From positions 19,838-83,837 of the IMG/VR virus record IMGVR_UViG_3300034418_012856: a stretch of 64,000 bases of DNA; one strand, given 5' to 3'. Below the pieces are notes generated by a model, which saw only the letters and a list, made by a program, of their open reading frames with translations, did no database searches and was not told where the DNA came from. The translations under genes and the position numbers were made by a program. Positions 1 to 64,000 of the stretch are shown piece by piece (position 1 is the first letter of the stretch; the number at the start of each line of letters is the position of its first letter). This DNA comes from a virus.

Positions 1-1
1 C

Positions 2-649
2 GACAGGGAATATTGGGCAAATAGAAAAGCTCAGGAAAGAGGTGTCGATGTTTCTGTTGTAAAGGAAGAATGGCAACAAAAGGCAAATGTTGCTAATGTT
101 TTAGGTACAGCGGTCCATAAATGGATAGAGGATTATTGGACTGGATTAAATCCGGAAACACCGGAAGACCCTGAAGTCAGAAGTAGGGTAGAAAAATTTT
201 TAGCATTGAAGGATGAAAGGTTCCGGGATCTTGTTCCCTTAGAATCTGAGCTTAAGGTTTTTTCTAAAAAGTGGAGATTAGCTGGAACCGTGGATCAACC
301 CTTTCTTATGTGGGACAAGAAAGAAAATAAGCTTTTGTTCCTCATCGGTGATTGGAAGACCAATAAGGAATTTAAGGACGATAAGCATCCAAAGGGTAGA
401 TTCAAAAAACTTTTGCATCCTTTCGCGGATCTTTATGAGAATTCTCATAATGAATATTCCATACAAATTAGCCTGTATAGGCTAATAATAGAGGAAGAAA
501 CTGGATTAGAAACCCATGGAGGTTTCCTTTGCCACATTGGACCTCAAGACAAACCTAAACTATATCCTGTAAAAGACTTACGAGAAAGACTTAAGATATA
601 TTTGCAACATAATCGGGAAGAATTCGATGTTTTCGATATCTCCGAGTGA
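2..649 (+). CDS. PD-(D/E)XK exonuclease (Cas4/YqaJ-like), 5'-truncated by window edge
   Basis: Frame is open from position 2 (DREYWANRKAQ...GTAVHKWIE) into the 206..649 ORF; motifs GTxxH, E..AGTVD, DWKT, QISLY. Confidence 0.8.
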   Translation, partial: DREYWANRKAQERGVDVSVVKEEWQQKANVANVLGTAVHKWIEDYWTGLNPETPEDPEVRSRVEKFLALKDERFRDLVPLESELKVFSKKWRLAGTVDQPFLMWDKKENKLLFLIGDWKTNKEFKDDKHPKGRFKKLLHPFADLYENSHNEYSIQISLYRLIIEEETGLETHGGFLCHIGPQDKPKLYPVKDLRERLKIYLQHNREEFDVFDISE

Positions 650-675
650 AACATTACTGTTTAAATAACTAAAAA
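648..675 (+). promoter_or_regulatory. Putative GAAAC-N17/18-TAWAAW promoter
   Basis: GAAAC 648-652, 17-nt spacer, TAAAAA; same layout recurs before several non-structural genes. Confidence 0.45.
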
Positions 676-690
676 ATAAAAAGAAATCAA

Positions 691-1212
691 ATGGCAAAGT
701 CAAAAAAACAAACACAGCCAAAAGTAGTAGAACTAGATGCTGACCAACTTGCAGATTCAGTAGGTGAAGAAGCTCTTTCCCGTTTAAATGAGGGAAGGAT
801 TAAAGCTGCTGAGGAAAACCTAGAAAATGCAAAAAAGAGAGTAGCTACCAAAGTTTATGCAGTCCAGTTTGAATCAATGTATCACATAGATAGATTTATC
901 AGTTTTATGGAAAATGAGGCAGAATGGAAAGAAAAGGAGTCTCTTGGCGTTATTGAAATTTGTAAGGTTTTGGATAATCTAAAATCTGATGGCATTAAGA
1001 ACAATATACTTTACCTACAAGCTTTGCCTTTAGAAGCAAGTCACTATTTTATATCTAAGCAAAGTGGTAAAGGACTTAAAGAAGCTAAGGAATTTATTTC
1101 CCTTTTGAAGCCTTTTGAACAAGGCCTGGAATCTGCAAAAGCTGATGCAAGAGAGATTCAGGATTTAGAAAAAGAACTCGCCGCAGCTCAACAGGGGCTT
1201 GAATTAGCCTAG
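691..1212 (+). CDS. Hypothetical protein (coiled-coil ends)
   Basis: 173-aa ORF with A-rich leader, followed by a terminator. Confidence 0.6.
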   Translation: MAKSKKQTQPKVVELDADQLADSVGEEALSRLNEGRIKAAEENLENAKKRVATKVYAVQFESMYHIDRFISFMENEAEWKEKESLGVIEICKVLDNLKSDGIKNNILYLQALPLEASHYFISKQSGKGLKEAKEFISLLKPFEQGLESAKADAREIQDLEKELAAAQQGLELA

Positions 1213-1237
1213 AGCACACTATACAAAACCATTATCT

Positions 1238-1271
1238 AAAATAGGCCTTGAGTGATCTAGGCCTATTTTTT
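1238..1271 (+). terminator. Intrinsic terminator
   Basis: AAAATAGGCCT-loop-AGGCCTATTTTTT inverted repeat after the 691..1212 stop. Confidence 0.8.
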
Positions 1272-1292
1272 AGTGTATATGGATTTAGGTTA

Positions 1293-1300
1293 GATATATA
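1293..1300 (+). promoter_or_regulatory. Putative late promoter GATATATA
   Basis: Octamer recurring upstream of structural genes; resembles the T4 late box TATAAATA. Confidence 0.7.
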
Positions 1301-1324
1301 GTAAAACTAAAATTGTAAATAATC

Positions 1325-1618
1325 ATGGTACAAAAGATTAAAGACAACTTCCAATTCATAGTATTAGGATTCCTAGTATTGGTTTTTTTCAGACAGTGCG
1401 GGGTAAACAGAGACATCGACCGTATTGAAAAGGAGCTCAAAGCATCCAACACAGAATTAAATACCAAACTTGACTCGATCAACACCCTTACAAAGGCTGA
1501 GATCAGACATGAGATGAATCAGGTAATGTTCCAGTTCCTTATTTATGAGGATGATTTTGATAAGAAGAGAATATCTCTTTCGGAGATAAAAAATAAGATA
1601 GAAGCAAGTGAAGAATAA
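1325..1618 (+). CDS. Small membrane-anchored coiled-coil protein (possible spanin-like lysis protein)
   Basis: N-terminal hydrophobic helix FIVLGFLVLVFF followed by Cys and a coiled coil; late promoter upstream. Confidence 0.4.
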   Translation: MVQKIKDNFQFIVLGFLVLVFFRQCGVNRDIDRIEKELKASNTELNTKLDSINTLTKAEIRHEMNQVMFQFLIYEDDFDKKRISLSEIKNKIEASEE

Positions 1619-2414
1619 ATCAAAACTGGTAAACGGATTTATCATAAGCACCTTCGTGTCTCTGTATTTGATGGTGTCTGTGATCTCCACTATCCACGTA
1701 ATTGAATTTTTCGAGCTTTCTAACCCTTCTTGGTTAGCAATTTCTCTTGCAGTAGCTTTTGAAGTTGGTGCAGCAGCATCCCTGGCTTCCCTAATTGCAA
1801 TGGAAAAAATGAATAAGTCACTCGTATGGTTTCTATTTATTTTATTAACTGCAATGCAAGCTATGGGTAATACTTATTATGCCTTTGTAAATCTTGGTGA
1901 CTATACCTCTTGGTCCGAGCTCTTCGGTATAATTGAGGAAGAGGAAATATTCCAAAAAAGAATATTATCTATAGTCTCTGGAGCAATCTTACCAATTGTA
2001 GCTTTAGGATTTATTAAGTCACTTGTTGACTACATTAAACCTGAAGATGATAAGATAGAAACCAAAGAGGATGCCGAAGAGGATTTAGAAGAAATCGATT
2101 CGTCAGAAAAAGATGAAGAGGAGGATTTAGAGAATCTCGAAGAATATCAGGACATAAGCGAGCCGCTTATTTACGACTCACATTGGAATGATATTAGTAT
2201 TCCTGATAAGGATCTTTCCGTGGATAATTTACCAGAACAGGTTGATGAAGGTGATTTAGTAGATGCTGGTCAAAGTGATTCTGAAACCTCAGAAGATGAA
2301 AAAAAACCAATATCAGAGGATAAAATTGAGATTGTAAACGTCAACTCAAATAAGAATAATCTTAGGAGAGTAGAAATGCCTACAGACCCTGATATAAATC
2401 CAACTAGGCTTTAA
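1608..2414 (+). CDS. Multi-pass membrane protein with acidic C-terminal tail
   Basis: About four hydrophobic segments in the first 140 aa, then an E/D-rich tail. Confidence 0.55.
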   Translation: MKNKSKLVNGFIISTFVSLYLMVSVISTIHVIEFFELSNPSWLAISLAVAFEVGAAASLASLIAMEKMNKSLVWFLFILLTAMQAMGNTYYAFVNLGDYTSWSELFGIIEEEEIFQKRILSIVSGAILPIVALGFIKSLVDYIKPEDDKIETKEDAEEDLEEIDSSEKDEEEDLENLEEYQDISEPLIYDSHWNDISIPDKDLSVDNLPEQVDEGDLVDAGQSDSETSEDEKKPISEDKIEIVNVNSNKNNLRRVEMPTDPDINPTRL

Positions 2415-2416
2415 TA

Positions 2417-3091
2417 ATGAGCGAAAACACTGGAGATAGCTTTGAAATAATTGGAGGAGGATCTAGCAACGGCGGAACTGGATCAGGTACTCCTTTTGGG
2501 TATGGTAACAGTAACCCGGCTTTAACTACTGGTCAATCTGGACCATGGAATACCGAATATACGTTAATAGCAAACGACCCAGGATCTTTAAGGAGAGTAA
2601 ATCTTACTTTTTCAAACTATAACGATCCACACGAGGTTAGGATATTTCAAACCTCTCTTAACGTCACATACCAGGCTGATATAGAGGAAAAATTAGATTT
2701 ATCTGAATACTTTCACCCACTCCAGTCTTTTTCAAGCTACCAAAAGCAAACCTTTGTAATTTCTCCGGACTCCTCGATTAATCTGGACCCAGGTGATTTT
2801 GACACAACTTTAGGTGAGGTTAGTTTACTTATGGCAAGAGCACATTATAATGCTGATGCTGTAGAAGAACAAAGACTACTGTATTGGCATTATAATTCTG
2901 GTTTAAGATACATTATGTCAGATATGATGATGCTTACTGGTCAGGTTAAACCTGATGCTTCCTGGAAAGGATGGCAAACCTTACCAGATTTAGATGTGCA
3001 AGTTGGTTACACCGGTGCAGCAACCGGGGGTTTTGTTTTTTCAAATCCAACTGAATATCCGGTTAAACTAACAATATTAACTGCAAGCTAA
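2417..3091 (+). CDS. Hypothetical protein (probably virion), paralog of 3091..3636
   Basis: Shares YW.Y, MM.LTG, GW and GG..FSNP..VKL motifs with the next ORF. Confidence 0.55.
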   Translation: MSENTGDSFEIIGGGSSNGGTGSGTPFGYGNSNPALTTGQSGPWNTEYTLIANDPGSLRRVNLTFSNYNDPHEVRIFQTSLNVTYQADIEEKLDLSEYFHPLQSFSSYQKQTFVISPDSSINLDPGDFDTTLGEVSLLMARAHYNADAVEEQRLLYWHYNSGLRYIMSDMMMLTGQVKPDASWKGWQTLPDLDVQVGYTGAATGGFVFSNPTEYPVKLTILTAS

Positions 3092-3636
3092 TGGCAACTA
3101 GACCTATTATATGTCCACCACAACCTATAGATGGATTTCTTTTTAGAAAGGATAAATTTGTATTGGAGGAGGATTACAACATCACAAACTTCTTTGATTT
3201 CAGTGATCTCCAGGATGAGGTTATTTCTTATTCGAGATTAAGAGTGACATTGAAAAGAAATAAGAGCGTGAAAATTAGCCAGACTGATATAGGTGATGAG
3301 AATGGGTTTGTTAAATGGGTAGCTGTTAAGGTTAAATACCCAGCACCTAAAAATCCTATACTCTACGGTTCACAAACACCAATCATACCTGGAGTACCTA
3401 CTCCTACTAATGGAACACCACAAGTTAAAAAATACATCTATTGGACATACAGGGGAAATACCTACAATGTTGGTGAGATGATGATTTTAACTGGTAGTAA
3501 ATTGGGATCAACTGATTCCGAAAAAACTGGATGGAATCTTAGCGAAGATTTCTTACCTTATGAAGATGGAGGTATAACCTTCAGCAACCCACACACCGAT
3601 ATTGACGTAAAGCTTGAAATTATAATAGCTAGATAA
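3091..3636 (+). CDS. Hypothetical protein (probably virion), paralog of 2417..3091
   Basis: TAATG stop/start overlap; shared C-terminal motifs. Confidence 0.55.
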   Translation: MATRPIICPPQPIDGFLFRKDKFVLEEDYNITNFFDFSDLQDEVISYSRLRVTLKRNKSVKISQTDIGDENGFVKWVAVKVKYPAPKNPILYGSQTPIIPGVPTPTNGTPQVKKYIYWTYRGNTYNVGEMMILTGSKLGSTDSEKTGWNLSEDFLPYEDGGITFSNPHTDIDVKLEIIIAR

Positions 3637-3699
3637 TTTTTTCTAAAATTTTGACTTTAGTTGGAATATATAATGGAAAAGTTTCAATATCGCAGGTGT

Positions 3700-3707
3700 G
3701 ATATATA
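3700..3707 (+). promoter_or_regulatory. Putative late promoter GATATATA (variant AATATATA at 3665)
   Basis: 23 nt upstream of ATG 3731. Confidence 0.7.
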
Positions 3708-3730
3708 GAAAGCAAAAAAACACAAGTAGA

Positions 3731-6466
3731 ATGGACTTACTTAATCAATTAAAAACTCTTAGGGAAACAACCACTAACCCTGAAGTTAAATCTATTTGCG
3801 AATCTCATATTAATAAAATACAAAACGGGGAGAACGTAAATGAATCCGCAGTCCTTGAATCTGTTGATCAGGTTGTGAAGGAAAGCGAAGGCGAAAGCGC
3901 TGTGAATCCTATGGAGATGATCAGACAACAAGAAATTGAAAGATCTAAATCTGCAGCTCAGAGATTAATGGAATCTTGGGGAGGCATTGGATCATCAACT
4001 TCAAGAAATTCCGGATCCTATGTAGATGCTGAAAAGAAAGAGATCGATAACGAAGTTAATAACATCTCCGAAAGCTTAAAAGAAGTTGCTGAGAAAGACC
4101 CAGCAGCAAAGGCTTTTGTTGACTCACAAACAGTAAATAACTTAGGAGTTTATGAGTCTATTCTTTCTCTTAAGGGCACTGGAATTTACGAGCACCCTAA
4201 CGTTAAGATCCTTTGTGAAAAATATACACACCTACTGAAAAGCAATAACGTCCCTGAATATCTAGTTGCTGAATCTTTTGTACAGGAACTTCAGAACTTT
4301 AACTGGGACAATAAGATTAAGTCTGCAGTAGAATCTATTAGTGAAAAAGTCCAATCACACCTACCTGAAATTGAGGTATCTAAAGCTCTTTACTCGATCG
4401 AGAAAAGCGCTGGTGCTGATTTCTACTCACCAGTAACTGAGTCTTTGAATAAGTGGTTAATTTCAGAGAACAAATCAGTTGCTCTACTTTCTAAGGAGCT
4501 ATCAAGGTGGTCTTTTAACCCAACGGTTAGAAATCTTGTTAATTCACTTTCTTTGATGGAGTCATCAGAAAGTAAATTAAGTATTCCAGTTAATAACGGA
4601 AATTCTTCAGTTAAGAAAGTTTACTCTCCGGTACATGTAAGTGGCGGTAAAACCGTGTTTACCATTGGTAATAATGTCTTTGAAGGAAACTCTGAAGGAA
4701 TTAAGAGGCTTAATAGAGCAGAATTTGAAGCTCTTCCAGCATCTTTTAGATCTTTATTAGAATCTTTCTATTCTCCTATGGTTAAGATTAACGAAAATGG
4801 TCTTAGCTTCTATGTTGGAAACAGCAGCTTTAAGCTTGTTGAAGAAAACGATTCAGTTTCTATCTACTCGAAAGAAACAAAGATCAACTTCAGTGACCTT
4901 AATCAACTTGCTAAGCAAGTAGCTTTGGAGATTTCTGGTAGCTTAGGAGTTAATGAAGCTAAAGCGGTTTCAGATCTTATTAATTTATATGAGAATTTCG
5001 AAAATATCGTTGAGTTGGATTTTGCTAAGAGATTGGAATCAAAGGTATTTGAAGGTGTATCTGTAAACCTTATTAAATGGAACTCAAACCTTTACCTTAA
5101 CAGGATAAACGAGGGAATGAATGAGAATTCTCTATTTAAGGTTAACGGATCACAAGCTACCAACATGGTTAAGGATTTGATGAAGTACGACATCTCTGAA
5201 GGATTAACAGAATTTTTGGATGGCGAGAACAGAATCAAGTCTATTATGCTTAACGATAGAAAGCAAATCATTGATAACATTTCTATTGTCGAGAATGAAA
5301 TCAATAAGATTTCACATGCAATGGCTACAAACCCTCTTTACGAAAACTCAAAAGAAATGCACAGAGCCAAGCACATGCTTGAGCAAGAGCTTTCTTCATT
5401 GAGGAAAAAATGGGCGGCTGTTAACGAGGAGATCGAAAAGATTGAGTCAACTGCAACAGAGGTAAACGACTTAAACGAGGACGAGAAATTTACTGTAGGC
5501 GACTACGTGAAAGTAAAAGAGTCTGGTAATACTGGTAAGGTAATTTCAGTCGATAGCACTTCTGGATCTTATACAGTTCTTATGGACAACGGAAGAACTG
5601 GTGATTTCAGAATGGACGAGATCGTTGATATCGAAGAGGCATTAAAATCTGCTGGTGAAGAAAACCAAGAAGCAGACGAGACTCAAGAAGAAATCAAGGA
5701 GCAAGAAATGGCAGTAGCTCCTGAAAAACAAACTGAATCTGCAAAAGATAAAACTCCTGCTGCTACACTTAAGGCTAATACTTCTGCAGCTCCTTCTGCT
5801 AAGGATCAAGAAGATGCTGGTAAAAAAGACATCGAAAAGGAAGATCATGCTAATTTAGAGGAAGCTCCAGAAGGTAGCGAGAAGGAAACCAAATATGACA
5901 TAAAGTTAAAAGATTCTTTGGTTGACAAAATGGGATACAACGTGAATGAAAATTCTGAAGACGTTGAGTCTACTGAATCTGAAATGGCTGAGGCTCCTGC
6001 TGACGGTAACACTGAGTTATCCGAAAGAGACGTTGAAAACACGGATCAAAACCTAGCAGAAGCACCAGGTGGAAGAGATCATGCAGATTACGATGTAAAA
6101 GCTGCTCATGCAGAGGAGAATAATCCTGACATGGTTAAAACAGACCCTGAAATGGCTTCAGCTCCTGGTGATGGCACAGATAAAGAAATGCATCACGAGG
6201 TTGGTAAAGAAATGGGATACAATCTTGATGAAGCCAACGACGTTGAAAAGACAGATCAACAACTTGCAGTAGCACCAGGTGGTGAGCACAAAGCAGAATA
6301 TGATGTTGAAGTTGCTAAAGCTGAAAAGGCAGTAGCGGATGTCATGAAGACAAACCAAGAATTGGCTGAAGCTCCTGCAGCAGGAACTGAAGCTGAAACT
6401 GATGTTGAGGTAAACCCAGAAATGGGATATAACATTGACGAAAGCGAAGAGTCAAAAAAAAACTAA
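3731..6466 (+). CDS. Large prohead core/internal head protein with SH3/KOW-like domain and acidic C-terminal repeats
   Basis: Many (I/L/V)-x-E sites typical of gp21 substrates; FTVGDYVKV..GKVISVD domain; repeated [LM]A[EVS]AP and MGYN[VLI][ND]E; start moved to ATG 3731 because GTG 3698 overlaps the promoter. Confidence 0.55.
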   Translation: MDLLNQLKTLRETTTNPEVKSICESHINKIQNGENVNESAVLESVDQVVKESEGESAVNPMEMIRQQEIERSKSAAQRLMESWGGIGSSTSRNSGSYVDAEKKEIDNEVNNISESLKEVAEKDPAAKAFVDSQTVNNLGVYESILSLKGTGIYEHPNVKILCEKYTHLLKSNNVPEYLVAESFVQELQNFNWDNKIKSAVESISEKVQSHLPEIEVSKALYSIEKSAGADFYSPVTESLNKWLISENKSVALLSKELSRWSFNPTVRNLVNSLSLMESSESKLSIPVNNGNSSVKKVYSPVHVSGGKTVFTIGNNVFEGNSEGIKRLNRAEFEALPASFRSLLESFYSPMVKINENGLSFYVGNSSFKLVEENDSVSIYSKETKINFSDLNQLAKQVALEISGSLGVNEAKAVSDLINLYENFENIVELDFAKRLESKVFEGVSVNLIKWNSNLYLNRINEGMNENSLFKVNGSQATNMVKDLMKYDISEGLTEFLDGENRIKSIMLNDRKQIIDNISIVENEINKISHAMATNPLYENSKEMHRAKHMLEQELSSLRKKWAAVNEEIEKIESTATEVNDLNEDEKFTVGDYVKVKESGNTGKVISVDSTSGSYTVLMDNGRTGDFRMDEIVDIEEALKSAGEENQEADETQEEIKEQEMAVAPEKQTESAKDKTPAATLKANTSAAPSAKDQEDAGKKDIEKEDHANLEEAPEGSEKETKYDIKLKDSLVDKMGYNVNENSEDVESTESEMAEAPADGNTELSERDVENTDQNLAEAPGGRDHADYDVKAAHAEENNPDMVKTDPEMASAPGDGTDKEMHHEVGKEMGYNLDEANDVEKTDQQLAVAPGGEHKAEYDVEVAKAEKAVADVMKTNQELAEAPAAGTEAETDVEVNPEMGYNIDESEESKKN

Positions 6467-6642
6467 GAAAAATACTTAGTAAAGTTTGGGCTTTTGCTCC
6501 AACGGGAAAGGATCAGTCTGAAACACCAGAGCCTTTCGTCGATGAGATAAAAGATAAAATGAGCGTCGCCCCAGATGGAAAAGAACCAACTGGAGACACG
6601 CTCATTTCTTCTGAAGATGGATCTGAAGAGGATAAGGTCTAG
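6454..6642 (+). other. Putative programmed -1 frameshift site and ~60-codon extension
   Basis: A-AAA-AAC immediately before TAA 6464-6466; the -1 frame is open to TAG 6640-6642 and encodes further AP-repeat motifs (AFAPTG, MSVAPDG). Confidence 0.6.
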
Positions 6643-6645
6643 GCC

Positions 6646-6675
6646 GAAACTAACCTCGAGGTTTAAACTAAAAAT
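6646..6675 (+). promoter_or_regulatory. Putative GAAAC-N18-TAAAAAT promoter upstream of late sigma gene
   Basis: Same bipartite motif as at 648, 18621, 33218, 37227 and 40136. Confidence 0.5.
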
Positions 6676-6696
6676 AATATAAGTATTAATAAGGTT

Positions 6697-7056
6697 ATGG
6701 CAAAGGCTTATGTAAAAAATAAAGACCTGTTGGCTGCTATTCTAGAGTCAAAGGAAAAAGGTGAGCTAACACCAGAGACCGTCGAGATGTTTGGTTTAAT
6801 GGTTCAAGGCATTTCAAAAAAGATGGCTTACCGTGACCCAGACGATAAAGCTGATTGTATGGCTTTTGCTATGGAAGACCTTTGTAAATATTGGAACAGG
6901 TTCAATCCAGAAAAGTCGAATAATCCATTTGCATATTATACACAAATTGCAAAAAATGGGTTTGCAAAGGGGTGGAAGAAAATACATCCACCAAAGGCAC
7001 CAAAAACGATTCCATTCTCTTACATAACAGGCGATGACAATACATATAATGTATAA
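6697..7056 (+). CDS. gp55: T4 gp55-like late-transcription sigma factor
   Basis: YVKNKDLL..., F.PEKSNNPFAYYTQIA.N.F match gp55-family motifs. Confidence 0.85.
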   Translation: MAKAYVKNKDLLAAILESKEKGELTPETVEMFGLMVQGISKKMAYRDPDDKADCMAFAMEDLCKYWNRFNPEKSNNPFAYYTQIAKNGFAKGWKKIHPPKAPKTIPFSYITGDDNTYNV

Positions 7057-7058
7057 TC

Positions 7059-7544
7059 ATGCCCGATATAAAGAAAATAAAACCCAATGGGGACTATAAG
7101 TCTGGCTTATACGTTCCACAAAACCCGGACAAGTACATTGGTGACGTCCATAACATAATCTGCAGATCTTCTTGGGAATTCAGGTTTTGTCGTTATTGCG
7201 ATACTAACGACAAAATACTTAAATGGAGTTCTGAACCAATCTCTATTCCTTATTACAATCCTTTGGATAAAAAAGAACACCAATATAATGTGGACTTTTA
7301 TATGCAAGTTCTAAAGGACGATGAGCAAACTCAGGACTGGATAATAGAGGTCAAGCCAGAGAAGCACTTCAAGAAACCTATCCTTGAAGGAAATTCAACA
7401 CTCAAGAAACTTAAGTCCTACAACCATAAAATGCAGATTTGGATTACCAACCAAGCCAAGTTCAAAGCAGCACAAAGATGGGCAGATGCTAGAGGATACA
7501 AATTTGGTGTGGTTGATGAGAATTTTTTATTTAAAAGCAAGTGA
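7059..7544 (+). CDS. gp4: Head completion nuclease (gp4, TnsA-like)
   Basis: P.NPDKYIGD..I.CRSSWE..F, WSSE...IPY, Y.VDF, IEVKP. Confidence 0.9.
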   Translation: MPDIKKIKPNGDYKSGLYVPQNPDKYIGDVHNIICRSSWEFRFCRYCDTNDKILKWSSEPISIPYYNPLDKKEHQYNVDFYMQVLKDDEQTQDWIIEVKPEKHFKKPILEGNSTLKKLKSYNHKMQIWITNQAKFKAAQRWADARGYKFGVVDENFLFKSK

Positions 7545-8146
7545 AACCTTTTGAAGAGCAAATTAAGGACCTAAGAAAGGAATCACAGTCGATTTCTAGC
7601 ATTTCTAAGGAATCGAATGATTTGTTTAAGAAAAAATATGGACCGAATGGTTCTGGGGGAAGACTAGAATTCAATGGAGATTTCATACCAGGTAAATTCT
7701 ATACCTGCGAATATAAAACGAAAACCAAGATTTCTGATAAAGTTCCCTTTATTGATAGGGAGCCCGTTTTCATCTTTTTGAAAAAAGAGAAGTTCCAATC
7801 TGGATCTATAGCGGTATCTGTAGATCTTGGTGTCATCCCTCCTGATTATAGGGGTAATATTATGGTTAAGTTGTGGAACCAGTATTATAATATATTTAAG
7901 GATAATGAGTCCTTACCATATACTTCCCAAATTCCCATACAAGGGATCAGTAGGGCATTTGATGCTTTATTAAACGGTACTGGGTGGAAAACTTCTCTTA
8001 CCGGATTTAAGCTCGATTTTATGAATAATATAAAGGTTGTGGACTATACTGATCTTGTCAGGATCCCATATCTTTCTGATTTTATGATAGAGGGACAATC
8101 CATTAATGGGATATATAGTGATTATAGATCGAAATTAAATCTCTAA
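7541..8146 (+). CDS. gp2: DNA end protector protein (gp2-like)
   Basis: PGKFY..Y..K, P..D..P.FI, L..IPP..R motifs; adjacent to gp4 as in T4-like phages. Confidence 0.6.
   Translation: MKPFEEQIKDLRKESQSISSISKESNDLFKKKYGPNGSGGRLEFNGDFIPGKFYTCEYKTKTKISDKVPFIDREPVFIFLKKEKFQSGSIAVSVDLGVIPPDYRGNIMVKLWNQYYNIFKDNESLPYTSQIPIQGISRAFDALLNGTGWKTSLTGFKLDFMNNIKVVDYTDLVRIPYLSDFMIEGQSINGIYSDYRSKLNL
8110..8117 (+). promoter_or_regulatory. Putative late promoter GATATATA
   Basis: 62 nt upstream of the first portal gene. Confidence 0.55.
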
Positions 8147-8179
8147 GATAAAGTACAAAAGACAGATCTTATTTTATAA

Positions 8180-9808
8180 ATGGCCGGATTTAACGAAACA
8201 CCAGAAGGGAACCCGATATTCCAAAGGATTAGAGAGTCTGTAAAGTCTCTCAGCAATTTTGGTATGAGGTATGGTGATATGGTCATTAAAAATTCACAGG
8301 CCATTGGATCGATAGAAGCTGATTTTATGAAAAAGCAATCTATCGATGATGAGAGCTTGCTTTATTCCCTCGGTAGACAAGACACGACCACAAGACAATT
8401 TATCAGCTACTATGATAAGGATTACGCAGGAAAGAGAGATTATCTTAGGAAGTTTGCTCTGAATCCTGAGATAGAGTACATCTTGGATACTGTCTGTGAC
8501 GAAGCGATAACTTTTGATTCATACAACTTCTTTGCATATCCAGCATTTTTAAATCTTACCGATGTAAAGGATAAGATAAAAAACCGTCTGGACGAGAATT
8601 ATAAGAATTTGTATGACATGTTCGGCTTCGGCGATGATATCAGCGGGTGGCAATACTTTAGACAGCTAATGGTCGATGGCTTTCTTGCCTTTGAAATAGT
8701 TTATGATGACAAAGGTAAGAAGATTATTGGATTTAAGGAATTAGATGCAACTACTCTAATGCCATCTGTTGAAAAGCAGCCTGATGGTACTTATTTGAGT
8801 GTTTGGTATCAATACCCAAAGGATATCAATAAGAGGAGGATGCTATATGACTCCCAGGTGATTTACATATCATTTGCTAAGGGAAACACAGTTTCTAGGA
8901 TTAGCTATGTCGAAAGACTTATAAGGCCCTACAACATTCTTAGGATAATCGAGTACACTAGGGTAATATGGTCGGTTATGAACGCATCGTTCAGAATGAA
9001 AATGACTGTACCGATTGGATCGAGATCTCCACAGAAGTCTATGCAAACCTTGGGTGAGCTTATGAGTATCTATAAGGAAGATATTAGGTTCAATGATGAG
9101 AGTGGGGAGTTAACAGTAGATGGCAGACCTAAGATACAGTTTTATAAGAATTATCTAATGCCTTCTGGTGTTAATGGAACACCAACGATAGAACCTATTA
9201 ATAATGCTGGCCCAAACTTAAACGATCCCCAGCCTCTTGCTTATTTCTACGATAAGCTAGTTCAGGAATCTAAAATTCCTTTTTCTAGGTTCCAAGGTCC
9301 TGATGGTGGATCTATAGGAAACTATTCGAATGGTGCAGAAGGATTGGATAAAGAGGAAATAAGGTTTGGTAAGTTTATTAGTAGGCTTAGATCTATCTTC
9401 CAGGATCTTTTGGTTAAGCCACTTTGGATTCAAATGTGTAAGGATTTTCCGGAGTTGGAGAAGGATTACTTATTTAAGAGTCAACTGGGGTTGGAATATG
9501 TTTCTGATAATCCATTCAGGGTTAATCAAGAGATAGAAACCATGCTTAAAAAGAAAGAGCAAATTGATGGTATGTATGCTCTTACCGATGATAGCGGTGA
9601 GCCTTTCTTTTCATTGGCTTATCTAATTGAGTCTCATTTGGGAATGACTGAAGATGATATAAAGGCAAATAAGGAAGCTATCAAGAAAAGGAAAGAGGAG
9701 GAAAAAAAGAAAGCTGACGAAGAGGCTAAATCTTCGGAGGAAGAACCCGCAGAGGAAGCTCCAGAAGAATCTCCGGAGGAAACCCCGGAAGAACCCCCAC
9801 AAGAATAA
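8180..9808 (+). CDS. gp20: Portal vertex protein, paralog A
   Basis: PEIE..LD..CDEAI, VDG...FEI, SYVERLIRPYN.LR.IE, L...SKIP.SR, EEIRF.KFI.RLR. Confidence 0.9.
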   Translation: MAGFNETPEGNPIFQRIRESVKSLSNFGMRYGDMVIKNSQAIGSIEADFMKKQSIDDESLLYSLGRQDTTTRQFISYYDKDYAGKRDYLRKFALNPEIEYILDTVCDEAITFDSYNFFAYPAFLNLTDVKDKIKNRLDENYKNLYDMFGFGDDISGWQYFRQLMVDGFLAFEIVYDDKGKKIIGFKELDATTLMPSVEKQPDGTYLSVWYQYPKDINKRRMLYDSQVIYISFAKGNTVSRISYVERLIRPYNILRIIEYTRVIWSVMNASFRMKMTVPIGSRSPQKSMQTLGELMSIYKEDIRFNDESGELTVDGRPKIQFYKNYLMPSGVNGTPTIEPINNAGPNLNDPQPLAYFYDKLVQESKIPFSRFQGPDGGSIGNYSNGAEGLDKEEIRFGKFISRLRSIFQDLLVKPLWIQMCKDFPELEKDYLFKSQLGLEYVSDNPFRVNQEIETMLKKKEQIDGMYALTDDSGEPFFSLAYLIESHLGMTEDDIKANKEAIKKRKEEEKKKADEEAKSSEEEPAEEAPEESPEETPEEPPQE

Positions 9809-9817
9809 TAATATAGA

Positions 9818-11422
9818 ATGGCAGGTTTTTTAGATTATGTAGCAGAAAGATCCTTCTTGGGTAACCTGTATAAGAATTTATCCAAGGTTGGAAGGTTTGG
9901 AATGGAATACGAAGATATGGTAATTCGTAATTCCCAAGCTGTTGGTGCTACTGAATCTAACTTTTTCAACGAACAGGGAAGTGGATTTACTGAAAACAAC
10001 GCATTTTATTGGACCCTTGGATATCAAGATACGAAGGTTAGAAAATATATTGCCTACTTCGACAAGGACTACATGGGTAAAAGAGACTTCCTTAGGAAAT
10101 TCTCTTTGAATGGCGAAATTGATTTTATCCTGGATACACTTACTGATGATGCTATCAATTACGATGACAAAAATTTCTTTAGTTATCCGTCTTTAGCTAA
10201 CATTGATCTAAAGCCTAATGTGCTTGATAAGGTAAACGAGACATATCAGAATTTGTATATGCTGTTTGGCTTTCAGCAAAGCATATTAGCTTGGCAATAT
10301 TTTAAGCAGTTTTTGATTGATGGGTTTTTGGCTTTTGAGATTGTTTATTCTACTGATGGCAAGAAAATAGTTGGATTTAAAGAATTAGATCCAACCTCCC
10401 TTCAACCCGCTACAGAACAGCAGCCAAATGGTGAATTCCAACAGATTTGGATACAATACCCAGAGGATAATAAAATGACAAGGAAGCTCAGAAGTGAGCA
10501 GATCATTTATCTTTCGTATGCTAAAGGAAATACAATTTCTAGGGTAAGCTATGTGGAGAGACTTATAAGGTCTTATAACATTCTAAGAATCATGGAAAAC
10601 ACCAGGGTTATTTGGAATGTGATGAATGCTTCTTACAGACTTAAGTTTGTAATCCCTGTTGGTTCACAGTCTCAGCAAAAAGCGATGCAAACCCTTGGAC
10701 AGCTAATGTCTATCTATAAAGAGGAAATGGAAATTAATGATTCCTCGGGTGAACTAACAGTAAACGGTAGACCTAAGGTTCAGTTTTATAAGAATTATCT
10801 TTTCCCTGAGAAAGATGGACAATCCCCACAGATTGAAACCCTTGATCCCAATGGACCAGATTTCAATGTTATGGATAATGTTATTTACTTCTATAACAAG
10901 CTTAAACTGGATTCGAAAATACCTTATGCAAGGTTTGCTTTCCGAAATGGTACCCCGGCTAACTATCAAATAAGTATAGATCAGCTAGAAAGGGATGAAA
11001 TTAGGTTTGAGAAATTCTTAACAAGACTAAGATCGATCTTCCAAGAAATATTGGTCAAACCTCTTTACATACAAATGTGTTTGGACTTCCCAGAATTAGC
11101 TAAGGATAGATCATTCAAAGCAAATCTGGGCCTAAGTTATGTAAGAGAAAACCTTTTCGAGGAGTTTATTCAATTGCAAAACTATACAAAACGCACCCAG
11201 TTTATAAATGACCTTGGTGAAATGAAGCAAAAGATTGGCGAGGAAGAGGAATCTTATTTTGACAAAGAATTCCTGATTAAAAGGTATCTCGGTTTAACTA
11301 TGGACGAATATAAGAAGAACGAGAAATATAAGGAAGCTGAAGCTAAGCTTGCTGAGGAAAAAGCTAAGGAAGCCGGATCTGAGGGCGGAGAGGAAGGCGG
11401 AGGCGAGTCATTCACCCTATAA
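9818..11422 (+). CDS. gp20: Portal vertex protein, paralog B
   Basis: Same gp20 motifs; colinear with paralog A over its full length. Confidence 0.9.
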   Translation: MAGFLDYVAERSFLGNLYKNLSKVGRFGMEYEDMVIRNSQAVGATESNFFNEQGSGFTENNAFYWTLGYQDTKVRKYIAYFDKDYMGKRDFLRKFSLNGEIDFILDTLTDDAINYDDKNFFSYPSLANIDLKPNVLDKVNETYQNLYMLFGFQQSILAWQYFKQFLIDGFLAFEIVYSTDGKKIVGFKELDPTSLQPATEQQPNGEFQQIWIQYPEDNKMTRKLRSEQIIYLSYAKGNTISRVSYVERLIRSYNILRIMENTRVIWNVMNASYRLKFVIPVGSQSQQKAMQTLGQLMSIYKEEMEINDSSGELTVNGRPKVQFYKNYLFPEKDGQSPQIETLDPNGPDFNVMDNVIYFYNKLKLDSKIPYARFAFRNGTPANYQISIDQLERDEIRFEKFLTRLRSIFQEILVKPLYIQMCLDFPELAKDRSFKANLGLSYVRENLFEEFIQLQNYTKRTQFINDLGEMKQKIGEEEESYFDKEFLIKRYLGLTMDEYKKNEKYKEAEAKLAEEKAKEAGSEGGEEGGGESFTL

Positions 11423-11432
11423 TTTTATATAA

Positions 11433-12440
11433 ATGGATCTAAAGGATCTCCTGTCTTCAAAGAAAATTCTGGTAGTTGGTGATGTTATATTAGACCATTA
11501 CATCTATGGTAAGGTTTATCGGGTTTCTCCGGAAGCACCAGTACCTGTAGTGCTAAAATCAAATTCAACATATTGTTTGGGTGGATCAGCAAATGTCGCC
11601 CAAAACGTTTCTTCTTTCGGGTCTGAATGCTGGCTTCTAGGTGTTTATGGTAATGACCAGGGATCTGTAGAGATCGACAATCTTCTCGGTGAGAAGAATA
11701 TACACTCGCTTATGATAACCGATATCTCTAGACCAACCGTAGAAAAAACCAGGGTTATTGGGAATAGTCATCAGATTGTTAGAATAGATTCCGAGACAAG
11801 TGACCCGTTGACATCTGATATCCAGGATGAGGTATTGGAATCTTTTAACAACATTATACACCAGATGGACGGTGTTATTATACAAGACTATGGAAAGGGA
11901 ATGCTTAGTGGGGAGCTTATAAGTAAGATAACTGATATCTGCACCGAGCTGGAAATCCCTACTCTGACTGATCCTAAGGATAGAGATTTTTCCAAATATA
12001 TTGGATCTACCTGGATAAAACCAAATCTTAGTGAGTTTAAGTCATCTCTTAATATTCCACAGCCTGAAGCAATTGACTTAAAACGTACCACGAAACTCAT
12101 GGATTCTTTGATGGACTCTTTTGGTTTTAGAGGAGTTTTGCTTACCCTTTCCGAGGATGGTATGATGTTAAAGACGAATTCAGATTTTGAACAGGTCGAT
12201 GGAATCCAAATAGAGGTAACTGACGTTTCTGGAGCGGGTGATACAGTTAGTGCTGTTTTCATGCTTCTGCTAACAAATAACGTCTCTTATCTCGATTGCT
12301 TGAGAATATCAAATCTTGCTGGTTCCCTGGTTTGTCAAGTATCCGGAGCAGTACCGGTAGATTCCAATAACCTTTATATGACACTTCTTAAAAATTCTTG
12401 GGTTATCACAAGCCTTTCTGGAGAGCCCATTTTGATTTAG
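11433..12440 (+). CDS. hldA: D-glycero-D-manno-heptose-7-phosphate kinase (HldA/RfaE domain I, PfkB family)
   Basis: ILVVGDVILDHY, RVSPEAPVPVV, GGSANVA, QDYGKG, DPK, KPN, DVSGAGDTV. Confidence 0.9.
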   Translation: MDLKDLLSSKKILVVGDVILDHYIYGKVYRVSPEAPVPVVLKSNSTYCLGGSANVAQNVSSFGSECWLLGVYGNDQGSVEIDNLLGEKNIHSLMITDISRPTVEKTRVIGNSHQIVRIDSETSDPLTSDIQDEVLESFNNIIHQMDGVIIQDYGKGMLSGELISKITDICTELEIPTLTDPKDRDFSKYIGSTWIKPNLSEFKSSLNIPQPEAIDLKRTTKLMDSLMDSFGFRGVLLTLSEDGMMLKTNSDFEQVDGIQIEVTDVSGAGDTVSAVFMLLLTNNVSYLDCLRISNLAGSLVCQVSGAVPVDSNNLYMTLLKNSWVITSLSGEPILI

Positions 12441-12455
12441 ATCATTTTTTTAGTA

Positions 12456-12476
12456 CGTTTTGGTTTCTTAGATTTG
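12456..12476 (+). promoter_or_regulatory. Bacteroidota sigmaA-type promoter (-7 element TAGATTTG)
   Basis: TAnnTTTG 17 nt before the ligase start, with CGTTT 8 nt upstream as at 19545. Confidence 0.55.
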
Positions 12477-12493
12477 TATTATAATAAAAGCAT

Positions 12494-13840
12494 ATGAAGA
12501 AGGAACTGGAGATATTTATGGAGATAGAAAGCCTTTCTGGTAATGGATCTCAGAAGGTAAAGCAAACACTCATTTCAGAGAATTTGTCTAATGAAATGGA
12601 ATACCTTTTGGATGTTTGCTTCAATCCATTTATTACAACAAAGCTCCACAAGCTGAATCTTAATACACATACTCCTGGAAGAAAATACCAGAGAGACCCT
12701 GAGGAGTTTTGGAACACATTTAAAACCTTGGTGGAAGAGCTTAAAGCTGCACCTGCTGCAAATGATTCCCTTAGACAAAGGGCTGAGGATCTTCTTGAAC
12801 ACACTTTTGATCCCGACAGCGATGTTGATCTGGGTATAAGGAAGATGCTCATGAAAGTCCTAACTAAAAGGATGAATATCGGGCTAGGTGCTAAGTTGAT
12901 CAATAAAGCAGTTGGGTCTGAGATTATCCCGGATCCGTCTTTAATGCTTGCAACTGATAAGCAGGAGGAGATTGAAACCTGGGACAAAATCTATTGTGAA
13001 GAGAAGTATGACGGTGTTAGGGTTATAGCTATGATGAATCCTGACAGGTCATTCTCTTTTTATACACGTGCATTCAATGAGCTAGACTCTTCCAAATTAA
13101 GCAAGATTGCGAAGGACCTTTCCACAATCTCAGATAAGGCTGGTCACACTAATGTATTTTATGATGGTGAGCTAACAGATTTCGATAGAAAGTCAGTTTC
13201 TGGAAAGGTAACTCAGATTTTAAAAGGAACAGCCCCTGATAATATAGATGACAATTTCCTTTTTAATGTGTTTGACTTGGAGGACAATGCAACACTTGAA
13301 AAAGGCAAGGGCTCTGTACTGTATACAGAGAGAAGAAGGTCTCTTGCAGAGACGTTGAACTTTCTACCTGAGGATTCCAACATTAGGCTCGGTCAGATGT
13401 GGGAGGTAGATTCTATGGAGGATACCCTGATAATCTATAAGGATATCGTTTCTAAAGGTGGTGAGGGGGTTATTTGCAAGAATGATCATTTGTATGAGTG
13501 CAAAAGAAGCAAAAGCTGGATTAAGCTTAAAGAAGTAAATGATTGCGACTTAGAGGTAGTTGGATGGTATCCAGGAGAGGGTAAAAGAGAGGGATTCATA
13601 GGAGGACTTATTTGTACTGACCAATCAAAAACACTAAACGTAAAAATTGGTGCAGGATTTACCGATCTCGATCTTGAGACATTGAGTCAAAATCCAGATG
13701 ATTTGATCGGTAGAATTGCTGCTGTTCAATACAATGTGCCTATCACGGATAAGCATCAAAATCGAAGCTTATTCCTGCCAAGATTTATTGAGATTAGAAC
13801 TGATAAGATGTTCCCCGACGACCTCTCTAACTTGTTCTAA
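12494..13840 (+). CDS. gp30: ATP-dependent DNA ligase
   Basis: EEKYDGVR, DGEL, FNVFD, EGVICK, KRSKSWIKLK, SLFLPRF..IR.DK. Confidence 0.95.
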   Translation: MKKELEIFMEIESLSGNGSQKVKQTLISENLSNEMEYLLDVCFNPFITTKLHKLNLNTHTPGRKYQRDPEEFWNTFKTLVEELKAAPAANDSLRQRAEDLLEHTFDPDSDVDLGIRKMLMKVLTKRMNIGLGAKLINKAVGSEIIPDPSLMLATDKQEEIETWDKIYCEEKYDGVRVIAMMNPDRSFSFYTRAFNELDSSKLSKIAKDLSTISDKAGHTNVFYDGELTDFDRKSVSGKVTQILKGTAPDNIDDNFLFNVFDLEDNATLEKGKGSVLYTERRRSLAETLNFLPEDSNIRLGQMWEVDSMEDTLIIYKDIVSKGGEGVICKNDHLYECKRSKSWIKLKEVNDCDLEVVGWYPGEGKREGFIGGLICTDQSKTLNVKIGAGFTDLDLETLSQNPDDLIGRIAAVQYNVPITDKHQNRSLFLPRFIEIRTDKMFPDDLSNLF

Positions 13841-13889
13841 ATGGGAAACTTAAGGCTCTTTTTTCTGTACAAGAATAAAGAGCTTTTTT

Positions 13890-14837
13890 ATGATAGACCA
13901 ACTCCTCACAGAGAAGTTAAGACCCAAACAAATCAAGCATATGATCCTTCCAGACAGGATCAGAAAATTGTTCGACGAAAAGGGGCTTAACCATAATGTT
14001 TTATTAGCAGGATCTCCTGGGTGTGGAAAGACAACTTTAGCAAAGATTCTTTCCAACGATCTCCCACACATTTTTATAAATGTATCTGACGAGAGCTCCG
14101 TTGATACCATCAGGACCAAGATAAATGAATTCTGTTCTACCATGAGTATCATGGATGGGAAGTCATCTAAAAAAGTGGTTGTACTGGATGAGTTTGATGG
14201 TGCTTCTGATCAATTCTATAAGGCATTAAGGGGAACAATCGAAAAGTTTGCTTCCAATACTAGGTTTATTGCAACCTGTAATTGGCTGAATAAAGTACCA
14301 GAAGCTATTCAAAGTAGGTTTGAGGTTATCAATTTCGATCCGATAAATCAAGCAGAGGAGGAGTTTTTACGAAATGAATGGAGAAGTAGGATCAAGCTAA
14401 TTCTTGGGAAGTTGAGCATCTCTATTGACGATGCATCTCTTGATGAGTTTGAGAAGGAGTACTTCCCAGATCTTAGATCTTCCCTAAACCGAATCCAATC
14501 CTGGGTTATCGAAGGAGTTCAAACAATTGATATTTCTAGGGTAAGGGATTCTGGCTGGTCATATGATGATCTCTACAATATGATCTTTTCTTCTAAGGAT
14601 CCGATTGGTAATTACCAGGTGATAGTTGGTCAATATTCATCTAAGGTCGATGATGTTATGGCTGCTTTAGGTGAGGAGTTTATACAATGGATCATGAAGA
14701 ATAAATCTACGTACGCTAAGATTATTCCAGCAGTAGTAGTTGAGGTTGCTCATCACCAGGCACAGAGACAACTGGTTATTGATCCAGTAGTGAGTTTGTT
14801 GTCTCTGATTTTTAAGATACAAAAACTAGTAGACTGA
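13890..14837 (+). CDS. gp44: Clamp loader large subunit (AAA+)
   Basis: EKLRP, GSPGCGKTT, DEFD, ALRGTIE, CN, AIQSR. Confidence 0.92.
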   Translation: MIDQLLTEKLRPKQIKHMILPDRIRKLFDEKGLNHNVLLAGSPGCGKTTLAKILSNDLPHIFINVSDESSVDTIRTKINEFCSTMSIMDGKSSKKVVVLDEFDGASDQFYKALRGTIEKFASNTRFIATCNWLNKVPEAIQSRFEVINFDPINQAEEEFLRNEWRSRIKLILGKLSISIDDASLDEFEKEYFPDLRSSLNRIQSWVIEGVQTIDISRVRDSGWSYDDLYNMIFSSKDPIGNYQVIVGQYSSKVDDVMAALGEEFIQWIMKNKSTYAKIIPAVVVEVAHHQAQRQLVIDPVVSLLSLIFKIQKLVD

Positions 14838-15127
14838 TGGATTTATTACCTGAAGAAATAAGAAAGAACACTTACCTCTATAAATTTTATAAAAGAGGTG
14901 AAAGAGCAATGATGTATGAACAAATAGAGCCAAGCACTGGACAAACAGTAGGGTTTGAGATATTTAAGAGAAAGATAGACAAACCAAAGGTAGTATTTGG
15001 TATCCAATTGAATGAGAGAGAAATCTTTCCAGGAAACGAGGATTTTGGTAAATGGGCATGGTCCATTACTGATGAGGGAAGAGCTCTAGAAAGATTTAAC
15101 CTAATTGAGAGTCAAACCGATGAATAA
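14837..15127 (+). CDS. Hypothetical protein
   Basis: 96-aa ORF translationally coupled on both sides. Confidence 0.55.
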   Translation: MDLLPEEIRKNTYLYKFYKRGERAMMYEQIEPSTGQTVGFEIFKRKIDKPKVVFGIQLNEREIFPGNEDFGKWAWSITDEGRALERFNLIESQTDE

Positions 15128-15464
15128 GCAGGGACTAGTATTTTTCTTAATTATAGCCCTTGCACAATCCGGTGCATGGTTCCAGCAGTTTTCCCAAGTG
15201 AGATGGGAATGGTTTAAAAACAACAACTGGTTTAATATTGGTATCCTTGGAATTCTCCTTTCTATACTTTTTGTGTATGGTGCAAGAATTGGGTACACTG
15301 CCTGGGAAAGTGTTTGGAAAGTTCGATTGATACAATTTTCGATTGGAGCATTTGTCGTATCCTTTTGGAGTTGGATAATACTAGGAGAGGGTGTGAATTT
15401 AAAGACTTTTGTTTGTTTGATCCTAGCATTGATGATTATCCTTATTCAGGTTTTTTGGAAATAG
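15120..15464 (+). CDS. Small 4-TM membrane protein (DMT/SMR-like)
   Basis: Four hydrophobic helices, LGE.V..K motif; ATG at 15120. Confidence 0.5.
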   Translation: MNKQGLVFFLIIALAQSGAWFQQFSQVRWEWFKNNNWFNIGILGILLSILFVYGARIGYTAWESVWKVRLIQFSIGAFVVSFWSWIILGEGVNLKTFVCLILALMIILIQVFWK

Positions 15465-15467
15465 AAT

Positions 15468-15989
15468 ATGAAAAGGCTTATTATAGTAGGTAAAGGTGGT
15501 TCAGGTAAAGATCATCTTAGGAAAAAACTAGAAGACAGAGGATTTAAATATTGTGTATCTCACACAAGCAGGCCACCGCGCCACGGAGAAATTGACGGGA
15601 AGGATTATCACTTTATATCCCTGGATACTGCAATCCATGAATTTATTGAAACCAATAGATTCTATGAGCATGTTATTTTCAATGGCTGGGTTTACGGTAC
15701 TTCTCTTGACGAATTTAACTCGAGTAATCTTTTTATTATGACACCCTCTGGTTTGTCTTCTATGAAACCCAGAGATAGGGAAGAGTCTTTTGTGGTTTAT
15801 TTGGATATAGCCGAGGATGTAAGAAGGTCTCGATTATCTAAAAGAAACGATGCTGATAAGCTTGAAAGAAGGCTTCAAGCAGACTATGATGACTTTAAGA
15901 ACTTTTTTGATTATGACGAGAGGATTACTGATCCTTTATTTGACAGTGTAGGTGATTGGGGAAATTTAAAATTTTATAGCAATGATTAA
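15468..15989 (+). CDS. gmk: Guanylate kinase
   Basis: GKGGSGKD, VSHTSRPPRHGEIDGKDYHF, YGT. Confidence 0.9.
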   Translation: MKRLIIVGKGGSGKDHLRKKLEDRGFKYCVSHTSRPPRHGEIDGKDYHFISLDTAIHEFIETNRFYEHVIFNGWVYGTSLDEFNSSNLFIMTPSGLSSMKPRDREESFVVYLDIAEDVRRSRLSKRNDADKLERRLQADYDDFKNFFDYDERITDPLFDSVGDWGNLKFYSND

Positions 15990-17118
15990 CGTACTTATTG
16001 ACGGAAACTACATATTTCATAAAACATTTGGTGTTTTTGGTGGATATGGGAATAAAAACCCTGGCGATATCTTAGGAACCCAAAATGAGCAGTCAATGTT
16101 TATTAGAAAAATATCGACTGACCTAACATCATCCCTCAGATCTATTCCTATTGGGGGAAAGCTAGTTTTTACTGTTGACAGTAGAAGTTGGAGAAAGGAT
16201 GTTGAAATTGAAGGTGGAGGTTATAAATCCAACAGGGTGAAGGACGAGGAAGTTGATTGGAGTGTTTTCTTTAACCTCCTTACTTCTTACGGGGAACACC
16301 TTGAAAAAATGGGATTTATATTTTCCAAAGTAAATGGAGCTGAAGGTGATGATTTGCTTTATTTCTGGGCTGATTACCTAAATACCAAGGGTGAAAATTG
16401 TATCATCATTTCGGGGGATAAGGATTTACATCAGCTGGCTAGATGGAAAAAAGATAATTGGACCATAGTTTGGAACGCAAATTCTAAAAACAATATTCTC
16501 TCTGTGCCCGAAGGCTGGGAGGATAACTGGCTTAATAAAAACACAGAGGCAAGTGTATTTGATATGGGCAGTGTAATGGACCCAGATAAAGATAAGCTTA
16601 AGGAATTTATTAAGAAGGTTGAAGTAAATGAAATTAATCCTAGGGATTTCGTTTTCATTAAAATGCTTGTTGGTGATAAGGGAGATGCTGTCCCAGGTAT
16701 ATGGGAGGTACAAGCAGGATCAAAAACCCAAAGAGTTACCCCCAAGAAAGCTGAGACTGTTATGGAATCCTTGCAATCAACACAATGGGCTAAACTTCCC
16801 TTTGCTGAACTTATTGAAGACGACCAATTCCTGGAGTGGACTGCAGGCTATTGTATTAGACTTCTCAAGGATATAGACAGCAAGGATAATCGGGAAAAAG
16901 CTGCTGAGAATCTAAAAAGAAATTATAAACTCATGTGGTTGGACAAGACCGTAATCCCACAGGAGGTAATTCAAGGAACCGTAGAGGAATTAAAAAGAGG
17001 AATATCCTTGCCTAAAAAATCTATTACCCTTGATAGGGTGAAGATTCTTGAGGGAACAAGCTGGATAAGCTCACAAAATGCTCCTAGCCAATTTGACCCC
17101 TTTAAAAACTTTGGATAA
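15982..17118 (+). CDS. rnh: T4-type RNase H / 5'-3' flap exonuclease
   Basis: LIDGN, DSRSWR, YKSNR, EGDD, SGDKDL.QL, GDKGDAVPG. Confidence 0.88.
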   Translation: MINVLIDGNYIFHKTFGVFGGYGNKNPGDILGTQNEQSMFIRKISTDLTSSLRSIPIGGKLVFTVDSRSWRKDVEIEGGGYKSNRVKDEEVDWSVFFNLLTSYGEHLEKMGFIFSKVNGAEGDDLLYFWADYLNTKGENCIIISGDKDLHQLARWKKDNWTIVWNANSKNNILSVPEGWEDNWLNKNTEASVFDMGSVMDPDKDKLKEFIKKVEVNEINPRDFVFIKMLVGDKGDAVPGIWEVQAGSKTQRVTPKKAETVMESLQSTQWAKLPFAELIEDDQFLEWTAGYCIRLLKDIDSKDNREKAAENLKRNYKLMWLDKTVIPQEVIQGTVEELKRGISLPKKSITLDRVKILEGTSWISSQNAPSQFDPFKNFG

Positions 17119-17543
17119 TGGAATTATTTGATGTAGTTAAAACAATTTTCAAGAAGGATAAAGACTGGGATAAGGTTTCCAGGAACGATAAGGTTAGAAA
17201 TTTCTTTATGATTAATCGGATAATGTCCATCCAATTTCCTATCCAGGCGGATCAGTTCAACCACACAAAGATTTTACCAAGGCCTGTTGTGGATTGGTGG
17301 CACGACACGCTGAGCAAGCATTATACCAGAATGCCTGGTTGGATCTTCACCAAAACCAAAAAATCCAAAAATAAGACAGCCCCAACCTCCGATATTGAGA
17401 TCGATAAATCTATCGAGGAGTTTGTAGCAAACAAGTACGAGGTATCATTAAGAGACCTTTCTGATCTGAAAAGATTCTATCCGGAAAAATATGAGAATTG
17501 GATGAGATCTATAGGGGAACAAGTCACTATGATGAAAAAGTGA
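17118..17543 (+). CDS. gp62: Probable clamp loader small subunit
   Basis: MELFD, FMINR.MS, basic patch, F...Y.VS; size and replication context. Confidence 0.55.
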   Translation: MELFDVVKTIFKKDKDWDKVSRNDKVRNFFMINRIMSIQFPIQADQFNHTKILPRPVVDWWHDTLSKHYTRMPGWIFTKTKKSKNKTAPTSDIEIDKSIEEFVANKYEVSLRDLSDLKRFYPEKYENWMRSIGEQVTMMKK

Positions 17544-17549
17544 TTGTGT

Positions 17550-17557
17550 GATATATA
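17550..17557 (+). promoter_or_regulatory. Putative late promoter GATATATA
   Basis: 24 nt upstream of 17582. Confidence 0.65.
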
Positions 17558-17581
17558 AGATGTTCCCTAATTAGATTTTTT

Positions 17582-18121
17582 ATGAGAAATGATTTCAGGA
17601 AATTAATAGAAAAGGTATTGTCTAGTTTAGATTGGGATACCATTTTTGAAATACACAAAGTTTTTAAATTCGGAGTTGGTGAGGGTAGCGAAGTAATTCC
17701 TGGACTGAAAAGAAAGATCTATAGCGAGGATCTTACTAAGAATGATGTTAAAAACGAACTCAAGTCCCTACTTAGATTTGTAATCAATAACGACGTTTCT
17801 AAATTTGGATATGGACCGTGGATGATTACCTGGTTTAATCAGGATTGGGATATTATTTTCAACAATGAGTCTGAGGAGGATTTTGGTGATGACGAGTTGG
17901 ATGATATTCAATTCGATTCAAGACTAGAGGTTGTTTATGCTCCACAGCGTATTTGTCTCACTGTTAATGCCGCTCCTGATGCTAAGGAAGAGATTTCTTC
18001 GGAGGAAAGTGTGCTAAATAAAATGCTCAAAAAAGCTCTTAAGTCCGAAAATTATGAACTTGCTGGAAAAATCCAGGAAATCTTAGATGAAAAGAAATCT
18101 AAGGAGAGTTCAGATAAATAG
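17582..18121 (+). CDS. Hypothetical protein with C-terminal UvrB/UvrC (UVR) coiled-coil motif
   Basis: LNKMLKKALKSENYELAGKIQEIL. Confidence 0.55.
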   Translation: MRNDFRKLIEKVLSSLDWDTIFEIHKVFKFGVGEGSEVIPGLKRKIYSEDLTKNDVKNELKSLLRFVINNDVSKFGYGPWMITWFNQDWDIIFNNESEEDFGDDELDDIQFDSRLEVVYAPQRICLTVNAAPDAKEEISSEESVLNKMLKKALKSENYELAGKIQEILDEKKSKESSDK

Positions 18122-18129
18122 TATAAATA
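18113..18129 (+). promoter_or_regulatory. Late promoter variants GATAAATA and TATAAATA in tandem
   Basis: Immediately upstream of TTG 18139; the second copy is the exact T4 late box. Confidence 0.6.
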
Positions 18130-18138
18130 AATTTATCC

Positions 18139-18621
18139 TTGAGGTACATTAAAACCATAAATGAATTTTTTGACGTTGGTGTTTTTGGAGACACCTACGG
18201 ATATGGTGGGGCAAATGGTATATTCAAGGTTCAATATAAGCCTTATAAGGATCTTTCCGTTTCTGTTGGTCCTGATCCAAATGTAAAGAGGAATGTAAGA
18301 GGATCACAATTTCAGGTTGGTGATATTGTTATTGGACAGCCTGTAGATTCTGAGAAGAAAGTTGCTGGAATGATCGTTAGAGCTGAAAGAGCCCCTGACA
18401 ACAAATCCTATAAGTATTTCGTTCAGGTTCACACTAAAGGAAAGGACACAGAGGAGGTATTAGAGCTTATCCCGGATTCGGTTGAATTCGTTGACAATGG
18501 CGATAAAGGGCATAAGCAAATTATCTCTCACTTTAAGCTGGATACCATGCCGGGTGGGGTTTACAATTCTCCTACTGTTTACAACAACACAAAACTTGGC
18601 ATCGAGGCTATAGGAAGTTAG
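18139..18621 (+). CDS. Putative internal head protein with SH3/KOW-like domain
   Basis: N-terminal IKTINEF leader; FQVGDIV..GMIV beta-barrel pattern. Confidence 0.45.
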   Translation: MRYIKTINEFFDVGVFGDTYGYGGANGIFKVQYKPYKDLSVSVGPDPNVKRNVRGSQFQVGDIVIGQPVDSEKKVAGMIVRAERAPDNKSYKYFVQVHTKGKDTEEVLELIPDSVEFVDNGDKGHKQIISHFKLDTMPGGVYNSPTVYNNTKLGIEAIGS

Positions 18622-18649
18622 AAACTTTCATTCTTTTTACTGCTAAGAT
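18621..18649 (+). promoter_or_regulatory. Putative GAAAC-N18-TAAGAT promoter
   Basis: Bipartite motif directly before the UvdE-like gene. Confidence 0.5.
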
Positions 18650-18652
18650 GTA

Positions 18653-19534
18653 TTGATGATTCTAAGCAGGAACTTAAACAAAATAGGCTACATTAACAGG
18701 GAGATACCTCAATCCCTGGAAGGTGTTTCGCAGTTCCTATCTTTGATCCTAGATAACCTAAAACTTGATAGTGATAGAGGTATTCCTGTATCGTGCTTTG
18801 AGGTTCCTCAGGGATTCCAAGTTTTGGATTTTTCATCTATTGAAGAAGGGTCTGACGAGTCCTCTAAGGTGTGGGAGATTTTCCAATTCCTTAAAAGTAG
18901 TAAGCAAAGGATTTTCTTTTACTTGCCTAATTACTATTTCTTAGGTAGCCAAATACCAGAAGTGGTTGAAACTACCAGAGGAATGATTTCATCCCTTTGC
19001 TCTTTTTTGGAGCAGGTTGGTGTCAGGGAAACCTCGGTTGTTATTAGAATTGGTAGTGCTTATGGTGCAAGAAAAGCTACCATGGATAGATTTTGTAGCG
19101 AGATTAGATCCTTCGATAAAACAACAATTGCAAAGCTTTCTGTTTGTAATGATGAAAAACCAAGTCTCTTCTCGGTAACAGACCTTTTAAGTGGAGTCTT
19201 CTATCAGGTTGGAATACCTATCGCCTTTAGATTTCTACCGCATCAGTTTAATAATGGTGGACTTTCGGTTAGGGAAGCTTATTTTCTTGCTGTCTCGACG
19301 TGGGATAAAAACCAAGTCCCCGTTTTCTTTCACTCAGAGTCCGAAGAAGTTGATGAGAATGGTTACTCATTATCACCTTCACCCTCGTTAAAACTGAGAC
19401 ACCGAATACCCACTTTTGGACTTGAGATTGATGTTATCTTGGATTCTTCTGACGGCCTTTCCACTTGTGCAAATTACCTAGGTAATTATCTTTCCCTTAA
19501 GCCTATGGTAATTAATAAAGTTAGTAAGAAATAA
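18653..19534 (+). CDS. UV-damage endonuclease (UvdE/UvsE)-like protein, apparently catalytically degenerate
   Basis: G.AYG.....MDRF, NDEKPSLFSV.DL, IPI.F, GGLS..EA..LA.STW, SES; metal ligands substituted. Confidence 0.7.
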   Translation: MMILSRNLNKIGYINREIPQSLEGVSQFLSLILDNLKLDSDRGIPVSCFEVPQGFQVLDFSSIEEGSDESSKVWEIFQFLKSSKQRIFFYLPNYYFLGSQIPEVVETTRGMISSLCSFLEQVGVRETSVVIRIGSAYGARKATMDRFCSEIRSFDKTTIAKLSVCNDEKPSLFSVTDLLSGVFYQVGIPIAFRFLPHQFNNGGLSVREAYFLAVSTWDKNQVPVFFHSESEEVDENGYSLSPSPSLKLRHRIPTFGLEIDVILDSSDGLSTCANYLGNYLSLKPMVINKVSKK

Positions 19535-19544
19535 TTTTTATTAG

Positions 19545-19565
19545 CGTTTGTTTTCCTTAGTTTTG
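19545..19565 (+). promoter_or_regulatory. Bacteroidota sigmaA-type promoter (-7 element TAGTTTTG)
   Basis: CGTTT-N8-TAnnTTTG, 14 nt before the Nei start. Confidence 0.55.
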
Positions 19566-19579
19566 TGTAAAACAAGAAT

Positions 19580-20359
19580 ATGCCTGAGTTAGCGGAGCTT
19601 AAACTTACTTCTGATTTTGTCAATGGAGTTGTAAAGGATAAGGTGTTTACACACATATCTAAAAATCCAGAGCACAAATGGATTGAGGTTGATTTTGGTG
19701 AACCCTTTGCTTTGAGGTCTTTCAGCAGGGGTAAAGAGATTAAACTGGTTCTTGAATCTGCAGAAACTGACAAGGTCGATAATCTTATGATGACCATGGG
19801 CATGGGAGGTCATTTCCAATGGGCTTCTCGAGGGGAGACTATAAAACATACCCACCTTTTCTTTCACTGTAATGACGGTGGACATTTGGCCTTTGTTGAT
19901 GTGAGGAGATTTGGTAAATGGAAGTGGGGAGATTGGAATAAAGATAGAGGTCCAGATCCAACCACCGAATATTTCCTTTTCTGTAATAACATTTTACAAA
20001 ATCTGCACAAAAGAGCCTTTGATAAACCCATATATGAGGTGCTAATGAACCAGAGGTACTTCAATGGAATTGGAAATTATCTGAGAGCAGAGATTTTAAT
20101 CAGAATTCCTGATGAGGATCCTTTCCAATCTGCCAGAGAATTTATCAGTAAAAGGAAATGGGAACTATTTGAATTGTGTAAGGATATACCAATTCTTGTT
20201 TATGAAATAGGAGGGGGGACACTAAAAGATTGGAAGAATCCCTTTGGTGAAGTATCCTCAGTTCGGGCCTTTATGAAGTGTTACGGAAATCCAGTGATGG
20301 AAAAAATAGAAGATCGTGGCGGAAGAATGTTCTGGTACGACCCAAAATGGAAAAATTAA
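19580..20359 (+). CDS. nei: Fpg/Nei DNA glycosylase, NEIL1-like (zincless finger)
   Basis: Catalytic MPE..E, SRGKE, MGM.G, FVDVRRFG, H2TH NGIGNYLRAEIL, no Cys4 finger, DRGGRMFW. Confidence 0.92.
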   Translation: MPELAELKLTSDFVNGVVKDKVFTHISKNPEHKWIEVDFGEPFALRSFSRGKEIKLVLESAETDKVDNLMMTMGMGGHFQWASRGETIKHTHLFFHCNDGGHLAFVDVRRFGKWKWGDWNKDRGPDPTTEYFLFCNNILQNLHKRAFDKPIYEVLMNQRYFNGIGNYLRAEILIRIPDEDPFQSAREFISKRKWELFELCKDIPILVYEIGGGTLKDWKNPFGEVSSVRAFMKCYGNPVMEKIEDRGGRMFWYDPKWKN

Positions 20360-20363
20360 AAAT

Positions 20364-21071
20364 ATGGTAGATAAAAGAATTTTAGAAAATTGTCTCTTCC
20401 TTGACGTTGAAACAGCTACGGGATACAGATCCTTTGAAGATCTGGAGACTGAAAATCCAAGACTAGCAGATCTTTGGTCAAAAAGAGCAAAGTACTACAG
20501 AACAGTATATGAAGACATGAATGGTCTTTCGGATTCTGAGATCTATAAGGAAAAAGCTACACTCGAACCTGAATTTTCTAGAGTTGTATGTGTATCCTTT
20601 GGTGTACTACAAGAAAGTGGACAAGTGAGAATGACCTCTTTTTATGGAGACGATGAGGAAGAAATATTAACCAAGTGTGCTAAGGTCTTTAATAATGCAC
20701 ACGTAAAGAGTATGAAGCTTGCTGGTCATAATATTAAGGGATTTGATATTCCATGCTTGGGTAAAAGCATGATCTATAAGTTAAGCTCACCAGAATTACC
20801 TCCAAATTTGGTTATCTGGGATAAGAAACCTTGGGAAATACCTTACCTAGATACCTCCGAGGTTTTTTCTTTTGGTAGCTGGTCTCACCAAAAATATCTT
20901 TCTCTTGACCTATTAGCATGCTCGCTTGGTATCCAGTCTCCTAAGGATGATATGGATGGATCGAAAGTGAGTGAATACTTTTGGTCAACCGGAGATTGCG
21001 AGAAAATTAAAGAGTACTGTGAGAGAGACGTACAAACGGTAATTGATGTTTTGCTAAAGGTGGCTAAATAA
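20364..21071 (+). CDS. DEDDy 3'-5' exonuclease (PolB-exo-like stand-alone type)
   Basis: FLDVET, GHNIKGFDIP, YCERDV; ATG at 20364. Confidence 0.85.
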   Translation: MVDKRILENCLFLDVETATGYRSFEDLETENPRLADLWSKRAKYYRTVYEDMNGLSDSEIYKEKATLEPEFSRVVCVSFGVLQESGQVRMTSFYGDDEEEILTKCAKVFNNAHVKSMKLAGHNIKGFDIPCLGKSMIYKLSSPELPPNLVIWDKKPWEIPYLDTSEVFSFGSWSHQKYLSLDLLACSLGIQSPKDDMDGSKVSEYFWSTGDCEKIKEYCERDVQTVIDVLLKVAK

Positions 21072-21107
21072 GATTTCCCTTTATTTAAATCCTCCTGGGA
21101 TTGTTTG

Positions 21108-21115
21108 GATATATA
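21108..21115 (+). promoter_or_regulatory. Putative late promoter GATATATA
   Basis: 22 nt upstream of GTG 21138. Confidence 0.7.
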
Positions 21116-21137
21116 AGATTCAAATAATCCCTTTTTT

Positions 21138-21929
21138 GTGAGCGTAGTTAAAGGCTTTAGTGATTTTGTTCTAAACGAAGACAAGGTAGGTTCCTTTTAT
21201 AACGATGAGCTTAATCCCAAGTTTTGGGATAAGTACAAAACTAAAGACGGAAAGGAAGAATGGGTATTTGATAGAATAGTAAGGAAAAAACTTCTTAAGA
21301 TTGCTGAAGACTTCTATGAAAAGTATGAGGATCTTCTGGGAGATCTCCCTATATCAGATATACAGCTCACTGGATCCTTAGCTAATTTTAACTACACCGA
21401 TAAATCGGACCTTGATGTACACGTCTTGGTAGATTTTAATAAGATAAAATCCAAAAGGGATATTGTTAAAGCTGCAGTGGATGGAGTAAGGTTCGTTTGG
21501 AACCTCAGACATGATGTTATCATTAGAGGCCATGACGTAGAACTTTATCTTCAGGATGTTCACGAACCACATACAGCTTCTGGTTTATATTCTCTTATGG
21601 ATGATAAGTGGATACGTAAACCAAAGTTTGATCCACCAGAAGTTGACGAGCATGATGTTAGGAAGAAGTTCGATGGATTTGCTTCTGAAATCAACCAAAT
21701 GGAATCTAAACTTGTTACATCCTCTGCTTTGCCTGACAATGCAAAAGAGATGTACAAGCGTCTCTTGAGGATCAAGGAGAAGATTCAAAAGATGAGAAAA
21801 GATGATCTTGCCAAGGATGGTGAGTTCTCTGTGGGTAACCTAGCCTTTAAAATGCTCAGGAATGAGGGATATATAGGTAAAATAATAGATCTTATTTCTA
21901 AAGCTTACTCTAGGATCTATTCAGAATAA
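21138..21929 (+). CDS. Pol-beta-superfamily nucleotidyltransferase with capsid-targeting-like leader
   Basis: TGSLANFNY...SDLDVH and VELY motifs; N-terminal VKGFSDFVLNE. Confidence 0.8.
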   Translation: MSVVKGFSDFVLNEDKVGSFYNDELNPKFWDKYKTKDGKEEWVFDRIVRKKLLKIAEDFYEKYEDLLGDLPISDIQLTGSLANFNYTDKSDLDVHVLVDFNKIKSKRDIVKAAVDGVRFVWNLRHDVIIRGHDVELYLQDVHEPHTASGLYSLMDDKWIRKPKFDPPEVDEHDVRKKFDGFASEINQMESKLVTSSALPDNAKEMYKRLLRIKEKIQKMRKDDLAKDGEFSVGNLAFKMLRNEGYIGKIIDLISKAYSRIYSE

Positions 21930-21943
21930 TAAAAAGAAAGACA

Positions 21944-24655
21944 ATGTTATTAGTATTCAGAAAAGGGTTGGAATATGATGGTAGCATGAACGGCGAACCG
22001 TCGGACAAAGAAGCCAATATATTTCCACTAATGTCTTTGCCTCTAGATATGGAGGGAGAAGAAACGGATTTAAATGATTTCCAGTGGTGGGCATATTCCG
22101 ATAAATGGAAAGAGTGGCTAGAAGATAATCCTAGAGAATGGCAAGCAGAATCCAAAACGTCAGACTTTGATAAAGCTGAAGCTGTTCTTGAAAACATGGT
22201 TACCTCTAAGGGTGCTATTTCTGAATATGTCTCAAGTCAAGCTAAAAATATTTGGAACAACGGTAAAGTATCTTCTTTCAGCGATTATGTAAAGCTTTTG
22301 GAAGCTGAAGATGAATCCGGATCTTCCGAATCATTCAAGAAATTTGTAAAGTTAGGGTTTGCTCTTGAAAAACTTGCTAAAGACGGCAAATTGAAAGACA
22401 AACTAAAAATAGAAGATCTTGAGGAAGACAAGGAATATTCCATTGTTATAGATCCTATGAACGAGGCTGGCGAACCCATACAGGAAGCCAGGCAAGCTAT
22501 TAGAATTAAAAAGCTGGACGAATCAGCAGGTTTTATCCTTGCTAATTTCGATTATAGTATTCCGGTAGGTAAAGTTAAGGATACTGAAAACTTTCTTGAT
22601 AAGGTTTCTGATTTTGCAAAAGATGTTGCTATAGCAGGTGCAGGATTTGCAGGCCTTTATGCTGTTGCTTACGTCGGCGGCGGTCTGTTATCATCTTGGG
22701 TTCTAATGAAGTCAGCTCGTGGAATTTATAGAACCTTCTCAAGGGGTAGAAGAATATATGGTGCAGTTCAAGCAGCAAGAGGTTCTAGTAGTGCTATTAG
22801 AGGTGGATTTGCAACTGTAAAAAACTTTGCAACTAGAGCCTTTGGTAGAAGAGCAGCTCAAGGAGCTTTAACTAATGCCGCAAGAATAACTTTACCCTCT
22901 GGTGCTTTTGTCGAGGGTGGACTTGCTTACTCAACAAGAGCTACTGGTAATGTTCTTCTAAAAGGAGCAGCAGAGCAATCGGTTAAAGCTGCAGCATCAA
23001 GAGCAGTTGCACAAGGTGGTGCCCGTGCAGCAACCGCTATCGGGGCAAGAGCAGCAGCCGGTGCAGGAGCAGGTGCTCTTGCTGCAGAAGCATCTAATCC
23101 TGTAGGATGGATAATGTTAGCAGTTCAAGCTGTAGGTTCTGGAATAAATCAGATTTGGAATTGGTACAGCGATAAGCAGGCACCTAGATATAGTGAGGTT
23201 GAAGATTTTGCTTATGGTACATTTAAGCCTAAAAATATTCCTATCGGAAAATCAATCACTGTTTGTTGGACAAGCGATGGAGGAGCAGGCTGGGGTGAAT
23301 ACATCTTGGATATAATAACAATGAGCAAGGATGACACAAGGACTACTATGGAGATAGTTAAGATTGGTGAACTTGAAGGTAGATCTATTTTCATGGTTTT
23401 GCAGATCAATTCGGAAATGTTCCAGAAAGCTTTGCAAGATAACGATCTAATGCTTATGTCATTTAGCAATAGTGATGTATTTGAAAGGGGATATCTAGAT
23501 AATGATGATTTGGAGTTCCAAACAATCCTTATACCAGATATTACTGAGCTTACAATCGCTACTTCATTTGTTGGTTACTCAACCTGGGACGAAATGGAGG
23601 AGGCTTATAATAAAGCCCCAGACAATCCAGTATATGTTCCAAAGGATGCTAAGAAAACTTACGAATTCCATTATGTGGATTCTGAGGGCAGGGATGTAAA
23701 CGTAACCGGTACACTAGTTAGTGAAAGTGAACTTGAAGGAAGTGTATTGAAAGAGCTTATACCTGGTGAAGCGGATGTTGTTGAAGAATCTTTTGACGGT
23801 GCAAGAGAATTTGAGGATCTCTTAAACGAAAGTAAAGTGGTTTCATTCTCTGATTTTTCTATGAGAACCTCTAATTTAATAAAAGAGGAAGAAAACGAAG
23901 ATCCTGCACAAGCAGAAGAAAAACCAGCAGAACAGACAGAAGAAACCCCAACTGAAGATGAAAACAAGGAACTTGAAGGATATGAGGCTGAACTTGATGA
24001 TGTAATCAATTCTGGAGTTGGCTTAAAGAAAACAACATATTCTAGAATTCCAATTGTTTCTTATGCGGTAAATACAATCAGTTTTGTAGATCCTAATATC
24101 AATGAATCCCCTGGGGAATTTTCATACTTCTTAGTTGGTGATCAAAGTGTAGATCCCAAACCAAACCAACCTATTTTGGTAGAGTCTGCTTCTGATGATC
24201 TAATCGGAGAACCAAGATTCGGTTTGAAAAAATACGTACCACCCACTGAGGAAGATGATGAAGGTACTATTGTAGAACCAGACGAGGAAGTAATTGATAT
24301 AGAAGATGTTGATAAAAAGAGAACTAAAATTTCTACAGATCGTGCTGATGTGCAGATAAAAAGTGGTTCTAGATCACTCTCTATTAAAGATCGTGATATA
24401 GAAGGTGGAATAAGTATCCTTGCCGAGTTTGGGACTGATGACCTTAAGAGAAAGCTTAATATCGAAGACTGGGAAGAAATTTCTAGCGTCAAGGTTAGAG
24501 AAAATAGTGATGGTGAGCCAATCAAAGTAGTACTTAAGAATAGGTTTGCAAAAATGGGTGATAGAAGAAGGGTTCTTAGAAAAGGAGAACAAGGATTCAA
24601 CACTGCACTGAAATTTGCTAACTCAGTTGAGGATGGTATATCTTTCTCTGGATAA
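21944..24655 (+). CDS. Large putative internal head/ejection protein with hydrophobic Gly/Ala-rich segments
   Basis: VAIAGAGFAGLYAVAYVGGGLLSSW and AAAGAGAGALAAEASNPVGWIMLAV; internal SFSD[YF] motifs; GATATATA at 21868. Confidence 0.5.
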   Translation: MLLVFRKGLEYDGSMNGEPSDKEANIFPLMSLPLDMEGEETDLNDFQWWAYSDKWKEWLEDNPREWQAESKTSDFDKAEAVLENMVTSKGAISEYVSSQAKNIWNNGKVSSFSDYVKLLEAEDESGSSESFKKFVKLGFALEKLAKDGKLKDKLKIEDLEEDKEYSIVIDPMNEAGEPIQEARQAIRIKKLDESAGFILANFDYSIPVGKVKDTENFLDKVSDFAKDVAIAGAGFAGLYAVAYVGGGLLSSWVLMKSARGIYRTFSRGRRIYGAVQAARGSSSAIRGGFATVKNFATRAFGRRAAQGALTNAARITLPSGAFVEGGLAYSTRATGNVLLKGAAEQSVKAAASRAVAQGGARAATAIGARAAAGAGAGALAAEASNPVGWIMLAVQAVGSGINQIWNWYSDKQAPRYSEVEDFAYGTFKPKNIPIGKSITVCWTSDGGAGWGEYILDIITMSKDDTRTTMEIVKIGELEGRSIFMVLQINSEMFQKALQDNDLMLMSFSNSDVFERGYLDNDDLEFQTILIPDITELTIATSFVGYSTWDEMEEAYNKAPDNPVYVPKDAKKTYEFHYVDSEGRDVNVTGTLVSESELEGSVLKELIPGEADVVEESFDGAREFEDLLNESKVVSFSDFSMRTSNLIKEEENEDPAQAEEKPAEQTEETPTEDENKELEGYEAELDDVINSGVGLKKTTYSRIPIVSYAVNTISFVDPNINESPGEFSYFLVGDQSVDPKPNQPILVESASDDLIGEPRFGLKKYVPPTEEDDEGTIVEPDEEVIDIEDVDKKRTKISTDRADVQIKSGSRSLSIKDRDIEGGISILAEFGTDDLKRKLNIEDWEEISSVKVRENSDGEPIKVVLKNRFAKMGDRRRVLRKGEQGFNTALKFANSVEDGISFSG

Positions 24656-24686
24656 AAAAACGTCAATTTTTCTGAGAAAGAAAATC

Positions 24687-24694
24687 GATATATA
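24687..24694 (+). promoter_or_regulatory. Putative late promoter GATATATA
   Basis: 26 nt upstream of the protease gene. Confidence 0.75.
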
Positions 24695-24720
24695 AAGTTA
24701 AATAATAGTAAAGTCAAGAA

Positions 24721-26727
24721 ATGAACGAGTCTTTATTGAATGAAAACCTCCTTTTTATTCTTGAAAAACAAGATAATAATCTTGATGTTTCAAAGGATGG
24801 TGCTGAAAATGGCTATGTACTGAAAGGTATAGCAGCTCAATTTGGCAAGGAGAACAATAACAATAGAATATACGAGGAAGGTGAATACCTGCCTCACCTT
24901 GAATATCTAAAGGATAAGATAGGACAGAAGAGATTGGTTGGTGAATTAGATCACCCCGAAAAATTCGATGTCTCTCTTAAAAACATTTCTCACGTTGTTG
25001 AGGATCTAGTTTATGATAAAGACGGAAGAGTATTAAACATTAAAGTTCGTTTGCTTGACACTCCAGCAGGACAAATTGCTAAAAAGCTTGTTGATGCTGG
25101 TATACCTCTTTCTATTTCATCTAGAGCAGCTGGAAATGTTGGTCCGGATAAGAAAGTCCAGATCAAAAAAATCTTTACATATGATCTAGTAGCTGATCCT
25201 GGTTTTCAGGACGCACAGCTCGAGAGGGTTTACGAAAGCGCTGGTTTTGATGCTTTTGAATTTGAAGAAAGATCAAAAAAGTCTGTAGTAAACAACTTAG
25301 AGTGTGTAAACGAATCGCTAGGGCTAGAAAATGAATCTAGTGTAAAGATATATAAAGTTGAAAATAGCGAAGAATTCGAAAAAATCCTTAATCAAGACAA
25401 AAATAAATCCAACATTATGGAGGCCAACAAAGAATATGTTACTGCTGACGAGCTTAACAAGTATTCTATCTTTTTGAAAAATAAGATGGATGAGCTGGAA
25501 ACGCAGATTTCTGAAATGAAACAACAAGAAGCTCAGGTATCTGAGAGTGAAACTGACAGTGTAGACTGTAAAGCTCTGGAAGAAAGAGTTGCTAAACTTG
25601 AAAAGTATTCAGAATATCTTGCTGAAAACCTAGAGAGTGCTATTAAGTACGGTGAGTACCTAGCAGAAAATCTAGATAGCAGCATTACTTATTCGAAGTA
25701 TTTAGCTGAAAACCTAGATAAGACTATTTCTTATTCTAAGTATTTGGCTGAAAATGTTGATAAGGGTATTTCATATTCAGAGTACGTGGCTGAAAATGTT
25801 GATAAGGCAATCGATTATTCTAAGTATCTTGCTGAAAAGCTAGATGATGGAATTCAATACACAGAGTATGTTGCTGAGAATCTTGATAAGAACATCGCTT
25901 ATTCAGAATATCTAGCAGAGAATGTTGATAAGAACATTGCTTACTCTGAATATTTGGCTGAGAATCTTGATAAAGGAATTTCTTATTCTGAATACCTTGC
26001 AGAAAACCTTGATAAAGGTATTGCTTATTCTGAGTACATCGCAGAAAAGCTTGATCAAGGTATCAACTATACAGAGTACCTTGCAGAAAACCTAAACAAA
26101 GGAATTGCTTACTCTGACTATTTGGCTGAAAAGCTAAATGGAAACATAGCTCAAACTGAAGCTATTCACGAAAGTGCTAAAACTCAAGTTTCTCCTTCTC
26201 TAAATGAGAACGCAAGAGAAACTGCTGAAAGCGCTTCACAAACTGAATTGGTCGAATCAGGATTTGCTGGAGATTACGAAAATCTCGGAAGCAAGATTGA
26301 TTCTCTAATTGAATCGGTCAAGACACAAAAGACTGAGGAAAACATAAACGAGGCTAATACGAAAGTACAGCCAACTGCTCAAACACAAAAAGCAGATGAG
26401 GCAATCAACGAAGCCGAAGAAACTGTGGTAGAATCATCAGGTCACAAATTTATTGATGAAATGCCAGAAGATTATGCTCCGATTTGGGAGTCACTAAATG
26501 AAAGTCAAAAGCAATCAATCATTGCACAATCAGCTTTCTATAATTTAGAGACAAACTATCAGATCAAGAATTTCTGGTCAACTCGTCAGCTTGGTGCTAA
26601 GCCAGTAGGTTTACAGAAACTTCAAGAAAGCCAAGAAACACCAGAGCCTAAGACGGCTTCAAACCCCCAGGGGTACTCAAATGATTACCTTAATTGGGTC
26701 GCTAAGTCGCTCGAAGGTAAGTTTTAA
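24721..26727 (+). CDS. gp21: Prohead protease (gp21) fused to scaffold domain
   Basis: LKGIAAQF..NNNNRIY, GELDHP, SH, LLDTPAG, ISSRAAG, TYDLVADPGF; long repeat coiled-coil C-terminus; precedes the capsid gene. Confidence 0.92.
   Translation: MNESLLNENLLFILEKQDNNLDVSKDGAENGYVLKGIAAQFGKENNNNRIYEEGEYLPHLEYLKDKIGQKRLVGELDHPEKFDVSLKNISHVVEDLVYDKDGRVLNIKVRLLDTPAGQIAKKLVDAGIPLSISSRAAGNVGPDKKVQIKKIFTYDLVADPGFQDAQLERVYESAGFDAFEFEERSKKSVVNNLECVNESLGLENESSVKIYKVENSEEFEKILNQDKNKSNIMEANKEYVTADELNKYSIFLKNKMDELETQISEMKQQEAQVSESETDSVDCKALEERVAKLEKYSEYLAENLESAIKYGEYLAENLDSSITYSKYLAENLDKTISYSKYLAENVDKGISYSEYVAENVDKAIDYSKYLAEKLDDGIQYTEYVAENLDKNIAYSEYLAENVDKNIAYSEYLAENLDKGISYSEYLAENLDKGIAYSEYIAEKLDQGINYTEYLAENLNKGIAYSDYLAEKLNGNIAQTEAIHESAKTQVSPSLNENARETAESASQTELVESGFAGDYENLGSKIDSLIESVKTQKTEENINEANTKVQPTAQTQKADEAINEAEETVVESSGHKFIDEMPEDYAPIWESLNESQKQSIIAQSAFYNLETNYQIKNFWSTRQLGAKPVGLQKLQESQETPEPKTASNPQGYSNDYLNWVAKSLEGKF
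25417..26727 (+). CDS. Putative nested in-frame scaffold protein (436 aa)
   Basis: Internal GATATATA at 25347-25354 and an A-rich leader before in-frame ATG 25417, just after the protease domain. Confidence 0.55.
   Translation: MEANKEYVTADELNKYSIFLKNKMDELETQISEMKQQEAQVSESETDSVDCKALEERVAKLEKYSEYLAENLESAIKYGEYLAENLDSSITYSKYLAENLDKTISYSKYLAENVDKGISYSEYVAENVDKAIDYSKYLAEKLDDGIQYTEYVAENLDKNIAYSEYLAENVDKNIAYSEYLAENLDKGISYSEYLAENLDKGIAYSEYIAEKLDQGINYTEYLAENLNKGIAYSDYLAEKLNGNIAQTEAIHESAKTQVSPSLNENARETAESASQTELVESGFAGDYENLGSKIDSLIESVKTQKTEENINEANTKVQPTAQTQKADEAINEAEETVVESSGHKFIDEMPEDYAPIWESLNESQKQSIIAQSAFYNLETNYQIKNFWSTRQLGAKPVGLQKLQESQETPEPKTASNPQGYSNDYLNWVAKSLEGKF
25606..26151 (+). repeat. 13 x 42-nt (14-aa, YSEYLAENLDKGIA-like) coding tandem repeat
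   Basis: Visible in both DNA and translation; double-heptad periodicity. Confidence 0.9.
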
Positions 26728-26750
26728 AATCTAAAAAATATCTAAAAAAG

Positions 26751-28472
26751 ATGAAACTAATCAACGAAGCAGAAATCTTCGAAACCTGGTCTCCTATCAT
26801 CGAGCAGAAGGCTGGAATTCAAGATGCTGAGAAAAAGGGATGGTTGAGCAAGTACTGCCACTACCATTCATTAAACGAGTCTGCTGGAGCTTACCAGTCT
26901 CTAGCAACTGTAAACGGTATGGGTGCCGTACAACCACCCGCATACCCAGGTGGGTATAACTCAACTGGTGCAGCAGTAGGTACGCAAGCTAACTCAGCTT
27001 TCTATAACTCTGCTAACCAAGGTTCAGGAGATAAGTTTCCTTCACTTCTTCCTTTGGCAATTCAGGTTGCTGCGAAGACTGTTGGATTCGATATCGTTCC
27101 TGTAATTCCTATGTCAGGTCCTACTGGCGTACTTTCTTACCTAGATTACGTATACTCAGGTGGTAAAATCAGCCCTAACGCTGCTGGTTCTACTGCTGCA
27201 GATGCTCTTGCAACTGCTCCATCGATGATCAAAGTACAGATCACTTCTTACACCGCAGGATATCCTGATAGTTTTGCAGTAGGTACTACTTACTACATCA
27301 CTAAGGCTACTTCAGCTGGTGCTTACATCACCACTGAATTCGTTGGTCTATCAAGAATTGATGGTTACCCAATCTTCAGAATCACAGGCCTAACCGCAGG
27401 TGAAACTGTCTCTGACGTTCTTGATGGTGGTGCAGCTAAAGTTGGTACTACAGTAAACGGTACTGAAGCTGGTACTACAACTGCAAGAGCAGAATTGGTT
27501 AAAGCTCTTGAGGATCACATCCAAGGATTCTCTGGTGCTGGTTTCAACAACGACCAAGACTGGCAAGGACCATTCGTAGATGGTACTAAGACTTACAACC
27601 CAATGCTAAGAGGTGTTGGTGAGAGCACTTACTACCAATCAATGGGTCTTTCAACGTTCACTAAGTTCGTTGAAGCTGATACTTTCCAAGTAGCTGCTTC
27701 AGTAACTACTGAGCAAATCCAAGACTTGAACAAGCAGTTTGGTATCGACGTTATCTCAATGATCGAAAATGCATTGGTTAATGAAGTATCACAAGCTATT
27801 AACAAGCACATCCTTTCTAGAGCATTCGCACTTGGTTGGTCTAACCACAGCGAGTTCTTAACTACAGAAGGTCAGAACTTGAACCTAAACCTCGTTATCG
27901 GTGGTACTGCAGGTTCTTACACTATTCCTTCTTACGTAGGTAAGTCTGACTCGGGTATCGCTATTGCTTCTGTTGCAGGCCCTGCATCAGGAACTTACGA
28001 GAACTTGTCAACTCTACAGAGAAGACTATTCTCTAGAATCTTAGCTTCTGCTAACGTAGTAGCTAACAGAGGAAGAAGAGGTCCTGCTAACTTCATCGTT
28101 ACTAACGCTAACGTTGCAAGTGCATTGCAAGACATCTCTCAGTTCACTTTTGCTCCTTTCTCTAACACTCTTACTCAAAACAACGGAACACTTTACCCAG
28201 TAGGTTCGCTTGCAGGTATGACCGTTTATGTTGATCAGAACATGAAGTTCGGTGATAACAGAGTACTAGTTGGAAGAAAAGGTGGTGACGACGAACCAGG
28301 ACTTAAGTTCATGCCTTACATGATGGCTGAGTCTATCCAAACAATCTCTGAAGGTACAATGTCACCTAAGATTGCGGTTAAATCTCGTTACGCTCTAGTA
28401 GAAGCTGGTTTCCACCCAGAAACTATGTACTTCTGTTTCCACGTGAACGTTCCTGCTGGAGGTCTATCCTAA
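26751..28472 (+). CDS. gp23: Major capsid protein
   Basis: PMSGPTG, TEQIQDL...GID, L.NE....INK.I, RRGPANFIV, G.LAGM.VYVD, FMPY, KSRYAL. Confidence 0.93.
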   Translation: MKLINEAEIFETWSPIIEQKAGIQDAEKKGWLSKYCHYHSLNESAGAYQSLATVNGMGAVQPPAYPGGYNSTGAAVGTQANSAFYNSANQGSGDKFPSLLPLAIQVAAKTVGFDIVPVIPMSGPTGVLSYLDYVYSGGKISPNAAGSTAADALATAPSMIKVQITSYTAGYPDSFAVGTTYYITKATSAGAYITTEFVGLSRIDGYPIFRITGLTAGETVSDVLDGGAAKVGTTVNGTEAGTTTARAELVKALEDHIQGFSGAGFNNDQDWQGPFVDGTKTYNPMLRGVGESTYYQSMGLSTFTKFVEADTFQVAASVTTEQIQDLNKQFGIDVISMIENALVNEVSQAINKHILSRAFALGWSNHSEFLTTEGQNLNLNLVIGGTAGSYTIPSYVGKSDSGIAIASVAGPASGTYENLSTLQRRLFSRILASANVVANRGRRGPANFIVTNANVASALQDISQFTFAPFSNTLTQNNGTLYPVGSLAGMTVYVDQNMKFGDNRVLVGRKGGDDEPGLKFMPYMMAESIQTISEGTMSPKIAVKSRYALVEAGFHPETMYFCFHVNVPAGGLS

Positions 28473-28497
28473 TCAGTAGTTAGTACACACTAATACT

Positions 28498-28527
28498 AAA
28501 CCCCAGGTTTTTGCCTGGGGTTTTTTT
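28498..28527 (+). terminator. Intrinsic terminator after the capsid gene
   Basis: AAACCCCAGG-loop-CCTGGGG followed by T7. Confidence 0.9.
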
Positions 28528-28537
28528 ATTGCCAGGG

Positions 28538-28545
28538 GATATATA
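28538..28545 (+). promoter_or_regulatory. Putative late promoter GATATATA
   Basis: Restarts transcription right after the terminator; 22 nt before 28568. Confidence 0.75.
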
Positions 28546-28567
28546 GTATAAATGTGGTCGTTGCATA

Positions 28568-29668
28568 ATGAGTAGAATTAAATCACATAAGCAATTTTTA
28601 ATAGAGAGAGATCTTTCACAAGAGGTTGATCAGGTTATTCTTGCTGAGATGTTCTTAGAATATTACAATATTAATGAGGGTAAGGCTTTGGATACCCTCA
28701 AAAATAGTGTATCTAAAGCTCTATTAGGACCTTTCTCAAGATTGTCTGTTATTGATACAATTAGGAAGGGAAATTTAGATATTCAAAAAGAAATCATAAC
28801 TAAGCAATATGATGTTGAGGATGAAGTTCTTGATCTAGAAGGTAAAATAGATGACCTAAGGAGCAAAGGAGCTTCAAGAAATGATATTGCTAGAATACGT
28901 ACCCAAATCGAGAGGAAGAACAAGGAATTCCGATCTTTCGTTAAGATGAAAAGGGAACAGATGAATAAAGGAATGAAACTCCTGGAAAAAACCGTTGGTA
29001 AAAATCCTAGAAGAAAGGAATATTACGAGGCAGGTTTTATCGATGATAAGTATGACCTTGCTAAATTTGAATATGAGTTAGCTCAAAAGAAATCCAGTGA
29101 CCAAGATAGTATTAAAAAGCTTAAATCCGATTTAGATTCAGCTTCAAAGAAAGCCGAATCTTTTGTCTCTAAAACAAAGGATTCCTCCAAGAGGGAAGCA
29201 ACTATAAAGGATTCTGATCTTGGAGATCTTGCAAAGATTAGAAAAAATGTTGGATCTAAGGACCTTAATGTCGTTGTTTCCTTGAGAGAGAAATCAAGGG
29301 AAAAGATAAAGGATTTAAAATCTAGCATGCAAAAGGTACTTTCGGATCTTAAGTCTTTTATGTCGAAGTCTCCTTCCTACGATGAGGTTCAGAAGTCTGG
29401 AAAAATATCTAAGGGAATTAAAGATCTAGAGGAAAGTGCTAACGAGCTAGACTCTTTGGAAAATTTAGCATCTATTTATAGCAATGTAATTAGTAATAAG
29501 GGAAAGGATCTTTCCAATGAATCTTCTTTGACCTCCCTTTTTTCTAAAATTAATAATGCAATTAATGACGGAAACGATGCAGGGTCTGGAATAACCAAGG
29601 AGGTAATTGATCTTAAATCTGATATAACCCTTAAAAAGGTTGGTAATCTAATAAAAAAATTAGCCTAA
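28568..29668 (+). CDS. Putative internal head protein, Lys-rich coiled coil
   Basis: IKSHKQFLIE leader, INE site. Confidence 0.5.
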   Translation: MSRIKSHKQFLIERDLSQEVDQVILAEMFLEYYNINEGKALDTLKNSVSKALLGPFSRLSVIDTIRKGNLDIQKEIITKQYDVEDEVLDLEGKIDDLRSKGASRNDIARIRTQIERKNKEFRSFVKMKREQMNKGMKLLEKTVGKNPRRKEYYEAGFIDDKYDLAKFEYELAQKKSSDQDSIKKLKSDLDSASKKAESFVSKTKDSSKREATIKDSDLGDLAKIRKNVGSKDLNVVVSLREKSREKIKDLKSSMQKVLSDLKSFMSKSPSYDEVQKSGKISKGIKDLEESANELDSLENLASIYSNVISNKGKDLSNESSLTSLFSKINNAINDGNDAGSGITKEVIDLKSDITLKKVGNLIKKLA

Positions 29669-29669
29669 C

Positions 29670-30563
29670 ATGTTGTTAAGTTTTAAACAGTGGGAATCAC
29701 AAAACATAAATGAGAAAGACGGTGGTCTAGATAAGATCATGAATTGGCTTAGCTCCAACTTTGGTGGCACTATTTCTAAGATTGATTCATTACTTTCCGA
29801 TATTAATTCTATTGAAACCAAGTATTCAAAAGAATGGAATGATATACAAACTGATATAGATGCTTTGGAGGTTAAAAAAGCACAAACCAAAAGTGATCCT
29901 GCTGAAGCTAAAAAATTGGAAAGAATGATAGATAGGAATCAAAAACTCCTTTCAGCTTTAGGTAAAAAGAGAAAAGCTGATATTGATAAGATTGATTCCA
30001 AGGTTGAAAAACTTACCAAAGGAAAGCAAAGACTTATCTCCTACTGGAATTTGAAAAAATCTGAGCTCGAAGCTGATCTAGCCGAAAAACTTTATAAAAT
30101 GGCAAAAGACCTTACAGACGAGTCGATAGCTGACGATCTCTATGATAAGTATAAAAAAGCAGCCTTAGATGCTAAAAAGAAAGACGAAAGATTTAGAGAG
30201 AAGTTTGGAAAGCTTGACCTTGCAAAACCTTCTACCCTAAAGTCTGATGTGGAGGCTAGAGCTATTTCTGGTGCTAATTTTTCAATGGATCCTATATTTT
30301 CTATGAATGCACCTCAATTTACTAAATTTGTACAGGATCTGGAAAAAAGTCAAGTTGGTGCATTAATAAAAGCTATGCAATCTGAAAGAAATGAGAGGTA
30401 TGCTACTCTAGATACTGAAAGGGATAGATTGGAAGCTCAAGCTAAAAAGAAAGGTTTATCTGCAGAGAGCGTTAAAAAAGATATGTCAGATTTAAGAGAA
30501 ACCCTTATGAGACAGATAAGAGACCTAAGAACCAAAATAACAATTGCAAGAAGATATGCCTAA
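29670..30563 (+). CDS. Putative internal head protein, coiled coil
   Basis: LLSFKQW...INE leader. Confidence 0.5.
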   Translation: MLLSFKQWESQNINEKDGGLDKIMNWLSSNFGGTISKIDSLLSDINSIETKYSKEWNDIQTDIDALEVKKAQTKSDPAEAKKLERMIDRNQKLLSALGKKRKADIDKIDSKVEKLTKGKQRLISYWNLKKSELEADLAEKLYKMAKDLTDESIADDLYDKYKKAALDAKKKDERFREKFGKLDLAKPSTLKSDVEARAISGANFSMDPIFSMNAPQFTKFVQDLEKSQVGALIKAMQSERNERYATLDTERDRLEAQAKKKGLSAESVKKDMSDLRETLMRQIRDLRTKITIARRYA

Positions 30564-30825
30564 ACACATTAAGAAGCTTGACGAATTCCCAATTTTTGAG
30601 GGGGTTAATGAGGATCTGGTTAAGGCCAAAGCAGATGTTAATGCTAAGCAAGCTGAGATAGCTGAGGAAATAGCTAAACAGAAGGAAACCACAGACCTTA
30701 AGGAAAAAGCAGCAAGCATAAGAAACCAATCAAGATTGGTGGGTCAAATGCCAGCACTTTTAAATGCTTTAGCTAATGCAATGGATGCAAAAGCTGATTC
30801 AGGAGATACAACAAATATTTACTAA
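30556..30825 (+). CDS. Small putative internal head protein
   Basis: ATG 30556; HIKKLDEFPIFE leader. Confidence 0.5.
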   Translation: MPKHIKKLDEFPIFEGVNEDLVKAKADVNAKQAEIAEEIAKQKETTDLKEKAASIRNQSRLVGQMPALLNALANAMDAKADSGDTTNIY

Positions 30826-30828
30826 AAG

Positions 30829-33213
30829 ATGTCAAACAATTATCTTAGAAATAACCCGGTAGCTAACCAATTGTCCATAGATGCTTTTAAGCTCTATGAG
30901 AATAAAGATGTTGACGATGCTTTAAGAATATCAATCGACACGCTTTTAGCAGCATGTAAGAAGATTATATTCGATTTTGCTTCGGATCGAAATAGGACCT
31001 ACGAGTCTTTTGCAAAAAAGATAGAATCCATTGGCGATACTTCTACTGTTAAGGGCTTGATTGCAAATATCAAGGATGTTTGTGAGGATACTGAATTACA
31101 TGATTCTGTTCTTGCACCACTCAAAAAAGCTTACCTTGACTCTATCGATATGATAGGTGATGCAGTAAAGAGAATGATAGAGCTAGATCCTTCTCTTGAA
31201 TCAAAAGCTATCCAAAATTTTAAATCTGCTGGTAAAAAACTTGTTGAGAGTGTAAAAAGAACAGCGGACGAGTATCAGGAAAAGCTAAACGAGTCTAGTG
31301 AAATAGGGGTACCTGGTAGAGTTCATCGGTTAAAGAAAATATTGATTAACCACATTGTTGATTCTAAAGGAAAGGATGCAAAATCTGGATATGGGAGAGA
31401 TTGGCAAAGGTTGTTTACGACACTTGCACAAAAACTTTCTTCAATAAATAGCGATAAAGCTACTTTCTCTGATAACGATAGAAAAAACCTTGCAGAGCTT
31501 GAAAAAAAAGCTGATAATCTATCCCAGGAGTATGCTCAGTATAAAGTAAGAGCCGTAGAATCCTTGATGGGTAAACTGATGAAGGATGAAGATTTGGAAT
31601 CTAAATTTGGCGACTTCTTTGAGATTATGACCAATGCTTTGGATAAAGTAACGAAAGCAAATACCGAGGAAGGACTTATAGAGGTCAAAGTAAGGGAGGA
31701 TTTGGATGACAAGGAAACGAAAATGAATGATAGAGTGTTTCCACTAAAAATCGGTGACAAGGATAATGACACTAAGTTAAAGGGGTCAGGTCTTATTTCT
31801 TCTATCCAAAAAGCCCTTATCGATGCTTTTGTACCTATTAAGAATTTAATGGATCCTAGAGGTGGTGCTAATGGTAAGTATGAATCCGCTACAGAAGTTG
31901 CTGTGAAATCAATACAATCTACATTAGGAAATAAGGATGTGAATGGTAAGCTGGATAAACCTTTGCTTGATATAATTTTAAAGTTAGATCAGGTATCTAA
32001 AGAAAACAAAGAGGCCATTAAGGATTCTATTAGTCAACTAAGGGGATCTTATTCTTCGGTTAGAGAATCTAGTAATGCATTATCAGCTGCTGACTTTATG
32101 AGATTAATGGAGGCTATGACTTACATAGATCCAAACGAGATTGAGGTAAATATCAAAAATTATAGTCAGGAATTGGACGAGGATAACGATTCTGTATCAG
32201 AACCTACGACTTCCGATTACTCATTAGCAGAATCTCTAGCTAAACTTTTAAGGACCAAAGACTATAATAAGAATGCTGAAGCCGAAGATTTCCTGAAGGA
32301 AGACGGAACTCTGAAGGGATCTTGTCCCCATGATTATGTTGATTGTTGGACAAAGGCTGTTTCTGGAGATAAACCAGTTTCTTTTTTTGTAATGGTTGAC
32401 GATAATGATAATTGCTCGCTTTTCCCAACAAAGAGGATTTCTGGTAGTGTAAACAAGCCTTGTAATTGGAAAAGATATAAAGCCATTACTGGTGATGATA
32501 TTGATGATGTCCACAAATTTGGAAATTGGTACACTTCATATTGGAAAAATTTCGGCGGTGTTGGTTCAGATATAAAGGCTAAAGTTTTGGACGAAGTAAT
32601 GTCGTCCAATTGTAAATTGGCAAAAGAGGAAGGATTGAACGATGTTGCTTCTATCTACGAAGAATTGGAAAGTGCATTTATACCCAACAAGGAAGAAGTT
32701 TCAGGGGGGTATATTAGGCCAAATTCTATGAGATCTTTGGTATCAAGCATCAAAGGTATGATTGGAAATGATGGTATATCTAATCTTAGTCCTGGGGAAC
32801 TCAGATCCCTTTATAATACTGTAATTGTTTGTTCACCCTTGATTACTTATAATAGAGAAAAAGATGAATGGGTCCCTGCAATAAAAATGCTATGTAACTC
32901 TCTGGATATTACTGAGGATGACCTTGTTTCTGAAATTAGGAAGAATTCTTCTCTTGGAAAAAGAGGTAAAATGTCAACTGAGAAGGTAGCTTTATTCGAC
33001 ACTAATTCTGGTGATAATGAAATTCTTAAGTCTACTATTATCGGGAGCACAGAGGATGCTGAGAAAGTTAATAATATGAAGCAAAGTCTTGGTAAGATTA
33101 AACCAATTCTAAAGAGCCTTTCTAAACACTGTAAAAGAATAGGTGTGAATGTAATTGATGACATTACTCCTGATATCTCAGACTCCATGGTCGTTATTAC
33201 TAAGGAGGGATAA
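30829..33213 (+). CDS. Large putative virion protein with peptidoglycan-binding-like domain
   Basis: PLKIGD..IQKAL...NGKY..ATEVAVKSIQ..LG..VNGKL resembles PG_binding_1. Confidence 0.5.
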   Translation: MSNNYLRNNPVANQLSIDAFKLYENKDVDDALRISIDTLLAACKKIIFDFASDRNRTYESFAKKIESIGDTSTVKGLIANIKDVCEDTELHDSVLAPLKKAYLDSIDMIGDAVKRMIELDPSLESKAIQNFKSAGKKLVESVKRTADEYQEKLNESSEIGVPGRVHRLKKILINHIVDSKGKDAKSGYGRDWQRLFTTLAQKLSSINSDKATFSDNDRKNLAELEKKADNLSQEYAQYKVRAVESLMGKLMKDEDLESKFGDFFEIMTNALDKVTKANTEEGLIEVKVREDLDDKETKMNDRVFPLKIGDKDNDTKLKGSGLISSIQKALIDAFVPIKNLMDPRGGANGKYESATEVAVKSIQSTLGNKDVNGKLDKPLLDIILKLDQVSKENKEAIKDSISQLRGSYSSVRESSNALSAADFMRLMEAMTYIDPNEIEVNIKNYSQELDEDNDSVSEPTTSDYSLAESLAKLLRTKDYNKNAEAEDFLKEDGTLKGSCPHDYVDCWTKAVSGDKPVSFFVMVDDNDNCSLFPTKRISGSVNKPCNWKRYKAITGDDIDDVHKFGNWYTSYWKNFGGVGSDIKAKVLDEVMSSNCKLAKEEGLNDVASIYEELESAFIPNKEEVSGGYIRPNSMRSLVSSIKGMIGNDGISNLSPGELRSLYNTVIVCSPLITYNREKDEWVPAIKMLCNSLDITEDDLVSEIRKNSSLGKRGKMSTEKVALFDTNSGDNEILKSTIIGSTEDAEKVNNMKQSLGKIKPILKSLSKHCKRIGVNVIDDITPDISDSMVVITKEG

Positions 33214-33217
33214 TCTA

Positions 33218-33246
33218 GAAACTTATCCCTTCCTTTTTCCTATAAT
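33218..33246 (+). promoter_or_regulatory. Putative GAAAC-N18-TATAAT promoter
   Basis: Upstream of the GT-kinase-AsnB cluster. Confidence 0.55.
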
Positions 33247-33265
33247 TCACTGAAATATAACTTGG

Positions 33266-34201
33266 GTGGATCAAAGTGCTAAATTTTATTTTTTGACCTT
33301 TTGTAGTCTGGGTGCTCCCCACGACTCTGGACGTGATTTGAGTAGCAATATTTCCAATCTTAAATCATTACTTTCCTCTTATTTTGATGAAATAATTGTT
33401 TATAGCCCTTCATCCCTAAAGGAATGTGAGGGAAGTGAGGATTTCTGTAATGTGCTTGAAGGTGTGTTTCCTCTAAATCCTGGGATAAATGCTAACGGAT
33501 GTGGTGATTTTAAGTCATTTATTATAAATAAGACCTTGTCTGAGATGTCCGATGGAGATATTCTTTTCTACCATGATTGTAACTTTGAAAAATATCCTCA
33601 GTACTGGCAGACTGATTGGGGATTTCTAAGAGATTCGGTAGAGCTTTTGCTGCGTGAAAATAATTCAGATATATTCATTCCTTTTGAAAGCGAAGCCTTT
33701 GGTAAAATCCCGAAGGTTAGAATGCATGGAAAGAGATATACAACCGATGCAATTATAAAAGATCCAGTCGAATCTGATATAGTCTCTAGATGTTGGGAGA
33801 TAGCTTCTAACCGAATGATGATACGGAATAGTCAATTTTCAAGAGATTTCTTTGCTGAATACAAGGAATTGTGTGGGAGAAAAGATTTGCTTATGAAGTA
33901 CCCAAACCCTAACCCGTATCCACAATTTACACACAGCTGTCCAGAACAGCACGTTCTAAATTGCCTTATTTATAAGTACATCTTAGATGGAAAGTTAGAT
34001 CCAAGATTTCCAAGATTTTCTTTCCCGAACAGAAAATTTGTCTTAAATTCTGATGTTGAAGTAAGAGTTAACTCTGAATTGTCGAAATATATGCAAACCA
34101 AGTCGATAAAAGAGTTTGAAAGAAGAAAAGCATTTAATGGGATCAAAGATCAAGATATTCGAGGGACCAAGGAATTCAGGCAAGACCTTTTTAGCACGTA
34201 A
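33266..34201 (+). CDS. Putative GT-A fold glycosyltransferase
   Basis: FK.FII.KTL..M.DGDILFYHD and H..PEQ.VLN.L motifs. Confidence 0.5.
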   Translation: MDQSAKFYFLTFCSLGAPHDSGRDLSSNISNLKSLLSSYFDEIIVYSPSSLKECEGSEDFCNVLEGVFPLNPGINANGCGDFKSFIINKTLSEMSDGDILFYHDCNFEKYPQYWQTDWGFLRDSVELLLRENNSDIFIPFESEAFGKIPKVRMHGKRYTTDAIIKDPVESDIVSRCWEIASNRMMIRNSQFSRDFFAEYKELCGRKDLLMKYPNPNPYPQFTHSCPEQHVLNCLIYKYILDGKLDPRFPRFSFPNRKFVLNSDVEVRVNSELSKYMQTKSIKEFERRKAFNGIKDQDIRGTKEFRQDLFST

Positions 34202-34685
34202 ATATTCTGAGGTACACAACATTCCGATATTTAAGTTTGATTTTGTTGGTTGGTTCAACAGGCTTTCCTTGGATGACCAATCTCACGAGACACATAGCTT
34301 TGCTCTAGGTAAAGAGCTAATGTTATTGCAATTGTGTCGGGACGGGTTACTACCTCCTTTTATATTAGATCGTGGATTTCTAACAGTTCTTACTTGGGGA
34401 ATACTTTCTGGTCGTATTACCGAAGATGAAGCAATAAATCAATTAAAGATGATTGCTGAAGAGGGATTGCTTAAAGATTGTGAAATCTATTTTGTTACCG
34501 GTGATAATCCGAACAAAGAAGATAGAAACAAGGATAACTGGGATTTTCGGGATGGAGATTCAAAGGAACAAGAGATCATGGAAAATCTGAGGGATTATGT
34601 TATGAATCAGCCATATAATGTTTATGTCCATCGGATATTCAACAGCTTTAATAATAAAACAGTAAACGACTTAAGACATATCTAA
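34137..34685 (+). CDS. P-loop nucleoside monophosphate kinase (thymidylate kinase-like)
   Basis: IFEGPRNSGKT, ILDRG; ATG 34137. Confidence 0.7.
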   Translation: MGSKIKIFEGPRNSGKTFLARKYSEVHNIPIFKFDFVGWFNRLSLDDQSHETHSFALGKELMLLQLCRDGLLPPFILDRGFLTVLTWGILSGRITEDEAINQLKMIAEEGLLKDCEIYFVTGDNPNKEDRNKDNWDFRDGDSKEQEIMENLRDYVMNQPYNVYVHRIFNSFNNKTVNDLRHI

Positions 34686-36086
34686 ATGTGCGGGATAGTA
34701 ATCACAAAAACACCAGGTGAAGAAATACTGGATACCATAAAACATCGTGGTATTGAAAAAACCGTTGTTGAAAAAAACGGGCTTAGTATTTGTCACCACA
34801 GGCTTCCAATCCAGACAGTTGATGGTGATGATTGGAATCAACCAATAGAGATAGCAGATGGCATCTATTTGCTTTTTAACGGGGAGATTTTTAATTATGA
34901 CCGTGAAAGATTCGATTCCGACGTAGAATATCTCACTAATATTTTTGGTAGGTATCGAGGTGGGAGCTTTGAAATGTTTTGTTCTTTGTTTATACCAGAA
35001 ATCCAAACTTGGGATGGATTTTGGGCTATTACAATATATGATGCAAACACTAATGATGTTATTGCTTTTACGGACCCTCTGGGACGTAAATGTCTTTATT
35101 ATAATTCCCTTGGTGATATTGCTTCAGAGATAAAACCTCTTGTGTATGAAAATTCCCAGATAGATGAGACTTTTATCAGCACGGTAAGAAAATGGGGATA
35201 TAACACAGATGAAAGGACACCATATAGTGATATTAAAAGAATACTCCCAAATAACATATACAGTTTTAATTTAGATGCACCTGAATTTAAGAATGTGTAT
35301 AGCACCTATTATAAAGGCTTCGATTTCCCAATCCAGGAATTAGTTGGTAAAAGTTACGAAGAGCATATGGAGTGGCTTTGGTCTAAAATGTTCGAATCTG
35401 TGAGAAACCGATTGGTTTCTAAGGATTATCCTATTTCTCTTCTTATTTCCGGGGGACTGGACTCATCTATTATTGCATCAGTTTTGAATGAAATTGGAGT
35501 TGATGTTAGATGGTTTAGCATTGAAAATGGTGAAAAAGAGTTTGTAGATATTCTCTCTGAAAGACTTGGTAAGGAGGTTTCCTTTTTGGACTATAACATG
35601 GATGAATCTATGAATGAGGAGATTTACAAAAAATGGAACGAATCTCCAATAGACCTTGGATCTGTTATACCCCAGTATCATTTGTTTGATGCTGTTAAGA
35701 GGTTTGGGGGTTATAGGATAGTTCTTTCTGGCGATGGTGCGGATGAGCTTTTTGGTGGATATAAAAGAATCCACGAATATGATTCACAAAAGTCGGATGT
35801 ATTTGATGAGCTAACTTACTATCATTTACCAAGATTGGATAAGATGTCTATGGCTCACACTTTGGAACTTAGGAGTCCTTTTTTGAATTTGGATCTTGTA
35901 AGATTTGCTTTGCATTTGCCTAAAGAATGGAGAACTGATAAGAAAATACTTAAGGACACTTTTTCACCACTGCTTCCTGAAGAAATAGTTAACAGAAAAA
36001 AAGCTCCTCTTAAAAACCCTAAGATCAAGCAGGATAAAATTGCTTACCGTTATAAGGCAGTGGATCTTTTCTTAAGGAATAGATAA
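34686..36086 (+). CDS. asnB: Asparagine synthase-like glutamine amidotransferase
   Basis: MCGI, HRG, FNGEIFNY, SGGLDSS, SGDGADELFGGY, RLDKMSMAH.LELRSPFL. Confidence 0.9.
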   Translation: MCGIVITKTPGEEILDTIKHRGIEKTVVEKNGLSICHHRLPIQTVDGDDWNQPIEIADGIYLLFNGEIFNYDRERFDSDVEYLTNIFGRYRGGSFEMFCSLFIPEIQTWDGFWAITIYDANTNDVIAFTDPLGRKCLYYNSLGDIASEIKPLVYENSQIDETFISTVRKWGYNTDERTPYSDIKRILPNNIYSFNLDAPEFKNVYSTYYKGFDFPIQELVGKSYEEHMEWLWSKMFESVRNRLVSKDYPISLLISGGLDSSIIASVLNEIGVDVRWFSIENGEKEFVDILSERLGKEVSFLDYNMDESMNEEIYKKWNESPIDLGSVIPQYHLFDAVKRFGGYRIVLSGDGADELFGGYKRIHEYDSQKSDVFDELTYYHLPRLDKMSMAHTLELRSPFLNLDLVRFALHLPKEWRTDKKILKDTFSPLLPEEIVNRKKAPLKNPKIKQDKIAYRYKAVDLFLRNR

Positions 36087-36101
36087 ACTAGTCCAAGGAG
36101 C

Positions 36102-36109
36102 GATATATA
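36102..36109 (+). promoter_or_regulatory. Putative late promoter GATATATA
   Basis: 17 nt upstream of 36127. Confidence 0.7.
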
Positions 36110-36126
36110 AAGAAAAAAAGCTCCGA

Positions 36127-36807
36127 ATGGCAAATAATATTAAGTCCTTTGAGGATTTCAAATCAGAATCAGTAAATGAGAATTGGTTCAGTGACGGATT
36201 GAGTGGATTACTCGGTTATGCTGGTAATGCTTTCTCTGATGTTCTTAAAGGTAAAGCCTCTGCATACCTTTTAAGCTTTTTTGGAATTGGTGAACAATCT
36301 ATATTCAGCAAGCTTGTACAAAACTTTGTTGAACAAATACCAGTTGCTGATTTAACTAAAATTATTTTTGCTGGAAAGGCTAATTCAGCCTACCTTGCAC
36401 CCAAGATGGCGGATGCAACAATTGAATTCCTGACAGAAAAAGGATTGGATGGTATTGCTCAGGATCTTGGTATTGAGCAGGACGGGTGGATTTATAGAAC
36501 AATCTCTGAAATGCTTGCAAACCAGGCTAGAAGGGAGGACTTTAGAAATTCTTTAGAATCATTCTACTTACAGGCTTTCAATGGATTTGAGGGTGCTGCT
36601 GATAAGGATGATTTCATGAAGTCCCTTTCATCTACAGAAGAAAGAACTCTAAAGAGTGGAATTGATAGAGTGATAGATGTTAGAGACAAAGAGGTAGATA
36701 TGAATAAACCAGCAGGTGATCTAGTATCTGATTTTCTATCTGGTTTAGCCGGAAATGGACAATCCTTACAATCTTTGGGATTAAGCTCAGGAGGAACTAT
36801 ACAATAA
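36127..36807 (+). CDS. Putative internal head protein
   Basis: IKSFEDF..ESVNE leader. Confidence 0.55.
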   Translation: MANNIKSFEDFKSESVNENWFSDGLSGLLGYAGNAFSDVLKGKASAYLLSFFGIGEQSIFSKLVQNFVEQIPVADLTKIIFAGKANSAYLAPKMADATIEFLTEKGLDGIAQDLGIEQDGWIYRTISEMLANQARREDFRNSLESFYLQAFNGFEGAADKDDFMKSLSSTEERTLKSGIDRVIDVRDKEVDMNKPAGDLVSDFLSGLAGNGQSLQSLGLSSGGTIQ

Positions 36808-36819
36808 AAACTTTAGATC

Positions 36820-37185
36820 ATGAATATAAATGACGTTTCAAAGAGGGAAGTTTTAGACTTCGATCAATTTAAGAAAAAGGTGCACGACGAGACATTTAAG
36901 CCTTTTGCTGCCGAAAATCAGGAAGGTGGTGAGGGTAAAACTGGTTTGCACAAAATAAAGAGAGAACCTGCTTATGATTGGGTAGGTTATGCAGATGCAG
37001 TATTTAGTCCAGAGAAAGCTGGTATCGAGGTACCTGGATACAATGCTGATGGTGATAGGGAATATACTATAGCAAATGCTGGACCCTCTATAGTTAATGC
37101 ACCTAATTCATCTATTTCAGGGTTAGGAGAATCCGAAAAAGCTGTAAATGAATCTTTCTCAATAAAGAGATTGGGAGATTTCTAA
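36820..37185 (+). CDS. Putative internal head protein
   Basis: VLDFDQF near the N-terminus; VNESFSIKRLGDF at the C-terminus. Confidence 0.45.
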   Translation: MNINDVSKREVLDFDQFKKKVHDETFKPFAAENQEGGEGKTGLHKIKREPAYDWVGYADAVFSPEKAGIEVPGYNADGDREYTIANAGPSIVNAPNSSISGLGESEKAVNESFSIKRLGDF

Positions 37186-37210
37186 TAATTATCAAATTAA
37201 CTAATTCTTT

Positions 37211-37242
37211 AAGACAGGTTTCTAACGAAACTTGTCTTTTTT
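37211..37242 (+). terminator. Intrinsic terminator overlapping a GAAAC-N17-TATAAA promoter (37227-37254)
   Basis: AAGACAGGTTTC-TAAC-GAAACTTGTCTT followed by a T run. Confidence 0.75.
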
Positions 37243-37276
37243 GTGTACTATAAAAAGAAAAGATTAGAATAGCATA

Positions 37277-37945
37277 ATGAATATCAAACTAGTCCATATA
37301 CTCACAGAACCCGAAACAAGAAGGGAGCAAGCATCGATAGATTCTTTATCTCCCCTAGGTGAAATGGGATTGACTTACTATCAGCAGGTAAATGAGAGAT
37401 ACAAAGGTGAAGCTTGGAGGGAAGTTCCTGCTCTATCACAATCTCCTGCAACTAATCACGGTCCTGGTCATTACGGTGCCTTCCAGTCTTTCAAAAAAGC
37501 AATGCTTGAGAATTTTACCGACGATCTTGATGCTTTGGTTCTTTGTGAATGTGATTGTGTGTTGGAAACTTCCCATGAGGATTTTATGAAAACCCTTGAG
37601 AGGGGTATTGAATTTTGCAATGAAAACGATCTTAAATACCTTTCATTGGGATCTAGGTTTGTAAAGGGGGTTTTACAGTCCCCAGAGACTGGCAGTGACC
37701 CAAAATTCCCTGAATTTTATATTACAAACAAGGTAATATTGGCACATTGTGTTGTTCTCCCTGCTTTGTCTAGGGATGTCATTTTAGATTGTATCGATAA
37801 ATTTAGCTGGGATAGCCCAGATATTTGGTTTAATGAGGTACTTTGGAGAAGTGGGCTAAACCAATTCGCAATTGTAAAGGAAAGACTTGCAAGACAACAC
37901 GAAGGTGTTTCCCTTATTGATAATGTTTGGAAAGAATCTCAATAA
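37277..37945 (+). CDS. Glycosyltransferase, GT25-like
   Basis: GHYGAFQSF..A, LVLCECD (cf. GC..SH, ILEDD), AHCVV, D.W. Confidence 0.6.
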   Translation: MNIKLVHILTEPETRREQASIDSLSPLGEMGLTYYQQVNERYKGEAWREVPALSQSPATNHGPGHYGAFQSFKKAMLENFTDDLDALVLCECDCVLETSHEDFMKTLERGIEFCNENDLKYLSLGSRFVKGVLQSPETGSDPKFPEFYITNKVILAHCVVLPALSRDVILDCIDKFSWDSPDIWFNEVLWRSGLNQFAIVKERLARQHEGVSLIDNVWKESQ

Positions 37946-38674
37946 CTATCTCTTTTCTTTTTGTTCTTTAGAAACTTCTCTTATAAATAATTCCTTAGCT
38001 ATCTTAAGAATAACTGAATCCTCATTAAAGTCTTCGTAGATCTCCATAATATTGATATCCGGATCTACGTCTTTTTTTATTTCCAACGATTCAATTGCCT
38101 CGTGTGCGATGAATTCGTAAGACATTGAAAAATAAGGGTTTCTTAGAGGTATTTTTTTGAGCATTGTTGCATCTGATCCCTTGTTGGTTCTTCCGCATTG
38201 CCACCAATATACAAAAACGTTGTCGGTGGACATGTTTCTAAATATTAGGATCCCACAATCTCTATTTTCTTTTGTGGTGAATCTTTCCAAACTAAAAGCC
38301 CTAATCCTGTTCTCTAAATTTTTCCAAAGGCTCATTCCCATGTCCGCGTATTTATAGAGAATGTTTAGCGAATTATCAATTATAGACAGAATCTCTTCCA
38401 CCTCATCATCGCTAAAATCGCATCCTCGGAAATAAGTTATAAGATCGTGGATATTTGAAGGTAGTTCTTCTGATACCTCCTTGAATTCGTTTTCGATCCA
38501 AACCTTAACGGAGGTCAATTCTTTGATCATGGAGAAAATTCTCTTGATCGGATAATATATGTCTTCGTCTTCTATGTCTTTATTGACCGTAGATAGGAAG
38601 TCTAATAAAATGTATTGTTTGTATTCTTGATCGATTGGATATTCGATGAACCATGTGGGTTTAATGTCTTTCAT
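37946..38674 (-). CDS. Hypothetical protein, the only convincing minus-strand gene
   Basis: 242-aa ORF filling the gap; WF....ID.EYKQY.LL.FL N-terminus; AATATATA on the minus strand at 38701-38708. Confidence 0.7.
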   Translation of the reverse strand: MKDIKPTWFIEYPIDQEYKQYILLDFLSTVNKDIEDEDIYYPIKRIFSMIKELTSVKVWIENEFKEVSEELPSNIHDLITYFRGCDFSDDEVEEILSIIDNSLNILYKYADMGMSLWKNLENRIRAFSLERFTTKENRDCGILIFRNMSTDNVFVYWWQCGRTNKGSDATMLKKIPLRNPYFSMSYEFIAHEAIESLEIKKDVDPDINIMEIYEDFNEDSVILKIAKELFIREVSKEQKEKR

Positions 38675-38756
38675 GGTGGGAAGAATTATGTTTGTTACTC
38701 TATATATTAACCCCCCGCCATTCTTCTAGACTTTTAAAGAACACGTTTTGAATCTT

Positions 38757-38764
38757 GATATATA
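38757..38764 (+). promoter_or_regulatory. Putative late promoter GATATATA (divergent pair with 38701-38708)
   Basis: 24 nt upstream of 38789. Confidence 0.7.
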
Positions 38765-38788
38765 ATACATAAAAAAAGTGGTTTCCCA

Positions 38789-39226
38789 ATGCCAAGAATA
38801 GACGATTATATTTCTTTTAGTTCTAATAAGAAAAACAATATTTCCAACGAGTTTTCATTTTCAGCTGAACTCGGGTTACTTGATGTCCAGGTAGTTAATA
38901 GGCCACCTGAAATTAGTGATGTTGATTCTCTTGAGTGTGAGATTGAATACAAAGCTGGAATAGAGAGGAAAAAAGGGGGAATCCAAGATATTAGCTTTTT
39001 TGTAGAAAGTATTGAACTCGAAATTAAGGTTGATGATTACCCTAACGAACAAAAAGAATTTGAGTTTGATATTGTCCCCGATGCAACTATCCCTATTCCT
39101 TCCGTGGTAATTCAGAAGGGAACAAGGTTAGTTCCAACAGATCCAACTTTTCTAAGGATTGATATGAGAAAATCAATGAATCCGAAGGACTTTAAAGTGC
39201 AAATCCTTTTTGGAACAAATGAATAA
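38789..39226 (+). CDS. Hypothetical protein
   Basis: 145-aa ORF after a late promoter. Confidence 0.55.
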   Translation: MPRIDDYISFSSNKKNNISNEFSFSAELGLLDVQVVNRPPEISDVDSLECEIEYKAGIERKKGGIQDISFFVESIELEIKVDDYPNEQKEFEFDIVPDATIPIPSVVIQKGTRLVPTDPTFLRIDMRKSMNPKDFKVQILFGTNE

Positions 39227-40130
39227 AGCCTTAAGTTTTAAACTATTTGGTAAACTCCACGAGTCTAAGTCCGTATCCAAAAGTGACATTGGTTTGATAG
39301 GACCTAACCTTAATGGAGAGATCAAATTAAAATTAGAGAATCCTGGACTAGTCCTAAAAAGGGTCGAGGAGGGAGATGACTATGTTTTCAGCATTGGAGA
39401 AAAGTCCTGCTCTATTCCAAAAAAGTACGTGGGTCTTAGTACCCAACCTGGTTTTGAAGTTGTTACTTTTGATACCAATATGAATTGGTTTAAGGATGAG
39501 AAAAACAGAAATGCCTTTGACGATATAGTGGAAGAATTCGTTTCGTCGAAATTTTCAAAAATGGGAAAATCTTTTAATAAGATTGAGGAGGATGCAAACG
39601 TTATCTTAGACATGCTAGGAATAGAAGATGATATTAAATCATGTAATCATTCTTCTGATTTATCTTTGGATGCAGAGATCTCGAACGGTATGGAAATAGA
39701 GCTGGTTAAAGAAAATCACGATGACCTCTTTAAGAAGATATTCATTTATAGAGATTCTGATGCAATACATCCATTCCTTGCAATTAAAAGGAACGGGAAT
39801 AGGTTCAGCTGTGAATACCGTACACCACGGGGAATGTTTGAGTGTAAACACGATTCAATTGCTGAAATGCTAGAGAATCCCGTTGATAAATATCTTCTTA
39901 CTGTATGCACTGGAAGTGAAACAGAGGGTTCGCAAAGGGAACTAGTCGATCATCTAATGAAGCTTTTTAAATATCATTCTTGGTCTAATCCGGACCAAAA
40001 AAATCCTAAAAGTATCCAGGAGAGAAAAGAGATAAAAAGGGTAATGAGTATTTTAAAAAATTCAATACCCGACGATCACATCGAGGAAATGTACTCTGAT
40101 GCTAGATCAAAATTTCTATCGAAAGGATAA
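39219..40130 (+). CDS. Hypothetical protein (possible internal head protein)
   Basis: ATG 39219; ALSFKLF..LHE leader. Confidence 0.5.
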   Translation: MNKALSFKLFGKLHESKSVSKSDIGLIGPNLNGEIKLKLENPGLVLKRVEEGDDYVFSIGEKSCSIPKKYVGLSTQPGFEVVTFDTNMNWFKDEKNRNAFDDIVEEFVSSKFSKMGKSFNKIEEDANVILDMLGIEDDIKSCNHSSDLSLDAEISNGMEIELVKENHDDLFKKIFIYRDSDAIHPFLAIKRNGNRFSCEYRTPRGMFECKHDSIAEMLENPVDKYLLTVCTGSETEGSQRELVDHLMKLFKYHSWSNPDQKNPKSIQERKEIKRVMSILKNSIPDDHIEEMYSDARSKFLSKG

Positions 40131-40135
40131 AAAGC

Positions 40136-40164
40136 GGAACACTTTACAACATTCACCATATAAT
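40136..40164 (+). promoter_or_regulatory. Putative GGAAC-N18-TATAAT promoter
   Basis: Variant of the bipartite motif in intergenic DNA. Confidence 0.45.
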
Positions 40165-40249
40165 TCTTAAATCCAGCAATGCTGTCCGGTGAATTGTTAT
40201 TTTGCATATCTCTTCGAGTTCCAATTAAACTCTTAACATTTGAAGAAAA

Positions 40250-40924
40250 ATGGGATGGCTGAGTCGAATATTCAAGAAAAAGAAAATGGATCTTAAGGAA
40301 AAAACTTTAACAGAATTAAAGGAAGAATTATCCCAGGTTGACTTCCAGTGGATTAAAGGGGATAAGATGGGTAACGTTGAGAAGTTCAACGGGGTTACTC
40401 AGGACGAAGCTACTGGAATGACTTTTGTACAGTTTATTGGTGGTGGAAGGATTAACATTGAGCTTTTGGAGGAGTATTTAGAAACATTCCCTGCTTCTAA
40501 GGTTGATTATAATAATACCTCTGGCAATATTGATTTGACTCAACCGGATGTTCAGATGCAAAAGCAACAGGTTATTCAGGAGCCCACCGTTTCTAAGCCT
40601 GTTAGAAATACTGTTTCTGCCATTGAGCTTGAAGAATCACCGATATATAAACTATTGAAACAGCAGAATGAAAATTGGGTGAATGTGAACATTACTCTTA
40701 AGTTAAATCTGCCTTCAAAAAATTTATACAATGTTTTAATTAGCTCCTTTGATGGTGCTAATGAGGAGATAATTAATTATGTGACCGAAGGAGTTGATAT
40801 TGATGATATTAGAGGTGCTTTGGCAGAATCGATTACTTCTTATTATGGTGGAACTCAAAAATCAACTAGCCAAAGGATAAAGAAAAAGCAAGAAACCAAA
40901 ACGGCGGAAGAAGATGACGAATAA
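40250..40924 (+). CDS. Hypothetical protein
   Basis: 224-aa ORF (alternative ATG at 40286). Confidence 0.6.
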   Translation: MGWLSRIFKKKKMDLKEKTLTELKEELSQVDFQWIKGDKMGNVEKFNGVTQDEATGMTFVQFIGGGRINIELLEEYLETFPASKVDYNNTSGNIDLTQPDVQMQKQQVIQEPTVSKPVRNTVSAIELEESPIYKLLKQQNENWVNVNITLKLNLPSKNLYNVLISSFDGANEEIINYVTEGVDIDDIRGALAESITSYYGGTQKSTSQRIKKKQETKTAEEDDE

Positions 40925-41489
40925 AATACTTTTTGAAACTAAGGGATTAAACCTTGTTGAGAGAGACGGTAGGGTTGGAGTAGTTCCAACTTTTATGAAT
41001 GTTGTAGTAATGCCATTCGTTTCTGATGAACAAGGACTTCCTCTTGCTATTGGTGTCCTAAAGGAATCAAATCCCTTTAGAGAAGGTGGAATGACAGTTT
41101 CACTTATAACTGGCACAAGTGATGATGAGGATCCAGATCTTTTGACCACAGCAAAGAGAGAATTGCTAGAAGAGAGTGGATTTGATGCACCAGAAAATGA
41201 TAGGTGGTATTATTTGGGGTCAGTTACCTCCTCAAAGTTTGTAGACCATGAGCAGCCCTGCTTTGCTGTTGACGTAACAGGATTGCAAAAGGGAGAGGCT
41301 TTGACAGATGGAACAAAGGAGGAGCAAGAAATGGAATTTAAATTTATTCCAGCTAACGATGTTGTTAAAGCTAAAGATATCTTCATTCCTGGGCTTTTCC
41401 TTAAATTGTTCAAGTATGTTTTGGGAATTGACATACAAGGTTCCTCTCAAACTCCCGATGATGAAGTTTTTAAATTTTCTGCAGAATGA
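40914..41489 (+). CDS. NUDIX hydrolase
   Basis: Nudix box G.....D......AKRELLEESG. Confidence 0.85.
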   Translation: MTNKILFETKGLNLVERDGRVGVVPTFMNVVVMPFVSDEQGLPLAIGVLKESNPFREGGMTVSLITGTSDDEDPDLLTTAKRELLEESGFDAPENDRWYYLGSVTSSKFVDHEQPCFAVDVTGLQKGEALTDGTKEEQEMEFKFIPANDVVKAKDIFIPGLFLKLFKYVLGIDIQGSSQTPDDEVFKFSAE

Positions 41490-41824
41490 GTCAATCAAGA
41501 AGACAAAGAAGACAAATGGCTAAACAGTTTGGCCTTTTAGGTAAAAAGGAATCTTTTTCTGATATGAGAGAAAGGATCAGGAGAGCACAACAGATGGGTA
41601 AACAAATACATCTGAAAAACCTTGAAAATAATCGCAATAACCAAATCGAGGCTGATTTGGATAAAGAAAGGAAGTCCCAAGATTCTTTAATCAAAGAGGT
41701 TGTTAATAGAGAAGATCGGGAGGAATCCGATATTCAATTAAATCCCGGGTCCTTTGACTTTTTAAATGATGTTAAAGATGGTCCGCAGGCTGCTAGTGAA
41801 AATGTGAGTGAGGATAATGCCTAA
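41486..41824 (+). CDS. Hypothetical protein, Arg-rich N-terminus
   Basis: SRRQRR motif; coupled ATGA overlap. Confidence 0.5.
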   Translation: MSQSRRQRRQMAKQFGLLGKKESFSDMRERIRRAQQMGKQIHLKNLENNRNNQIEADLDKERKSQDSLIKEVVNREDREESDIQLNPGSFDFLNDVKDGPQAASENVSEDNA

Positions 41825-42152
41825 AGAAATTCCAAATACAACATTTTTACTTACCTCTCGGTCTTTAAAAGAGGCCAAAAGAAAATATTGCTCCGGTAAA
41901 ACTTATTACATAGTTGATATAGGTAAAATAATTAGGGAGCTCGGATATGACATGGATGAATTAACACCAGAGTCAGAATTCGTCATCAATTACGCTGTTC
42001 AGAAGAAAATTACACAAGGAATATATAGTACAAGATGCAATGACATCTTGGTGGTTTACAAAAACATCTCACAGAGATTCGCAGAAAATTTAGAACATTT
42101 TCTAGCTGAGGACATGGAGGAGGAGTTTGAGTTTACCATCACGGTTGAATAA
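41817..42152 (+). CDS. Hypothetical protein
   Basis: ATG 41817 overlapping the previous stop. Confidence 0.5.
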   Translation: MPKEIPNTTFLLTSRSLKEAKRKYCSGKTYYIVDIGKIIRELGYDMDELTPESEFVINYAVQKKITQGIYSTRCNDILVVYKNISQRFAENLEHFLAEDMEEEFEFTITVE

Positions 42153-42171
42153 AAAAATCTTGACTATATAA

Positions 42172-44121
42172 ATGTCAACTTCCAATAACAGGAACTCACA
42201 AACTGGATCTGTCTCTCAAACCGAAGGGTTTTCTAATAGGGTGTTAGGATTTGATTATGGAGCAACTAATGCTGCCAATAGTTCAATCTACGGATCAAAA
42301 GAAGCTCAGAGAGATGCTGCCTCATCACAGTTAACTGGCAGGATGTCCAATCTGGGATCTGTGAATCCCAACAAGGGTCCAACTGCAAGGACTCTTTTTT
42401 ATAACGGGGGTTTCTATAGCTCAGATAATGCCAAATACGGGCAGTTTCTGCTTTATTCGTTTGGTAATAACCAAAATGACTTCATTCAGGAATACTACAA
42501 ATCAGAAAACCGGGATTTCAACTCCAGGATTTCTTCTGTTTTAAGTGTTACTGGGAGAGGCGGTAGCAAGAACCCGTCTGCTGGCCAATTGGTAAATATT
42601 ACCCAGACTACCCTTAACCAAATAGACTCAAACCCTGAAACAAGTGAGGAAAGGGAAAGCTTAAGTACAAGGGGTAATAAGTCTTTGATTGTTGGTGGCG
42701 CTTCCGCTCCTTATTATTGGAAGGATTTCCTTTATTGTAAATATTACGGATCAATCCCTAATAATTATATGATTACCCTTAGAAGATTCCCAGCTCCGAT
42801 GAGGGATAATCTTTCTATTCCAGATCAGCTCTTAGCAAGTGATCTTTATGGCAAGCAGGGAGCAGGAAGACCTGTTGCCCAAGCGGTAACGTGGTGGGGC
42901 GGTGACACAAACAATTCATTAAAAGACGTTATTGGATTTCAAGCCGGACTAAAATGGGATCCAAAAACACAGGATGATGTTAAGTACCAAAAAGGATTTG
43001 ATCAAGGATTTTTCAAAAGTGTTCTTGGTCGAGCTTTTGCTGGTGCAGCTGCTGGTGCTGGAGCAGGTGACCTTTTAGCCAGAGCTGGTGATGTTGCCAA
43101 CTTAGCTGTTGCAGCTACCGACGGAGGTAGAGATGAGGTCACTATACCTAAGATTAACTTTGCGTTGCGTGATAAGATGCTGACCGAGGGAGGTCCACTA
43201 TCGGATTTTATATTTGTTTCTGTAGATACCGTCGATAAAACCTGGGTTAGAGATAGAGGTTTAACTTTCTCAGAAGAACCCTTCCAGCTTGATTTTCATT
43301 ATGAGCTTACCTCAGTTGGTGAGGTAAACACTAAAGCTGCAATGATCGATATATTAGGTAATTTGCTTGCTATTGGTACCAATTATGGAAATTTTTTAAC
43401 CCCAGATATTAGATACGATAATACCTTCCCTGCTATCGGATTTCCTGGTGGTGAGGAGGGTCTCAAAGCATTTTATTCAGATCCTATTGGCTGGACAAAA
43501 ACTGCAATTAAATTTTTGGCCAATCCTGATGCTGAAACCATGAACGATCCACAGGCTCAGGCTTTTAAAGAGTCTGCTGCCACTGTTGAAAAATCAATAG
43601 CTGAGCTACAAAGTGTGATTAAGCAGCTTGATAGCAACGATTTAGCTGAGCTCATTGAAAAAGATGCAGCTATCGGTAATATTCTTGCTTTCGCATTGGC
43701 TGATGACTTTATACAAAATATACAGTTGCCTGTTGCTATCCAAACCGGAGCACCTACTGGAGAATGGCACTTAGTAGTTGGCAATCCCATGAACCCAATA
43801 GCTATGATTGGTAATGTTATTTGTGAAGGTGTAGATATCCAATTTAGTGAAGTTTTAGGCCCTGATGATTTTCCAACAGAACTTGTTGCTACTTTTACAT
43901 TAAGACACGGTAGGAATAGAGAAAGAGGTGAGATTGAAAGCATGTTCAATAGAGGTGATGGAAGGCTTTATCAGAGCACAATTCCGACATATGCTAGTAA
44001 TCAATCTAGCTTTAACCAAGGTCTCTCCGATGGATCTACTGTTAGTACTTTCAGAGGAGGAACAATTACTACAGATTCACCAAACGATATTTCAACTAGG
44101 AACGGAGGAACCCCTCAGTAA
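42172..44121 (+). CDS. Probable baseplate/tail-tube initiator-type structural protein
   Basis: First gene of the baseplate cluster; C-terminal GN.I...VDIQF......DDFPTEL.A.FTL resembles gp48/gp54-type tube folds. Confidence 0.45.
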   Translation: MSTSNNRNSQTGSVSQTEGFSNRVLGFDYGATNAANSSIYGSKEAQRDAASSQLTGRMSNLGSVNPNKGPTARTLFYNGGFYSSDNAKYGQFLLYSFGNNQNDFIQEYYKSENRDFNSRISSVLSVTGRGGSKNPSAGQLVNITQTTLNQIDSNPETSEERESLSTRGNKSLIVGGASAPYYWKDFLYCKYYGSIPNNYMITLRRFPAPMRDNLSIPDQLLASDLYGKQGAGRPVAQAVTWWGGDTNNSLKDVIGFQAGLKWDPKTQDDVKYQKGFDQGFFKSVLGRAFAGAAAGAGAGDLLARAGDVANLAVAATDGGRDEVTIPKINFALRDKMLTEGGPLSDFIFVSVDTVDKTWVRDRGLTFSEEPFQLDFHYELTSVGEVNTKAAMIDILGNLLAIGTNYGNFLTPDIRYDNTFPAIGFPGGEEGLKAFYSDPIGWTKTAIKFLANPDAETMNDPQAQAFKESAATVEKSIAELQSVIKQLDSNDLAELIEKDAAIGNILAFALADDFIQNIQLPVAIQTGAPTGEWHLVVGNPMNPIAMIGNVICEGVDIQFSEVLGPDDFPTELVATFTLRHGRNRERGEIESMFNRGDGRLYQSTIPTYASNQSSFNQGLSDGSTVSTFRGGTITTDSPNDISTRNGGTPQ

Positions 44122-44138
44122 AAAACAATATTTAGCAT

Positions 44139-44708
44139 ATGTTGCAGATTGATATACTTAATAAAAATAAAGGTCTTTTCAATCCAGATTCTGAACAACT
44201 TCAAAGAAATTATGGAATTTGGGATTTAACAAGATCTAGTATAACTTATGCTGGAGTAGACGTAAGGTTTAAGAAATATGTGGTTATTAAGAGTGACGAC
44301 CAGATGAGGCCTGATTTGTTAGCTTATAGATCTTTTGGTGACATGAACTATACAGGTAGTTTGTTAAAAATTAATTCGGTGTCAAACCCTTTTGCTGTTG
44401 GTGAGGGAGATGTTTTTGCTATTCCAACCCCTAAATCTGTGGAAGGGATGTTTTCTAATAAGAAAACTCTTAAAGATGAGTCAAATAAGAATCCAAATTC
44501 ACAGTTTAGAGACTCTCAGGAGCAAAGAAAATTCAAAGTAAGTGATTCTAGAAAAGAATTTCTTGCCAAAAGGAAAAATCCTACACCTCAGATACTTCCT
44601 CCTAATGTTTTGCAAGATGGCGAAAGACAAACTGTAAGGACAAATGCTGTTATCGGGCTTGCTCCTGATGTAAGCAATGCTTCTCCAAATCCTAATGCTA
44701 ATGTTTAA
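44139..44708 (+). CDS. gp53: Baseplate wedge protein, LysM-like
   Basis: RPDLLAYR.FGD....LLKIN..SNPF. Confidence 0.7.
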   Translation: MLQIDILNKNKGLFNPDSEQLQRNYGIWDLTRSSITYAGVDVRFKKYVVIKSDDQMRPDLLAYRSFGDMNYTGSLLKINSVSNPFAVGEGDVFAIPTPKSVEGMFSNKKTLKDESNKNPNSQFRDSQEQRKFKVSDSRKEFLAKRKNPTPQILPPNVLQDGERQTVRTNAVIGLAPDVSNASPNPNANV

Positions 44709-44713
44709 AACTA

Positions 44714-46219
44714 ATGGCATCAGATCAGATTGTAATAAATAATTTTTCAAAAACAAGTATCAGACTTGATGAGCTTGTTGTTCCTAATAGATCTGGGCAA
44801 GAAATACCAAACCAACCTTTATTTAGCGATGCCGACGATAAATCTTGGGGAGCTTATAGACCTGTTGTTTTTATCAATGGGTATTATGTTGATCAGTATA
44901 TGGACCATTTTGAGTTCGTTCAAGGGGATTTCCTTCCAACTATAAGGGTTACATTTACTATGGGAGATCCACTTTTTATAAGTGTCAACTATCCAAAAGA
45001 TGGTGATATAATTTCTATGTACATACGGTCTAGAGAGGATATCTATAAGCCAATAAGGATGGATTTCAATGTGCTGAGTGTAAGATCCTCGCAATCTCAA
45101 GATCCCGATGGGTCCAAGATAAGGTTTACTATTCTGGGGGAAACTAGAATTCCTGGCTTATATTCTGAGGTTTCTAGGGCACTTAGAAATATGACCTCCT
45201 ATGATGCTCTTTTTGAAATCTCTCAGGCTTTAAATCTTGGATTTTCTTCTAATGATGATGGTTTGGATGACACCATGACTTGGATTTGTCCTAATTTTTC
45301 TCTTTACCAATTTATCCATGAGATATGTGAAAGAGCTTATAAAAATGACGAGAGCTTCTACAAGGTTTGGATAGACCCCTATTATAATCTAACATTTGTA
45401 AATCTGAATAACCAATTGACGGCGGATGACTATATACAACAAGTGAAGGTTGTTCGTGGAGATCCTGATTCTACAAATGATACTTTTTTACCCGGGACAA
45501 ATCTTGATATGCAAGAAATGCCTTTAGCTTTCACAAACCAAAAAGGATCAGGAGATCTTCCATTTTATATTACCAATTTTACCATGCTTTCGAAGGCTGG
45601 AAATACGAATAACAAATACGGATACATTCAGGAGGTTCAGTTTTATGACGATGGTTTGCAGGTTGAAAATGGGAATTTTACTGAGAAGTATATTAAGTAC
45701 ACAATAGAGGCCACTACAACTGAAAACATCGGTGAAAATCAAGTTTTACAAAAAGGTAGACCAAAAGAAGATGAATACAAACTTGAGGTCAGAAAAGCTT
45801 GGTATGGATCTCTCAATAACAGCCCTGGTGGCGGAGGTGTACATGATAACTTTATTCAAGCCTTAATTCAAAATGAATTTAATAAAGGCGACCTTGAAAA
45901 GTTTACACTCAAACTGGAATTGAGTGGATATTATGCAGGCATTTACCGTGGACAAGCAGCCCCTGTTTTAATCTATGCTAATAAGCAGGGAAAGAGGAAA
46001 GAAAACACCGGGGTATCAAGTGATCAGAAACCCCAAGATGATGTAAACCCGGTTTTAGATCAATTTCTATCCGGTATTTACATCATTAGCTCAATTGAGG
46101 TTAAGTATGATACCTTTAGAGGTATGTACCAGGTAGTTTATCTCAATAAAAGAGAATGGACTCTCAATAGTGCTGGTCCTTTCCCTAAATCTTTCCCAAT
46201 AAATCTCCTAACCGGATAA
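44714..46219 (+). CDS. Baseplate hub protein (gp27-like)
   Basis: Position between gp53 and gp5; WICPN, D.YYNL.FVNL, D.FLSGIY.I..I. Confidence 0.5.
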   Translation: MASDQIVINNFSKTSIRLDELVVPNRSGQEIPNQPLFSDADDKSWGAYRPVVFINGYYVDQYMDHFEFVQGDFLPTIRVTFTMGDPLFISVNYPKDGDIISMYIRSREDIYKPIRMDFNVLSVRSSQSQDPDGSKIRFTILGETRIPGLYSEVSRALRNMTSYDALFEISQALNLGFSSNDDGLDDTMTWICPNFSLYQFIHEICERAYKNDESFYKVWIDPYYNLTFVNLNNQLTADDYIQQVKVVRGDPDSTNDTFLPGTNLDMQEMPLAFTNQKGSGDLPFYITNFTMLSKAGNTNNKYGYIQEVQFYDDGLQVENGNFTEKYIKYTIEATTTENIGENQVLQKGRPKEDEYKLEVRKAWYGSLNNSPGGGGVHDNFIQALIQNEFNKGDLEKFTLKLELSGYYAGIYRGQAAPVLIYANKQGKRKENTGVSSDQKPQDDVNPVLDQFLSGIYIISSIEVKYDTFRGMYQVVYLNKREWTLNSAGPFPKSFPINLLTG

Positions 46220-46222
46220 ATA
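46215..46222 (+). promoter_or_regulatory. Late promoter variant GATAAATA
   Basis: 20 nt upstream of 46243. Confidence 0.55.
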
Positions 46223-46242
46223 TAAGAAAATAATAAGCCCAT

Positions 46243-48507
46243 ATGGGAATTAGAGCTACAGATAAAAATAGGAATCTATTCCTCAAAGGATTTAAACTGT
46301 CCGATTCTGGAATGAACGAGGATCCAACTTACCTTGGATTTAAAATAGTTTTTGATCCAGGAATATTGCCTATTAACCCTGAATACGGATGGGCTCCAAG
46401 TCCTTTGTTGAGAGCACAAAATTACACTGAAGGGAATGGGGCTTCTTTTGCTTCATCTCTAGGAAATCCCTTTGGTCAACCTCAGTATGAAAGGAGACAG
46501 AGTGATGTAATCTATTATTCTGCTTATAACTATTTACTGGAAAGGGAAGCAAATTTCCCAGGACAAAACACTCAAAGGAGAGCTCAAGCTCTAAGACAGT
46601 TCCAGAAGCTTTTACAGGAGATAAACACCAATTCCCCTTGGTTTTTCCAATCTATTGATGGACTTGACCAGCTTGGTAAAATTGTTAATCGAGGCGGATG
46701 GCAAAACGAGGACGGAATGGATAATTTCAATCCTCAAAGAACTTCAGGAAGCACATTAACTGTAAATTGTTTGGAATCATTAAACCTCCGTATTTCTGCT
46801 TTAGCAGATCTGTATAATCAAGCTACCTTTGATTATGACAACATGAGGTATTTAGTCCCTAGAAATCTTAGAAAATTCACTATGTGGATCTTTGTTACAG
46901 AGATAAGGAATTTTTTTAAGACTAGTAGACTCACAGCATCGAGCACAGCATTGACAGCGTTGGATGATTTATCTTCTCTGTTGACCACAAATAGAAACCC
47001 AGGATCTTCTGTTGTTGACCAGGGAAATGGGCAATATAGTGTGGGCGGATTTAATATGGGTTCTGAAAACCCAAGCCCTGGTGGAGGTGGAATTGGAGGA
47101 GCGTTTAAGTCCTTTGTAAATAATGTATTTCAGGGATCTGGACTACAAAACGATGTTCAGGCTTTTACTAACCAACAAGACCAAAGCGGTATTAAACCCG
47201 TTATGATTTATGAGTGCCAGCAGTGCGAATTTGATTTTACTGAAAGTACACCAATTAAATCGACCATTGATATGGGATCAAGTACAGCAGATCCTGAAAA
47301 AAATGCTTTTAGAATTCACGTAGGTAAAGTCAGAACTAAAAACCAATATCCAAATATTAGGCAAGATAAGAAGCCTTTGGTATTAGCAGACGGATGGGAT
47401 CAAAATAGATCAAGTTACCAATTTTTAGGTGATGATACACTTTCACTAGAAAATCTATTAGGTCTGGGGCAGCAAGCTTTAACCAACGTGGTTTCTAACG
47501 CAGTATCGGATTTAGTGAACGAGGGTATTAATCAATTCATTGATCCAGCATTAAGTGGAATAGATCAATCATTGCTTGGGAATATTTATTCCTTCAATCC
47601 TTCTCAGTTGACTCAAATGACCAGCCAAAATGGGTCTTTTGGTTTTAATAATTTAGAGAACTTCCTTAACGGAGCTTCTGAAACTGGTATTGATAATATT
47701 TTCAAAGGGAATTTGCCAAACCCCCAAACTATGGGTGAGGGCGGACCTAGGGAAAGGGTCTATCCACCTGTTCCGCCAACTGATGTTTATGGTAAAGTAC
47801 CAGGTGAAGATTTGGGAGTTCCTGACAGAGTTTATCCTGGTGTTAATGCGGATGTTTACCAGAACGTTCCTGGTGAAGACTTAGGAGTTCCGGATAGGGT
47901 TTATCCTACAGTTAATGATGATGTTTACGAGAACGTTCCTGGAAGTGATCTAGGGGTTCCCGACAGGGTTTATGCGGATCCCTCGGGAGATGTTTACGAG
48001 AACGTTCCTGGAAGTGATCTAGGGGTTCCCGATAGGGTTTACGCGGATCCCTCGGGAGATGTTTATGATAATGTACCTGGTTCTGATCTGGGAGTACCTG
48101 ATAGGACATATCCCGAACCTGGTGGTGATGTTTATGCTAACGTCCCTGGTTCCGATCTTGGTGTTCCTGATAGGAATTACTCACCGAATATTAGTGATAA
48201 TGACGTTTACACAGACTCGAACTTTACCACTGATGCCCTAGGCAATTCTAGAGTTTATGGTGATAATTCGTTGGTTTCCTCCCGAGGGGAATTAAGATCT
48301 CCTGAAAATACTTTTACTGAACCACCAGGCCAAGTTTATTCCACACAGAGAAAAAACCCAACGTCCGGTGATATAGGAAATGTTTACCCCGTTACAAATG
48401 GTGATTTCATAATTGAAAGCCCCCTTAATTTGGGGAACTCTAAACCCGCTGATAAATACAATGTAAGTCTGGGTGATTATAACCCTGACGAATACGAAGA
48501 GCAATAA
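46243..48507 (+). CDS. Probable baseplate/tail structural protein with C-terminal repeats
   Basis: EDPTYLGF, PWFFQSIDGL, CLESLNLRI, VP.NLRKF; baseplate context. Confidence 0.5.
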   Translation: MGIRATDKNRNLFLKGFKLSDSGMNEDPTYLGFKIVFDPGILPINPEYGWAPSPLLRAQNYTEGNGASFASSLGNPFGQPQYERRQSDVIYYSAYNYLLEREANFPGQNTQRRAQALRQFQKLLQEINTNSPWFFQSIDGLDQLGKIVNRGGWQNEDGMDNFNPQRTSGSTLTVNCLESLNLRISALADLYNQATFDYDNMRYLVPRNLRKFTMWIFVTEIRNFFKTSRLTASSTALTALDDLSSLLTTNRNPGSSVVDQGNGQYSVGGFNMGSENPSPGGGGIGGAFKSFVNNVFQGSGLQNDVQAFTNQQDQSGIKPVMIYECQQCEFDFTESTPIKSTIDMGSSTADPEKNAFRIHVGKVRTKNQYPNIRQDKKPLVLADGWDQNRSSYQFLGDDTLSLENLLGLGQQALTNVVSNAVSDLVNEGINQFIDPALSGIDQSLLGNIYSFNPSQLTQMTSQNGSFGFNNLENFLNGASETGIDNIFKGNLPNPQTMGEGGPRERVYPPVPPTDVYGKVPGEDLGVPDRVYPGVNADVYQNVPGEDLGVPDRVYPTVNDDVYENVPGSDLGVPDRVYADPSGDVYENVPGSDLGVPDRVYADPSGDVYDNVPGSDLGVPDRTYPEPGGDVYANVPGSDLGVPDRNYSPNISDNDVYTDSNFTTDALGNSRVYGDNSLVSSRGELRSPENTFTEPPGQVYSTQRKNPTSGDIGNVYPVTNGDFIIESPLNLGNSKPADKYNVSLGDYNPDEYEEQ
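47782..48195 (+). repeat. 6 x 69-nt (23-aa DVYENVPGSDLGVPDRVYADPSG-like) coding repeat
   Basis: Units start at 47782, 47851, 47920, 47989, 48058 and 48127. Confidence 0.9.
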
Positions 48508-48519
48508 AATCAGTAATAA

Positions 48520-49194
48520 ATGCCTTATACTCCACCCAAAATCTATCTTGGTGAGATTGTAGATATTAATGATCCAATAAAGGAGGGAAGAGCTAAAGTA
48601 AAGGTCTTTGGTCTTTTTGACGAACTTGAGGTAGAAGACATTCCTTGGGCAAGTCAGGTAAATGGTATTTCTTTTGGTGGTGATGGAAATGGTAGGCTTT
48701 CTGTCCCGAGGGTTGGATCTGTAGTAGCTGTTGAGTTTGATGGCCAGAATTATTATAGAATGATTTATTATGGGCAGTGGGAAAGTTCACCGGAAATGCT
48801 GGCTGAGATAAGTGATTCATATGAGGGTGCACATTCATTTGCATATGATACTGGGGCAGAACCTGGGCCTCTAAAGATATTTTATACCCGTAAAAAAGGT
48901 ATGAACTTTATACTTGGTGATGCTAAGGTTCAGCTAGATACACAAGACGGTGGGCAGCTTAGAATTGTTATTGAAATGGGTGATGACCAGATTAGAATGG
49001 AGAATAATAAAGTTATTGTGAACTCTAACAACATCGAGCTTGGTGAAGCAGCCACCGAATCTGTAATCAAGGGAAATATATTCCAAACATATTTCAACAA
49101 CCATACTCACTTGGGAAATTTAGGCGGACCTACCTCACCTCCGGTTATACCTTCAGATCCTACCCACCTTTCAAACATTTCAAAGACCAAGTAA
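48520..49194 (+). CDS. gp5: Baseplate central spike (gp5/gpV OB-fold), no lysozyme domain
   Basis: YLGEIVDINDP..GRAKVKVFG, IPWA, VP.VGS.V.VEF, C-terminal NHTH apex motif. Confidence 0.85.
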   Translation: MPYTPPKIYLGEIVDINDPIKEGRAKVKVFGLFDELEVEDIPWASQVNGISFGGDGNGRLSVPRVGSVVAVEFDGQNYYRMIYYGQWESSPEMLAEISDSYEGAHSFAYDTGAEPGPLKIFYTRKKGMNFILGDAKVQLDTQDGGQLRIVIEMGDDQIRMENNKVIVNSNNIELGEAATESVIKGNIFQTYFNNHTHLGNLGGPTSPPVIPSDPTHLSNISKTK

Positions 49195-49197
49195 TGG

Positions 49198-52002
49198 ATG
49201 GCTATTTTACCCGATAAAATACTACAGGATTATGAATTTGAGGCTTTCATTAAAAGAGTTAACGAAGGGACTGAAAAAATTATTAGTGATCCCAAGTTTA
49301 AGTTAACGACCCCAGATTTACCTGGTTTATCGTTCCTAATCAAACTCCAAATTAGGGTTTTTGAAAAATCTCTTGCAAGTTCTTTTGCACCTATTTTTCT
49401 CGGAAAAAAGGCATTGAGCGAAGGGTTTAGTGCAGTTAAGGATGCTTTCGAAGCAATCAAAACTTTATTTAGTAATCCTCTACAATTTTTGCTTGACGAG
49501 GGGGTAAACTCAACATTGGAGGATTTCCCATTTCCGCTGAGGCTTGAGCTCGGGGGGAGCAATGTAGGATCCCTTGATTTGCCTCTTTCGGATGCTAGTG
49601 ATCTTTCTGGTTATCGTACTTTTAATTATAACCCCTTATTTAATAGCTCATCCCTCCCTGGTGATGGCGAATACACTACCCCGCAATCTTCCATAGAGGA
49701 TATTCGATCTATTTCTATAAGTAAAACCACCAATACTGATAGTGAAAACATTTTCCTGTCTGTGATAAAGACCGGAGATCCTATTCAAATCTCGGATGGT
49801 GTAACGGTTGGTAATTATACAGTAAGTAGAGTTCAGCAGCAAAGTAGCAACAATAGTGTTAATTTGGAACTAAATTTTATTTCAGCCTCTTTGCTTTCCG
49901 ACACCTCAGCACAAACTTCTGTTCCTGGATTTGGGTTACCGAGCATAGGGTTTGAAAAATGTCAGCTGGCAGTAAGTAATTTTATAGATCCTAGTGGATC
50001 CCTAAAAATTCCTATATCTTCTCTAGGTGTTAATATACCTCTTTTAGGTGGACTTACCTTTGTCATTGGTGATTTTAGCAAGCTTAAAGATAGTTCCCCG
50101 ACTAAAAAATTTGTAGATCGACTTTCACAAGAATCCGGTTTGGAATTTCAAGATGTGTTTGGCGGAATTTTATCTGGTAATTTCCCAAAAGTTGACTTTG
50201 CTAAAATACAAGAGGAGGCTGAAGCTGACATAGGCGAATCAGAGGAGCAAAGTAAGGTTGATCTTATAACGGTTGCCAGGTTTTTGCAGATAGGTGTATC
50301 TAACCCGTGTTTCCTGATCACTGTAATATTGAATTATGTAAAGCTGCTCCTACTTCCAATTAAGGTGGTTGTTAATGTTCTAAAAGGTCTTGGTGATATG
50401 ATCACAGGACCAATTAAGCTTATTAAAACCATTATTACTGGACTCACCAACCCACTGAAACTTATTTGTGATCTTATTTCCCAAGCTTTTTTGGAAGTAC
50501 TCAAGCCCTACATACAACCGTCTCTTACAGCTGCTAATATTACTTGGACTGAAGCACTTGAGGATCCTAATGATTCGACACGTGGACTAAGACCTCTTAT
50601 CTCCGATATGATATGTGGGAAGTTTAATAAAAGACTTAAGGACTATATCCCAAATCAAAGTTTCTTTGACAATTTAAGCAATCAGCTATCCTCACTATAT
50701 GATGACTCTCAGGAAGCTCTTGGACCTCAAATTCCATATGATCTGAGAACAGATGGACTCTCGCCGGGGGAAGGACAGGTTTCTGTGAATTCTGGAAACA
50801 CCTCTGATATTAGGAACTTTAAGGCTTCGACTTTTTCAAATACCGTTGAAAATGCAACTGGACTTCTTGCAAGTCTTTCTCCGGGGGATGAATTTACGTT
50901 TTCTTTCGATGATCAAAGTGGTAAGTATAGGGTCAGCACAAAAAGGTTTGTAACGGATAACGAATTCCCTTATTTTGAATTGGCAGTCCAGCCAGTTCCT
51001 GGTATACTGGAATCAGCTTCATTAAGTAGTAATCTAGACAAAGTTTTGAGTGGTTTAAATGTAGATACGCTAAAAGCACAGCTTTCTATTGCTAATCCAG
51101 ATAAGGAGTTTTTGCTGATAGTTGAGAAATATCTTCCGATAAAGGTTGTTGCTATTTGGGAAGCAATTAAAGGCATTATAGCAATTTTTGGGAGTCTTGC
51201 ACAACAGGTGCCTTCGCTTTTACCAGCAGTTATCCGGGGTTTATTTAGTAACGGAAATGACGGACAAAGCGAAGCTGAAATTTTGGCTGCAATAGAAAGC
51301 GGTGAATTTGACCAAACCTCAACAGCGATAGACTCTGCAATTGAGGTTACTAATTTGTTGTATGGCGGGGGAAATGCTTATACTTACCGAAAGGGATTAG
51401 TTTATCAAGGCTCACCTAGGAGTGGTGGTAATATTCGAGAAAGCAGGGAAGCATTAAGTGATATTTTAAACAACAGCTCTTTCAATGTAGGCCCTGGAAT
51501 TGAAGATGTTTTTTATGATTTGGGGGTTTCCCTAACTGCTTCTGGAAAACAGCCTGTTGTATTTAAAAGTAAATTATCGACCAAACCTGGGAGGAGCACG
51601 GAGTTTAATAATATGCTCAATAGAAAAGTAAGGAAAAAACTAGTTTTTAGAAAAGATGCACCAGGTAAATCTGTTTTTTATTGGGGGGCTTATAACTTGA
51701 ATGACGTAGGAAATACTGTGAAGGTACTCTCTGTGATTATGAGAAATCTTAATATACAGGGAGAGAAGTATTTTAGTACCAAAAATATAAATTTAGAAAA
51801 AGCAACTCTAAAAGTGTATGTAAATAATGATACCGGTACTGGTAGAAAGCTTCTCTATAGTGGAAATTATTTAAATGCCCTCCGTAAGTATAAGTTTGAG
51901 GAGTATAACCTTAAGAAAAAGATTGATGCATACGATCTTAGAATCGTGATAAACAGACAAATGGATCTTTTGGTAAACTATCTCCTCCCGTCTCTCAAAT
52001 AA
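49198..52002 (+). CDS. Large putative tail/baseplate protein with amphipathic helices and a duplicated beta domain
   Basis: Follows the spike gene; two related G(D/E)G...DIR...GD....G.Y.VS segments. Confidence 0.45.
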   Translation: MAILPDKILQDYEFEAFIKRVNEGTEKIISDPKFKLTTPDLPGLSFLIKLQIRVFEKSLASSFAPIFLGKKALSEGFSAVKDAFEAIKTLFSNPLQFLLDEGVNSTLEDFPFPLRLELGGSNVGSLDLPLSDASDLSGYRTFNYNPLFNSSSLPGDGEYTTPQSSIEDIRSISISKTTNTDSENIFLSVIKTGDPIQISDGVTVGNYTVSRVQQQSSNNSVNLELNFISASLLSDTSAQTSVPGFGLPSIGFEKCQLAVSNFIDPSGSLKIPISSLGVNIPLLGGLTFVIGDFSKLKDSSPTKKFVDRLSQESGLEFQDVFGGILSGNFPKVDFAKIQEEAEADIGESEEQSKVDLITVARFLQIGVSNPCFLITVILNYVKLLLLPIKVVVNVLKGLGDMITGPIKLIKTIITGLTNPLKLICDLISQAFLEVLKPYIQPSLTAANITWTEALEDPNDSTRGLRPLISDMICGKFNKRLKDYIPNQSFFDNLSNQLSSLYDDSQEALGPQIPYDLRTDGLSPGEGQVSVNSGNTSDIRNFKASTFSNTVENATGLLASLSPGDEFTFSFDDQSGKYRVSTKRFVTDNEFPYFELAVQPVPGILESASLSSNLDKVLSGLNVDTLKAQLSIANPDKEFLLIVEKYLPIKVVAIWEAIKGIIAIFGSLAQQVPSLLPAVIRGLFSNGNDGQSEAEILAAIESGEFDQTSTAIDSAIEVTNLLYGGGNAYTYRKGLVYQGSPRSGGNIRESREALSDILNNSSFNVGPGIEDVFYDLGVSLTASGKQPVVFKSKLSTKPGRSTEFNNMLNRKVRKKLVFRKDAPGKSVFYWGAYNLNDVGNTVKVLSVIMRNLNIQGEKYFSTKNINLEKATLKVYVNNDTGTGRKLLYSGNYLNALRKYKFEEYNLKKKIDAYDLRIVINRQMDLLVNYLLPSLK

Positions 52003-52019
52003 AGCTAATGTACAGTGTG

Positions 52020-52027
52020 GATATATA
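52020..52027 (+). promoter_or_regulatory. Putative late promoter GATATATA
   Basis: 31 nt upstream of the S1 homolog. Confidence 0.7.
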
Positions 52028-52058
52028 CTGTAATTAACTTTCTAATTCAAAAAAATAA

Positions 52059-53225
52059 ATGAACACGCCAGAAAACACAGATCAAATCCAAGAGGAATTT
52101 AACTGGAACATTCCTAACCGTAGAACAATCAACAGAGACATAGAGGTTTTTGATGATTCGAAAGTTTACTGTAGGGAAGATTATGCACAGTCTCTCTATT
52201 ACCAAATGGCTGAAAGCCTAAAGGGAGTAAACTCTTCTAAGGATTTGAAAACTGGAAATGCTTATGATAGCACCATTACCACTTTAACTGATAAACATGC
52301 GATTGCACAAACTTATGAGGGACAATCAATTTATATTGATTTGGTAAAAGAAAGAAAGGATGCAGATAAGCTTGGTATAACTGGAATTGACTTCGAGATT
52401 GGCTCTGAAATTCAGACCGTTGTTAGAAATGTCAATGGAACCTATTATGGATCTGTCATTGACTGTTTCATTGAAACCACTAAGCAAGAATTCTTTGAAC
52501 AGATTAAAAAAGAATCCTTGGCTTATGAAGCTAGGATTGAATCCATTAATAATGGAGGATACATTGTGGACGTCCAGGGAATTAAATGTTTCCTTCCAGG
52601 TTCACTTGCAGCTGCTAATAAAATTACTGATTTTGAGGCTTACCTTGGTAAGAAGATCTATGTCATGATCGATGGTTATGTACAAAAGAAAGACATTTTT
52701 GTAGTTTCTTATAAGAAGTATCTGAACAAGATTATGGATGAAAAAATCCAAGAACTTGATCTTACTAAGAAATATAAAGGGCATGTTACTGGAACATCAA
52801 GCTTCGGAGTTTTTGTTGAGTGGGAGGATATCTACACTGGCCTTATTCACAAAACTGAATTTGACAACCAAAGGGTTGAAGGATTTACCGCAGGCGATGA
52901 AATAGAATTTTATATCAAGGAGGTTAAGGACGATAATAGATTGACACTAACCTTTGGCGAGCCTGTTGATAAAACCCTGAAAATTTATGATCTTAAGAAA
53001 GACCTTGAAGATGGATCTGCTCCAATATCTAATGCTAAAGTAAAGCATAAAAGGAAGAATGGAGCTTTGGTTGAATTGCCAGAATTTGGTTTGATGGCAA
53101 TGATCCCGCAGGGTCGTTTGGGAAAAGACCACAAAGGACTTAAAACCGGAGACCAAATCCTTGTAACTGTTTACGAGGTTGACCAGGTAATGGGAAAAAT
53201 ATTTGTAGAACCACTCAATGAGTAA
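52059..53225 (+). CDS. rpsA: Ribosomal protein S1 homolog (about 4 S1 domains)
   Basis: GGYIVDVQGIKCFLPGS, VVSYK, GHVTGTSSFGVFVE..TGLIHKTE, GALVEL; N-terminal EEFNW. Confidence 0.85.
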   Translation: MNTPENTDQIQEEFNWNIPNRRTINRDIEVFDDSKVYCREDYAQSLYYQMAESLKGVNSSKDLKTGNAYDSTITTLTDKHAIAQTYEGQSIYIDLVKERKDADKLGITGIDFEIGSEIQTVVRNVNGTYYGSVIDCFIETTKQEFFEQIKKESLAYEARIESINNGGYIVDVQGIKCFLPGSLAAANKITDFEAYLGKKIYVMIDGYVQKKDIFVVSYKKYLNKIMDEKIQELDLTKKYKGHVTGTSSFGVFVEWEDIYTGLIHKTEFDNQRVEGFTAGDEIEFYIKEVKDDNRLTLTFGEPVDKTLKIYDLKKDLEDGSAPISNAKVKHKRKNGALVELPEFGLMAMIPQGRLGKDHKGLKTGDQILVTVYEVDQVMGKIFVEPLNE

Positions 53226-54612
53226 TACCCACTTTGATAAAAGACAGTTACTTTCCTCTGCCTTATTAGGCTTTGAGTTTGAATTCTTCTCTGAAATGGT
53301 CAGGGGAAGGATAACTGAATCTTTGTCCAAACTCTTGGGTAAAAAGGTAATTCTTTCAAATAAGTATCATTCTAAAATTCCAGTTACTAGTGAGGTTTTC
53401 AAGCTAGAGCCAGATTATTCGGGAGGAGGAAAGATGAATGAGCTTGTAACTGGGCCTCTTCCATATGCTGAAGCTATCCCTGTTCTGATCAAGGTTCTAA
53501 AATGGATTGACGAAAACGGGTGGACTACCGATAAATGTGCCTTCCAATTTTCTCTTAGCTTTGACAAATTTGATAGATCTGTTAAAAGAATGGAAGAACT
53601 TGATAAGTTACAATTTATCCTTGGTATTGACGAGGGGCTCATATATTCTAAGTTTGGTAACAGGAAAAATAACGTATATTCAAGATCTATCAAAAAGGTT
53701 GTACCAAGAAATAGATTTTCAATTCTTGAGAACGTTTCACAGATTGACCCAAAGCTATTTAGAATTCCTGACGAGAAATATTATGGCGCTAATTTTACAA
53801 AGGTACCAAAGGGATACATCGAAATAAGATATCTTGGTGGTAAAGACTATCAGAAAAAGATAACTGCAATTCGTGATGTAATAGATTATGTGGTTCTTTA
53901 TACCTATGATATTCTTTCGGGGAGAAGGACATATACTAAAACTGACCTTGAGAACCTTAAATCCATGATGAAGGAATATTCAAAGGTTGTAAGAAGTTTT
54001 TCTGATCCAGAAGCTTTCTTTATGAATTTCCCAGATTTTCACCTTTTGGTGGATTTGAAGGGCTATCTGGAAAATATTAAGACCTATTTCCCGTACATCA
54101 GGGAGAAGGTCTTTGATATCATAGTGGAGGGTAATGTAAAGAACGGTTTCTTCAATTATGATACTACTAATGGAAGATTCCAGCTTAAGGATGCCAAAAT
54201 TAAAAGTGCAACCTATCTGGACAATTTGGATCTTATAAATTGTAAGGTTAGATCTTCTAAGCTTGACAATTGTAGAATATTCAGCTGTGACATTAGGAAT
54301 AGTGAAATCTACAACTCCGAGGTTTTAAATGGTAATAAGGTTTCTAAATCTAAAATAAAGGACACAAGTGCCGATTTTGGAAACAAGCTTATTGAATGCT
54401 ATATAGATTCCCCTGAAAAAATGATTGATTGCGAAATCACTGGCGGTGTTTTGAGAAAGGGTGATATCGGAAGGAATGCCGATGTGAGTAAAGAAACCGA
54501 AAAGGCCAAAGACTTTAATGAAATTAGAAAGGGAAGATTTATAACTGACTCGAGATTGAAAAATCTTAACGACCCTATTTCTAGGATAAAGTTTAAAAAT
54601 CAGAATTACTAA
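53218..54612 (+). CDS. Putative amidoligase (COOH-NH2 ligase fold) with C-terminal beta-helix-like repeats
   Basis: GFEFEF, EPDYS..NELVTGP, KYYGANF, IEIRYLGG; periodic C/S-x-I tail. Confidence 0.65.
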   Translation: MSNTHFDKRQLLSSALLGFEFEFFSEMVRGRITESLSKLLGKKVILSNKYHSKIPVTSEVFKLEPDYSGGGKMNELVTGPLPYAEAIPVLIKVLKWIDENGWTTDKCAFQFSLSFDKFDRSVKRMEELDKLQFILGIDEGLIYSKFGNRKNNVYSRSIKKVVPRNRFSILENVSQIDPKLFRIPDEKYYGANFTKVPKGYIEIRYLGGKDYQKKITAIRDVIDYVVLYTYDILSGRRTYTKTDLENLKSMMKEYSKVVRSFSDPEAFFMNFPDFHLLVDLKGYLENIKTYFPYIREKVFDIIVEGNVKNGFFNYDTTNGRFQLKDAKIKSATYLDNLDLINCKVRSSKLDNCRIFSCDIRNSEIYNSEVLNGNKVSKSKIKDTSADFGNKLIECYIDSPEKMIDCEITGGVLRKGDIGRNADVSKETEKAKDFNEIRKGRFITDSRLKNLNDPISRIKFKNQNY

Positions 54613-54613
54613 A

Positions 54614-55390
54614 ATGACTCTAGAAGAATTAGTACAGGAAATTAAAGATGATCTTTCAGCAAGCTGTTCGCTTCCGTATAACTTAAACGATGATGAAATT
54701 CATAGAATTATCAGGAGAGCAAAGTTATACATGTATGACAATTATCAATATGCTGCTGAGGAAAGGGTTTTCATCCTGGCTAATAATCTTTTTGCACATG
54801 AGGAGTTTAGGAGAACTAGACAGGTAAAACTTCCCGAAAAGATAGTTAGTGTTTATGACGTTAGGGAAGTAAATGGTATGGGAATAGCTGGAACCCCAGA
54901 TAGGGATTTCGGTGATTCCAAGCTATTGGGATCTGAGCTTTTACTTTCTCCATTTACTGGAGACAACCTAGTCTATAGGACAGTAATGTATTCTTATTTT
55001 GACTTAGCCCAAGCATATCTGCTTCCAACCTTTGCTTTTAAGTTTAACAAGAATAATAAAAAGCTTACCATTCTTGGTCGCGATCCAAATAGATCTGGAT
55101 CTGGTGGAGTTGGAACTGGATATAATCAAAATGGAATGGACGTCGCTGTTAGATGCTTTATTGCTATTGACGACTATGAGCTTTATGACGATGAACTTTT
55201 TGTTAGATACTGCTTGGCAAAATCTAAAATTTCACTATCTAGGGTGCTTAGCGCATTCGATTATAACCTACCTGGTGGCGTTAGAGTTAACACTTCAGAA
55301 TTAAGATCTGACGGTGAAAGAGAACTCCAAGAGGTTATGGATATGATCAACGGAGAGAACACTCCTTCTTATTTCTTACAGTGGAACTAA
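54614..55390 (+). CDS. gp13: Neck protein (gp13-like)
   Basis: F.FN..NKKL.I, Y.LAK.K..L.RVL..F...LPGGV.VN...L..DG..EL. Confidence 0.75.
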   Translation: MTLEELVQEIKDDLSASCSLPYNLNDDEIHRIIRRAKLYMYDNYQYAAEERVFILANNLFAHEEFRRTRQVKLPEKIVSVYDVREVNGMGIAGTPDRDFGDSKLLGSELLLSPFTGDNLVYRTVMYSYFDLAQAYLLPTFAFKFNKNNKKLTILGRDPNRSGSGGVGTGYNQNGMDVAVRCFIAIDDYELYDDELFVRYCLAKSKISLSRVLSAFDYNLPGGVRVNTSELRSDGERELQEVMDMINGENTPSYFLQWN

Positions 55391-55394
55391 TCTT

Positions 55395-55402
55395 GATATA
55401 TA
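55395..55402 (+). promoter_or_regulatory. Putative late promoter GATATATA
   Basis: 19 nt upstream of 55422. Confidence 0.7.
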
Positions 55403-55421
55403 TGGGGAATTAAAATTTCCC

Positions 55422-55793
55422 ATGGTAGAGATTTATAACAGAGATCCAGGAGACCCTAATTACAAAGAAAATGTTGTTGAGATAACTCAGCCTGTAGAAA
55501 TTTGTGTAGGACAGCTGAAAATGTTGCTTCTTACAAATAAGGGTGAGGTATTAGGGGATCCTAAATTTGGGTTAAATCTAGAAGAACTCGTTTTTAGCCT
55601 AGAATTATCTGAATCAACCCTTAGGGAGGAGATTGAAAAGGGTCTTAGATTTTATGTACCTCTGTTTGGTCAGCTTGGTGGTTATTTTGATTTAAAATTT
55701 TATCAGGGAACAGAGAGAGATATCTGTCTATTGGATTTTTTCATTCCACAGTCCAGTAATCAAAGCCCTTTAATATCACTGAAAGTAAGTTAA
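55422..55793 (+). CDS. gp25: Baseplate wedge subunit
   Basis: LLTNKGEVLGDPKFGLNL..LVF. Confidence 0.8.
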   Translation: MVEIYNRDPGDPNYKENVVEITQPVEICVGQLKMLLLTNKGEVLGDPKFGLNLEELVFSLELSESTLREEIEKGLRFYVPLFGQLGGYFDLKFYQGTERDICLLDFFIPQSSNQSPLISLKVS

Positions 55794-55797
55794 AAAG

Positions 55798-57576
55798 ATG
55801 GCCAATAACATTTTTAAGAAGAATAACATCCTTATAAAGGGACTTTTGGGAGATTCGTTTGAATTCCTACAAAGAACATACAACCAAACAAGGAATGTTT
55901 TCACGGTTGCTTCTGCTTGGGGTCAAATCCTTTTCGTTCTTGAAAACCTTTCCCAGCTAATCCTTTATTTCATAGAGGACTCAATTACTGAGTTAAATAT
56001 GCAAGAGGCTACAAGAAATTACTCAATTAAAAGCTTAGCAAGAATTGCTGGGTACGATCCGGTGAGAGGCATGTCTGCACAAGGCGAAGCTTCCGTTGCT
56101 TGGAATCTTAGAGAGGATGATGCTGGTGGTGGTGCGGTGATATTAAGCAATAATCCAAAGATCCAAAATATACAAAATGGTTTACCCTATACTCTAATAT
56201 TAAATTCCCCCTCTGTTAAAGTTCCGCTTTCAAGGGGAAAGTCATTTAGCTTTAAGGTCGTGCAGGGAGCTTTTTCATCTTCTACCTTTACCGGAACTGG
56301 CCAATCCCTTCAGAGTTTCAATCTTCCTTCTAAAGCTGGTGCTTATATAGATCAATTCTATGTGAATGTATATGTCAATGGATCCCCATGGGAAAGATAT
56401 GAATCACTCTATGATATACCTTATGAAAGTGAGGGCTACCTAGTAAAAACTGGGATAAGTGAGGGTATTGACATATATTTTGGTAATTCTAATTTTGGAA
56501 AAATACCACAGGCAGGAAGTATAATTAGGGTAGAGTATTTACAAACCTCAGGATTTAGCGGAAATATACAGTCTAAGAAGGATACCAATCTAACATATAG
56601 ATTCCTTGATAGTGGTACTGATCTTTTTGGTAACGATGTTAACCTAAACAACTATCTGACAATAACCGGGGTTTTAGACCCTAGCTTTGGAGCAGATCCG
56701 GAACCAATTGAGCTTACGAGAATAGTAGCTCCGAAAACAAGTAGATCCTATGTTTTTGCAAATGCTGAAAATTATGAGATCTACCTACAGAAGCTGAATA
56801 TATTTTCTCAAATACAAGCCTTTTCAACTTTTGATGATGAATACTTGGACGACGATAATGTGGTATACATTTTCTTGGTTCCTGATGTAACTATATCTAT
56901 GACATCTAACCAGGACTATTTTGATATCCCACAAGATCAGTTTTTGTTAACTCAATCTCAAAAGCTTTCTTTATTAAATCTTATTGAAGATTCCGGGAGA
57001 ATGATTGCCACAACAGTAGTTAAGATTCTTGATGCTGAAATAAAGAGATATGTTGGTAATGTTTCTATGTCGATCTTTGAAGGATATGATCCTGAGGTTC
57101 TAAAGGATAAAGTAAGGGACAGGATCTCAGAATATATGCTTAACCTTAAAAGAAGGGACCGTATCCCAAAGTCTGATATTATAGCTCTTATAGAGGGTAT
57201 CGAGGGGATTGATTCAGTTTCTTTCTTCTTTGTCGGTGAAGAAAATGAAAGATATCATTCTACGGTAGATAATTTATCTAATGCTTCTAGCGCTCAAAAG
57301 GATAGAGAAGTAGGACTTGATGAATATGGTGATATAATTATCGGTAGGGGAGAACTTATTTTGCTACGAGGTGGATGGACTGATAGATATGGAACTGCTT
57401 ATGAGCAAGGAATAGTTAGCGGTAAGCCCTCTGCTTTAAATATAGCAGTTACAAGTATAAATCCAAGAAATTTTCTAGGAAGTCTTAATGCTCAGGCTAA
57501 AGCTAAATTAATGGAGCAAAATAATAGTAGCAGCTCTTCTGTTAGCAGAAGATCAAATTCTAGGAGTACCCTCTAA
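55798..57576 (+). CDS. gp6: Baseplate wedge subunit
   Basis: A....SI.SLARIAGY.P, VVQG, IYFGN..FGKIP..G..IRVEYL.TSG..GN, GADPE. Confidence 0.8.
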   Translation: MANNIFKKNNILIKGLLGDSFEFLQRTYNQTRNVFTVASAWGQILFVLENLSQLILYFIEDSITELNMQEATRNYSIKSLARIAGYDPVRGMSAQGEASVAWNLREDDAGGGAVILSNNPKIQNIQNGLPYTLILNSPSVKVPLSRGKSFSFKVVQGAFSSSTFTGTGQSLQSFNLPSKAGAYIDQFYVNVYVNGSPWERYESLYDIPYESEGYLVKTGISEGIDIYFGNSNFGKIPQAGSIIRVEYLQTSGFSGNIQSKKDTNLTYRFLDSGTDLFGNDVNLNNYLTITGVLDPSFGADPEPIELTRIVAPKTSRSYVFANAENYEIYLQKLNIFSQIQAFSTFDDEYLDDDNVVYIFLVPDVTISMTSNQDYFDIPQDQFLLTQSQKLSLLNLIEDSGRMIATTVVKILDAEIKRYVGNVSMSIFEGYDPEVLKDKVRDRISEYMLNLKRRDRIPKSDIIALIEGIEGIDSVSFFFVGEENERYHSTVDNLSNASSAQKDREVGLDEYGDIIIGRGELILLRGGWTDRYGTAYEQGIVSGKPSALNIAVTSINPRNFLGSLNAQAKAKLMEQNNSSSSSVSRRSNSRSTL

Positions 57577-57594
57577 TAAATTTTTACAACTAAA

Positions 57595-58125
57595 ATGGCC
57601 CAAAGAAATTACTCACCTTTTTTACCTCCAGTAGAATCTTCTTACACTGTTAAGGGATTTAAATTCAGGACAAGTACTTCTGATTTCGAAACATCTGACG
57701 ATCTTTACAAGTCAATCTCGAAAGCTCAGGAGAGAGCTTATAACATTGGATGCTCTGGGTATAGAAGTGTTACTACTGATGCTTTGGGATCTACACTCTA
57801 TGGGCCTTGTTCTAGTCTTGATACATATGTGAATATTACAAAACAGATCAAACCTACTTCTATGGATAGAAGATATTATGAATTCGATCCAACAGATAAT
57901 CTTTATGATATAAGAAATTCTATTAATGATGATGTAAAGGAGGGATTTGATTATAAGAACCAAATTTTTGAAAGGACCCTTTCTAATGTTATGTTTAGGG
58001 ATCCTAGAAAAATAGCTATACTCAATAACATGCAAAGGGTAGTTTTTGCTTTAATTGAATCAGTAAAGCAAATTAGAAATTTCTTCAATTATACGGTTCC
58101 ATTCAACAATAAAAGGGTATTCTAA
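57595..58125 (+). CDS. Hypothetical baseplate-region protein
   Basis: 176-aa ORF within the structural cluster. Confidence 0.5.
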   Translation: MAQRNYSPFLPPVESSYTVKGFKFRTSTSDFETSDDLYKSISKAQERAYNIGCSGYRSVTTDALGSTLYGPCSSLDTYVNITKQIKPTSMDRRYYEFDPTDNLYDIRNSINDDVKEGFDYKNQIFERTLSNVMFRDPRKIAILNNMQRVVFALIESVKQIRNFFNYTVPFNNKRVF

Positions 58126-58127
58126 AA

Positions 58128-60398
58128 ATGGCGGATAGACATTTAAAATTTTATAATAAGCAAGGAAATCCCCTAAACTTCGAATATATTGGGGCAACAG
58201 CTGGAATTCCCTTAACTTATACATTTAATTACGAGACATTTTCTGTAAATACTACACCTGTAGCAGGGCAAGTTTCACTTATATCGTTATCCAGTAATAT
58301 CATCTACTTTAATGTTAAGGACTTAAATGGCTTTGATATTACCGGTTGGGCTAATAGCGTAAATGAAAAAATCCAAAAAGGTGGAAAGATAACTTTAAGG
58401 CTAACAATTCAACCTGCTAACGTTATCAATGCATACATTTCATCCACTTCTGTTGCTGGCGGAATAGTTACCGTCAACCTTAGTGGATTTAATGGTCCAA
58501 CCGCGATCTCCAATAGCAACTTCACTTATTGTGAAACATTAGCACAGGATTTGCCTGGTGGATATTTTAAAGGAAGCATATTCTTCGATCCAGTTTCTGC
58601 TGGTCTTTATGAGAATGAACAAATATTTGTGCTCCAGGAATTTAAGGATTCTGGGTCTGGGTTAAACTTTGTTGGATTTCCACACACCGGATCTACAGGG
58701 GCAAGCTCTGATCCAATATGGAGATCTAGATGGGAGAATGATTCTTATGGTGATGTTGATGTTTCCAACGTGGTCTTTACCTATAAGATAACTGAGAGCG
58801 ATCCAGAGGTTGGTGGAGATCCAACAATTACTAACTATCAGAACATTGCTTTCTCTGTCATAAAGAATCCTTCGGATTCCTATTCTAACGGCTATATCTC
58901 TACCCCAGAGGCGGCAACTCCTTCTAAAGCACTTCAAATTAATGTTGCTATAAATGCTCCAAATCAGGGCGCTGAGGTTTATGAGAGGAAATTGATTATT
59001 GAGGATATAACCTCTGGTAGCCCAAGTAAGGTTGCAGAGATTGATTTCTATGGACAAATCATAGGATCTGATGAAAGATTAGATGTTTTAACAAGAAACC
59101 TCGGTAGGGCCTTTATAAACGAGGATTCCCGGATTCTTAGAAATCATGATCCTGATGAACCCCTTCCGAATTATATTGAAATAAATGAGAAGAGGAAGGA
59201 ACTTATGGTAGCAGGGGAGGAGATTTTCCCATATATTGGTAGCTATAAAGGACTTATCGGAGCTCTTAAATTCTTTGGATATCAGGATTTAAGGATTAAA
59301 GAATATTGGCTAAATCTTAATTACCAAAGGGTAAATCTAACCCCACTCCAGGAAAATCAGATTTTCTTAGATCAATATAACAATACAAAAACCCCAAATC
59401 AAACGGTTTTGATTGCGGATGTATTGGATAATGAGAATACAGGAAAGTATAGGTTGGAACAAACATATGGACCTAATTCTGATGGTGAATATGTACTTGA
59501 CGTATCCTCTGAAAATACACTGGTCCCATCTCGTACCTATAAAAAGACCTCTCTTTTTGGTCTCTACTATGATATAAATACTACCTCTACACAAACTGAT
59601 CCCTATGGATACCCAGTAACCCCTGAGGCTTTCTCTTTTACCCAAGAGGAGGTTCTGGTAAAGCTTTTTGCTCTAAAGCAGAGGTTGAAAGAAAGCTACT
59701 TGCCTCTTAACGCGAGGATAATAGATATAACTGGGGAGGGTGTTTATTACAATGTCTATAACTCTAAAGCTTGGAGCGACACCTTAGAAAGAGATGAGAT
59801 TGATTCAGGTAACAATATAAAATTCATAAGTAATCCTGATTTTGGATTTTTGGAAGATCTAAGAGCATTCGGGACAAGGACAGATTCTAAATCTATCCAA
59901 GCACCAATGAACTATAATAATGTAGTAGATGTAGATGTTGAGGTAATAGGACCTTCTGGGGATGCATTTAGATTCTCCACTGGAAATGCACTAAATCCAA
60001 CTATCTCAATTCAGAGAGGCAAGCAATATAATTTTAATCTAGTTTCCTCTGGATATGATTTGTATTTCACAACCGATGCTTCTTTATCCCAAGTTGACCC
60101 TGTGGGTATTTCAAATAACGGTGCCACAGGAGGTACTGTTCAAATAGATGTTAATCCACAAGCTACTGGACCCTATTATTACTATTCCACAGTCAACCCT
60201 TCAAAAATGAATGGTGAGATCAACATAACGGATTCTCCAATTTCCGATTTTGGGAATAATGTTTCTCCTTTTTATAATCAGCAAAGGTATACTGCTGAAC
60301 AAAATGCCTTGATGCTACAGGCTATCGAGAACTTTTACGTAAAAAAAATGAATGGAGAAATAAAAAATTTGGGAGATAATTTAAATACTTCGATATAA
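58128..60398 (+). CDS. Baseplate wedge protein (gp7-like)
   Basis: IFPYIGSYKGLIGALKFFGY..LRIKEYW; follows gp6. Confidence 0.5.
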   Translation: MADRHLKFYNKQGNPLNFEYIGATAGIPLTYTFNYETFSVNTTPVAGQVSLISLSSNIIYFNVKDLNGFDITGWANSVNEKIQKGGKITLRLTIQPANVINAYISSTSVAGGIVTVNLSGFNGPTAISNSNFTYCETLAQDLPGGYFKGSIFFDPVSAGLYENEQIFVLQEFKDSGSGLNFVGFPHTGSTGASSDPIWRSRWENDSYGDVDVSNVVFTYKITESDPEVGGDPTITNYQNIAFSVIKNPSDSYSNGYISTPEAATPSKALQINVAINAPNQGAEVYERKLIIEDITSGSPSKVAEIDFYGQIIGSDERLDVLTRNLGRAFINEDSRILRNHDPDEPLPNYIEINEKRKELMVAGEEIFPYIGSYKGLIGALKFFGYQDLRIKEYWLNLNYQRVNLTPLQENQIFLDQYNNTKTPNQTVLIADVLDNENTGKYRLEQTYGPNSDGEYVLDVSSENTLVPSRTYKKTSLFGLYYDINTTSTQTDPYGYPVTPEAFSFTQEEVLVKLFALKQRLKESYLPLNARIIDITGEGVYYNVYNSKAWSDTLERDEIDSGNNIKFISNPDFGFLEDLRAFGTRTDSKSIQAPMNYNNVVDVDVEVIGPSGDAFRFSTGNALNPTISIQRGKQYNFNLVSSGYDLYFTTDASLSQVDPVGISNNGATGGTVQIDVNPQATGPYYYYSTVNPSKMNGEINITDSPISDFGNNVSPFYNQQRYTAEQNALMLQAIENFYVKKMNGEIKNLGDNLNTSI

Positions 60399-60399
60399 T
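60392..60399 (+). promoter_or_regulatory. Putative late promoter GATATATA
   Basis: 26 nt upstream of the GT60 gene. Confidence 0.7.
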
Positions 60400-60425
60400 G
60401 ATAAACCAGTTAAAAAGAATTTATT

Positions 60426-61673
60426 TTGAGTGATAAAATTTTTGTCCAGATAGCTTCTTATAGAGACCCAGAGCTTATCCCCACCATAGAGGATATGTTG
60501 GAAAAAGCCAAAAATCCTGAAAACCTTGTTTTTGGAATTTGCTGGCAATACGATAAAGATGAAGATATAGACAGATACGATGGGAACGACTCTTTTAGAA
60601 TTTCAAAATATCATTATTCGGAAAGTCAAGGTTTAGGATGGGCCAGAAATCAAACCAATAAATTGTATGGTGGTGAAAAATACACCTTACAGATTGACTC
60701 TCATCATCGCTTTGTAAATCATTGGGATGAGATAGTTTTGCAGGATTTCAATCAGGCACTAATGGTTTCCGATAAACCAATTATAACCACTTATTGTACT
60801 CCGTTCGAAACAACAGAGTCCCCTGAGAATTTCATCCAAACCCCATGTTTGATGTCACAATATGAGTTCAGTAACGATCGATTATTGATGAGCATGCCTT
60901 ATTACATTCAAGATTATAAAAGCCGAAAAAGGGTGATAAGGGCACGGACTTTGAGTGGGCACTTCTATTTTACATGGGGAAATTTCATAAATGAGGTTCC
61001 GTATGACCCTGATATTTATTTTGGTGGATATACGGAAGAAACCACAATGAGTGTACGTGCTTTTACTCACGGATATGATATGTTTAGCCCATACAGGATG
61101 GTCATGTGGCACGAGTACACTAGAAACTATCGGGCAAAACACTGGGATGACCACTCTAATGAATCAAATACCGGTAAGAAGAGTGGGGAGAGGGACATTT
61201 TAGCAAGAAATAAGACCAGACAGATTTTTGGACAAGAGGATCATGGAATTGATCTCGGAATTTTTGGTCTTGGTTCTGAGAGAACATTAAGACAATATGA
61301 GGAATATGGTGGCTTTGATTTTTCCAATAATCTAATACAAGAATACACTCTCGAGGTAAATGAACCACCAAACCCTCTACCATGGGAGGATGGATTTGTT
61401 TCCTCCAAGCAAGATGCTACGGTTGATTGGGATCTAAAGGAGTTTGCCAATGCTCCCGTGGACCAGTTAAAACTTATTACCCTGGGCATAATTGACAAAT
61501 TTGGAACAGAGGTATTTCGATATGATTTTAACCCTGAAAACCACCCTGATGTTTTTTCAGGCTTTGTTAACTCTTGGAATATAAGATATTCTAAGAAGCC
61601 TGAAGATATGCTTGTCATGTATTGTTTGAGTGTTGAGAACGAGTGGTCTGACAGATATGAAAAAATTTTATGA
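60426..61673 (+). CDS. GT60-family polypeptide N-acetylglucosaminyltransferase (Gnt1/OGNT-like)
   Basis: IFVQIASYRDPEL..TI, G..WAR, LQIDSH.RF...WD, EVPYDP...F.G..EE...S.RAFTHGYD, H.Y.R, GLGSERTL..YE. Confidence 0.85.
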   Translation: MSDKIFVQIASYRDPELIPTIEDMLEKAKNPENLVFGICWQYDKDEDIDRYDGNDSFRISKYHYSESQGLGWARNQTNKLYGGEKYTLQIDSHHRFVNHWDEIVLQDFNQALMVSDKPIITTYCTPFETTESPENFIQTPCLMSQYEFSNDRLLMSMPYYIQDYKSRKRVIRARTLSGHFYFTWGNFINEVPYDPDIYFGGYTEETTMSVRAFTHGYDMFSPYRMVMWHEYTRNYRAKHWDDHSNESNTGKKSGERDILARNKTRQIFGQEDHGIDLGIFGLGSERTLRQYEEYGGFDFSNNLIQEYTLEVNEPPNPLPWEDGFVSSKQDATVDWDLKEFANAPVDQLKLITLGIIDKFGTEVFRYDFNPENHPDVFSGFVNSWNIRYSKKPEDMLVMYCLSVENEWSDRYEKIL

Positions 61674-62743
61674 GGATAGTTTTTTTGGTTCCTGGGTGTG
61701 AAGGAAGACCTCTCCCTATAAATGGATATTCTATAAGATATGGCAATGCTCCTAGCTCAGGAACTGAACAAAGTGTTATTTTAGTTTCCGAGTATTTAGC
61801 TTCAAGAGGGCATGAGGTTACAATAGTAATTGATAAAACGGATTTTAAGGAAACTAACGGTGTAAGGTATACCGACTTTACTTATAAAGGAATTCCTAGT
61901 GAGGTGGATATCCTAATTTCTATGTTGTGGTTTGAAAAATATAATGAAATACCTTTTAGAGTTAAAAAAACCGTGGGATATTGGTTCCATATGGCTTGGG
62001 GGTACAGCATAAACGAAATAGCCGAATTTGCAAAAGCTCAGGGAACTGATGTAAAGTTAGTTTATCCATCCTCTTTTGCCCGCTATCATGCTAATTTTAT
62101 AGAAGATATTATAAAGTCTAAAAATATTGAGTGTAGCGACTGGATAGTACCAAATCCCTTGGATGAAAAACTAATAAAGGAAGTGAAGTCAAGGGGCATT
62201 AAGAAGAACCCGAAAAAAGCTATTTTTCTAGCACAATTCTCTAGAGGTGGATCTTTAGCAGAACAGGCTATTAAAGAACTTGGTGATGAATATTCTTTTG
62301 AATCCTTCGACTATTTGGATACCCAAAATGGTGTGGATAAGAAAACAATTCTGGAAAAATTAGCAGAGGCTGAGTATTTTATTTTTCCACTTTACCATCC
62401 TAATGGCTGTGTTTATAAGGATACTTTTTCTTGTTCAGTAGCTGAGGCTATAGCTATGGAAACAAAGGTCATTACTTATCCGTTGGGTGCATTTACTGAA
62501 TACTTTAATGCAGGATGCTATTATGTGAAATTCCCGGAAGATGCTGATATCAATGAAATGTACAGGGAGAAAGTTTCGTGTGATGCTTTTTACATGGATG
62601 TCTTTGATCCCTTTGTTTCTGCTGTAAAACATATCGAGAAAGACCCATCTTTGTTCCAAAGATTCGATATAACAAGTAACCACATCTCTTCCAAGTTTTT
62701 TGATAGAGAGATTGGTAAAAAGTGGGAAAGTATATTTTTCTGA
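61670..62743 (+). CDS. GT-B fold glycosyltransferase (GT4-like)
   Basis: SGTEQS...SEYLA.RGHEVT; IFP...DTFSCSVAEAIA..T.VIT..GA..E. Confidence 0.75.
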   Translation: MRIVFLVPGCEGRPLPINGYSIRYGNAPSSGTEQSVILVSEYLASRGHEVTIVIDKTDFKETNGVRYTDFTYKGIPSEVDILISMLWFEKYNEIPFRVKKTVGYWFHMAWGYSINEIAEFAKAQGTDVKLVYPSSFARYHANFIEDIIKSKNIECSDWIVPNPLDEKLIKEVKSRGIKKNPKKAIFLAQFSRGGSLAEQAIKELGDEYSFESFDYLDTQNGVDKKTILEKLAEAEYFIFPLYHPNGCVYKDTFSCSVAEAIAMETKVITYPLGAFTEYFNAGCYYVKFPEDADINEMYREKVSCDAFYMDVFDPFVSAVKHIEKDPSLFQRFDITSNHISSKFFDREIGKKWESIFF

Positions 62744-62789
62744 AATTCAACCCTGTGAGGCTAGTAAATTACTAGGGTAATAGAGTTTG

Positions 62790-62797
62790 GATATATA
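62790..62797 (+). promoter_or_regulatory. Putative late promoter GATATATA
   Basis: Upstream of GTG 62847. Confidence 0.65.
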
Positions 62798-62846
62798 ATA
62801 TTAGTTTTTTAGTAAATAAAATCACAAAAAAATTTATTTCCGGTAG

Positions 62847-64000
62847 GTGGCTTACGTTAACTTAGTAAATTGTTGTAACGGGCAGACGATCACACTCAAT
62901 AACACCAGTGCTACTGGGGGAACATACACAGTTACCGGTGTTACAGGGGTGGGATCTAATTGTTATGCAACAACTGGTGGATCTCCAACTGCCGTTATTC
63001 TGGATGGTACCTCTGCCTCTTTTACTGTCGTGGGAGCTACTGCTGATTGTAATGATCCCGAGGTAATAGATAAGTGTCCAGATTGTCCTGAGTCTACCCC
63101 AACACCTCTACCAACAAGTACACCAACTCCAACACCTACTCCAACCGGAACACCAGCTCCTGCTCCAACTACGCCAACACCTACTGCTACGAGTACACCA
63201 ACACCTGTACCTGCTACAGCAACCCCAACACCTACTCCAGCACCTACTGCTACGAGTACACCAACACCTGTACCTGCTACAGCAACTCCTACTCCAGCAC
63301 CTACTGCTACGAGTACACCAACACCTGTACCTGCTACAGCAACTCCTACTCCAGCACCTACTGCTACGAGTACACCCACCCCCACACCTATCCCTGGAGC
63401 TTTAACGATAGGATCTGAAATAAATAATGTTTTGTGCTTTGGTGGAACCGGAAGCATTGATGTTGGTGTAACTGGTGGGGTTTCCCCGTATACATATTTA
63501 TGGTCCAACGGAGCTACCTCACAGGATCTTAATAGTGTTACAGCTGGTACGTATTCTTTGACCGTAACAGATTCTGTTGGATCTACTGCTGGTGTTTCTT
63601 TAACTGTTACCCAGCCGTCTTCTCCCGTTGTTGGGACTATGATTGTTACTAACGAGACAAGCCCAGGTGCAAACGATGGTACTGCAACACTAAGCGGAAC
63701 TGGAGGTACCCCACCATACTCCTATTTATGGTCTAACGGATTTACTTCACAAGTAAGGACTGGACTTTCACCCGGAACTTATAATGCTTTTGTTTATGAC
63801 TCAAACGGAGCCCCTGCAGTTAATAATGGGTGTAGAAGTAGTTTAGTAACAGGCACTGTACTAGCAGCAGAAACACCAACACCTACTCCAGCACCTACTG
63901 GAACACCAGTTCCTGCTCCAACTACGCCAACACCAACTCCAACCGGAACACCAGTTCCTGCTCCAACTACGCCAACACCAACTCCAACCGGAACACCAGC
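62847..64000 (+). CDS. Mucin-like Thr/Pro-rich protein with SprB-type repeats (3'-truncated; absent from ORF track)
   Basis: Read manually: [12 protein letters not shown]...CPDCPE, then PT-rich repeats, [29 protein letters not shown]...[10 protein letters not shown], a second SprB unit, and more PT repeats; open to the window end. Confidence 0.85.
63034..63390 (+). repeat. Pro/Thr coding repeats (~57-nt [19 protein letters not shown] units); second block of ~45-nt units at ~63870-64000
   Basis: Near-identical direct repeats starting near 63180, 63243, 63300 and 63357. Confidence 0.85.

Follow-up and report, generated by a model that had tools for sequence, protein, structure and literature searches.

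In Escherichia coli dnaX, which encodes tau and gamma, tRNA-Lys slips on an in-phase, A-rich heptamer of Lys codons (A_AAA_AAG) and two isoforms differing at the C terminus result. An upstream Shine-Dalgarno-like element and a downstream hairpin accompany the site, and the shifted product is the shorter of the two. A -1 shift at A_AAA_AAC has been proven in IS1 insA-insB', where two functional ORFs are fused into the transposase at a low level and no stimulator has been established (PMC4066793). Slippage may also occur during transcription, with precedents in Thermus dnaX (A9), IS elements and Shigella mxiE, and a run of nine A's is about as long as those on which bacterial RNA polymerases are known to slip (PMC1088944). 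Phage genes recoded near their 3' ends include 10A/10B of T7 and T3 (major capsid protein; G_GUU_UUC) and G/GT of lambda (tail assembly chaperone; G_GGA_AAG), in both of which a -1 shift, conserved in relatives, lengthens a minority of the product at its C terminus by about 50 aa or more.

The window analyzed here is a stretch of 64,000 nt from a metagenomic viral contig of 83.8 kb. One of its genes ends ...GAG TCA AAA AAA AAC TAA, and the first-pass annotation proposed that a -1 shift at A_AAA_AAC, abutting the stop, extends the encoded protein. Both the heptamer and the adjoining stop are present as claimed, within a run of nine A's (A9). Reading the -1 frame confirmed that it is open to 6642: in the window this frame is not open upstream of 6439, and after that it reads RKRRVKKKLRKILSKVWAFAPTGKDQSETPEPFVDEIKDKMSVAPDGKEPTGDTLISSEDGSEEDKV before a stop at 6640-6642. 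Two heptamers lie in phase within or at the run, A_AAA_AAA (6454-6460) and A_AAA_AAC (6457-6463), and they are also in phase in all relatives. The coordinates of the features are given in Table 1. Literature searches found no prior report of this site.

Table 1. Features of the A9 locus and its surroundings (coordinates refer to the window)
Feature	Coordinates	Strand	Details
0-frame gene, short isoform	3731..6466	+	911 aa from ATG 3731; ORF open from GTG 3698; C terminus ...ESKKN*
Acidic disordered repeat tail of the 0-frame protein	5660..6463	+	aa 655-922; net charge -48; from pLDDT and motif/charge counts
A9 run, slippery element	6454..6462	+	followed by C at 6463 and TAA at 6464-6466
0-frame stop adjoining the run ("shifty stop")	6464..6466	+	T[AG]A at run positions 11-13 in 55/55 contexts
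-1 frame extension	6463..6642	+	59 codons + TAG; LRKILSKVWAFAPTG...MSVAPDGK...EEDKV
Small hairpin next to the run	6462..6480	+	CUAAG...CUUAG; in predicted fold; arms not complementary in relatives L027, L051 and L068
Long hairpin inside the extension ORF	6557..6607	+	AAAUGAGCG...CGCUCAUUU + inner stem, then UUUCUUCU
gp55, T4-type late sigma factor, downstream gene	6697..7056	+	phrog_234, E = 1e-14

The gene family is widespread in uncultured T4-like water phages and comprises at least 120 clusters, with contigs of up to 390 kb. In all 88 distinct metagenomic contigs that contain the end of the gene (76 loci plus the window in one set and 14 loci in another, from many separate metagenomes and with 41-98% protein identity), A9 is followed by C, T or G and then by an in-frame T[AG]A, and all 120 homologues among the matches listed terminate in KKN or KKK. 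Across 55 distinct 400-nt contexts, all nine A's are invariant. The codon that provides the first A is TCA (26 contexts), TTA (16), CTA (7) or GTA (6) and thus always ends in A, against a background in which AAA accounts for 70% of Lys codons, TCA for 26% of TCN codons and GTA for 31% of Val codons. The -1 codon overlapping the stop is CTA (38), TTA (11), CTG (3) or GTA (3), always followed by A. It is never CTT or CTC, yet CTT represents 29% of Leu codons in the family. This departure from codon-usage expectation indicates that the stop adjoining the run is itself under selection.

The tenth base is less constrained (C in 41 contexts, T in 11 and G in 3), and one sub-clade has A_AAA_AAG. Conservation among homologues extends to A9, the stop and the open -1 frame, not to the exact AAAAAAC. 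The proposal of a -1 shift at the run survives this comparison, but the sequences do not single out A_AAA_AAC as the operative heptamer, since A9 is invariant while the base that follows it varies. The slip might just as well be made at A_AAA_AAA, in the P site when the stop is reached, or by RNA polymerase.

Downstream of the run, all 88 contigs have an open -1 frame of 50-62 codons, and the +1 frame usually stops within 1-5 codons. Among the relatives in the 14-locus set, the -1 frame is blocked 2-12 codons before the run, and a shift is therefore possible only at the run itself. The dN/dS ratio of the extension is ~0.15 in the -1 frame versus 1.56 and 1.99 in the other two frames, and differences by codon position (398/266/1293) show an excess at third positions. 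These substitution patterns indicate that the extension is under purifying selection in the -1 frame only. Its invariant residues are L8, A15, P16, S37, A39, P40, G42 and K43. The extension is basic in its N-terminal segment and acidic at its end, and it contains two further A-P repeats. These, AFAPTG and MSVAPDG, conform to the [LM]-x-x-A-P repeat that occurs seven times in the tail of the 0-frame protein, in line with the first-pass annotation. The basic helix proposed there is weakly indicated by AF2 (helix at residues 2-10, pLDDT ~60) and is shorter in the clade that is most distant. Distant clades have a canonical intrinsic terminator ~15 nt past the stop of the extension, and not past the annotated stop; the mRNA of these clades therefore includes the extension.

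In-frame fused or A10 forms of the protein were sought by word search and exhaustive phmmer, and none was found in 1.84 billion representatives or in a collection of 5.8 billion clusters. Two matches from this search (P0124 and P0125) were rejected as unrelated repetitive proteins. A further protein, the singleton P0123 (79 aa), carries 21 additional in-frame residues ahead of KKKL; the DNA encoding it did not turn up when viral and metagenome contigs were scanned.

Taken together, some -1 recoding at the A9 run very probably makes a long isoform, but two explanations without recoding were considered. A sequencing or assembly error in the homopolymer, for which the first-pass annotation had itself allowed, would hide a true A10 and a single continuous ORF of ~970 codons. 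Errors are common in long homopolymers, and the window derives from a metagenomic contig; A9 nevertheless recurs in every relative, in 88 contigs assembled independently from many samples, and in independent DNA and RNA contigs of further runs, which span the run without a gap (RNA: runs X9, X16 and X17, from three metatranscriptome studies). If A10 were the true sequence, the T[AG]A would be out of frame and unselected, yet it is invariant against codon-usage expectation, and the searches described above recovered no fused protein. An assembly error was therefore rejected, its probability being negligible. In the other explanation, only the short protein is made, and the 180 nt past the stop represent either a conserved untranslated RNA (a 3' UTR with a hairpin, or a gp55 leader) or an independent small gene. 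This would agree with the conserved, covarying hairpin in that stretch and with the small ORFs of 27-79 aa that gene callers place there, and the breaks of RNA contigs at ~6543-6627 are a weak hint in the same direction. However, three-base periodicity and the low dN/dS begin right at the end of the run, 35 codons ahead of any potential start: no ATG, GTG or TTG occurs in frame before M36, and this M is replaced by Leu (CTA or TTA) in some clades. The hairpin covers only 50 nt, and approximately half of the clades lack it but still keep the peptide. In addition, the peptide repeats the motif of the upstream protein, and an untranslated RNA does not explain the invariance of A9 and the stop. 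Absence of recoding is thus considered improbable.

As to how the frame is changed, we prefer slippage of the ribosome by -1 on the nine A's, the neighboring stop serving as the pause, and consider RNA polymerase slippage a close rival; the ribosomal route specifically is given an even chance. Most ribosomes would read ...S-K-K-N and terminate at the TAA, releasing the short form, while a fraction would slip back by one base on the nine A's. The slipping tRNA would likely be tRNA-Lys on A_AAA_AAA or A_AAA_AAC, or the last peptidyl-tRNA with the stop waiting in the A site. Shifted ribosomes would go on for 59 codons in the -1 frame to the TAG and produce a long form of ~970 aa. A stop placed immediately 3' of a slippery run reportedly enhances ribosomal slippage (Weiss et al. 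1987), and the adjoining stop favors the ribosomal route because RNA polymerase slippage has no need for it; we infer both the ribosomal nature of the shift and the role of the stop as a pausing element. If instead the host RNA polymerase stutters on A9 and adds an untemplated A in a fraction of transcripts, these A10 transcripts would encode the K-K-K-L... long form and A9 transcripts the short form. Such slippage would account for exactly nine A's being kept in 55 contexts, even at the wobble base of a varying Ser/Leu/Val codon, and the freedom of the following base among non-A bases fits length-dependent polymerase slippage at least as well. The run is the sole A or T run of at least nine in the whole 83.8-kb contig, no conserved RNA stimulator lies near it, and conservation of A9 and of an overlapping-ORF layout in non-identical homologues, the criterion of Baranov for transcriptional slippage (PMC1088944), is observed here. 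Polymerase slippage leaves unexplained, however, why a 0-frame stop is required to abut the run in all lineages. Across 96 loci, A9 was not seen at another position in homologues, and the remaining A9/T9 runs are either intergenic or within different genes. A few of these runs are in frame (L055/L056 at 1647 and L068 at 4870), and their tolerance in related phages argues against very efficient A9 slippage in these hosts. RNA contigs from the three studies read A9 only, and edited A10 mRNA is therefore not the major species, although these data are assembled contigs, from which minor variants such as A10 are dropped. As the source of the long isoform, polymerase slippage is accordingly a tentative but serious possibility, and some slippage of this kind probably contributes alongside the preferred ribosomal shift.

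RNA structure near the site counts against the ribosomal route. The first-pass annotation listed small hairpins at 6462-6480 and 6484-6503; considered as stimulators, they were rejected because they are not conserved, as judged from the arms in relatives and from RNAalifold, which detected no shared fold among 24 diverse sequences over the first ~90 nt that follow the run. The hairpin next to the run is probably without function. The fold of the 97 nt downstream of the stop is unremarkable (z = -0.97), and relatives share no conserved classical stimulator 5-9 nt downstream of the run and no conserved Shine-Dalgarno-like element upstream of it, where purine-rich motifs change with the amino acids.

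The longer, imperfect hairpin mentioned in the first-pass annotation is present in the predicted fold and is conserved with covariation. Among 24 distinct sequences, 98.5% of cells are paired versus 25-47% when the partner is slid, a U:A/C:G switch at synonymous sites is perfect (13/11), and the observed score was reached by 0 of 500 shuffles. The MSFAPTGK and LSKAPTGK clades lack this hairpin. It lies 95-98 nt downstream of the shift site and is therefore too distant for a classical stimulator. The only Rfam match, to PreQ1, was sub-threshold (18.5 bits versus a gathering score of 39; E = 0.28) and was taken as a chance match because the sequence is A-rich. It is conceivable, if rather far-fetched, that the long hairpin and the UUUCUUCU that follows it signal termination or processing of the transcript, folding only while the -1 frame is untranslated; shifted ribosomes would then melt it and allow read-through toward gp55. 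The frequency of frameshifting would in that case set both the isoform ratio and the supply of gp55 message, as a recoding-driven attenuator on the late-transcription switch. A scan of 6300-6800 for sigma-70 promoters and terminators found nothing on the plus strand.

The function of the 0-frame protein is little illuminated by homology. Homologues start at the equivalent of M12 and are mostly 833-990 aa long. In the AF2 model, the protein is folded from approximately aa 130 to 655, and pLDDT falls below 50 from residue 655, where the repeat tail, with its seven [LM]-x-x-A-P-x-x-G and three MGYN motifs, begins. The modeled fold tentatively combines helical and beta domains with a small SH3/Tudor-like domain, and the family is uncharacterized. 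Searches of PHROG, Pfam, PDB profiles, Foldseek against PDB and BFVD, and the ESM Atlas returned just a weak SH3-like domain (PF20297, aa 600-631, sub-threshold) and uncharacterized phage proteins. No PHROG match and no PDB relative were found by sequence profile search or Foldseek, and PHROG, Pfam, PDB profile and Foldseek comparisons detected no sequence or fold homology to T4 gp22, gp67, gp68, IPI-III or Alt. The nearest structural neighbors are likewise uncharacterized phage proteins, and the "head-core-like" label given to the protein initially is unsupported.

On one side of the gene are recombination genes, with an exonuclease-like gene and unknown ORFs, and on the other side are gp55, head completion and portal genes; the gene does not occupy the location of a tail chaperone G/GT, between tail tube and tape measure genes. 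The same order, a homologue followed by gp55, is found in the 462-kb megaphage LR756500. Homologues in isolated phages (Lak megaphages, LR756500) are distant and tail-less only. No tRNA genes were found in the window.

Conservation throughout the family, together with purifying selection in the -1 frame, strongly supports the earlier proposal of two isoforms, the longer one carrying extra repeat copies by virtue of a -1 shift at the run. In the long form, the very acidic, disordered tail would be prolonged by a short segment that is basic and probably helical, by two A-P repeats and by an acidic terminus, and the extension is proposed to alter the valency or affinity of a repeat-mediated interaction. 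Every database entry for the family lacks the conserved C terminus of 50-62 residues and the second isoform, because gene callers end the gene at the TAA. The repeat-bearing disordered tail is thereby marked as a functionally tuned part of an otherwise uncharacterized protein that is syntenic with a late sigma factor, and it provides a handle for finding the role of this protein. The locus is also an unusually clean natural case, in which a bare slippery run and an adjacent stop are unchanged over deep divergence with no nearby RNA stimulator, and it is therefore a good system for separating ribosomal from polymerase slippage.

Among the known systems, E. coli dnaX resembles this locus in its in-phase A-rich heptamer of Lys codons and in the tRNA-Lys slippage and two C-terminally distinct isoforms proposed here. 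Unlike dnaX, the phage gene has no conserved nearby stimulator, its shifted product would be the longer one, and the stop touches the run. IS1 shares the heptamer, the lack of a known stimulatory structure and a presumed low-level fusion product, but here the run is extended to A9 and a tail of 59 residues would be added to a protein of 911 residues. T7/T3 10A/10B and lambda G/GT are similar in the position of the shift near the 3' end of a phage gene, in the size of the extension, in its predicted restriction to a minority of the product and in conservation across relatives, with different slippery sites, and the protein described here is neither a major capsid protein nor a tail assembly chaperone. 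The A9/T9 slippage sites of Thermus thermophilus dnaX, IS orfAB and Shigella mxiE (PMC1088944) share with this locus the conservation of a run of exactly nine and of an overlapping-ORF layout, a likeness drawn here from DNA sequence and assembled RNA contigs, and slippage in mxiE and the IS elements yields the longer product, as proposed here. In contrast to those systems, where an adjacent stop is unneeded, the A9 run of this lytic T4-like phage gene has conserved one.

The target gene ends ...GAG TCA AAA AAA AAC TAA, and the -1 frame, in which stops are present until 6439, is open through the run and for a further 59 codons to TAG 6640-6642. The first-pass annotation of nine A's (A9) abutting the stop, followed by an open -1 frame, was correct as written. 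Two scans of IMG/VR recovered the end of this gene on 88 distinct contigs from many different source metagenomes, with homologues sharing 41-98% protein identity with that of the window. All 88 have the A9 run, next a C, T or G, and directly after that base a TAA or TGA stop; the -1 frame is kept open on every contig that reaches far enough. Across 55 distinct 400-nt contexts none of the nine A's ever changes, while neighboring bases are free to vary. The run begins at the wobble position of a varying codon, i.e., TCA (Ser), TTA/CTA (Leu) or GTA (Val), and that position is always A (background usage in the gene family: TCA, 26% of TCN; A-ending Leu, 47%; GTA, 31%). The two Lys codons of the run are never AAG, versus 30% of Lys codons in the gene family, and the C termini of all 120 homologues listed among the database matches are KKN, with one KKK. 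Contigs of one independent DNA run and of three metatranscriptome studies cross A9 without a gap, which argues against a run-length error. Conservation of A9 plus stop on 88 distinct contigs at this range of identity rules out artefact or chance.

Coordinates of features in the window and in loci of related phage DNA (L handles)
Feature	Location	Strand	Description
Target ORF	Open from GTG 3698; likely start ATG 3731; end 6466	+	All homologues begin at the ATG 3731 equivalent
A run	6454-6462	+	Nine A's, then C, then TAA
Hairpin outer stem	6557-6565 (AAAUGAGCG) x 6599-6607 (CGCUCAUUU)		Inner stem between arms
T4 gp55-type late sigma factor gene	6697-7056		Next gene after extension
LR756500 homologue	L081 (LR756500.1 232160-236461), ORF 1000-2853		617 aa; stops after SH3-like domain
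gp55-like gene of LR756500	L081, ORF 2875-3249		Directly after 617-aa homologue
Intrinsic terminator	L068 3890-3916; L082 4476-4508; also L070-L094		Canonical; 11- to 14-bp stem + T7-8

Five lines of evidence identify the -1 frame extension (LRKILSKVWAFAPTG...MSVAPDGK...EEDKV) as coding sequence. Wherever a relative's contig reaches far enough, the frame stays open for 50-62 codons, and the +1 frame is usually closed within 1-5 codons. Substitutions among relatives number 398/266/1293 at -1 frame codon positions 1/2/3, and dN/dS (Nei-Gojobori) is 0.15 in this frame versus 1.56 and 1.99 in the other two. Residues L8, A15, P16, S37, A39, P40, G42 and K43 are invariant, and the extension adds two copies of [LM/W]-x-x-A-P-x-G, of which the target protein's own tail has seven. 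Separately from the five lines, in the most distant clades an intrinsic terminator lies ~15 nt past the stop of the extension (~180 nt past the annotated stop), a position that fits a coding -1 frame; no such terminator was found between the extension and gp55 in the window's clade.

Conservation of the extension begins right after the run, 35 codons ahead of the first possible start codon, and in place of that Met some clades have Leu codons unable to start translation; the peptide therefore does not come from a separate gene. Because a stop closes the -1 frame 2-12 codons ahead of the run, entry must be at the run. In-frame fusion of the extension to a long N-terminal part was found neither in a word-indexed search of longer proteins nor in an exhaustive phmmer search of 1.84 billion representatives, where the only matches to the extension were small ORFs of 27-79 aa called on the -1 frame and two unrelated repetitive proteins. 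In one matching database protein (P0123; 79 aa, a singleton on a 2480-nt contig), 21 same-frame residues including Met precede an extension-like peptide (MKNLKDFNEFVFEGEMSRSVY-KKKLKK...). In that lineage the open stretch of the -1 frame may extend further 5', or the shift site may be placed differently.

Three routes would yield the same frame. The junction would be ...KKN-L after a tandem -1 slip at A_AAA_AAC, or if the last tRNA slipped in the P site with the stop waiting in the A site (route a). Two tRNA-Lys slipping -1 in tandem at A_AAA_AAA would give ...KKK-L (route b), as would an A10 mRNA to which RNA polymerase had added one A (route c). The first-pass annotation took A_AAA_AAC as the operative heptamer, but base ten differs among contexts (C, 41; T, 11; G, 3) and A9 is fixed, so the functional unit is the whole run, which favors route b or polymerase slippage (route c). 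Bacterial polymerases are also known to slip on runs of about nine A's, a length used in Thermus dnaX, IS elements and mxiE (as T9) (PMC1088944). Nevertheless, the 0-frame stop always adjoins the run, and polymerase slippage does not need it. In addition, RNA contigs crossing the site read A9; thus, A10 is not the major RNA species, although a minority of A10 is possible. Polymerase slippage as the source of the extended isoform is a close but somewhat less likely alternative to a ribosomal shift.

For a ribosomal -1 shift, an adjacent stop reportedly enhances slippage (the "shifty stops" of Weiss et al. in 1987). The -1 codon overlapping the stop is only CTA, TTA, CTG or GTA, followed by A, and never CTT/CTC, versus 29% CTT among Leu codons. 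No conserved RNA structure was found in the ~90 nt that follow the run and no conserved Shine-Dalgarno-like element upstream of it in the 55 contexts; the small hairpins noticed at first pass are specific to close relatives of the window. IS1 has a proven A_AAA_AAC shift without an established stimulator (PMC4066793). On balance, chances are about even that a ribosomal shift makes the extended isoform, and both processes may well act together. Related phages also tolerate in-frame A9 at a few places in other genes: at position 1647 of L055/L056, where a 421-aa ORF preceding the target gene has the run close to its 3' end, and at position 4870 of L068, within a 201-aa ORF downstream of the target.

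The longer imperfect hairpin noticed at first pass is real and conserved. When 24 distinct sequences covering every clade with the MSVAPDGK...LIS motifs are aligned, 98.5% of cells pair, versus 25-47% once the partner is slid 1-3 columns. One pair switches perfectly (U:A in 13 sequences, C:G in 11) at two synonymous sites, a Ser AGY codon and the NCR codon before Leu, and its clade distribution indicates three or more independent events. Covariation is also seen at two inner pairs, and the 3' arm invariably carries CTC, a rare Leu codon (3% of Leu codons). At 95-98 nt past the shift site, the start of the hairpin is too distant for a classical stimulator. It is present in about half of the family and absent in the MSFAPTGK and LSKAPTGK clades, where recoding is kept, so it is not required for the shift. 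Past the hairpin comes UUUCUUCU, and RNA contigs from three metatranscriptomes are broken between 6543 and 6627, where DNA contigs continue, hinting weakly at a partial terminator or a processing site. The element may be either of these or an attenuator ahead of gp55.

The source contig (83.8 kb, 37% GC) is from an uncultured T4-like phage. An exonuclease-like gene lies upstream of the target, and head-completion, DNA-end-protector and two portal-like genes follow the gp55-type gene. The portal-like genes are tandem and full length (8180-9808, 542 aa; 9818-11422, 534 aa), both matching phrog_213 at ~1e-57. The sequence TATAAGTA (6667-6690), ~20 nt upstream of the ATG of the gp55-like gene, has one mismatch to the core of T4 late promoters, TATAAATA. 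A scan of the + strand at 6300-6800 gave no sigma-70-like promoter.

An AF2 model from a 25-sequence alignment is folded over ~aa 130-655, with helical bundles, beta domains, a long coiled coil and a small SH3/Tudor/KOW-like barrel (~aa 600-645); the tail (aa 655-922) is disordered (pLDDT <50), with a net charge of -48. PHROG, Pfam (above threshold), PDB and Atlas gave no relative of known function, leaving the earlier label "head-core-like" unsupported, and structural neighbors are uncharacterized proteins of Tenacibaculum phage PTm1 and uncultured phages. The proposed basic amphipathic helix has weak support from a short helix at residues 2-10, the only one in the model of the extension (pLDDT ~60). 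Net charge of the extension is +6 in the first 20 residues and -9 in the remainder. The long form could change the number or accessibility of repeat motifs or add a basic segment, which would either fold back on the acidic tail or bind a partner. Distant homologues occur in Lak megaphages and the 462-kb phage LR756500, whose homologue is without the acidic tail and A9 site and is also paired with gp55. The synteny is thus old, the acidic repeat tail and recoded extension being additions of the window's clade, and the pairing is much older than recoding.

Literature searches found no published report of this recoding site. Extending a C terminus through -1 recoding on a poly-A slippery run is known in kind, with precedents in dnaX, IS1 and IS3 elements, mxiE, T7 10A/10B and lambda G/GT. 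New here are an unannotated family widespread in fresh, brackish and marine water samples, a minimal, deeply conserved signal (bare A9 plus stop), and a second, independent RNA element embedded in the extension.
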